Below are positions 1 to 32,000 of a stretch of DNA of 32,000 nucleotides, in pieces (within the stretch, counting starts at the first letter, position 1; each line of letters starts with the position of its first letter). Location of the stretch: contig NC_014148.1 of NCBI RefSeq assembly GCF_000092105.1, forward strand, positions 4,080,001 through 4,112,000, given 5' to 3'. The notes under the pieces are model-generated. The model saw only the letters and a list, made by a program, of their open reading frames with translations, searched no databases and was not told the DNA's origin. The position numbers were made by a program, and so were the translations under genes. The stretch comes from Planctopirus limnophila DSM 3776. GTDB lineage: Bacteria; Planctomycetota; Planctomycetia; Planctomycetales; Planctomycetaceae.

Positions 1-347
1 GAGGACATTAAGTCTGATTTGCATGCTGATGACTTTTTAATAAGTGGGGAAAGTCGATTCTGGCTGCCAATTCAACGAAGCCCACAGGGGCCGGGATTCA
101 ATCGATCATGCCGCAGTTTGACGAACTGACTTGCAGTACAAACTGTAATTGTACGCAACAACAGGATGGGTTACGCCAGAAATCGGGGAAATCTGCAACA
201 GCTTGGCCTGTGGAACAATTTCGACGAGTGATTTGGCAGGAGTCGTGTCCAGCGACAGGCCGATGCCTGCGTTCGCATCCAAGGCGACACGACATGCCTG
301 TTGAAGATGATTGCTCAAGATGAGGTCGGTGCTGGGACGGAAAAACC

Positions 348-378
348 GCCTCTTGAGAGTGGTGAAGTCTCAAGAGGC
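348..378 (-). terminator. Orphan stem-loop with T-run on the minus strand (intrinsic-terminator-like)
   Basis: Perfect 11-bp stem gcctcttgaga (348-358) / tctcaagaggc (368-378) with a 9-nt loop. Read on the minus strand, the hairpin is followed by GGTTTTTCC (complement of 339-347). No convincing CDS lies upstream of it on that strand. Confidence 0.3.
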
Positions 379-545
379 CTCGCTATATTTATTGGCACAC
401 ATCATTCTTTTCACCAATCCAGCAGAAGACGAGTGTTTAATCTGCGACGAGGACGTGGTGGGGAGAAGTATACAAATCGATTAAAAATTAAGGCTTAAGT
501 TTATTCTCCTCTTAACCTAATTCTTGTTTGAAGCACGGTGCGGCG

Positions 546-1472
546 ATGGTTGGTGATTCCCATGCCTGGAAAGAAAAAGAGTGGGAGCGGTATGCAAACG
601 AGCTTGTCTCGATAGATCACGGTTTGCGTGGAGGATCGTACCAGAGAATTCCGGACCGAAATGGTGACTGCGGATTGGAAGGCGTCGCGGATAGCGGCGA
701 CGGATACCAGTCATACGCGGATCAAGGCACCGCAGATGCCGACGAGAGAATTCAAAAACAGAAGAACAAGATCTACATAGATCTCAAGAAGCTGGAGACC
801 TACAAAGACTTTTGGACCGCTTACTTCGAGGATCGGAAGCTCACACGCTGGACGTTGCTAGTTCCCAAGTTTGAAGACAAGGACGTTTTGAAATACGCGA
901 AGAAGCGAGCGAAGGAAACCCGGAAGCTCAACCTGCCATTTATCGACGACAATTTCGACGTGTATGTGAAGTCGATCGAGGATTTTCCTGCTGCGACATT
1001 GATTGTCCGTGATCCTCGTTTGCCAAGGGGCGACGGAAAGCCGGTCTCTGCCAACAAGGTCATCGAATTCAAAATGCAGGAACCCCACTTTGTACAGATG
1101 ATTGATAAAAAACTGAAGAAAGCGATGCCTCACGCAACCGATACAGAGCGGGAGGCTTATCGGGAAAAGCTTCTCAACTGGCACCTTCGCTCTGATAATT
1201 ACCAGAAGGGCCTCGAACGCCTGTATCCTCCGCAGTGGGAAGACTTGCAGGAGCTGATATCAACGACAGGGGAATCAATTGAGTCGGAAGGACCTTTGGA
1301 CTCCCGAATGCCGGGAACGAGATTGAATGAGACTCGTAAGGAATTCGCAAAAACGCTTGAACAAGAAATGCCATTTATCTTTCAAGCAGATCGTGACATT
1401 GTCTCTTGGGGAACCATCGCACTCTGGTTAGGGATTTGCCCCTTGGATTTTCCGGAGAACGGAAATGACTGA
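546..1472 (+). CDS. Candidate effector subunit (LmuA-like position) of a three-gene Lamassu/ABC-3C-like cassette; hypothetical protein with a tentative Mrr/PD-(D/E)xK-like N-terminal motif
   Basis: ORF 528-1472 opens with TTG; the first in-frame ATG is at 546. Its stop overlaps the next gene's start (ATGACTGA, 1465-1472). The N-terminus has GDCGLEGV-x6-GYQSY (663-719), which resembles the GDgGiDg...QxK core of Mrr-type nucleases but has Tyr in place of Lys. The remaining ~230 aa are K/E-rich and helical-looking, with no motif I recognise. Confidence 0.65.
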   Translation: MVGDSHAWKEKEWERYANELVSIDHGLRGGSYQRIPDRNGDCGLEGVADSGDGYQSYADQGTADADERIQKQKNKIYIDLKKLETYKDFWTAYFEDRKLTRWTLLVPKFEDKDVLKYAKKRAKETRKLNLPFIDDNFDVYVKSIEDFPAATLIVRDPRLPRGDGKPVSANKVIEFKMQEPHFVQMIDKKLKKAMPHATDTEREAYREKLLNWHLRSDNYQKGLERLYPPQWEDLQELISTTGESIESEGPLDSRMPGTRLNETRKEFAKTLEQEMPFIFQADRDIVSWGTIALWLGICPLDFPENGND

Positions 1473-1983
1473 ACTTACTCTGGAAAACGCACTTGATGTA
1501 CCCTTCACGTTTTTCCGTCGGCCGACGCCCATGCCGTGCGATGTGCGACCCGTGTGGCGGATGCACGTCCTCGTTCTGCTCCTGAATCAATGCCGTGGCG
1601 CGAAGGCTGGTTTTGAGCAAATTCACGTACTCAATTGGGCGATCCGATCACCAGAAACGCGAAGGGCCTTCCTGCAATTCATCCAAGGCAAGCGGGCACC
1701 GAACGATATCATTGTTCGATACGATCCGAGCCTCAATCGAGCAGTGCGTTTCGCATTCGCTGAAGGTCTTGTTGTCCATCACGAGACGGAGCCGAGCCTA
1801 ATCGAAGACGAAGATGAAAAACGCGCTCCTGCATACCGCGTCATCTTGACAGAAAAAGGCCACAAGCTCGTCGCTGAAATCAAGAAGATGGATGACTGCT
1901 TTACCACTGAAAAGCAGTTTTTGCAGGAAATCGGAGCAAAGATAAGCCAGAAGCAAGTCAAATCGCTTTTCACCTGGAGTTGA
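1465..1983 (+). CDS. Small middle component (LmuC / ABC-3C MC-like position), possible winged helix-turn-helix protein
   Basis: 172-aa ORF with an ATG start overlapping the upstream stop by 8 nt and GGAGAA 6 nt upstream of the ATG. Its stop lies 1 nt before the ATPase ATG. The C-terminal segment YRVILTEKGHKLVAEI resembles the wing/recognition region of wHTH proteins. Function is assigned from position only. Confidence 0.6.
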   Translation: MTELTLENALDVPFTFFRRPTPMPCDVRPVWRMHVLVLLLNQCRGAKAGFEQIHVLNWAIRSPETRRAFLQFIQGKRAPNDIIVRYDPSLNRAVRFAFAEGLVVHHETEPSLIEDEDEKRAPAYRVILTEKGHKLVAEIKKMDDCFTTEKQFLQEIGAKISQKQVKSLFTWS

Positions 1984-1984
1984 T

Positions 1985-4024
1985 ATGGGCCTGCGAATCA
2001 GACGACTCCTAATGGCTGTGACGACTGCAAAGGGCAGGTTCGGCGCGACTATTCCCTTTGAAGATGGCCTGAATGTTCTTTGGGCTCCCAATACAAGCGG
2101 CAAATCAACAGCGATGATGTCGATCCTTTACGCTCTCGGTCTTGAGGGCATGCTTGGCCCCAGCCATCAGCCCCCACTGCCTGACGCGATGCGAACGCAT
2201 GTCATGACCGGTACCAGCGAAATTCCGGTCGTGGAGTCGTTTGTCCGCATGGAGATAGAGAACAGCAAAGGCGAACGCATTACGGTTCAGCGTCAGGTCG
2301 AGTCGAGCAACCCCAAAGATTCCCGACAGCTTGTTCGTGTGCTGCTTGGCCCCTACATGACCAAGCCAGACGGTCAGTATGAGCGTCGCGACTTTTACGT
2401 TCGGACCGGACGTGCTGCTACGGACCCATCGGGATTTCACAGATTCCTGGCTGAGTTCATCGGATACATACTTCCGCAAATTCCTGCTGCGGACAATGAA
2501 ACTGTCCCGCTGTACCTCGAATGTCTCTTTCCCTTTTTCTTCGTCGATCAAATGACTGGCTGGCGGGACATCAAGGCGAGAATGCCGACGTATCTCCGCA
2601 TCATGGAGATGGGGAAGCGGAGTGCGGAATACGTGCTCAGTTTGGACATCTTGCGGCGGGCAATCGACAAGCAAGAGAATGAGCGAAAGCAGGCACAGTT
2701 GAAGGAAAAATGGACAACGACTGCCAGCAAAGCTAAAGCCGTTACCGCAGCCAGTCATGTTATAGTTCGTGGAATTCCCGAAGATCCTACAGCCACATGG
2801 CCTCCGACGCCTCCGCTTGAATTGCTCATCACCGATGGAACTAATTGGAAGTCTGTTCGGGATAGCATCAAGTCACTGCAAACGCGATTGAAGGAGATCG
2901 ACGAGAAGGAAATTCCCCGTGCGGAACAGGTGGCTCAGTCGGCGATCGAAGACCTTCAAAGAACCGAAGAAGAACTGTCTCGTCTCACCAGCCGCCTAGA
3001 AGCGCTGACGCGGGACTTGATGGCTGAACGCGCTCACCGGGATTCGGTGTTCAAAAGACTCCAAGCACTCGCGGAGGATTACCGGAAGTATCAAGACGCG
3101 AAGAAGGTGGAGGATCGCGGTGGAAACATCCCGATTGAACTTGCCTCCGGAAACTGTCCGACCTGTCATCAACCAATCAAAGATGTTCTTCTGGAACAAG
3201 AGCATGCCAGTCCGCCAATGACCCTCGAAGAGAATATCCTCTTCATCAGAGATCAAATTGCGACATTCCGGGACATGTACGAAGATACGAAGGGGGTCGT
3301 CGAGGCCAAGGAACGGCAACTCGATGCAATTAGGCAGAAAATCTACGACACGAATTCGACAATGCGATCACTGAAGCACACGCTTCATTCCGGTGGTGAA
3401 GTTCCATCTGCCGCTGCGATTCAGGAGCGTCTGCTTCTCGAACAGTCGGCAATCTCGCTTCAAAACGTGTCCGACAACTTCGCGGAATTTGACACCGTCT
3501 TCGAGAATCTCGCCAACGAGTGGGCAGAGATTCAATCTCGATTGAAGTCATTGGCGAAAATCGGCCTCACGGACATGGATGAAATGAAAATCGCATACCT
3601 TCAAACGATGTTTGTCCAACAGCTCGAAGAGTATCAGTTCAGCAGTTTTCCGATTGATCAAATGAGCATCAGCAGAGAGAGCTATCGACCTGCGCGCAAC
3701 GATTTTGATGTGGGTCTCACTTCCGCGAGCGACACAATCCGAATTATCTGGGCCTATCTCATCGGAATGCTCGAAGCGGACCGGAAGTTTCAGACAAACC
3801 ACCTTGGAATGCTGGTGTTTGACGAGCCTCGCCAGCAAGGCACGAAGAAACTCAGTTTCGATGCCTTGCTAAAGCGTGCGTCGAAATGTGCAGAGTCAAA
3901 GCAGCAAGTGATCGTTGCGACAAGTGAAGACAAAGAAACACTCGATAGTATTATCAGAGACATTCCGTGCCACTATCTACAGTACCCTGGAAAGATACTG
4001 ACGCCGATTCCCAAAAAGACATGA
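1985..4024 (+). CDS. Rad50/SMC-like ABC ATPase with a long coiled-coil insert and central CxxC hook (LmuB-like)
   Basis: 679-aa ORF with GGAG 5 nt upstream of the ATG. Walker A APNTSGKST (2084-2110). The ~330-aa insert is rich in heptad-like E/K/R/L/Q stretches. CPTC at 3155-3166 sits at the midpoint of the insert. Degenerate signature GLTSASD. Walker B/D-loop LVFDEPRQQ (3812-3838). Distal ATSED. Confidence 0.8.
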   Translation: MGLRIRRLLMAVTTAKGRFGATIPFEDGLNVLWAPNTSGKSTAMMSILYALGLEGMLGPSHQPPLPDAMRTHVMTGTSEIPVVESFVRMEIENSKGERITVQRQVESSNPKDSRQLVRVLLGPYMTKPDGQYERRDFYVRTGRAATDPSGFHRFLAEFIGYILPQIPAADNETVPLYLECLFPFFFVDQMTGWRDIKARMPTYLRIMEMGKRSAEYVLSLDILRRAIDKQENERKQAQLKEKWTTTASKAKAVTAASHVIVRGIPEDPTATWPPTPPLELLITDGTNWKSVRDSIKSLQTRLKEIDEKEIPRAEQVAQSAIEDLQRTEEELSRLTSRLEALTRDLMAERAHRDSVFKRLQALAEDYRKYQDAKKVEDRGGNIPIELASGNCPTCHQPIKDVLLEQEHASPPMTLEENILFIRDQIATFRDMYEDTKGVVEAKERQLDAIRQKIYDTNSTMRSLKHTLHSGGEVPSAAAIQERLLLEQSAISLQNVSDNFAEFDTVFENLANEWAEIQSRLKSLAKIGLTDMDEMKIAYLQTMFVQQLEEYQFSSFPIDQMSISRESYRPARNDFDVGLTSASDTIRIIWAYLIGMLEADRKFQTNHLGMLVFDEPRQQGTKKLSFDALLKRASKCAESKQQVIVATSEDKETLDSIIRDIPCHYLQYPGKILTPIPKKT

Positions 4025-4410
4025 CAAATACTCTGCAACGTATCCATTGCACATGGCCTGTCTTTTAGCAGGTCTGTTGCGATTGCAGCGGGTTGAAAGC
4101 GCGATGGCGTTGGGCAAGTCTGATGGATTATGGCATTCGATCTCAACTCACGTGAAGAACACGTCTCAACATGGGCGCTCCTGACTTTAGAGCCAAAACA
4201 ATCTACCTCTTGGTCTATCGCAGGGTGGCCCCGGTTGAAATTCTGATTTCTACCGGTGTGGTTAAGCCTCAAGAGGTTTTGTTTCCCGTCAACAATTGTT
4301 TCGCACCGTGCGGTTTTAGGGCATGAAACTTAGCGGACGATCTGCTTAGGAACGTGATCTCCTTTTTCCGTGTCTGCAGACAAACAACCACACTGGCCGT
4401 CATAAAAGTA

Positions 4411-5205
4411 TTAATACCGGGCGAGGTCGCCGGCGGCTTGGAGGCCGAGGTTGGCGACGACTTCCTGCGCGCCAGTTACCATGAATTTCAGCTCGCTGCC
4501 CACAGCAATGAATTGCCAGCCGGCATCAATCCGCTTCTGAGCCTGCTCGACTGATTGAGTGTGAATGCCCACAGGCACGCCATGTTTTTGACCAGCCGCC
4601 AGTATCCGGCCGAGCATGACCTCAAACTCTTCTTGAGTCGCTTCGGTACCATCGGGAGCACGCATCTGCGCTGCGAGATCATTGGGGCCGACGAAAATCG
4701 CATCAACTCCCGGCAGCGAATAGATCGCGTCAGCATTAGCCACTCCTTCGGGGGATTCTGTCTGCAGGACGACGAGAATCTCATCATTGGCATGCTGGTA
4801 GTAATCGCCAGCACTGGTGCCGAAGTTCAGCGCATGCATCGAACCACCCACCGAACGATTTCCGGCAGGCGGATACTTGGCGGCAGCAATCGCAATTTTG
4901 GCTTCTTCCACAGTGTTGATCATGGGGACGACAATGCCATGTGCCCCCGCATCGAGCACCCGTTTGATGTAATCGTGATCGCCACGGGGAACTCGGGCCA
5001 GGCAAACGCCACCGGCATCGGCAATCGCCCCAAACAAAAGCCCGGCACTATCCCACCCGATGGGCGAATGTTCCAGATCGACCGTCAACCAGTGAAAGCC
5101 ACTGCGGGCCATTAAACGAGCGGCGAAGACGTTCCCTAAAGAAAGCCATGTGCCAATTTGTGGCTCGCCATTGGCCAAAGCACGTTTGACAGGGTTCTTC
5201 CACAT
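4411..5205 (-). CDS. HpcH/HpaI family aldolase (2-keto-3-deoxy-acid aldolase type)
   Basis: [11 protein letters not shown]...[13 protein letters not shown]...[13 protein letters not shown]...[13 protein letters not shown]...VVLQTES...[12 protein letters not shown] is colinear with E. coli HpaI as I remember it. The ORF runs to 5232; I prefer the ATG at 5205 (MWKNP). Confidence 0.85.
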
Positions 5206-5354
5206 CGGGTTACCTTCGTTACAGGGGATCAATGATGATCGTCACAGTGAGATTCGTAAGCCTGCAGGATACATTGCCGACAGGGATGATCAAAGCCGCT
5301 GGGCGAGCTATCATCGAGAAGAGAAACGCGATTCTCCAGCATGATGGATGGGAA

Positions 5355-5762
5355 ATGACGGAAGCCAGTGGTTTGCCTTTTGAAGAGACTCCACCATCTT
5401 CCACTGATTCGGAAGCGATGGGTGGCTTTGTGGCCGTTGCCAAAGTGGGAACGATTCCGGAAGGCCAGGGGCGTTCGTTTGTGGTGGCTGGCCGACAGAT
5501 TGCGATTTTTTGCCGGGCTGGCGAATACTTCGCCACCAGTGACTTTTGCCCCCACATGGGAGCACCGATTGCGGACGGCTATGTGGATGTCGATGGCGGC
5601 GTGGTTTGCCCCTGGCATGCCTGGAAGTTCCGCCTGAGCGATGGCTGCTGGCTCGATAATCCCAAGTCCAAAACCCGGCTTGAATGCTTTCCCGTGCGGA
5701 TACACGAAGGAAATATTGAAATCGCCATTCCCCAGACGGCGACCACCCCTCACGATGAGTGA
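5355..5762 (+). CDS. Rieske [2Fe-2S] domain protein, NirD-like
   Basis: CPHMGAPIADG...CPWHAWKF gives the CxH...CxxH Rieske ligands in a ~110-aa domain. The ORF opens at 5232, but the N-terminal 40-60 aa look non-native. Candidate starts are 5355 (MTEASG) and 5418 (MGGFVAV). Confidence 0.75.
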   Translation: MTEASGLPFEETPPSSTDSEAMGGFVAVAKVGTIPEGQGRSFVVAGRQIAIFCRAGEYFATSDFCPHMGAPIADGYVDVDGGVVCPWHAWKFRLSDGCWLDNPKSKTRLECFPVRIHEGNIEIAIPQTATTPHDE

Positions 5763-6214
5763 ACCAATACCGTAAAGGATCACTTTTGATTTCAGCAGAA
5801 TTTGGAGAATCAGGAAGTCGATTCTGGTGCCAGATTGTGATCGATGAGATCAGCGGGCAGATGACATGCCACGAATGCTGCTATTTAAGAACATATCTCA
5901 TGTGGAGACGCCAACCCACCTGCAGTCTCCCGGTGCAGGATATCCGTGGAACATACTGGGATGCGGGGTATTGGGGTCAAACATGGTACAAGGAACCGTT
6001 TCTGGTCATTGTCACGCAACAAGGCCGAATCCATATGCCTGCTCGAGCACGCGGCTTTAGTGAGCTTCAGAACTATTTACAGCAGCTTCCTGTTTCAGAA
6101 TCCGCTCTGCGCTGGTACGACTATCCATTCGCGCAAACGATACTTCTGTTGCTGCTGATATTCCCTTTAGGGTTGATCATAGCCATACTTATTGCCAGTG
6201 GGTTGGGTCGTTGA
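5759..6214 (+). CDS. Hypothetical protein with a C-terminal transmembrane helix
   Basis: 151-aa ORF whose GTG start overlaps the Rieske stop (GTGA at 5759-5762), suggesting translational coupling. C-terminal hydrophobic segment TILLLLLIFPLGLIIAILIASGLG. No recognisable domain. Confidence 0.45.
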   Translation: MNQYRKGSLLISAEFGESGSRFWCQIVIDEISGQMTCHECCYLRTYLMWRRQPTCSLPVQDIRGTYWDAGYWGQTWYKEPFLVIVTQQGRIHMPARARGFSELQNYLQQLPVSESALRWYDYPFAQTILLLLLIFPLGLIIAILIASGLGR

Positions 6215-6226
6215 TTCCAATCGAGG

Positions 6227-7558
6227 CTACGTCAATTGATCAATAACGAGTAGCGTGCGGTCATCAGAAGCCGGAGCGTGATGCGTGAACACATCGACCG
6301 CAGTCAGGATGGCATTGCGAAGTTCTTCGGGTGTCCCCTGCACCTGACGAATGAGGTCGTCCAGTCGCTCCATGCCAAAGAGTTCAAATTGCGGATCAGC
6401 GGCTTCGACAATACCGTCGGTATAGATGACGAGTCGATCTCCTTCCTGCAGTTCTAAACTGGCGTTCGGCCATGTTAAATCGGGAGCAATTCCCAAGGGT
6501 AGCGAGGTGGCATTTTCGAGAGAGATGATTTCGCCAGTTCGCGCGCGCCAGAGCCGGGGCGGATTGTGCCCTGCCGATGAATACTCAATGCACCTGGTGC
6601 GCGGATGATAGATGCCGAAAAAAGCTGTGATAAAGTGATTGGATTCGAGTGTGTACCGGCTCGTCAGGTGGTCATTGAGATGAGCCAGGAGTTCACTGGG
6701 CTCTGTCGGTGGGCCGGCAAGCATGTGGGCAATGCAATGAGTTAAAGCCATCATCACAGCCGAAGGTGTGCCGTGACCACTGACATCGGCCACAAGGATG
6801 CCCATTGAGTCATCGGGATAATTGAAGAAATCGTAATAGTCGCCACCGGCCTGGCGGGATGTCTGGTAGTGAGCCGAGACTTCGAGGCCAGCCCTGCGTG
6901 GAAGTTCCTTGGGGAGCATGGATCTTTGAATGTCGGCGACCACCTGAAGTTCGCGTTCGACCTGCTGATAGGCCGCCTCAAGTTGCTCGGCCAAGACCAG
7001 ATTTTGTGTCGCCTGCCCGAAGAGATTGGCCATCCAGACACGTTCGGGAAGTTCATCGGGCGAGAAGCCATGGGGCTCGCCATTCGAGAGCACCACCATA
7101 TTCTGAGCCGTTCCTTTATCGAACAGGGGAATCGCCATGATGCTGCGCTGGCCACTCAGGAATTCATAAGAGGGGTCATCTTGCGAGATATGACAATCAT
7201 TGAGAATTTGTGGCTCATCGGCCCAGATGAGTTCTGCGAGGAGACCGCCTTTCAAATGTGGCAGCTTTTCGGGCTCCTTCCACGGATTGACTTCATGCTG
7301 CCAGCCACTGAAGCGAGTGACACGTACCTGGCCTGGCGGCAGATCTCGTCTCGAAAGAGAAATACGCCGCATGCTGGGCATGAGTTCAACCATCCGGCGA
7401 CCGTAGGCGCGAACCATGGCCTGAGGATCGTGTTGCAGACTCATCTCGCGCATCATGTCGACGATCGTGCGCAAACGTTCCTGCCACTCCTGAGGAGCAC
7501 CAGGAAAAATCTGATTCAAAGGAGTCGCCACAACACACCTTTCCCGCAAGCTGGCCAT
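6227..7558 (-). CDS. PP2C-type serine phosphatase (SpoIIE/RsbU family) with an N-terminal sensor (GAF-like) region
   Basis: GGDYYDFF...LVADVSGHGTPSAVMMA...YSSAGHNPP...LVIYTDGIVEA...DDRTLLVI are the conserved PP2C/SpoIIE metal-binding blocks. About 200 aa of N-terminal domain precede them. Confidence 0.85.
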   Translation of the reverse strand: MASLRERCVVATPLNQIFPGAPQEWQERLRTIVDMMREMSLQHDPQAMVRAYGRRMVELMPSMRRISLSRRDLPPGQVRVTRFSGWQHEVNPWKEPEKLPHLKGGLLAELIWADEPQILNDCHISQDDPSYEFLSGQRSIMAIPLFDKGTAQNMVVLSNGEPHGFSPDELPERVWMANLFGQATQNLVLAEQLEAAYQQVERELQVVADIQRSMLPKELPRRAGLEVSAHYQTSRQAGGDYYDFFNYPDDSMGILVADVSGHGTPSAVMMALTHCIAHMLAGPPTEPSELLAHLNDHLTSRYTLESNHFITAFFGIYHPRTRCIEYSSAGHNPPRLWRARTGEIISLENATSLPLGIAPDLTWPNASLELQEGDRLVIYTDGIVEAADPQFELFGMERLDDLIRQVQGTPEELRNAILTAVDVFTHHAPASDDRTLLVIDQLT

Positions 7559-7714
7559 TCATCGCTGAGTGTCCAGCAGTGATCCATCACAGTTCATCCT
7601 GCCGATTAGATAGCATGCGCAATTTTGCAGCGAACGTCATGGGATTGACGCCAGAAATGTCTGAAAGGGCAGTTGAGCCGGTGATGGTCGGGTATCGACA
7701 GATGGCCTTGAAAA

Positions 7715-9430
7715 TCAAGGCTTGGCGACTTTATTGGGTGCAATCAGCGCCTCCGGCTGAAGCAGATGGAAGTAATGCCCATGGTCGGCTGTGACGATGA
7801 CCAGCGACTCTTCCCAGTTACTGTGTTTTTCCACCCAGTCGGTAATGACGCGAACTGCGTTATCGCCACTTTCGATGGCTCCAATCGAGTTGTCGAGATT
7901 GTTGTCGTGATTGGCCCAATCGACATCTCCCGCTTCGACCATTAACCAGAAAGGTTTCTTCTTTGCTTCGAGCACCACGAGAGCGGCTTCCGTCATCTGT
8001 GCGAGCGTGGGGTTCTCGGAGAGATCGGCCCGTGTGTACTTTTCGGCCGAGCCGGAACGTCCCGGGGCCGGTTTGAAATCTCCATTGGCTGTGGCAAAGG
8101 GGAGATGCCCTTTGTAAGCACCGACACCATAGATACCGAACAGGCGTTCGTTCTTTTCTGCCGCCAGTCGAGCCATTTCCATCAGGTGACTGGCGCCATC
8201 GATGCCTGGCAGACGTTCGGCCACTCGGTACTTTCCACCATGAGTGACATCGATGGTTTGTTTGTCGGCATCAGTCAGATAGAGGTTTCCCGGAACAAAA
8301 TTTTTCCCCTGGGCAGAGGCTTGTTTGGCATCTGTCCCGGCTCCACCGCCAATAACGACATCCATCCCAGGTAATGGTGCCTGAGGATGTGCAATCGAAG
8401 GTAAACCGACCAGATCACGCGTGAGATCCTGATAGTCGTCGCGGTCAACATTATGTGCGTAAGCACAGGCGGGTGTGGCATGTGGGACGGGAACGCTGGT
8501 GACGACACCGACACTCCAGCCGAGCCTCTGTTGCTGATGGACGATCGTTTCAAACTGGCTGCCATCAGGATAGACGTTGACGGCGTTATTATAGGTTTTT
8601 TTACCGGCAGTCATGCTCGATGCTGAGCTGGAAGAATCAGTGTAAGCGTGCTTGACTCGTTTATCAGAAGCACTGGCAATGGGATACTTCGGGTCTGCAG
8701 CAATCGACCAGGGAAATTCGCCGCCACGGGTGACGTCGTAGCCTCCCAGCATTTTTCCGCCGGGGTTTTTGACCGTTTGCAGATCGACATCGACCTGAGT
8801 CCCCTCGTTATGAGGGCTGGTGACCATGTAGCCGAATCCGGTTGTTCCGCCGGCTGTGTAATCCTGGAAATGAAAGCCTGTTCCGCGGCCCTCTTTGTAG
8901 GCCACCTTTTGATTGCGATCGATGGACGCATTCCACGTCGATTGCCAATCCATGCCATCGAAGACCACGAGAAAGATATACTTTTTCCCGGCTTGTGCGG
9001 CGGCCTTCTGGAGGTCGTACAGATTGGTCTGATCGCAATAGCTGGCCTGGGGATTCACTGTCGCTTCAGGAAGAAAACCATAGATCTTCCGCAGAGCGTC
9101 GGCGGATCGATAAGGGCTGTTTTCTCCCATGTAGGCGGCGAGTTCTGTCGGGGCCGGCTTCTGCCCAGCCTGAGTTTGAAGTGGACGCGTGCCGAACGTG
9201 TAGATCGGGATCAACCGATTCGAGTGACTGCCCCACTGTGTGTATTCTTCAGGCTTGTAGCCCCAATGACCAAAATCGGCCTGATTGCGGCCAATCGCCA
9301 TGGTCTGCAGTTCGCGAATATGATCATTTCGGGCTGGTTCTTCACCGGCTGCCCAAAGAATGGTTCCCGTCATCAGCAGCATCAACAGGCACAGCTTGGA
9401 AAGATTATGGATCGAATTCGGTCTGGTCAT
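7715..9430 (-). CDS. Secreted alkaline phosphatase family protein (PhoA-type)
   Basis: YTDSSSSASSMTAGKKT is the active-site D-S-x-x-S-A-S/T block, and a distal IVTADHGH metal site is present. The ORF extends to 9622, but the ATG at 9430 gives a signal peptide (MTRPNSIHNLSKLCLLMLLMTGTILWAAG). Confidence 0.85.
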   Translation of the reverse strand: MTRPNSIHNLSKLCLLMLLMTGTILWAAGEEPARNDHIRELQTMAIGRNQADFGHWGYKPEEYTQWGSHSNRLIPIYTFGTRPLQTQAGQKPAPTELAAYMGENSPYRSADALRKIYGFLPEATVNPQASYCDQTNLYDLQKAAAQAGKKYIFLVVFDGMDWQSTWNASIDRNQKVAYKEGRGTGFHFQDYTAGGTTGFGYMVTSPHNEGTQVDVDLQTVKNPGGKMLGGYDVTRGGEFPWSIAADPKYPIASASDKRVKHAYTDSSSSASSMTAGKKTYNNAVNVYPDGSQFETIVHQQQRLGWSVGVVTSVPVPHATPACAYAHNVDRDDYQDLTRDLVGLPSIAHPQAPLPGMDVVIGGGAGTDAKQASAQGKNFVPGNLYLTDADKQTIDVTHGGKYRVAERLPGIDGASHLMEMARLAAEKNERLFGIYGVGAYKGHLPFATANGDFKPAPGRSGSAEKYTRADLSENPTLAQMTEAALVVLEAKKKPFWLMVEAGDVDWANHDNNLDNSIGAIESGDNAVRVITDWVEKHSNWEESLVIVTADHGHYFHLLQPEALIAPNKVAKP

Positions 9431-9459
9431 GAGGCTATTCCAACTTCTTCCAGAAATTG

Positions 9460-9506
9460 CTGTGCTTCGAGAGAATCTCTGTGCTTCGAGAGAATCTCTG
9501 TGCTTC
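9460..9506. repeat. 19-bp tandem direct repeat, about 2.5 copies, upstream of the alkaline phosphatase gene
   Basis: ctgtgcttcgagagaatct at 9460-9478 and 9479-9497 are identical. A partial third copy, ctgtgcttc, lies at 9498-9506. The tract is 30-76 bp upstream of the preferred ATG (9430, minus strand). Confidence 0.9.
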
Positions 9507-9765
9507 CAAAAAATCACAGTGCGAATGGTCGCAACTGGCCTTCGTCGCCACTCCCCGTTACCTGCCGCCAAGCGGCAACCGGCAGGATCAAACATACTGG
9601 CTTTTATCTCTGGGCAAACCATTGATGGATTTGATCGTTTGCGACAAATCTTTAGGTGCTACTGAGAGTGACAAGGAGTCTGGCAGGCCGCAAGTGAAAG
9701 GGCTGGAACAGACCCGGCTACATCAAAATTTCGCAGAGTCAGCGTTTCGTCATTCGGCCCGAAAA

Positions 9766-9984
9766 CTACAGCTTGTATGACAGGATCCACAGGACGGCAA
9801 AGGCCAGGAGCATGGCGGTCAGAATGGTGACGCACAAACGAAAAGCCCGACGGAGAATGACATCAGGGAGCTCATAACGGCTCGCGCTATAAACGAGGCT
9901 GATGACCATCGCCAGTGGGAGGAGATACCAGGTGGGAACAATTTCGGCGAGCAGCATGAGTCTACCTCGTTCAACCGTCAGCAT
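9766..9984 (-). CDS. Small membrane protein (two predicted TM helices), hypothetical
   Basis: 72-aa ORF downstream of and co-oriented with the 10092-11063 membrane protein. Hydrophobic segments LLPLAMVISLVY and LCVTILTAMLLAFAVLWIL. Confidence 0.5.
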   Translation of the reverse strand: MLTVERGRLMLLAEIVPTWYLLPLAMVISLVYSASRYELPDVILRRAFRLCVTILTAMLLAFAVLWILSYKL

Positions 9985-10091
9985 GACAAAACAGTCAAAG
10001 ATTTCCTACCCGACGAACAACCGAAACATCCCAGAGCTTCATGTCGAGACGGCATCTCGCTTGGTCGTCCTGAGAACTGGCGACAGGCCAG

Positions 10092-11063
10092 TCAGGTTTT
10101 GAGAACGGCTTGAGGTGGTTTGGCAGTTCGACTTTCAGAACTCGTGGCTGAGTTTCCACTGGTCGCTTCCGTCGCAATTGTCGCTGAAGAACTCTCTGCC
10201 GATGGAGCAGGTCGTGGCTGTTCATCACCAAAGCCATAAGCCGGCCCTTCGACACAATCCCAGATCGCGAAAAGATTGAGTAAACCGGCGATCAATGTGA
10301 AAACAACTGCCATATCATATTTCGCGCCTAGACGCCGATAGACATCGTTCAGACTTGGCTGATCAGGTGGTGCTTCAAACGAATCCATGAATGATCTGGG
10401 AGTGCTGCCAATCAGTAGCCTCTGCAGGTCGGGATGATCGTTCGGATTGCGACCAATGCTGACTTCAAGCGTTCTGCCAGAACCTCCTCCAATCTGGGGA
10501 GCCAATAGAAACCGGCTGCCACCCAGAGGCAGATCGACCTGACGATCTCCCACCGTTCCTACAAAGCGGCCGCCCAGTTCATAGCTGAAGGCCGTTCGCT
10601 CGGACGTAATGGTTAAAGTTCCTTTGGCAGGGCCACCCACACCTTCTCTGCCTGGGCCAATAGCTTTCAACTCACCTTCGAAAGGAAGTGTGAGTGTGCC
10701 GGAAATCGATGAAAGTTCGAGTGGTCGATTGGCGGGCTGTGCGGCACGCAGCCCCTGAAAGTAAGCGGGAAGAGCCACAGCACCTGTCAACAGTTGCGTG
10801 GCATACCAGACTGTGGGCAGGCGGGTGTCGGCTTTATGGTACACGACCATGCCATCGCCAAGTTTCATACCACCCAGAAATGTGCCCAGAATACAGAAAA
10901 AGTAAATCGTCCCCTTGAACCACCGCCCCTGATAAAAATGACCAGCGCCGGGGATGAGAAAGGCCAGCACGCCGGCAATCCACGGGTTGGCCTCTAACCA
11001 GAGCGCGCGATGCGGCTCCATGGCCATTTCTGGAGAGGCGGCATTCGTTTTCGATTCGGTCAT
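10092..11063 (-). CDS. Integral membrane protein, hypothetical
   Basis: IAGVLAFLIPGAGHFYQGRWFKGTIYFFCILGTFLGG is a TM hairpin. Further TM segments follow, including a late TM (MAVVFTLIAGLLNLFAIW) and a Ser/Thr-rich tail. The ORF opens at 11099; I prefer the ATG at 11063 (MTESK). Confidence 0.65.
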   Translation of the reverse strand: MTESKTNAASPEMAMEPHRALWLEANPWIAGVLAFLIPGAGHFYQGRWFKGTIYFFCILGTFLGGMKLGDGMVVYHKADTRLPTVWYATQLLTGAVALPAYFQGLRAAQPANRPLELSSISGTLTLPFEGELKAIGPGREGVGGPAKGTLTITSERTAFSYELGGRFVGTVGDRQVDLPLGGSRFLLAPQIGGGSGRTLEVSIGRNPNDHPDLQRLLIGSTPRSFMDSFEAPPDQPSLNDVYRRLGAKYDMAVVFTLIAGLLNLFAIWDCVEGPAYGFGDEQPRPAPSAESSSATIATEATSGNSATSSESRTAKPPQAVLKT

Positions 11064-11421
11064 CTCTTCCCTGCCAGCAGAACAGCGGAACATGAGCACA
11101 GTTTGAACACAGGAGAAGCCCGGGCTCGTGCCAATCGCAGTTTAAACATCCACTGACGATCTGACCAGCAGAGTCTGAAACTTGGCTCGACTGGCTGGCC
11201 AGCCTCGCTTTCGTTCAAGTTCAATTCCCTGAATGATCACCGCTGTTGAGGTTCATCCATCAAGCTTCAATTTCCCATTTCCCGATTGTCGGTTTCCCCT
11301 GCGTGTATTAGCTTTTTCGAGAATCGTCCCGTCACGAGACGCAGACAATTCCTGTACCATCAGAATTCAACTGATGTGGATGGGCCACTTCGGTCTCAGG
11401 CCTTGACCCACCAGAAAGACC

Positions 11422-12399
11422 ATGATCATGCTCCAGCTCTTGAGAACTCTCTGCTTCGGTATGGCCTGCACCTCAACAGATCTGAGTCACTCCCGACTTG
11501 TGATAGGGTGCCTGACTTCTTTACTGGCGTGCTGTCTCAGTTTCATGACCAGCAATGCGGCTGTGGCTCAAACAGAATTGATCCTGAAGTTCAAAGCGGG
11601 TGATGTGTATCAGCAGAAGGTGACGACGAGCACAATCACTGGTGGAGTGGTAGCCGAAAAGCCGGTGAAGACGACGCTTCAACAGGAAATGCTGATCACG
11701 ACAAAAGTAGAGGCAGTTACAGAAAGCGGAGCTGGCAAGCTGAGTCAGGTGATTGACCAGATCACCTTGGATATCGACCTTCCGAATGGAAAATCGGTCG
11801 CTTACGATTCGAACCAGAAAGAGTTTTCTGATCCACTGCTGACTGCCTTACATAAGACACTGGGATTACTGGATGGCGCCAAGTTCCAGTTCACGGTCTC
11901 ACCTCGGGGAGAATTCAGTGATTTTGTCATCCCGCCAGAGTTAGCTCAAATCGCCAAGGCTCAACCGCAGGGGTTGATGGGAGACAGCCTGTCGGAAGCG
12001 AGTCTACGCCGGATGTTTGAAGATACGAGTGTTTCACTTCCCCAGGGGCCCATTAACAAGGGGGCCACATGGAACCGAAAAACAAATGTAAAACTTCCGA
12101 TTGGCGAGATTGTCAGTCATCTCACATTCACTTACGAAGGGCCTGAGAACGAGACTTTGGAGCGAATTGCCGTCGGTGGTGATATCGAGATGACACCGGC
12201 AGAAAAGTCACCTTTGGCAGTGACATTGAACTCGAAGAAGCTTTCGGGAGTGGTGCTGTTCGACAAAGTGGCGGGGCGGGTTGAATCGAATCAGATCAAA
12301 CAAGTCCTGGAAGTGACTGTCGCCGCCGGTGGTCAGACGAATGACATTACGATCGAGAGTGAAGTGAAAACCAAGCTGCTCCCGGCCGCCAAAGAGTAG
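11422..12399 (+). CDS. Secreted hypothetical protein
   Basis: 325-aa ORF with an N-terminal signal-like region ending SNAAVAQ. The remainder is beta-rich-looking and T/V/K-rich. No domain recognised. Confidence 0.65.
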   Translation: MIMLQLLRTLCFGMACTSTDLSHSRLVIGCLTSLLACCLSFMTSNAAVAQTELILKFKAGDVYQQKVTTSTITGGVVAEKPVKTTLQQEMLITTKVEAVTESGAGKLSQVIDQITLDIDLPNGKSVAYDSNQKEFSDPLLTALHKTLGLLDGAKFQFTVSPRGEFSDFVIPPELAQIAKAQPQGLMGDSLSEASLRRMFEDTSVSLPQGPINKGATWNRKTNVKLPIGEIVSHLTFTYEGPENETLERIAVGGDIEMTPAEKSPLAVTLNSKKLSGVVLFDKVAGRVESNQIKQVLEVTVAAGGQTNDITIESEVKTKLLPAAKE

Positions 12400-12498
12400 T
12401 TTTAGGACTGGCTCGTTTCGATCTGACAGCGACAAATCATTCGATGTGCCATGTATAGTATTTCTGCATCTATGTATATAGATTTCAGGATTTAATCA

Positions 12499-12597
12499 CG
12501 CTCCTTGGTATGGGGTGGCTGGGGCCACACGTCTTCGCGAACCCCCCAGTTCTTGCCGAAAATCACTGGGGGTTCGAAGACTCAACCCCAGCCACCC
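12499..12597 (+). repeat. ~98-bp palindromic intergenic repeat, family A, copy 1
   Basis: cgctccttggtatggggtggctgggg...cgtcttcgcgaacccccca-gttcttgccgaaaatcac-tgggggttcgaagactcaaccccagccaccc. By manual alignment it is about 90% identical to the reverse complement of 22432-22529. The long imperfect hairpin lies between convergent genes (ends 12399 and 12636). Confidence 0.9.
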
Positions 12598-12635
12598 TCC
12601 GCGCAGTCGTTTCTTGGAATCCGTATTAGATGTGT

Positions 12636-12854
12636 TTAATAGTGAGGCGGCTTTTCGTCGATGGGCGCGTCTGCATCGGGGAATTCCAGAGCACGGACTT
12701 TGCCTTCGAGCAGAGTAACCTGCCGATGGGCCGCTTTCAGTTCGCGTTGCATGGCAATGAGGACCTCATGCATCTGTTCGACATCATGCTGCAGATGGGC
12801 CAGTGCCATTTCGACAGCCATGAGTCGATCTTCGGGGGATGGTCCATCGGCCAT
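12636..12854 (-). CDS. slyX: SlyX family protein
   Basis: Short coiled-coil protein (EDRLMAVEMALAHLQHDVEQM...LLEGKV) ending in EKPPHY, the characteristic SlyX C-terminal PPPHY-type tail. The ORF opens at 12884; an alternative ATG is at 12854. Confidence 0.75.
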   Translation of the reverse strand: MADGPSPEDRLMAVEMALAHLQHDVEQMHEVLIAMQRELKAAHRQVTLLEGKVRALEFPDADAPIDEKPPHY

Positions 12855-12945
12855 AAAGTGATCTCGCGTCGAGGGCAGGCTCAAGAGTTTCTCAGTCAGG
12901 CAGCCTCATGCATGCCGCTTTGAGAAATGAACTCTACAGTAAACT

Positions 12946-14310
12946 TTAGCGGAGAGCATCGAGTGCCCGAAGCCTCAGTGCTGAAATCGCAGGAAGAAAC
13001 CCGCCAATGAGGCCCATCACCATGGCCAGCATCAGTCCTGAAATCAGCGTAGCACCATCGACAGTCAGTTCCAGAACGACCGATTTTCCACCGCCACCGC
13101 TCCCTGAGACGACACTGTTGGCTGTCCAGCCATCGGCGAACAAGCCAATCAAACAACCCAGCAGCCCTCCGAACAGTGCCAGGAGCAGCGATTCCAGCAC
13201 AAACGAGACAAGGATGTGCCTGCGCTTGAAGCCCATAAGTTGCAGGACACCGATATCTTTGATTCGCTGAGAGACAGCCGCATACATGGTGTTCATCACG
13301 CCAAAGCTGCCACCAATCGCCATGATGCATGCCACAATAATAATGGCATATAGAAACTGCTCATTTGTCTGCGACAGCTTCTTGTAATACTCCGATTCAA
13401 CTTCGGCACTTAATTGTGCTTTGGTATATTCGGTATTAAAGAATTCCTTGAGTTTTTGAGCACTGGCGTTGTCAGCCGTCCGCGCGACCATGGTCGTGTA
13501 GCGTTCTTTACCGAACATCGGGCCGACGACACTCTGTTTACTCCAGATCTCTGAATCGAATGATGAACCAGTCCGCTTAAGAATCCCGGTGACATACCAC
13601 ACGCGGTTATTCAGTTCAAAACGGTCGCCGACAACGAATTCTTTGCGGGAACGGCCGTCAATCGTGCCTCGATCTCGCCCCATTTCCGTGGCCATGCCAG
13701 CTCCCATCACCACCTCGACGAGTGGAGCCGCATTCACATCATCCGGGTCAGGGCGAATCCCGGCTTCCGAAAACCATTCACCAGAATCGAGAGTCATGCC
13801 ATGCACTCGACCAGCCATGACAGGATCGACGAGGCCACGGATCTGTAGAAAGCGGCGTTTCGTTTTCCCTTCAGGTTGCGGAACACTCTGGGCGGCGAGG
13901 AGATACGTTTCGCAACTGACCAGAGGCTGTTCGCCATCCTTCAAGATCCCCGGTTGATTGGCAATATCGTTGGAATCGGCCATGGCGAGACTGCTGAAGG
14001 CTTCATCCAAGGCACCTTCAGCCAGAATCAGCACGTTGCCGGGCTGACCACTGGTTTCCGTCAGGCGGTACATGCCATTCACAAAAGCCTGCATGACTGT
14101 CAACAGGCCAATGACCATAGTAAAGGCCATGGCCGAGAGGAGCGTATTCCTCCAGCGCACGACCATATTCAACACGTTGTACATGACCGGGACGCGATTG
14201 ATCACCAGCAGAATTGCCAGGAATGAACCCATACCCCAGACAGTAAAGGCCAGCCAGGCTGGCAGCCTCCAGGAATCGACGATTGCGAATGTCAGTCCAG
14301 TATTAATCAT
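12946..14310 (-). CDS. ABC transporter permease, FtsX/MacB-like with a large periplasmic domain
   Basis: One N-terminal TM, a ~250-aa extracytoplasmic domain, then a C-terminal FtsX block (AVSQRIKDIGVLQLMGFKRRHILVSFVLESLLLALFGGLLG) with 3 TM helices. Confidence 0.85.
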   Translation of the reverse strand: MINTGLTFAIVDSWRLPAWLAFTVWGMGSFLAILLVINRVPVMYNVLNMVVRWRNTLLSAMAFTMVIGLLTVMQAFVNGMYRLTETSGQPGNVLILAEGALDEAFSSLAMADSNDIANQPGILKDGEQPLVSCETYLLAAQSVPQPEGKTKRRFLQIRGLVDPVMAGRVHGMTLDSGEWFSEAGIRPDPDDVNAAPLVEVVMGAGMATEMGRDRGTIDGRSRKEFVVGDRFELNNRVWYVTGILKRTGSSFDSEIWSKQSVVGPMFGKERYTTMVARTADNASAQKLKEFFNTEYTKAQLSAEVESEYYKKLSQTNEQFLYAIIIVACIMAIGGSFGVMNTMYAAVSQRIKDIGVLQLMGFKRRHILVSFVLESLLLALFGGLLGCLIGLFADGWTANSVVSGSGGGGKSVVLELTVDGATLISGLMLAMVMGLIGGFLPAISALRLRALDALR

Positions 14311-14382
14311 GATGATCCGCAGGCAATCACTTCTTTATTGAACAGTCTCTTCAATAGCCACTATGTCAATTAATAGAATTTA

Positions 14383-15651
14383 TTAAGTGACGCGACTGAA
14401 GATTTCCGAAACTTTGACACTGCAGGCTGACCAGGCAGGAATCAGACTCCCCAGGAGGGCGGTGCCAGCACCCATTAATGTACCAACAAATATGGCACTG
14501 ACAGGGACATCAAAAGTGGGTAGAAATCCAATTTTGAAGGGCAAACCACCCAGCCCGTAATTCACAAAGGCGTAGGTTGCGGTGGCACTGAAGAAGCCGG
14601 CCACGACACCTACTAATAAAGCCTCACCCAGCACCAGCAGGAGAATCTGATAAGGTTGAAAACCGAGCACTTTCATGACAGCGAACTCCTGTTGCCGCTC
14701 GCGCACGCTGATGCTGATCGAGTTCGCGATGACTAACGCCAAAGTGGCCATACATGCCGGTGCCAGGAGATAGCGGGCCCCCCATAACAGATCGCGATAA
14801 CCTTCGAGAAAGTTGCCGATGCCGGAAGAGGCGGTCTCGACTTTGACTGCTGGTGCAGAAAATTCAGGAGCCTCGGCAATTTGATTAGCGACCTCATTGA
14901 AGGCATCGCGAGTCGGGACACGCAGCCAGACAAGGTTCAACGATTTGTCTGCCAGAGGATGAGGCTTACCTTTATCACGCTGATACTGATCGAGTGCCGA
15001 ATTCAGGTAGTCACGACGAAAAGTGGTCGATTCATCATATCGGCCTTGAGGGAAAGTTCCTACGATTTCAAATTCGAGAGAAATATCTTTATAATTACGG
15101 CTATAGAGTTTAAAGCGGTCGCCGACCTTTTTATTCAGCTTCTTCATCCGGCTCTGGCCGAGAATGATCCCCTGCTTATTCTGCTTGAGTTTCTCGACGG
15201 CCGCCGCGAGATTTTTATAGTCACTGGAATCGGGCGAAAGCTCATCGAGTTCATCCATCATGGTGAGAACTTTTTCAGGTTCCATCACGAAGGCAAAGAT
15301 GAAAGAGTTGAAATCGCGACTCGATTGATCCGCTTCGAGTGAACCGAGAAAAAAGGCCCAGGACATATAATCGGTCGGTCGAGTATCTGTCTCATTTTTG
15401 GCAGCACCCTGGGCCAGACCAGCGACATATCGGTATGGCAACTGGCTGGGAATCTGCCACTTCTCGGTCGCAATCAGCTTGAGATTCGCACTTTTTTCCG
15501 TCGTGATTCGATCAAGGTTATCGAGGACGGTGTAGACGAGCGTGACGACCAGTACGAGGGCGACGGTCCCCAGTGCGGTTAATAAAGTGCGCAAGGGATT
15601 CCGGAACGTATTGTCCAGCACCAGCCATGCCAGCCGTAATGTTAAACCCAT
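14383..15651 (-). CDS. ABC transporter permease, FtsX family
   Basis: N-terminus MGLTLRLAWLVLDNTFRNPLRTLLTALG is typical of FtsX-type permeases. C-terminal block SVRERQQEFAVMKVLGFQPYQILLLVLGEALLVG. Co-oriented with the neighbouring permease and ATPase genes. Confidence 0.85.
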   Translation of the reverse strand: MGLTLRLAWLVLDNTFRNPLRTLLTALGTVALVLVVTLVYTVLDNLDRITTEKSANLKLIATEKWQIPSQLPYRYVAGLAQGAAKNETDTRPTDYMSWAFFLGSLEADQSSRDFNSFIFAFVMEPEKVLTMMDELDELSPDSSDYKNLAAAVEKLKQNKQGIILGQSRMKKLNKKVGDRFKLYSRNYKDISLEFEIVGTFPQGRYDESTTFRRDYLNSALDQYQRDKGKPHPLADKSLNLVWLRVPTRDAFNEVANQIAEAPEFSAPAVKVETASSGIGNFLEGYRDLLWGARYLLAPACMATLALVIANSISISVRERQQEFAVMKVLGFQPYQILLLVLGEALLVGVVAGFFSATATYAFVNYGLGGLPFKIGFLPTFDVPVSAIFVGTLMGAGTALLGSLIPAWSACSVKVSEIFSRVT

Positions 15652-15776
15652 ATTGTTATTCGCTTGATCCGGTCATTTTCATCCGCATCATCGGGAGCAA
15701 GTTTCAAACCCCGGCGATGAAAACACGATCGTTGTTTTTCTAGTTATCTACCGAGCAGTTGCCAAAATATCTTATT

Positions 15777-15832
15777 CTGATGCCTGATGCCTGATGCCTG
15801 AAGTCTGAAGTCTGAAGTCTGAAGTCTGAAAT
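15777..15832. repeat. Heptanucleotide microsatellite: (CTGATGC)x3 (CTGAAGT)x4 (CTGAAAT)x1
   Basis: Eight contiguous 7-bp units counted directly from the sequence. The tract lies in the 193-bp spacer between the ABC ATPase gene (stop 15845) and the first permease gene (start 15651). Confidence 0.95.
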
Positions 15833-15844
15833 AATCCACAGGGC

Positions 15845-16567
15845 TTAATGAACACCGGAAAAGGTGTGGGCTCCATAAACTTCATCGACGAGTTTCCCCT
15901 TCTCGAGATGTAAAGTGCGATCGGCCCGGGCAGCGGCTTTCGGGTCGTGGGTCACCATGACAATGGTTTTGTTCAGCGAGCTTTTTAAAGCGACGAGTAA
16001 GGCAAGAATTTCGTCGGCCGCTTTACTGTCGAGATCGCCCGTCGGTTCGTCCGCCACAATCAGGGCGGGATCGGTAACGAGCGCCCGGGCAATTCCCACG
16101 CGCTGCTGTTGACCGCCGGAAAGTTGACCGGGGCGATGATGCATACGATCCGAGAGATTCACAATGTTCAGCGCCATTTCGACCTGCTGCCGGCGCTGGG
16201 CGGCTGTCATCGGGAGCAGTAAAAGTGGCAACTCCACATTGCGATATGCGGAGAGGACAGGGAGCAGGTGATAGAACTGGAACACGAAGCCGATGTTCCG
16301 TGTGCGCCACAGGGCGAGTTTGCCTTCGGAGAGGCGGGAGATCGGCTCACCACGCACTGTCACTTCGCCCGATGTCGGTCGATCCAGACCGGCAATCAAG
16401 TTGAGAAGTGTGGTTTTGCCTGAGCCTGAGGGGCCCATTAAGGCCAGAAACTCGCCTTCCGGGACGCGCAAAGAGAGTTCATCCAGCACATGAACTTCTT
16501 CACTTCCGCGACGAAACGATTTGGCGACATGATCAACGATGACACAATCTGTCCGGGAAGCCACCAC
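15845..16567 (-). CDS. ABC transporter ATP-binding protein (MacB/LolD-like)
   Basis: Walker [11 protein letters not shown]-loop, signature [15 protein letters not shown], Walker [13 protein letters not shown]-loop VTHD. GTG start. Confidence 0.9.
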
Positions 16568-17040
16568 GCGTATGTTCCTGCAGCAGAATCTGTTTTAATA
16601 TCCGGGTGATTTTAGGACGGTTTGATTCGCGGCGTTCTCTGTCAGAAAGCTCTCAATGGCAAGCAATGCCATAACTAAGTTTGCTTAAGGACAGAGTACC
16701 GATCGAACATCATGGGTTACGAGAATTCTCTGAAAATTGATACCAAATCAATGGGAGAAGTTCTGCGGTGCCATGGAAAGTCATCATGAAGACGTCTGAG
16801 TATCTGTGAATCGATGGACATTTGTGTTGGTTTTTGAGATTTTGTTAAGAAATTGATGACCATACGCCCAGCGCGAGTAATTCTGGGAACTTTTCCCTCG
16901 AAATGATCTTCCATGTGAAATCAGTGGTTGAGACAGGTGGGCAGAGTCAGGTCTATTCGGACAATCAAGTTCCGGCCTGCCTCCGCTTTGGGTCAAATGT
17001 CATATCAACCTTTCTCGATTTGTACCGCAAAAGGTGTTTC

Positions 17041-20000
17041 ATGAGTTTCTGGATCAGACCTCGCGGTTCGCACCATCCAGGCCCTGTCCGCCACAAGCCC
17101 GGCATGGGCATTCACTGGATGATCCTGTGCTCTTTGACACTCTCGATCATTTCGGGATGTGGGCAAAGCCCATCCAGCAGCCAGACTCCCGAGCAGGTGA
17201 CATCGAATGCAAGCTCTGCTTCCACTGAACCCACTGCGAATGCCACCACAGCCGCACAGCCTCAGGCAGTTGCCAACTGGCTCGAAAATCCTCAGGCCAT
17301 CGACTTGTCCGGGCGGTATGGGCGTCGATTGCAGATCGTCTGGAAAGACGCCACTCGCGATCCCATGGAGGGCGATGACGACGACGACTCGATGGCAGAT
17401 CGCGATGTGACGTCCCCAATTGATCCAGCAGACGCGAACGATCCCCTGATGGCCGAGAATTTGCCAGCGGGCTCGTCACAGGTCACCACAGGTAAAGACA
17501 ACGCTTTTGGTGCTGCCAACGAAGAGAAACCTGACGATGCCAGCGTGAGCCAATCGTCTCAGGCCGATTGGTATGTGCTGATTGACGGTGAGCCCGTGCG
17601 AGACGAGACCGGGATCCTGTTGTCGATCCCTTGTGAAGTCCGTGTCCCTCCTGGTCCTCATGAAGTGACTTTGGCTCAGCCGGGAATGGTTGATCTATCG
17701 AAAAAAGTGGAGATCCGGCAGGATCGCAAAGTCAGTTTCGAACGACCCGAGAAGCCGGTGCGTGGAGCCTCTTCGCTTTCGGGGCCACTCTTTGACCTGG
17801 CAAGAGGCGAGTTCCTTCCACTCGATGAACTCAACACTGCCGGGAAAGAGTACGACCCCTGGCTTTCTGCTGATGGACTCACGCTGGTCTTTGCCGGTGA
17901 TCGAGCGGAAGGCCGAGGCGTTTACCTGGCGACACGTCCCACAAGATACCATGCCTTCTCGCCTGCCGAGTTAATTGAAATTACACGGTCGGGCGAATTC
18001 GTGGCCACGCCCGTCCTCTCACCGGATGGGTTGAGTTTGATCTATGTGCACCCCGCCCGCACGCGGATCTGGCTGCTGGAACGCAATTCCGTCGATGATC
18101 CCTTTGTCAAACGGACAGCTCTTAGGAGCATCGATCAACCGGGGTTCGAATGGATCGGGGCTCAACTGATGTTCCCAGAGGCCATTTCACAGACACCGCA
18201 ATTCAAAGCTTCGGCAAACTTCCAGTTAGCTTGGATCGAACGTAACGCCGCAGGTCAACAGCAGGTTTTTGTCGCCGAAGGGCCGAGTCTGGGGAGTTTG
18301 TCCAAAGCCCAGGGCAAAGCGATCATTTTACCCGGAGACCGGCCCTGGTTTACCGCTTCGACGGATCGTCAATTCAGTCTCGATGGTCATGTTCTGCAGA
18401 GGTGGATTCGTGAACAATCTCTTGGGCCGGTCGCCTCGGCACTCTATGGAAATCCATCGCCCATTGGAGAATTTCCCGCTGGATTTCCTCCTCCACTCGC
18501 CAACGAACGATCGCTGTTTATTACCGATGATGAGCAGTGGGCTGTCGCTGCCGTCACATCCGCAGCCAGCGAAGCCACACTACAACAACAGCCGGGCGAT
18601 CTCATGCTGCTTCGTCTCTCTGATGGCCCGCAATGGGGTTGGAAATTCCAGGGGCGCAGTCTGAAGCCAATCCCCTCCACCGAGACCACACCGCCGACAT
18701 TAGTCGCTGATCAGTCAGCCTCGAAAGTCATGAATGCAGAAGACCGTTCATCACCAGCCACGACGAATCCATCAACTCCCGTTCGTGAGGAGATGGATCC
18801 CTCCGTGAAGACGAACGCCGATCCCGCAGCGACCGTCGCGAACCAGCCTGTGCAACCAGTGGAAGTTCAAACGGCCTATTCGACCTATGAGAAATCTCTG
18901 GCTGAGTTTCGCAAGGCTCTGGAAGCTCGAAATTATGAACAGGCGGCACAAATCCTCCAGCAGCGGCGAGAAACTTCGTTTGCGACCGCATTGAATCCAC
19001 TGACAGAACTCGACCTGGCCTGGCTGAAAACACTCAATGAGTTTCAGGTCATGGTGAACGATGGTGTTCGCCAGCTGGAGCCCGGCACCACAGTACGCGT
19101 CGGTTCTGCCAAGCTGGAGTTGATTGGTCTCAAAGAGGGTGTTCTGAGTTTGAAGTCGCGACTGAAGACCATTGAAAAACCTTTGTGGGAAATGTCGACG
19201 GGCGATCTGCTGGCACTGGCCGAATCTCTGCCGGGTGGGACGAATCAGGCATCCGCGCTGAAGACGCTCGCTTTCGTAAAGGCAGATCCTGTTCTTCCAG
19301 CACGAGTCATCGAATTGTGGCTGGGCCGTGCGGGCCCCGGCGGACAGGATTTTCTCGAAGCGTTCAGCACTCGCGAACTTGAAGAAGGCCGCCTGGCTCT
19401 GGCCGAAAATCGGTTAAGCAGTGCGATCGAGCATTTTGGCAAGACGATTGCCGCCGGGCCGGAAAGACCCGCCGCACAGGCAGCCGAAAAGGAAAAAGCC
19501 CAGCTCTATGATCGCACTCGCTGGAAGATTGTCGGCAAGCGTGACTGGGCTCGCGGCCCTGACGGTGAATGGAGTGCTGATGCCCGGCGGATCGACGGGG
19601 CTTATCTCGTTTCCGAAAGTGATTACGAAAACTTCGTATGCGAGTTTGAATGGAAAGCCGATCAACCCGGTGCACAGGGTGGGCTTTACTTTCATTATGC
19701 CGGTGAAGGAAACCCCTTTGAATTTGGCTATAAAATCCATCTTGCTGGCGACATGGATCAGCAGGGAATGGATCAATATTCAACGGGTGCCCTCTTTGGA
19801 TCGGATGCACCCAAAAAGAAGGTCGCCAAAAAGAATGCTTGGAACCGCTTCCGTTTGACAGTCGTCGGCCCTAAGACGACTGTCCAGATCAACGATGAAG
19901 TCGTGCTCGAAACCGATGTGCCTGTTTCCAAAAGCGAACCTCGTGGTTATCTGGCAATCGACGGAGTGGGTGGCGCCTTCCGCTATCGCAAGATTCTGGT

Positions 20001-20043
20001 TTATGAACCGAGCAACTCTCCAGCTGCCAAGCCTCAAAACTAG
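17041..20043 (+). CDS. Large lipoprotein with a PEGA-like domain, PD40/TolB-like repeats and a C-terminal DUF1080 (3-keto-disaccharide hydrolase-like) domain
   Basis: The ATG at 17041 (or 17104) is followed by the lipobox LSIISGC. PEGA-like segment VLIDGEPV...CEVRVPPGPHEVTL. Repeats of the form DPWLSADGLTLVF and PVLSPDGLSLIY. C-terminal DYENFVCEFEWKA...GGLYFHY...NAWNRFRLTVVG...VQINDEVV...GYLAIDG..FRYRKILVYE is typical of DUF1080. The ORF opens at 16903, but that extension looks non-coding. Confidence 0.8.
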   Translation: MSFWIRPRGSHHPGPVRHKPGMGIHWMILCSLTLSIISGCGQSPSSSQTPEQVTSNASSASTEPTANATTAAQPQAVANWLENPQAIDLSGRYGRRLQIVWKDATRDPMEGDDDDDSMADRDVTSPIDPADANDPLMAENLPAGSSQVTTGKDNAFGAANEEKPDDASVSQSSQADWYVLIDGEPVRDETGILLSIPCEVRVPPGPHEVTLAQPGMVDLSKKVEIRQDRKVSFERPEKPVRGASSLSGPLFDLARGEFLPLDELNTAGKEYDPWLSADGLTLVFAGDRAEGRGVYLATRPTRYHAFSPAELIEITRSGEFVATPVLSPDGLSLIYVHPARTRIWLLERNSVDDPFVKRTALRSIDQPGFEWIGAQLMFPEAISQTPQFKASANFQLAWIERNAAGQQQVFVAEGPSLGSLSKAQGKAIILPGDRPWFTASTDRQFSLDGHVLQRWIREQSLGPVASALYGNPSPIGEFPAGFPPPLANERSLFITDDEQWAVAAVTSAASEATLQQQPGDLMLLRLSDGPQWGWKFQGRSLKPIPSTETTPPTLVADQSASKVMNAEDRSSPATTNPSTPVREEMDPSVKTNADPAATVANQPVQPVEVQTAYSTYEKSLAEFRKALEARNYEQAAQILQQRRETSFATALNPLTELDLAWLKTLNEFQVMVNDGVRQLEPGTTVRVGSAKLELIGLKEGVLSLKSRLKTIEKPLWEMSTGDLLALAESLPGGTNQASALKTLAFVKADPVLPARVIELWLGRAGPGGQDFLEAFSTRELEEGRLALAENRLSSAIEHFGKTIAAGPERPAAQAAEKEKAQLYDRTRWKIVGKRDWARGPDGEWSADARRIDGAYLVSESDYENFVCEFEWKADQPGAQGGLYFHYAGEGNPFEFGYKIHLAGDMDQQGMDQYSTGALFGSDAPKKKVAKKNAWNRFRLTVVGPKTTVQINDEVVLETDVPVSKSEPRGYLAIDGVGGAFRYRKILVYEPSNSPAAKPQN

Positions 20044-20327
20044 ATCCGTTCTTGAAGTCCAGCACTGACTGAGGTGCATTTGCGACTTTTCGCCCGATCC
20101 CACTGCGCTGACACGGGAAACTCTGGCGACGCTCTCCTCACACTCAAAACATCCGTAACGGCGATCGCTTCATCTTCCATTCAGGTTCTTCTGATACACC
20201 TTCCCAAGAGACCTGTTACCTGCCGAGCTTGAGCATCCACAGAAACAATGCTCAGGTCTTGATCAGTCGCCGGTTTCAGCATGAATCGAGAGCCAATCCT
20301 CGGGGAAGATGAATAGCGGGGTGTGAG

Positions 20328-22322
20328 ATGCGGACGATGGTTGTCGGGAGCGTTCTATTATTGGTGATTGCCATCGCGATTGAATCGGTCTGGCCACAGA
20401 CGGGTGATCGCGCTCCGGAAAATGGCCCACCCCAAAATGGCCCCCGAGAAAATGGCCCAGGGGGCGGCTTTCCACCCTTCGGCCCTCCGGGCGGATTCCC
20501 TGGCTTTGGCGGACCACCCGGCTTCGGCGGCCCGCCCGGAGGTGGACAGGAACGCAAGCTGCTCTCGAAATTCGATGCTGACAAAGACGGCAAGCTGAAT
20601 CTCGCAGAGCGACAACTGGCTCGAAAAGAATCCGCTCAGGGAAGTGCTGGCTTCGGCGGTCCCAGAGGGCCTCGCGGCGGTATGCCTGGCATGGGAGCCA
20701 ATCGTACGCCACAAGCAGGGAAGAAAATCCTGCCCGAGAATGTGACGTCAGCCGGTGATACTGATCTGTACGATCCGTCGATCGTCCGGACAATATTTCT
20801 GAACTTTGAAGGCAAAGACTGGGAAACAGAACTCTCGGACTTTCACAACACGGATGTCGAAGTTCCCGCCATGATGCAGGTTGATGGTAAAGACTACCCC
20901 GACGTCGGCGTCAGCTTCCGCGGCATGTCATCCTACGGTATGGTGCCAGCCGGCTTTAAGCGGTCATTCAATGTTTCCATCGATGCCTTTAACGACCAGC
21001 AAAAGCTCGGCGGCTACAAAACGCTGAATTTACTTAACTGCAATGGCGACACTTCATTTTTAAGAGGTTTTGTCTACTCTCAGATCGCCACGGAAATGAT
21101 CCCCGTCCCTCGCGTGAACTTTGTTCGTGTCGTTGTAAATCACGAAGACTGGGGTGTCTTTGCAAACGTCGAACAATTCAACAAAGATTTTATCAAAAGA
21201 CACTTTGAGAACAGCAATGGCTATCGGTGGAAGGTTCCAGGAAGTCCTATGGGTCGCGGTGGGCTGGAGTATTTAGGGGATGATACCAACGCCTACAAGC
21301 GAATTTACGAGATCAAAAGTAAAGATACTCCTGAGGCCTGGGAGCGATTGATTTCTTTATGCCGCATTCTGAATGAGACACCTGCGGAGCAACTGGTCGA
21401 AAAGCTGGAGCCAGTCCTCGATATTGATGAGACCCTGACGTTTCTGGCGCTGGATGTCGCGCTCTGCAATAGTGATGGCTACTGGACTCGCGCGAGTGAT
21501 TACAGTCTCTACTGCACACCCGAAGGGAAATTTACACTGGTTCCGCACGACTTCAATGAGATCTTTCAATCGGGTGGCCCTGGCGGCCCACCAGGTGGCG
21601 GACCGCCGGGTGGATTTGGGCCCCCATCATTTGGTTTTCCTCCATTTGGTCCACCACCCGAAGGCCAACCCCCATTCGGACCGCCGGGTGGTGCACCCAA
21701 TGGATTCGGGCCACCTCCCAATGGGAATAGCACTCCTCCTCAGGGACGAGTTGCCGGTAATCCCAATGGCCCTCCTCAAGGGCCGGGTGGCGGGCAAAAT
21801 CCGCGGGGTGGCCCAAGACGAGGCCCCGGTGGTGGTGGGCCTGGTGGCGGTGGTCCCGGTGGCGGTGGGCCAGGTCATGGTGGGCCGACACTCGATCCTC
21901 TGGTTGGGCTCAACGATTCGACAAAGCCACTGCGCAGTAAACTCCTTGCTGTTCCAGAACTCAAGGCTCGCTATCTGAAGTATGTCGGACAGATTGCCGA
22001 TCAGTACCTGGCAGCCGAATTCCTCAAACCTCGGATGCAGCAGGAGTTTGAACTGATTTCACCACTGGTGGCTCAGGATCAGAAGAAGCTCTTCACCACA
22101 GCCGACTTTGTGCGCGAGTCGAAGTTTATTGAGATTCAGAACTCCTCAGAAAATGCTCGCTCGACGCTGTGGGATCAGATTCAGAAACGACGGGAGTTTC
22201 TGATGAAACACGCGGAAGTCCGAGCCGCCCTTGGCAAGCAGAACACCGATGGACGAACATCGGCGATCAAGAATCAGCGATCCTCCAACCGACAACCGGC
22301 TCCCTTGTCGTCAGCCCGTTAA
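20328..22322 (+). CDS. CotH kinase family protein with signal peptide, an EF-hand-like loop and two Pro/Gly-rich tracts
   Basis: CotH-like blocks VGVSFRGMSS, FNVSIDAF, YKTLNLLNCNGDTSFLRGFVYSQI, RVVVNHEDWGVFANVEQFNKDFIKRHF, NSDGYWTRASDYSLYC, LVPHDFNE. DADKDGKLNLAE at 20574-20609. P/G tracts at 20424-20546 and 21573-21887. Confidence 0.85.
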   Translation: MRTMVVGSVLLLVIAIAIESVWPQTGDRAPENGPPQNGPRENGPGGGFPPFGPPGGFPGFGGPPGFGGPPGGGQERKLLSKFDADKDGKLNLAERQLARKESAQGSAGFGGPRGPRGGMPGMGANRTPQAGKKILPENVTSAGDTDLYDPSIVRTIFLNFEGKDWETELSDFHNTDVEVPAMMQVDGKDYPDVGVSFRGMSSYGMVPAGFKRSFNVSIDAFNDQQKLGGYKTLNLLNCNGDTSFLRGFVYSQIATEMIPVPRVNFVRVVVNHEDWGVFANVEQFNKDFIKRHFENSNGYRWKVPGSPMGRGGLEYLGDDTNAYKRIYEIKSKDTPEAWERLISLCRILNETPAEQLVEKLEPVLDIDETLTFLALDVALCNSDGYWTRASDYSLYCTPEGKFTLVPHDFNEIFQSGGPGGPPGGGPPGGFGPPSFGFPPFGPPPEGQPPFGPPGGAPNGFGPPPNGNSTPPQGRVAGNPNGPPQGPGGGQNPRGGPRRGPGGGGPGGGGPGGGGPGHGGPTLDPLVGLNDSTKPLRSKLLAVPELKARYLKYVGQIADQYLAAEFLKPRMQQEFELISPLVAQDQKKLFTTADFVRESKFIEIQNSSENARSTLWDQIQKRREFLMKHAEVRAALGKQNTDGRTSAIKNQRSSNRQPAPLSSAR

Positions 22323-22431
22323 AAGCTCGTGGCAATCTTTGGGTATGGAGTGTGATTGGTTTCCGCGATCACTTCTTGAACCGTTTGCTTATGTCGCACC
22401 TTGCACGGATTTCAATAAACAACTATTCGGC

Positions 22432-22529
22432 GGGTGGCTGGGGTTGAGTCTTCGAACCCCCAGCGATTTTCGGCATGAACTGGGGGTTCGCGAAGACGCT
22501 CAACCCCAGCCACCCCATACCAAGGAGCG
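22432..22529 (-). repeat. ~98-bp palindromic intergenic repeat, family A, copy 2 (inverted relative to copy 1)
   Basis: gggtggctggggttgagtcttcgaacccccag-cgattttcggcatgaa-ctgggggttcgcgaagacgctcaaccccagccaccccataccaaggagcg. Its reverse complement aligns to 12499-12597. It lies in the gap between the CotH and VTC genes. Confidence 0.9.
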
Positions 22530-22581
22530 CAGTTTATAGTTGAAATCCGTATTTCAACCGATTGATAGCAAAGGATGCCTT

Positions 22582-23424
22582 ATGTATCTTGCGACAAACT
22601 CAGGTCATGATACGGACTGCGATGCAGTCTCGTTCCCTGTATCGTCAATTGGAGAGAGATCGCTGCCATCGTCTGATCGGCAGCCGAAGCTCCCGTTTTC
22701 GTTTCGTGAATTGACTCAAAAGCTGTTAACCTCTCCCGTCTCAGAAACGAAGTATCTCATTTCAAGATCGGTCGCTGATCTTGTTTCTGGATGGGCACAA
22801 GTTTATATGCAGCCCGACCAGCATGCTGATCCTGCATTAGGAGATGGCTACTGGGTGCGTACTTTATATCTCGATACGCCGGGGGCTGACATTTATCACC
22901 GCCGAGGGGTTGGTCGCAGCCGCAAATTCCGTATTCGAGGATATGGGAGCTCTCCTGAACTCTGGTTGGAAATGAAGTGGAAGCGGAAAGAAAAAGTCCG
23001 CAAGCGTCGTACCGTGATTCATCAGGATCAGCTGCCGTTGATCATGGCCAATTCATCTCAGGAGTATGATTGGTTTTCGAGTCGGATTGATCGCTACCAG
23101 TTACAACCCGCCTGCCAGATCACTTATCGGCGACAGGCTTATCTATGCCGGACATCGCACGGGGTCTATCGACTCACGCTTGATCGCGAGGCATTTTCAC
23201 AGCCGCATGATGGCTGGAAGGCTCCTGTCGAAGCTGGAAACTGTCGGATTCTGAATGCGGAGAACGCCATACTGGAATTAAAGTATCAGGGCGACTTCCC
23301 ACTCTTCTTCAGATCGCTCGTGGAATTAATTCCTCAAGTTCCCGGCTCGTATTCTAAGTATCGCCGGGCGATTTCCACTTTGATGGATCAATCCATGGGG
23401 GATTCTGCATGCCCGACTGGTTGA
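22582..23424 (+). CDS. VTC domain (CYTH-like, polyphosphate-polymerase-type) protein
   Basis: ETKYLIS...VRTLYLDTPGADIYHRR...RKFRIRGYG...LWLEMKWKRKEKVRKRR matches the bacterial VTC-domain pattern (E-K-Y/F ... YFDT ... K-R-R-Y ... E-K-K). The ORF opens with TTG at 22540; I prefer the ATG at 22582. Confidence 0.75.
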   Translation: MYLATNSGHDTDCDAVSFPVSSIGERSLPSSDRQPKLPFSFRELTQKLLTSPVSETKYLISRSVADLVSGWAQVYMQPDQHADPALGDGYWVRTLYLDTPGADIYHRRGVGRSRKFRIRGYGSSPELWLEMKWKRKEKVRKRRTVIHQDQLPLIMANSSQEYDWFSSRIDRYQLQPACQITYRRQAYLCRTSHGVYRLTLDREAFSQPHDGWKAPVEAGNCRILNAENAILELKYQGDFPLFFRSLVELIPQVPGSYSKYRRAISTLMDQSMGDSACPTG

Positions 23425-24098
23425 CCGCTTTTTCGCTACCGTCGGCACCTCCTCAGGACTGGAAGACTATCGTAGCCTCGATGGTGCTATCGGTTCTCTT
23501 AGGGATGACGATTGGCCAGATCCACCGCTGGACACGTCCCCTTCACCCCGGGAGTGCCTCATTCCACGCGACTTTGGTCTTGATGACGATTCTGATTACG
23601 CTGGTCACTCAAGTCATCGGCGATAACGTCGCACGGGCCTTCAGTCTCGTGGGAGCGCTGTCGATCGTTCGCTTTCGCACTGTCGTCCGCGATACAAAAG
23701 ATACAGCGTTCGTCATCTTCGCCGTCGTGATTGGTATGTGTGCCGGTGCGGAACGCGGCTGGCTGGCGATCGGAGGGACCATCCTCGTTGGTCTGGTCGC
23801 GGCCATTTATCGAGACCGTCCCTATAACCCTTCGACTTCACTGATCCGTTACCGGTTAATCCTGCGGATGGGGCTGGCACAAGAAGTGGAATCACAGGTG
23901 CATGCCCTGCTTCAGCAGGTTGCCCGGAGCTATGACCTCGAAAGTCTCAGTACCGTTCGTCAGGGGAGTGCGATGGAAACGACCTACTCGCTGCAATTGA
24001 ACCGCGCGATCTCGCCGCGCGAGTTGCATACGCAGTTGAGCCGTATCGAAGGGATCCAGAGTGTCGAACTGACGGCATCCATCGACGAGGATCGTTGA
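23409..24098 (+). CDS. DUF4956 domain membrane protein
   Basis: Overlaps the VTC gene by 16 nt. TM segments plus FSLVGALSIVRFRTVVRDTKDTAFVIFAVVIGMCAG, the conserved DUF4956 core as I recall it. Confidence 0.75.
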   Translation: MPDWLTAFSLPSAPPQDWKTIVASMVLSVLLGMTIGQIHRWTRPLHPGSASFHATLVLMTILITLVTQVIGDNVARAFSLVGALSIVRFRTVVRDTKDTAFVIFAVVIGMCAGAERGWLAIGGTILVGLVAAIYRDRPYNPSTSLIRYRLILRMGLAQEVESQVHALLQQVARSYDLESLSTVRQGSAMETTYSLQLNRAISPRELHTQLSRIEGIQSVELTASIDEDR

Positions 24099-24253
24099 AG
24101 AGTTGGCTTCCTCATTCACTGCTGCTGTTCATGGCCATCGGGTTAAAGGGAAAACCTGAAAAGCAATTTCCTGCTTGAACCCTATCCTGTCTGAGGGTTA
24201 GTCTGCGCAGCAGTGATGATCCTCTTTGAGAACCCACTGGCAGGAACCTTGCG

Positions 24254-25333
24254 ATGAACTTTTCACCAGCAGCACTTCAGCGTCGCGCGACGTTGGCCGC
24301 CCTGCTCTCCCTTGCTCTGGCAGCCGGGCCTCTGGCTCTCGCCCAGGAGCCAACAGCCGCTGGAAAACCTGAGCAACCAGCCACAGCGAAACCAGCAGCG
24401 AAGACTGCTCAGGCCAAGCGTGCGGCACAGGCGGCGAACAATCCCATTGTCCCCTATAAAATCGCGCCGACCGCCAAAGACCTGCCTTACGGCACTCATC
24501 CTCGACAAGTCCTCGATTTCTGGCAGGCCAAGTCGACCACTCCCACTCCTGTCGTATTCTTCATTCATGGCGGTGGCTGGAACAATGGCGATAAATCGTC
24601 GGCAGTCCGCACTCTCGACCTTCCCAAACTGCTCGACAGCGGGATCTCCGTGGTGACGATCAATTACAGGCTGGTTCCTCAGGCGTATGAAGCCGGCATC
24701 GAACCACCTGTAAAATGGCCACTTTCGGATGCCGCACGAGCCCTTCAATTTGTGCGGTCCAAAGCCAGCGAGTGGAATCTCGATAAGGCGAGGATTGGAG
24801 CCTGTGGTGGTTCTGCCGGTGCCTGCTCGTCGCTCTGGCTGGCGATGCATGACGATATGGTGGTCCCTGATAGCAATGATCCCATCGAACGCGAATCGAC
24901 CCGCCTGTGGTGTGCTGTTGTGAGCGGGGCACAGACTTCGCTCGATCCTGCGGAAACCAGTGCCTGGATTCCCAACATGGAATATGGCGGCCATGCGTAT
25001 GGGTTCCGTGAAGCGGGTCAGGCCCGGCCAGCCGAGTTCAAGAAGTTCCTCGCAGGTCGCGAAAAGGTGCTACCCTGGCTGAAGGAGTATTCACCCGCCT
25101 CCCATTCCTCGAAAGACGATCCCACGATCGTCCTGTTCTATGGCCAGAAAGAGCCCGCCCAGAAGGGAGATACGCAAAAGGATCCGACTCACTCGATTCT
25201 GTTGGGTAAACTCCTTAAGGAAAAACTCGATCCACTGGGTGTGAAGTGCGTCGTCACATCCCCCGGCGAACCCGACCCTTCCTTCACCTCGATCACCGAT
25301 TCGCTGATCACCGAACTCAAAGCCGCTAAATGA
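24254..25333 (+). CDS. Secreted alpha/beta hydrolase (esterase/lipase-like, HGGG type)
   Basis: Signal peptide with QRRATLAALLSLALAAGPLALA (possibly Tat-like). Oxyanion motif FFIHGGGWNNGD. Nucleophile elbow GACGGSAGA (G-x-S-x-G). Confidence 0.85.
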   Translation: MNFSPAALQRRATLAALLSLALAAGPLALAQEPTAAGKPEQPATAKPAAKTAQAKRAAQAANNPIVPYKIAPTAKDLPYGTHPRQVLDFWQAKSTTPTPVVFFIHGGGWNNGDKSSAVRTLDLPKLLDSGISVVTINYRLVPQAYEAGIEPPVKWPLSDAARALQFVRSKASEWNLDKARIGACGGSAGACSSLWLAMHDDMVVPDSNDPIERESTRLWCAVVSGAQTSLDPAETSAWIPNMEYGGHAYGFREAGQARPAEFKKFLAGREKVLPWLKEYSPASHSSKDDPTIVLFYGQKEPAQKGDTQKDPTHSILLGKLLKEKLDPLGVKCVVTSPGEPDPSFTSITDSLITELKAAK

Positions 25334-25425
25334 TCCATTATCTCTATATAACAGCACCCGTTTTTCAATCGAGTGACACGCCCTGAGGTCTTCCGAAGGG
25401 CGTGGACTTTAATACGCTGCATTTT

Positions 25426-25512
25426 GTAGGGTGCATGTCAATGCACCAATCGGGAACGACATGCACATAGGACGTCTGTGCTGGTGCATTCCGAAGACTT
25501 CATGCACCCTAC
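25426..25512 (+). repeat. REP doublet (REPIN-like), family B, copy 1
   Basis: gtagggtgcatgtcaatgcacca ... ctggtgcattccgaagacttcatgcaccctac. These are two inverted GTAG-headed hairpin units (stems ggtgcat/atgcacc). The element lies between convergent genes. Confidence 0.85.
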
Positions 25513-25757
25513 TTGGCGTTGTTTTCTTTTGGTGCACTACCTTTTTTGCGGCGATTTGTCAGCTCTTCCCAATTCTTTGGGTATTCGATTGTTGAATCAT
25601 CAACTCCTTCGAAATTGCGTTTAGTAACATTGCAAAGCCAAGTAGTTCCGGTCTCCTCCTCGCCTTCGAGTTGATTGGAGTTCGGCATCTCCTCCATGCG
25701 ATTTTCTGCCAATACCTGTAACCGTTTCTCCATCCTTATTCGAAATCTTTCCGACAT
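25509..25757 (-). CDS. Small hypothetical protein (82 aa)
   Basis: Within ORF 25509-25973. The internal ATG at 25757 is preceded by GAGGAGG with a 5-nt spacer (cgaggaggcaaagATG on the minus strand). Product MSERFRIRMEKRLQVLAENR... is charged and carries no known motif. Confidence 0.4.
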   Translation of the reverse strand: MSERFRIRMEKRLQVLAENRMEEMPNSNQLEGEEETGTTWLCNVTKRNFEGVDDSTIEYPKNWEELTNRRKKGSAPKENNAK

Positions 25758-26042
25758 CTTTGCCTCCTCGTAAGCTTGGCCCAAGGGAGAGCTTTCCAGA
25801 ATTTGTCGTCTTCCTTCAACAAATCGTCGCACGGAAGAAGATTCTCTCACAGGAAGCACTGTCCTGGTTTCCTCTACGTGCGAAACAGCGATTTCAATGC
25901 GTGGAATCGGTGGCTGTTCAATGGTTGGTGGAAACACTCGCTGACTCCGTTGACAGTGATGTTGATAAAACACACTGTATCAGGATGCTCAAAACCCTGG
26001 AAAACGTCTAGCTAACTTTTGCCGATCATTGTCAAAGTAACT

Positions 26043-26798
26043 ATGACCCGTATCCATCACATCAACTGCGGCACTCTTCTCGTCCCGGGGTATCCCACGG
26101 TCGTCTGCCATTGCCTGTTGCTGGAAGACGCGAAAGGGCTGGCACTTGTCGATAGTGGTATCGGCCTCCTCGATGTTCAGAACCCGCTGGAACGTGTGGG
26201 GCAGCCGCTCATTGATCTGGCAGGCTTTCAGTTCCATGAGCACGATACCGCCATCCGCCGGATCGAAGCGCTCGGGCTTAAGCCGCAGGATGTCCGACAT
26301 ATTGTGCTCACTCATGCTGATCCCGATCATGCGGGGGGCCTGGCCGATTTCCCTGAAGCGAAAGTCCATCTGGCAGCTGAAGAGCGGGCCGCCTTGGAAA
26401 CCGGCCACTGGCGATATCTCCGCATTCAATTTGCCCATGGCCCTCAGTGGGAGACCTACAGCTCATCCCCGCAAATGTGGTTCGGCCTCGAAGCCCGCGA
26501 AGTCGCTCTGGGCTTTGAAGCGCAGGTCCTGCTGATTCCACTCTTTGGCCATACCCGTGGCCATTGCGGCGTTGCTATTTCCCAGGGAAACCGCTGGATG
26601 CTCCATGTCGGCGATGCCTACTACCTTAAGGCCGAACTCACCGTCGAGAATCACCCCGTGGATGCCATGGCCACTCAACGCGCCGATGACGATCGTCTAC
26701 GCCGGGCAAGTCTTGAACAGCTCCGCCGCCTGGCCCGCGATCATGCCGACGAAATCGATATGGTCGGCTATCACGATCTGACAGAGCTCCCCGATTAA
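26043..26798 (+). CDS. MBL-fold metallo-hydrolase
   Basis: HIVLTHADPDHAGG is the HxHxDH-type zinc motif. Downstream His/Asp ligands are present (FGHTRGH, HVGDAYY). ATG at 26043 (MTRIHHINCG); the ORF opens with TTG at 26019. Confidence 0.85.
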   Translation: MTRIHHINCGTLLVPGYPTVVCHCLLLEDAKGLALVDSGIGLLDVQNPLERVGQPLIDLAGFQFHEHDTAIRRIEALGLKPQDVRHIVLTHADPDHAGGLADFPEAKVHLAAEERAALETGHWRYLRIQFAHGPQWETYSSSPQMWFGLEAREVALGFEAQVLLIPLFGHTRGHCGVAISQGNRWMLHVGDAYYLKAELTVENHPVDAMATQRADDDRLRRASLEQLRRLARDHADEIDMVGYHDLTELPD

Positions 26799-26904
26799 AG
26801 CCATGTCATGCCGCTTTGCGACGCGATCAGTCATTCCCGGCAGGACCATGCGTCATCATACGATCGATCACCCAACTGGTGATTGACTTACTGATCATTG
26901 ACTC

Positions 26905-27660
26905 ATGGAGGCGGCTGCGGCATTCTACTTGCCATTTCACCTGCCGTGGGTGACATCTGGCCATTCGCTTTGTCGAGATTTTCATCAAATGCCATACCCG
27001 GAATTTCGTGGTCGCGCCTGGATGCACCAGATGCAAGGCTATATGGTCCTGGTTGTCCCTGGCGGATTGTTTGCGCTGTGTGGTGGATTGCTCGTATGGA
27101 TTCTGCTGACTTCGAACAAGCCATTTGGTCCTGGGGTCGCCGTCCTGTCCGGGATCACGCTTTTCTTCTGGCTGATCACCTGGGGCCTGTATCACCTGGC
27201 GGCTAAACATCATTTCACGCTGGCACGGGCCATGCGAGAACCGAGGATTCTCGTTTGCTGCGAAGGTCTGCGCGTGAGGACTTTTTCGAGCAGTTACCTG
27301 GAAGAATTGCAATCCACTCTCGGTTCGCAGCCTTCACCTAATTTCGATTTATTTGATCGCGATGGGGATGCCGAGGTCATCTGGGTTCCGTGGGATCTCA
27401 TCCGAGAGATCAAGGTTGATAAGAATCTCCTGCAGAGCACGCTTGTCATCAAGATGCATGTCCTGCGTGGAGTTCCAGAAGATACCGCAGGATACGAGAT
27501 CATTGGCGGCATACACATTACGCTGCCGGATGTGGAACTCGCCCAGTCACCAAAACATATCGCTGAGAAACTCAACGATTGGCTGTCATCTCCAGCCACC
27601 CGCGAACAACTCGAACCTCACCCGGCGTTTCCGGTCGATGTGACGGTGAATACACGGTAG
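26905..27660 (+). CDS. Hypothetical membrane protein (two TM helices)
   Basis: 251-aa ORF with TM segments MVLVVPGGLFALCGGLLVWILL and VAVLSGITLFFWLITWGLYHL, then a soluble C-terminal domain. The start is uncertain; several in-frame Met codons lie before the first TM. Confidence 0.55.
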   Translation: MEAAAAFYLPFHLPWVTSGHSLCRDFHQMPYPEFRGRAWMHQMQGYMVLVVPGGLFALCGGLLVWILLTSNKPFGPGVAVLSGITLFFWLITWGLYHLAAKHHFTLARAMREPRILVCCEGLRVRTFSSSYLEELQSTLGSQPSPNFDLFDRDGDAEVIWVPWDLIREIKVDKNLLQSTLVIKMHVLRGVPEDTAGYEIIGGIHITLPDVELAQSPKHIAEKLNDWLSSPATREQLEPHPAFPVDVTVNTR

Positions 27661-27700
27661 TTTGGACAAACTCGTTGCGGGTGAAGTATTGTCTCTTAAA

Positions 27701-27776
27701 GTAGGGTGCATGCCAATGCACCAGCTCAGGGTGAAATGCAAATGCTGGTGTATTCCGAAGACTCCATGCACCCTAC
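27701..27776 (+). repeat. REP doublet (REPIN-like), family B, copy 2
   Basis: gtagggtgcatgccaatgcacca ... ctggtgtattccgaagactccatgcaccctac. Same orientation and architecture as 25426-25512, with a different central spacer. It abuts the RAYT remnant. Confidence 0.85.
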
Positions 27777-28078
27777 TCCAGATGCATGCCATTGACGTGG
27801 ACTGGTTCGGTACGTCCCCATTCTTTGAAATAATGCCCTAACCGAACAAATTTACGGAATGTGGAATGCTCCCAGTCCCACGGCCTAGCGGCGAGTCCAT
27901 GTTTCACCGGATTGTAGTGGATATAGTCAAAATGGGCTTCCAGATCCTGTTCATCGCGGATTAGGTGCTCCCAAAATCGTCGTTGCCAGATACCCTTGCT
28001 TCCACGCCGCAGCCGATTACTTGACGTTGCCGATTCTTCGCTGATTTTCCTTCGGCTGAAACTTTTGAGTTGAGCTAA
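27773..28078 (-). pseudogene. 5'-truncated REP-associated tyrosine transposase (RAYT, IS200/IS605 Y1 family) remnant
   Basis: My manual minus-strand translation gives ...SSNRLRRGSKGIWQRRFWEHLIRDEQDLEAHFDYIHYNPVKHGLAARPWDWEHSTFRKFVRLGHYFKEWGRTEPVHVNGMHLE*. This matches the C-terminal half of RAYTs (compare E. coli YafM IWQPRFWEHAIR...DYIYINPVKHG). There is no start codon. The frame is closed by TAA at 28079-28081. The HUH-containing N-terminal half is absent. Confidence 0.8.
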
Positions 28079-28136
28079 TTAGAAGCACAACAGATCTCAA
28101 GAGACGCCATTTCGAAGACCGTGACAACTTAGAGGA

Positions 28137-28166
28137 TTGATCGACTCGCAGATTCTTCTTTATAGT
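28137..28166 (+). promoter_or_regulatory. Possible sigma70-like promoter for the J-domain gene
   Basis: TTGATC (28137-28142), an 18-nt spacer, then TATAGT (28161-28166), about 40 bp upstream of the ATG at 28208. Promoter consensus in this lineage is uncertain. Confidence 0.2.
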
Positions 28167-28207
28167 AGCATTTAGACAAGTGATCATCAAAAGTCGGAAG
28201 TGCTATA

Positions 28208-29311
28208 ATGAATCTCGATGAAGCATGCCAAATTCTAGGAGTAACGAAGGGTTGCAAGCTCGACTCGGTTAAAAAGCGTCATCGGTTACTTGTTCAGGTT
28301 TGGCATCCGGATCGTTTCTCAGAAAACTCATCGACTCGGAAAGCGGCTGAAGCAGAGTTGAAGGAAGTGAACGCAGCAATTGAGTTAATTGAACGTACGC
28401 GTCCTGAGGAGTGGAACTCAGAGTCGTCCTCCGCCAACCAATCTGGTCGCCGTGAAGCTCAAAAAGCTGCAGTGTGGGCAGATGCCCAACGGGAGGTGAA
28501 GGCTGCTGAGGTGGAAGCGGAGAAGCAAAAGGCGGCTGCTTGGGCGGAGAGAGAAAAGCAACGGCAAAAGGAATGGCTTAATGAGTCTCGAAAAGCTGCG
28601 TTATACACAAAAGTTAGGTGTCGCTGGCTGACTCCTCTGTTCGGTCGATTTGCAATTGCCAGTGCATCAATTCTGGCATTTACCATAGTTGTGTGGCTAT
28701 CTCTGCATGAGTACCGAAAGTTGCTTCAGCTTGAAATTGATCGAGAAATCAAAGCAGGAATCATCACTGAATCAAGATTACAAGCCGCATTGGCCATCGA
28801 GAAGGTGTCTGAATCCGCACTACGAAAAGAGGAATTGTCCACTGCACGCATGCGAGAACTTATGATTCAAGATGAAATCGAACTGTCTTCTATTGTAAAT
28901 GATATTCGCAGATCGCTTCTAGAGGCAGACCTAGGCGATGCCAACCAATTGGAGCGGAACGCCATAACCATAAAACAGAACTGGCAAGAACGGTATTCAC
29001 TGTCTATTCGTAAGTCACTCATCTTGCAATTAGCGAAAGCATCGCCAGCAACGAGGGTGTTGGAGGCGGAAAACAGCAGAAAAAGTGTTGTTGAGCGGCG
29101 TAAAGAAGTTCGGGAATCACTGAAGCTGGCTGCTGCAAATGAATATCGCATTCTCAAAGACGAGATCGACAACAGTGATGCCTCTCTAGAAGAAAAATCA
29201 GTACGAAGCATCTATCTTGATCATATCTACAGTGCAGCAATCATCGGAATTGACCGGCTTTCGCTTGTGCAGCTTGAAGAAGTGAAGAGCGAGATGGCCA
29301 GCGGGTCATAG
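28208..29311 (+). CDS. Membrane-anchored J-domain (DnaJ-like) protein with a long helical C-terminal region
   Basis: N-terminal J domain: ACQILGV...SVKKRHRLLVQVWHPDRF...AEAELKEVNAAIELI, with HPD at 28304-28312. A charged A/E/K-rich linker follows, then TM FAIASASILAFTIVVWLSL and ~200 aa of helical, coiled-coil-like sequence. GC is visibly lower than in surrounding genes. Confidence 0.8.
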   Translation: MNLDEACQILGVTKGCKLDSVKKRHRLLVQVWHPDRFSENSSTRKAAEAELKEVNAAIELIERTRPEEWNSESSSANQSGRREAQKAAVWADAQREVKAAEVEAEKQKAAAWAEREKQRQKEWLNESRKAALYTKVRCRWLTPLFGRFAIASASILAFTIVVWLSLHEYRKLLQLEIDREIKAGIITESRLQAALAIEKVSESALRKEELSTARMRELMIQDEIELSSIVNDIRRSLLEADLGDANQLERNAITIKQNWQERYSLSIRKSLILQLAKASPATRVLEAENSRKSVVERRKEVRESLKLAAANEYRILKDEIDNSDASLEEKSVRSIYLDHIYSAAIIGIDRLSLVQLEEVKSEMASGS

Positions 29312-29527
29312 ATCGTTGATAGGCTCAGATGCATTGTTTTGAAGAACGATAAACTGCTCCTCGATAGTCTCAAAAGTCTGGCGATCTACCCATTTGTGGC
29401 GTTCTGTCGCAAAGTCGCCACTGCCGTTCTCAAGCTGCTGAAGAAAGCGACTCCTCCCCACGACGCCCATCCGCTGCTGCATCGCGTTCATATCTTTCGG
29501 AGAAGTCTTTTCAAGCCTTCGTGACAT
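29306..29527 (-). CDS. Small hypothetical protein (73 aa)
   Basis: ORF 29306-29530 (TTG, then ATG at 29527). It is convergent with the J-domain gene and overlaps its 3' end by 6 nt. No motif recognised. Confidence 0.35.
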   Translation of the reverse strand: MSRRLEKTSPKDMNAMQQRMGVVGRSRFLQQLENGSGDFATERHKWVDRQTFETIEEQFIVLQNNASEPINDL

Positions 29528-29545
29528 CAAGAATTTCAGTTAATT

Positions 29546-29591
29546 AGAGAAAATGCGGCGACAGATTCCAAGCTGGAAGCCTGCCGCCGCA
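29546..29591 (-). terminator. Intrinsic-terminator-like hairpin on the minus strand
   Basis: Stem tgcggcgacag (29554-29564) / ctgccgccgca (29581-29591) is 11 bp with 1 mismatch and a 16-nt loop. On the minus strand it is followed by TTTTCTCT (complement of 29546-29553). It lies about 110 bp downstream of the 44-aa ORF. Confidence 0.35.
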
Positions 29592-29700
29592 ATCTATCTT
29601 ACCACAATAAAATCGTGATTCGTGGTGATGCGTCTATCTACCACGGCTTGCCACGCATTAAAAGTTAAAGTGTGGACAGTTCAACCCTTAAGACAGAGCA

Positions 29701-29835
29701 TTACTTCTTTTTTGCACTACCCTTTTGAGAAAGTGCCGATCCTGCAGCCGACTTTGAATCCTTTCCAGTTCGACCATCTTTCAGAACCCGAGAGGCGGCT
29801 GATGCAGCATTGTCGCTAGTCTTCTTATCAGTCAT
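29701..29835 (-). CDS. Unlisted 44-aa Lys/Ser/Ala-rich small protein
   Basis: My manual translation gives MTDKKTSDNAASAASRVLKDGRTGKDSKSAAGSALSQKGSAKKK*. GGAG lies 7 nt upstream of the ATG (cggagatttggaATG on the minus strand). It is below the 60-aa cutoff of the ORF track. Confidence 0.4.
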   Translation of the reverse strand: MTDKKTSDNAASAASRVLKDGRTGKDSKSAAGSALSQKGSAKKK

Positions 29836-30029
29836 TCCAAATCTCCGATAAGGCAACAGCTCAATTATGGCTGTCTAGAACAGAGGAACCAAGCAGCGAC
29901 ATTCAATTGAATAGTCATAATCTGCAGGCCCATCACCTATATAACACCATTGGTGTGACAAACGTTCGCCGAAAATATAGAGAAACCTATGTGGAACCTC
30001 AGTATTAATTCGCCGTGAGATTCAAATAC

Positions 30030-30061
30030 CTGGTGCATTCCGCGGACTCCATGCACTCTAC
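30030..30061 (+). repeat. Single REP unit (half element), family B, copy 3
   Basis: ctggtgcattccgcggactccatgcactctac matches the right-hand unit of the 25426 and 27701 elements with a few substitutions. It lies just upstream, on the plus strand, of the nrdJ terminator. Confidence 0.7.
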
Positions 30062-30074
30062 CTCAATCTGGACG

Positions 30075-30110
30075 TGAAAAAAGGCCCCGACTTTTGGTCG
30101 GGGCCTTTTC
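30075..30110 (-). terminator. Rho-independent terminator downstream of nrdJ (structurally bidirectional)
   Basis: Stem ggccccgac (30083-30091) / gtcggggcc (30097-30105) with loop ttttg. It is flanked by an A-run (30077-30082) and a T-run (30106-30109). On the minus strand the hairpin is followed by TTTTTT, about 15 nt after the nrdJ stop. Confidence 0.75.
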
Positions 30111-30123
30111 TATTCGCATGGCA

Positions 30124-32000
30124 CTAACTGCAGCCGAGGCTGGTGCCGCAGTTGTGGCAGAGGTAGCAGGCTCCGTTTCTTACGGTGATTGAGCCGCAAT
30201 TGCTACAGGCGGGGGCGTCGGTCTGGAAGCGGCTGAACTGCTGGCTCCGGGATTGATCCAGAACATGGAGTTCAGCGTGCGTGCTTCCATTCGTTTTGCC
30301 ATGGTTGGCGTGACCGTTAGACGTATGCCCGTTGGTGGTATGACTGCCGTTTGTCCCGGAGGTTGGCAGAGGTGCGTGAATTCGCTTTTCCAGTGAAGCT
30401 GGCAGCTTATCACTCCCCTTGATCTCCGGCTTCAGGCTGCCGTTCAAGCCGTGTGCTTTGCCGGCCGGAGTCGCAGGTGCGGCCCCGGCCACGCGATGAC
30501 TTTCGGCACTCTCGCCTTCTTCAGCAGAGGCCGCTTCGGCTCGCCGCGGGACGTTAGCCTCACGGAAGCCAGGCATGAACTGGATTGCCATCCAGCGGAA
30601 GATGTAGTCAACCACACTCTTCGCGTTCGGGATATCCGGGTTCTGTGTCCAGCCCGAAGGTTCGAACCGGCTGTGCGAGAATTTCTCGACCAGGACTTCC
30701 AGCGGTACGCCGTACTGGAGGCACATCGAGGTTTCCGTCCCGATGACGTCCATCAGGCCGCCGATGGTTGAACCTTCTTTAGCCATACTGATGAAGAGTT
30801 CGCCCGGTGTGGCATCTTCAAACAGACCGACAGTGATGTAACCTTCATGCCCGCCCACCGAGAACTTATGCGTGAGCGAGTGGCGGGTGGTGGGCAACCG
30901 GCGGCGGACAGGCTGGCCTGGAGCCACTTCCTTATTGCCATCGCCTCCCTTCTTCACGTTGAGTGGCTGGCTTTGCTTGGAACCGTCGCGATAGACAGCC
31001 AGTGCCTTCAGGCCCAGTCGCCAGCCTTCGGCATAAGCCTTTTCGATGTCTTCCACTGTCGAATCGGCAGGCATGTTGACCGTCTTGGAAATCGCACCTG
31101 AGAGGAACGGCTGAGCAGCCGCCATCATCTTGATGTGAGCACGCCACTGAATGCTGCGTGTTCCACTGGCAGGCTTGAAGGCACAGTCGAAGACTGCGAG
31201 ATGATCTGGTGAAAGATCGGTCGCCGCTTCGATGGTGTCGTGCTCTTCGATGGCCTTGACGATCCGCTCGACTTCGGGGGAATCGTAGCCAAGGGTCTTC
31301 AGAGCGAGTGGCACAGTGCGATTGACGATCTTCATCAAGCCGCCACCAGCCAATTGCTTGTACTTCACGAGAGCGATATCGGGCTCAATGCCCGTGGTAT
31401 CGCAATCCATCATGAAGGCAATGGTTCCCGTCGGTGCAAGGACTGTGGCCTGGCTGTTGCGGAAGCCGAAACGGCGACCACTATCGACCACATCATCCCA
31501 CACTTCTTCGGCTGCCTTGCGAAGTTCTTCGGGGCAAGACGAATCGATGCGATCGACGGCATCGCGATGCATACGCATCACGCGGAGCATTGGATCGGCA
31601 TTGTTGCGATAGCCCTCGAAGGGGCCGGCGAAAGCTGCAATTCGCGAAGAAGTGAGGTAAGCCTGACCGGTGAGCAGAGAGGTCAGTGCTCCGCAAATCC
31701 CGCGGCCAGCCGCACTGTCGTAAGGAATGCCCATCGACATGAGGAGGCTGCCCAGGTTGGCATAGCCCAGACCAAGCGGACGGTACTTGTGGCTGTTGGC
31801 AGCGATCTGTGGAGTCGGATAGCTGGCGTGATCGACCAGAATTTCCTGGGCTGTCAGGAAGATATTGATCGCGGAACGGTAGCGTTCGACATCGAAGCGA
31901 CCATCTTCCCGCTGGAACTTGCGCAAGTTCAAGCTGGCAAGGTTACAAGCGGTATCATCGAGGAACATGTATTCCGAGCAGGGGTTCGATGCATTGATGC
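30124..32000 (-). CDS. nrdJ: Class II (adenosylcobalamin-dependent) ribonucleotide reductase, C-terminal ~625 aa; N-terminus lies beyond the window
   Basis: FLDDTACNLASLNL, QATVLAPTGTIAFMMDCDTTGIEPD, ISKTVNMP and AVYRDGSK are hallmark RNR class II blocks. C-terminal Zn ribbon CSNCGS...CYLCHNCG. The reading frame stays open to position 32000. Confidence 0.9.
   Translation of the reverse strand, partial: INASNPCSEYMFLDDTACNLASLNLRKFQREDGRFDVERYRSAINIFLTAQEILVDHASYPTPQIAANSHKYRPLGLGYANLGSLLMSMGIPYDSAAGRGICGALTSLLTGQAYLTSSRIAAFAGPFEGYRNNADPMLRVMRMHRDAVDRIDSSCPEELRKAAEEVWDDVVDSGRRFGFRNSQATVLAPTGTIAFMMDCDTTGIEPDIALVKYKQLAGGGLMKIVNRTVPLALKTLGYDSPEVERIVKAIEEHDTIEAATDLSPDHLAVFDCAFKPASGTRSIQWRAHIKMMAAAQPFLSGAISKTVNMPADSTVEDIEKAYAEGWRLGLKALAVYRDGSKQSQPLNVKKGGDGNKEVAPGQPVRRRLPTTRHSLTHKFSVGGHEGYITVGLFEDATPGELFISMAKEGSTIGGLMDVIGTETSMCLQYGVPLEVLVEKFSHSRFEPSGWTQNPDIPNAKSVVDYIFRWMAIQFMPGFREANVPRRAEAASAEEGESAESHRVAGAAPATPAGKAHGLNGSLKPEIKGSDKLPASLEKRIHAPLPTSGTNGSHTTNGHTSNGHANHGKTNGSTHAELHVLDQSRSQQFSRFQTDAPACSNCGSITVRNGACYLCHNCGTSLGCS

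What the first reader, a model, noticed from the sequence alone, without database searches (positions are those of the whole stretch)
528..4024. Translationally coupled three-gene cassette: nuclease-like effector, small wHTH-like middle protein and Rad50/SMC-like ABC ATPase (Lamassu/ABC-3C-like candidate defence system)
Three same-strand ORFs have overlapping or abutting stop and start codons (ATGACTGA at 1465-1472; TGAtATG at 1981-1987), so they form one operon. About 0.4-0.5 kb of apparently non-coding DNA separates them from neighbours on both sides.

- Gene 3 is an ABC-type ATPase split by a ~330-aa coiled-coil insert. It has Walker A APNTSGKST, degenerate signature TSASD and Walker B LVFDEPRQQ.
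- Gene 2 is a 172-aa protein with a wing-like YRVILTEKGHKLV segment.
- Gene 1 has a nuclease-like N-terminal motif plus a long helical tail.

A variable effector, then a small middle component, then a coiled-coil ABC ATPase, in this order, is the published architecture of Lamassu (LmuA/LmuC/LmuB; DdmABC), also called ABC-3C. FDEPRQQ resembles the DQPSQ-type Walker B that I recall for LmuB/DUF3732. None of the three proteins looks to me like a close copy of a characterised member, and I cannot place the effector. It may therefore be a new subtype, or a distinct system built on the same logic.
Basis: partly seen in the sequence, partly recalled or inferred. Interest (0 to 1): 0.85.

Follow-up and report, generated by a model that had tools for sequence, protein, structure and literature searches.

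The report
Divergent three-gene Lamassu defence cassette
This is a three-gene Lamassu anti-phage/anti-plasmid operon (LmuA, LmuC, LmuB) in Planctopirus limnophila; it belongs to a Lamassu subtype that defence-gene libraries already model, and the only open point is the uncharacterised, probably nuclease, killing domain of LmuA.

Summary
Three + strand genes (546/528-1472, 1465-1983, 1985-4024) have the stated stop/start junctions and the stated ATPase motifs.

The Lamassu reading is also confirmed:
- Gene 3 matches PADLOC LmuB model PDLC03863 over its full length (E 2.6e-107).
- Gene 2 matches LmuC model PDLC03871 (E 8e-32).
- Gene 1 hits no PADLOC, Pfam or NCBIfam model itself. It is nevertheless a clear member (E 8e-77 against an HMM of distant relatives only) of a family of about 300-aa proteins with 822 cluster representatives. 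Distant members of that family hit PADLOC LmuA model PDLC03852 and sit in the same A-C-B triads.

The cassette is therefore a divergent, planctomycete-branch member of a known short (type II) Lamassu subtype. It is not a new subtype or a new system.

The triad is conserved wherever the sequence allows, is under strong purifying selection (dN/dS 0.06-0.075), and moves as a module with unrelated flanks. It sits next to Hma, PD-T7-3 and AbiE genes, on plasmids, and 4-10 kb from cas genes in its own genome.

The LmuA head has a restriction-endonuclease-like topology and an Mrr-like GDxG[IL][ED]G...Q motif. An aromatic residue replaces the canonical lysine. Its activity is inferred, not shown.

The parts
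546..1472 (+). lmuA: effector subunit, 308 aa from ATG 546 (an in-frame TTG at 528 would give 314 aa). It is a divergent member of the LmuA family modelled by PADLOC PDLC03852.
   Evidence: - ORF. It is 100% identical to Plim_3152.
- It has no PADLOC, Pfam or NCBIfam hit itself.
- It scores E 8e-77 against an HMM built only from distant relatives.
- Those relatives hit PDLC03852 at 1e-17 to 1e-31.
- The family has 822 cluster representatives.
- dN/dS is 0.057.
546..1025 (+). LmuA N-terminal effector head (residues 1-160). Its topology (alpha-beta-beta-beta-alpha-alpha-beta-alpha-beta) looks restriction-endonuclease-like. Candidate active-site residues are D41 (666-668), E45 (678-680), Q55 (708-710), K75 (768-770) and D79 (780-782). 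Y57 (714-716) occupies the canonical lysine position.
   Evidence: - AF2 model of the head alone: pLDDT 87, pTM 0.83.
- Conservation across 59 representatives.
- hhalign against an Mrr catalytic-domain profile: P 5e-4 over alpha1, beta1 and the GDxG[IL][ED]G loop; the CTD control gave P 0.41.
- Weak fold matches to PD-(D/E)XK, REase and RPB5-N proteins.
- Nuclease activity is inferred, not shown.
1050..1436 (+). LmuA C-terminal helical domain (residues 169-297). By analogy it is the domain that docks onto LmuB2-LmuC and later oligomerises. K189, W294 and C298 are invariant, and the C-terminal motif is W-L-x-x-C-P-L-[DN]-F.
   Evidence: - AF2 model of the full-length protein: pLDDT 88, with six helices over 169-297.
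- Full-length Foldseek ranks solved LmuA chains first (9hr5_C prob 0.98; 9nxx; 9uxl_C), whereas the head alone does not match them.
- Conservation.
- The role of the CTD is taken from bioRxiv 10.1101/2025.03.14.643221 and PMC12663957.
1465..1983 (+). lmuC: small middle component, 172 aa. Its start overlaps the lmuA stop by 8 nt.
   Evidence: - PADLOC LmuC PDLC03871: E 8e-32, covering model positions 2-149 of 156.
- Conserved in all related triads.
- dN/dS 0.060.
- The MarR wHTH resemblance is seen only at E 0.07-0.4.
1985..4024 (+). lmuB: SMC/Rad50-like ABC ATPase, 679 aa, short type. Features: Walker A 2084-2110 (K40); CPTC zinc hook 3155-3166; signature-like TSASD 3719-3733; Walker B LVFDEPRQQ 3812-3838 (D613, E614).
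   Evidence: - PADLOC LmuB PDLC03863: E 2.6e-107, residues 1-657; about 20 further LmuB models also match.
- Pfam AAA_23 and SMC_N match the P-loop; NCBIfam Rad50/SMC coiled-coil matches cover 238-535.
- Motifs are invariant in 7 orthologues.
- dN/dS 0.075.
24..545 (.). Divergent intergenic region upstream of lmuA. It presumably holds the promoter, which was not identified. It contains a perfect 11-bp hairpin at 348-378.
   Evidence: - The upstream 1077-aa gene is on the - strand and starts at about window position 24.
- Hairpin: -24.8 kcal/mol, z -3.0.
- The sigma-70 and terminator scans gave no more sites than chance.
- Homology with the closest relative L001 begins only at 537, so this region is not part of the shared module.
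359..377 (+). Left copy of a 19-nt direct repeat that brackets the cassette (GTGGTGAAGTCTCAAGAGG). It forms the loop plus 3' arm of the hairpin.
   Evidence: Its meaning is untested; it could be a footprint of insertion.
4258..4276 (+). Right copy of the 19-nt direct repeat (GTGGTTAAGCCTCAAGAGG, 17 of 19 identical to the left copy). It is followed by TTTTGTTT.
   Evidence: There are only two copies in the 32-kb window. No empty site was found.

Best explanation
The cassette is a short-type (type II, LmuA-LmuC-LmuB) Lamassu defence system. It is a divergent planctomycete member of the subtype that PADLOC models as LmuA PDLC03852 / LmuC PDLC03871 / LmuB PDLC03863.

Proposed mechanism. Every step is inferred by homology from the Vibrio, Salmonella and Bacillus systems; nothing was shown for this subtype.
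1. Two LmuB protomers dimerise, probably through the CPTC zinc hook, and fold back on themselves.
2. Together with one LmuC, they sequester the helical C-terminal domain of one LmuA. This keeps the effector monomeric and inactive.
3. The LmuB heads and LmuC bind DNA ends or replication intermediates of a phage or plasmid. LmuB here has an intact Walker A (K40) and a canonical Walker B (D613-E614), so ATP binding and hydrolysis would gate the response.
4. LmuA is released and oligomerises through its C-terminal domain.
5. Its N-terminal heads then pair into an active enzyme that damages DNA indiscriminately. This aborts the infection or eliminates the plasmid-bearing cell.

The head is most likely a restriction-endonuclease-fold (Mrr-like) nuclease. 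It would use D41, E45 and Q55, plus K75 and D79 from the following helix, because the canonical lysine position holds Tyr or Phe.
For: Identity of the parts:
- LmuB E 2.6e-107 and LmuC E 8e-32.
- LmuA by transitive homology.
- Solved LmuA chains are the top full-length fold matches.

Short-type features listed in PMC12663957:
- Length 679 aa, nearer the ~600-aa average given for short LmuB than the ~800 aa given for long LmuB.
- Walker B hhhhD[Q/S/T/E], here LVFDE.
- One CxxC zinc hook.

The three genes behave as a unit:
- Same order and tight adjacency in 9 of 9 genome loci with enough sequence, 2 distant metagenome loci and 2 plasmids.
- Homology with the closest relative covers only 537-4002; the flanks are unrelated.

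The genes are functional:
- dN/dS 0.057, 0.060 and 0.075.
- Catalytic motifs are invariant.

Defence and mobile context:
- HmaB and HmaC lie directly upstream in L004 and L005, and PD-T7-3 lies downstream in L003.
- Type I R-M, DRT, Shedu-like, HEPN and integrase genes occur among the flanking ORFs.
- AbiEii, a PLD-like protein and a recombinase flank the triad on a Ti plasmid.
- 28 plasmid records carry this LmuB type.
- cas3, Cas_GSU0053 and Cas_GSU0054 genes lie 4-10 kb upstream in the same genome.

Nuclease head:
- Alpha-beta-beta-beta-alpha-beta core.
- Residues conserved in all 59 family representatives: D41, acidic 45, Q55, K75, D79.
- Match to Mrr's GDGGIDG region in register, P 5e-4.
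- The weak fold neighbours include REase-fold proteins.

The mechanism is taken from PMC12663957, bioRxiv 10.1101/2025.03.14.643221 and bioRxiv 10.1101/2025.06.23.660979.
Against: - No experiment exists for this subtype as far as I could find.
- The solved systems carry a Cap4 head and CTD7 or CTD12 tails, and they show no sequence-level match to these proteins.
- The full-length fold match to LmuA is borderline (E 1.1e-3, TM 0.28).
- The head alone has no significant structural neighbour: best PDB E 0.03, best viral E 7e-3 with TM up to 0.45.
- The canonical (D/E/Q)xK lysine is replaced by Tyr or Phe, so the catalytic chemistry is uncertain.
- The Mrr profile match covers only 36 columns, at 31% probability.
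- The immediate downstream neighbours in this genome are housekeeping genes.
- No promoter or terminator was identified.
Confidence: 0.82

Rival explanations
1. It is a Lamassu system, but the LmuA head is not a nuclease. It could be a different enzyme or a non-catalytic module, so the killing step works on another target.
For: - No Pfam, NCBIfam or PDB sequence match for the head in gene 1 or its relatives.
- No significant structural neighbour for the head alone.
- The canonical lysine of the (D/E/Q)xK motif is Tyr or Phe in all 59 representatives.
- Published Lamassu effectors include non-nucleases such as Sir2, protease, lipase and FMO, and one clade was described as having seemingly lost the effector domain.
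Against: - The secondary-structure order is that of the REase core.
- The acidic loop GDxG[IL][ED]G and the following Q align in register with Mrr's metal-binding motif (P 5e-4).
- The weak fold hits include REase-fold proteins: a PD-(D/E)XK nuclease, a REase-domain protein, EcoO109I, XisH and RPB5-N.
- An invariant K75/D79/K82 on the next helix could supply the missing lysine.
Confidence: 0.13
2. It is a housekeeping Rad50/SbcC-like DNA-repair module rather than a defence system.
For: - LmuB has Rad50/SMC-like P-loop and coiled-coil matches.
- Downstream neighbours in this genome are metabolic genes.
- Lamassu is thought to derive from SbcCD (PMC12663957).
Against: - The best matches by 80 orders of magnitude are LmuB and LmuC defence models.
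- Genes 1 and 2 have no Pfam or NCBIfam match, so neither is recognisable as an Mre11/SbcD-type phosphoesterase partner.
- The cassette has unrelated flanks in its closest relative.
- It occurs on plasmids and next to Hma, PD-T7-3, AbiE and R-M genes.
- It has a patchy distribution, and a decayed remnant lies beside an IS fragment in Nocardioides.
Confidence: 0.03
3. It is a decaying or silent relic: the genes are recognisable but no longer form a working system in this strain.
For: - The LmuA of this branch has drifted beyond the PADLOC LmuA model.
- No promoter was detected.
- LmuB appears frameshifted in three related MAG loci, L002, L003 and L008.
Against: - All three ORFs are intact with preserved overlapping junctions.
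- dN/dS is 0.06-0.075 against L001, with dS about 0.8-1.0.
- Every catalytic and structural motif is retained.
- Two of the three loci with an apparent frameshift carry MFD-series MAG names. If these are long-read assemblies (my assumption, not checked), the frameshifts may be sequencing errors.
Confidence: 0.02

Closest known systems
Short / type II Lamassu (LmuACB; ABC-3C), specifically the subtype modelled in PADLOC-DB v2.0.0 by LmuA PDLC03852, LmuC PDLC03871 and LmuB PDLC03863
   Same: - Gene order A-C-B with overlapping junctions.
- LmuB is about 660-680 aa with Walker A, a CxxC zinc hook, TSASD and Walker B DEPxQQ.
- LmuC is about 160-170 aa.
- LmuA is about 300 aa, with the GDxG[IL][ED]G...YQxY...K-x3-D head and the W-L-x-x-C-P-L-[DN]-F tail.
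   Different: - The window's LmuA, and that of L010, has diverged so far that the PADLOC LmuA model no longer detects it. Automated callers may therefore report the system as incomplete.
- I could not map these model numbers to the published subtype names (Mrr, PDDEXK, 'hypothetical', SMEK and so on), because the library copy here gives no such labels.
Vibrio cholerae DdmABC and Salmonella enterica LmuACB (Cap4-type Lamassu, LmuA CTD7; PDB 9nxx, 9ny5, 9hr5, 9uxl)
   Same: - Three-component architecture.
- LmuA has the same two-domain plan, an N-terminal effector head plus a helical C-terminal domain.
- These solved LmuA chains are the top full-length fold matches.
- The Walker A lysine is also at position 40, as in the V. 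cholerae LmuB K40A mutant.
   Different: - The effector head is not Cap4/DUF4297: no Pfam family matches it.
- LmuA is about 80 aa shorter.
- There is no sequence-level similarity for any subunit.
- The V. cholerae LmuB has no zinc hook and a naturally deviant Walker B. Here the zinc hook is present and Walker B is a canonical DE.
Mrr-type restriction endonuclease catalytic domain (Pfam PF04471; E. coli EcoKMrr), also used as the head of Lamassu-Mrr
   Same: - Helix alpha1, strand beta1 and the acidic loop align in register: GDGGIDG in Mrr against GDCGLEG here (hhalign P 5e-4).
- A Gln sits on the next strand, VQAK in Mrr against YQSY here.
   Different: - No Pfam Mrr_cat hit for gene 1 or for 10 relatives.
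- The catalytic Lys of QxK is Tyr or Phe.
- The beta2-beta3 hairpin is shorter.
- Only 36 columns align with any confidence.
SbcCD / Rad50-Mre11 DNA-end processing complexes
   Same: Zinc-hook coiled-coil ABC ATPase that recognises DNA ends. It is the proposed evolutionary source of Lamassu (PMC12663957).
   Different: - There is no recognisable Mre11/SbcD partner: genes 1 and 2 have no Pfam or NCBIfam match.
- The coiled coil is shorter.
- The partners are a sequestered toxic effector plus LmuC.
- The context is mobile and defence-linked.

Membership tests
Lamassu (short / type II) | LmuB: SMC/Rad50-like ABC ATPase split by a coiled coil, with Walker A GxxxxGK[ST] | tested here: met
   - PADLOC LmuB PDLC03863: E 2.6e-107, full length.
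- APNTSGKST with K40; Rad50/SMC coiled-coil matches over 238-535.
- Invariant in orthologues.
Lamassu (short / type II) | Short-type LmuB: about 600 aa, Walker B hhhhD[Q/S/T/E], and 0-2 CxxC zinc hooks (PMC12663957) | tested here: met
   679 aa; LVFDE (D613, E614); one CPTC at 391-394, invariant as CPxC.
Lamassu (short / type II) | LmuC middle component encoded between lmuA and lmuB | tested here: met
   PADLOC LmuC PDLC03871, E 8e-32. Position and overlapping junctions.
Lamassu (short / type II) | LmuA: N-terminal effector domain plus a C-terminal domain that docks on LmuB/LmuC | tested here: met
   - There is no direct PADLOC hit.
- Gene 1 scores E 8e-77 against an HMM of distant relatives, and those relatives hit LmuA PDLC03852 at 1e-17 to 1e-31.
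- The AF2 model has two domains.
- The top fold matches are solved LmuA chains, but the match is borderline.
- Docking itself was not tested.
Lamassu (short / type II) | The three genes co-occur as a unit in other genomes | tested here: met
   9 of 9 informative genome loci, 2 distant metagenome loci and 2 plasmids.
Lamassu (short / type II) | Association with defence islands or mobile elements | tested here: met
   - Hma, PD-T7-3, R-M, DRT, AbiE, integrase and plasmid contexts.
- cas genes 4-10 kb upstream in the same genome.
- The immediate downstream genes here are housekeeping genes.
Lamassu (short / type II) | Protection against phage or plasmids that depends on the LmuB ATPase, LmuC and the LmuA active site | not testable with these tools
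   This needs cloning and challenge experiments.
Lamassu-Mrr effector class / Mrr_cat (PF04471) | Match to the Mrr catalytic-domain profile | tested here: inconclusive
   No Pfam hit at E <= 1 for gene 1 or for 10 relatives. hhalign against an Mrr profile built here gives P 5e-4 and probability 31% over 36 columns only.
Lamassu-Mrr effector class / Mrr_cat (PF04471) | Catalytic D...(D/E)...QxK with the lysine on strand beta3 | tested here: not met
   D41, E/D45 and Q55 are conserved in all 59 representatives, but the lysine position holds Tyr (55 of 59) or Phe (4 of 59).
Cap4-type LmuA (DUF4297) as in DdmA | Cap4/DUF4297 nuclease domain at the N-terminus | tested here: not met
   - No Pfam family matches gene 1 or its relatives.
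- No PADLOC LmuA model other than PDLC03852 is hit.
- The head alone does not retrieve the solved Cap4-type LmuA chains.
SMEK-type or HNH-type LmuA | SMEK or HNH domain profile match | tested here: not met
   No such family in the Pfam or NCBIfam scans of gene 1 and 59 relatives. That these libraries hold a SMEK model rests on my memory, not on a check.
   Not among the 16 Pfam families matching gene 3 at E <= 1.
SbcCD / Rad50-Mre11 | Adjacent Mre11/SbcD phosphoesterase nuclease | tested here: not met
   Genes 1 and 2 have no Pfam or NCBIfam match, so no phosphoesterase partner is recognisable. The neighbouring genes are unrelated.
   MarR-family chains match only at E 0.07 (single sequence) and 0.37-0.39 (profile), over the A..A..L[VI]...YRV.LT.KG segment.

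The most novel reading that the evidence does not exclude
The roughly 160-residue head of this LmuA family may be an effector class missing from the published Lamassu catalogue (Cap4, Mrr, protease, Sir2, FMO, HNH, SMEK, lipase). It would be a restriction-endonuclease-fold enzyme whose catalytic lysine has moved from strand beta3 (now Tyr or Phe) to the following helix (invariant K75, with D79). It might correspond to the clade reported as having 'seemingly lost the effector domain'. If so, a large family (822 clusters at 50% identity, all named members 'hypothetical protein') would be an uncharacterised killing module, possibly with different substrate or activation rules.
Probability: 0.3. 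Interest if true: 0.5.

Novelty: new member of a known kind. Interest (0 to 1): 0.3.

Why it matters
The finding adds a correctly identified Lamassu system to a planctomycete model organism. It also shows a practical blind spot: the PADLOC v2.0.0 LmuA model misses the effector of this branch, so automated surveys could report the system as incomplete or overlook it.

More broadly, this LmuA class is widespread and has no name. It has 822 cluster representatives, occurs on Agrobacterium, Sinorhizobium, Anabaena and Clostridium plasmids, and has no Pfam or NCBIfam model. Its head has an unusual active-site layout.

Characterising one member would test whether the sequester-release-oligomerise mechanism, worked out for Cap4-type Lamassu, extends to a different head and tail. 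None of this is surprising to a specialist. It is a useful annotation, not a discovery of a new kind of system.

Tried and rejected
1. Sequence searches of all three proteins, and of family profiles, against PDB chains gave nothing significant.
2. A fold search of the LmuA head alone gave no hit at E <= 1e-3 against either the PDB or the viral library.
3. Pfam and NCBIfam scans of up to 59 family members gave no domain. All named members are 'hypothetical protein'.
4. The sigma-70 promoter and intrinsic-terminator scan over 1-4500 found no more sites than in shuffles. Rfam found no match in the window and no tRNA was found.
5. Insertion-site hypothesis for the 19-nt flanking repeat:
   - A metagenome scan for a reconstituted hairpin plus T-run gave 5 hits, none homologous to the window flanks.
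   - Contigs encoding the flanking aldolase, or LmuA itself, only reproduce the window's own sequence.
   - The hypothesis remains untested.
6. Extending the Mrr alignment with permissive or global settings gave low-confidence columns, which I do not use.
7. Mapping the PADLOC model numbers to published subtype names failed:
   - The library copy gives no labels.
   - The PNAS survey has no supplements held.
   - No paper links P. limnophila to Lamassu.
   - The ABC-3C classification paper (Krishnan et al. 2020) is not held.
   - The preprint text adds nothing.
8. I rejected the SbcCD/repair reading and the relic reading; see the rival explanations.

Full report
**Origin of the window.** Gene 1 is 100% identical to Plim_3152 of Planctopirus limnophila DSM 3776. 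Independent assemblies reproduce window 1-4247 exactly.

**Observation.**
- The three + strand ORFs are 528-1472 (TTG; the database copy of this protein and the start conserved in L001 both use ATG 546, giving 308 aa), 1465-1983 (172 aa) and 1985-4024 (679 aa).
- The junctions are exactly as described: ATGACTGA at 1465-1472 (8-nt overlap) and TGA-T-ATG at 1981-1987.
- Gene 3 has Walker A APNTSGKST (K40), TSASD (579-583) and Walker B LVFDEPRQQ (D613, E614). It also has a CPTC zinc hook at 391-394, in the middle of the coiled coil. All are invariant in seven orthologues.
- The non-coding flanks are real. About 520 nt on the left reach a divergently transcribed 1077-aa gene. On the right, 386 nt reach a convergent HpcH-aldolase gene.

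**What the genes are.**
- PADLOC calls gene 3 LmuB (PDLC03863, E 2.6e-107, residues 1-657), with about twenty further LmuB models behind it. It calls gene 2 LmuC (PDLC03871, E 8e-32).
- Pfam and NCBIfam see only generic P-loop and Rad50/SMC coiled-coil signals in gene 3, and nothing in genes 1 and 2.
- Gene 1 has no hit in PADLOC, Pfam, NCBIfam or PDB sequences.
- The word-indexed search found only 21 homologues of gene 1; those with a source name are planctomycetes. The exhaustive profile search found 822 cluster representatives (366 at E <= 1e-30), nearly all 300-310 aa.
- Ten of ten sampled distant members hit PADLOC LmuA model PDLC03852 nearly end to end (E 1e-21 to 1e-31). So do the window's intermediate relatives in L007 and L009 (35-36% identity).
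- An HMM built only from the distant members scores the window protein at E 8e-77.
- Two distant members sit in 300/162/660-680-aa triads whose partners hit the same LmuC and LmuB models.
- The cassette is therefore a divergent member of an already-modelled Lamassu subtype. Only the LmuA of this planctomycete branch (the window and L010) has drifted below the PADLOC model's reach.

**Type.** By the criteria of the 2025 survey (PMC12663957) this is a short Lamassu. LmuB is 679 aa, its Walker B is hhhhDE, it has one zinc hook, and LmuC is small. The gene order A-C-B is that of type II / ABC-3C systems.

**Structure of LmuA.**
- The AF2 model is confident (pLDDT 88). It shows an N-terminal alpha/beta domain (1 to about 160) and a six-helix C-terminal domain (169-297).
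- Full-length Foldseek ranks solved LmuA chains first: Salmonella 9hr5_C (prob 0.98, E 1.1e-3), 9nxx, and V. cholerae 9uxl_C. TM-scores are low (0.28).
- The head modelled alone (pLDDT 87, pTM 0.83) does not retrieve those chains and has no significant PDB neighbour. I infer that the match comes from the helical tail, the part that defines LmuA.
- The head's secondary-structure order is alpha-beta-beta-beta-alpha(-alpha)-beta-alpha-beta, which is the restriction-endonuclease core.
- Its weak neighbours include proteins annotated as nucleases, or that I know to have the restriction-endonuclease fold: EcoO109I, XisH, a phage PD-(D/E)XK nuclease, a REase-domain protein, and several RPB5 N-terminal domains. 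RPB5-N is classed in SCOP under the restriction-endonuclease-like fold (my own knowledge). Each hit is individually insignificant.
- Across 59 diverse representatives, D41, G43, Q55, K75 and D79 are invariant, position 45 is always acidic, K82 is 98% conserved, and position 57 is Tyr (55) or Phe (4).
- A profile-profile comparison with an E. coli Mrr catalytic-domain profile built here aligns helix alpha1, strand beta1 and GDxG[IL][ED]G with Mrr's GDGGIDG in register. P is 5e-4, against 0.41 for the tail as a control.
- By position, Q55-x-Y57 corresponds to Mrr's Q-x-K. The canonical lysine is therefore missing, and the invariant K75/D79 on the next helix are candidates to complete the site. 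This last step is inference; I could not inspect coordinates.

**Conservation, selection and mobility.**
- The triad is present in the same order and tightly adjacent in all nine related genome loci with enough sequence. These come from Planctomycetota, a Verrucomicrobiae MAG and a Phycisphaeraceae MAG.
- Against the closest relative (L001), dN/dS is 0.057, 0.060 and 0.075 for the three genes, with dS about 0.8-1.0.
- Nucleotide homology with L001 covers window 537-4002 only; the flanks are unrelated.
- In L004 and L005 an Hma system (HmaB, HmaC; E down to 1e-303) ends 20-30 nt before lmuA. L003 has PD-T7-3 just downstream. Other flanks hold type I R-M, DRT reverse transcriptases, a Shedu-like protein, HEPN, an integrase and plasmid genes.
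- The same LmuB type is on 28 plasmid records, 16 of them conjugative or mobilizable.
- On an Agrobacterium Ti plasmid the triad lies beside AbiEii/DUF6088, a PLD-like protein, a recombinase and repC. It is also on the conjugative Anabaena plasmid pANACY.02. All genes of the triad are annotated 'hypothetical protein'.
- In P. limnophila itself, cas3, Cas_GSU0053 and Cas_GSU0054 genes lie 4-10 kb upstream, beyond one large unrelated gene. The 28 kb downstream is housekeeping.

**Mechanism.** This is inferred by homology. None of it has been shown for this subtype.
- The cryo-EM and biochemical work on Cap4-type systems shows an LmuA1-LmuB2-LmuC1 complex (PMC12663957; bioRxiv 10.1101/2025.03.14.643221 and 10.1101/2025.06.23.660979).
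- In that complex, the folded LmuB dimer and LmuC sequester the LmuA C-terminal domain.
- DNA ends are sensed by the LmuB heads and LmuC, and ATP regulates the response.
- LmuA is then released, tetramerises through its C-terminal domain and cleaves DNA indiscriminately, giving abortive infection or plasmid elimination.
- The present cassette has every part needed for that scheme, with a different head and tail on LmuA and a canonical Walker B and a zinc hook on LmuB.
- I rate the Lamassu assignment near-certain, the sequester-release-oligomerise logic likely, and the nuclease chemistry of the head probable (about 0.6-0.7).

**Rivals.**
- A non-nuclease head cannot be excluded: there is no significant fold or family match, and the lysine is missing.
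- A housekeeping repair role is contradicted by the defence-model matches, the absence of a recognisable Mre11/SbcD partner, and the mobile, defence-linked contexts.
- A decaying relic is contradicted by intact ORFs, strong purifying selection and retained motifs.

**Verdict.** The suggestion of a new subtype or a distinct system is not. This is a new, divergent member of a known kind, of modest interest (0.3). The residual novelty lies in the unnamed, uncharacterised LmuA head family. I could not establish which published subtype label it carries.

Noticed in passing
window 348-378, 359-377 and 4258-4276: A 19-nt direct repeat (17 of 19 identical, only two copies in 32 kb) brackets the cassette. 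The left copy is the loop plus one arm of a perfect 11-bp hairpin (-24.8 kcal/mol). That hairpin is followed by a T-run on the minus strand, so it looks like a terminator for the leftward-transcribed aldolase gene. The right copy lacks the other arm and is followed by TTTTGTTT. This could be a footprint of the cassette's insertion at a terminator, or it could be chance.
   Followed up: partly
L012 1-5804 (same genome, 4-10 kb left of window position 1): A cas gene cluster (Cas3 DEAD helicase, an unnamed gene, Cas_GSU0053 and Cas_GSU0054) lies upstream of the Lamassu cassette. One 1077-aa DUF6288/HEAT/SASA gene separates them. Together they form a loose defence neighbourhood that the window itself does not show.
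   Followed up: partly
L004 34-5970 and L005 78-5981: In two different planctomycete MAGs, an Hma system (HmaB methylase, HmaC ATPase) ends 20-30 nt upstream of the lmuA homologue on the same strand. This raises the possibility of a recurrent Hma-Lamassu pairing.
   Followed up: partly
L011 5794-6213 (Nocardioides sp. J54): A fragment encodes only the LmuA head motif (GDYGIEG...YQCYADQ...KQKKK), with no lmuC or lmuB. It lies between an IS3-like OrfA remnant and the gap gene. It looks like a decayed remnant of this LmuA family in an actinobacterium.
   Followed up: partly
L002 7447-9487, L003 7439-9462, L008 7479-9444: The lmuB homologues in these three MAG loci are split between reading frames. 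They may be pseudogenes or assembly errors; this was not resolved.
   Followed up: no
window 4197-4247: Contigs from several independent sequencing runs of this strain end here from both sides: at 4247 and 4197 from the left, and at 4227 from the right in three runs. The breaks lie just before the right repeat copy. The cause is unknown; it could be a genomic repeat, a coverage drop or population heterogeneity.
   Followed up: partly
L020 1192-2019: In one distant triad, a 275-aa ORF with no PADLOC hit ends 3 nt before lmuA on the same strand. It may be a fourth gene in some members of the subtype.
   Followed up: no
window 28000-30000: G+C drops to 0.46-0.47, against about 0.53 elsewhere. The 367-aa ORF at 28208-29311 has only an N-terminal DnaJ domain. 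Nothing else was examined here.
   Followed up: no
window 20328-24098: Three adjacent + strand genes encode a CotH kinase-like protein, a VTC-domain protein and a DUF4956 protein. They are ordinary genes, unrelated to the finding.
   Followed up: no
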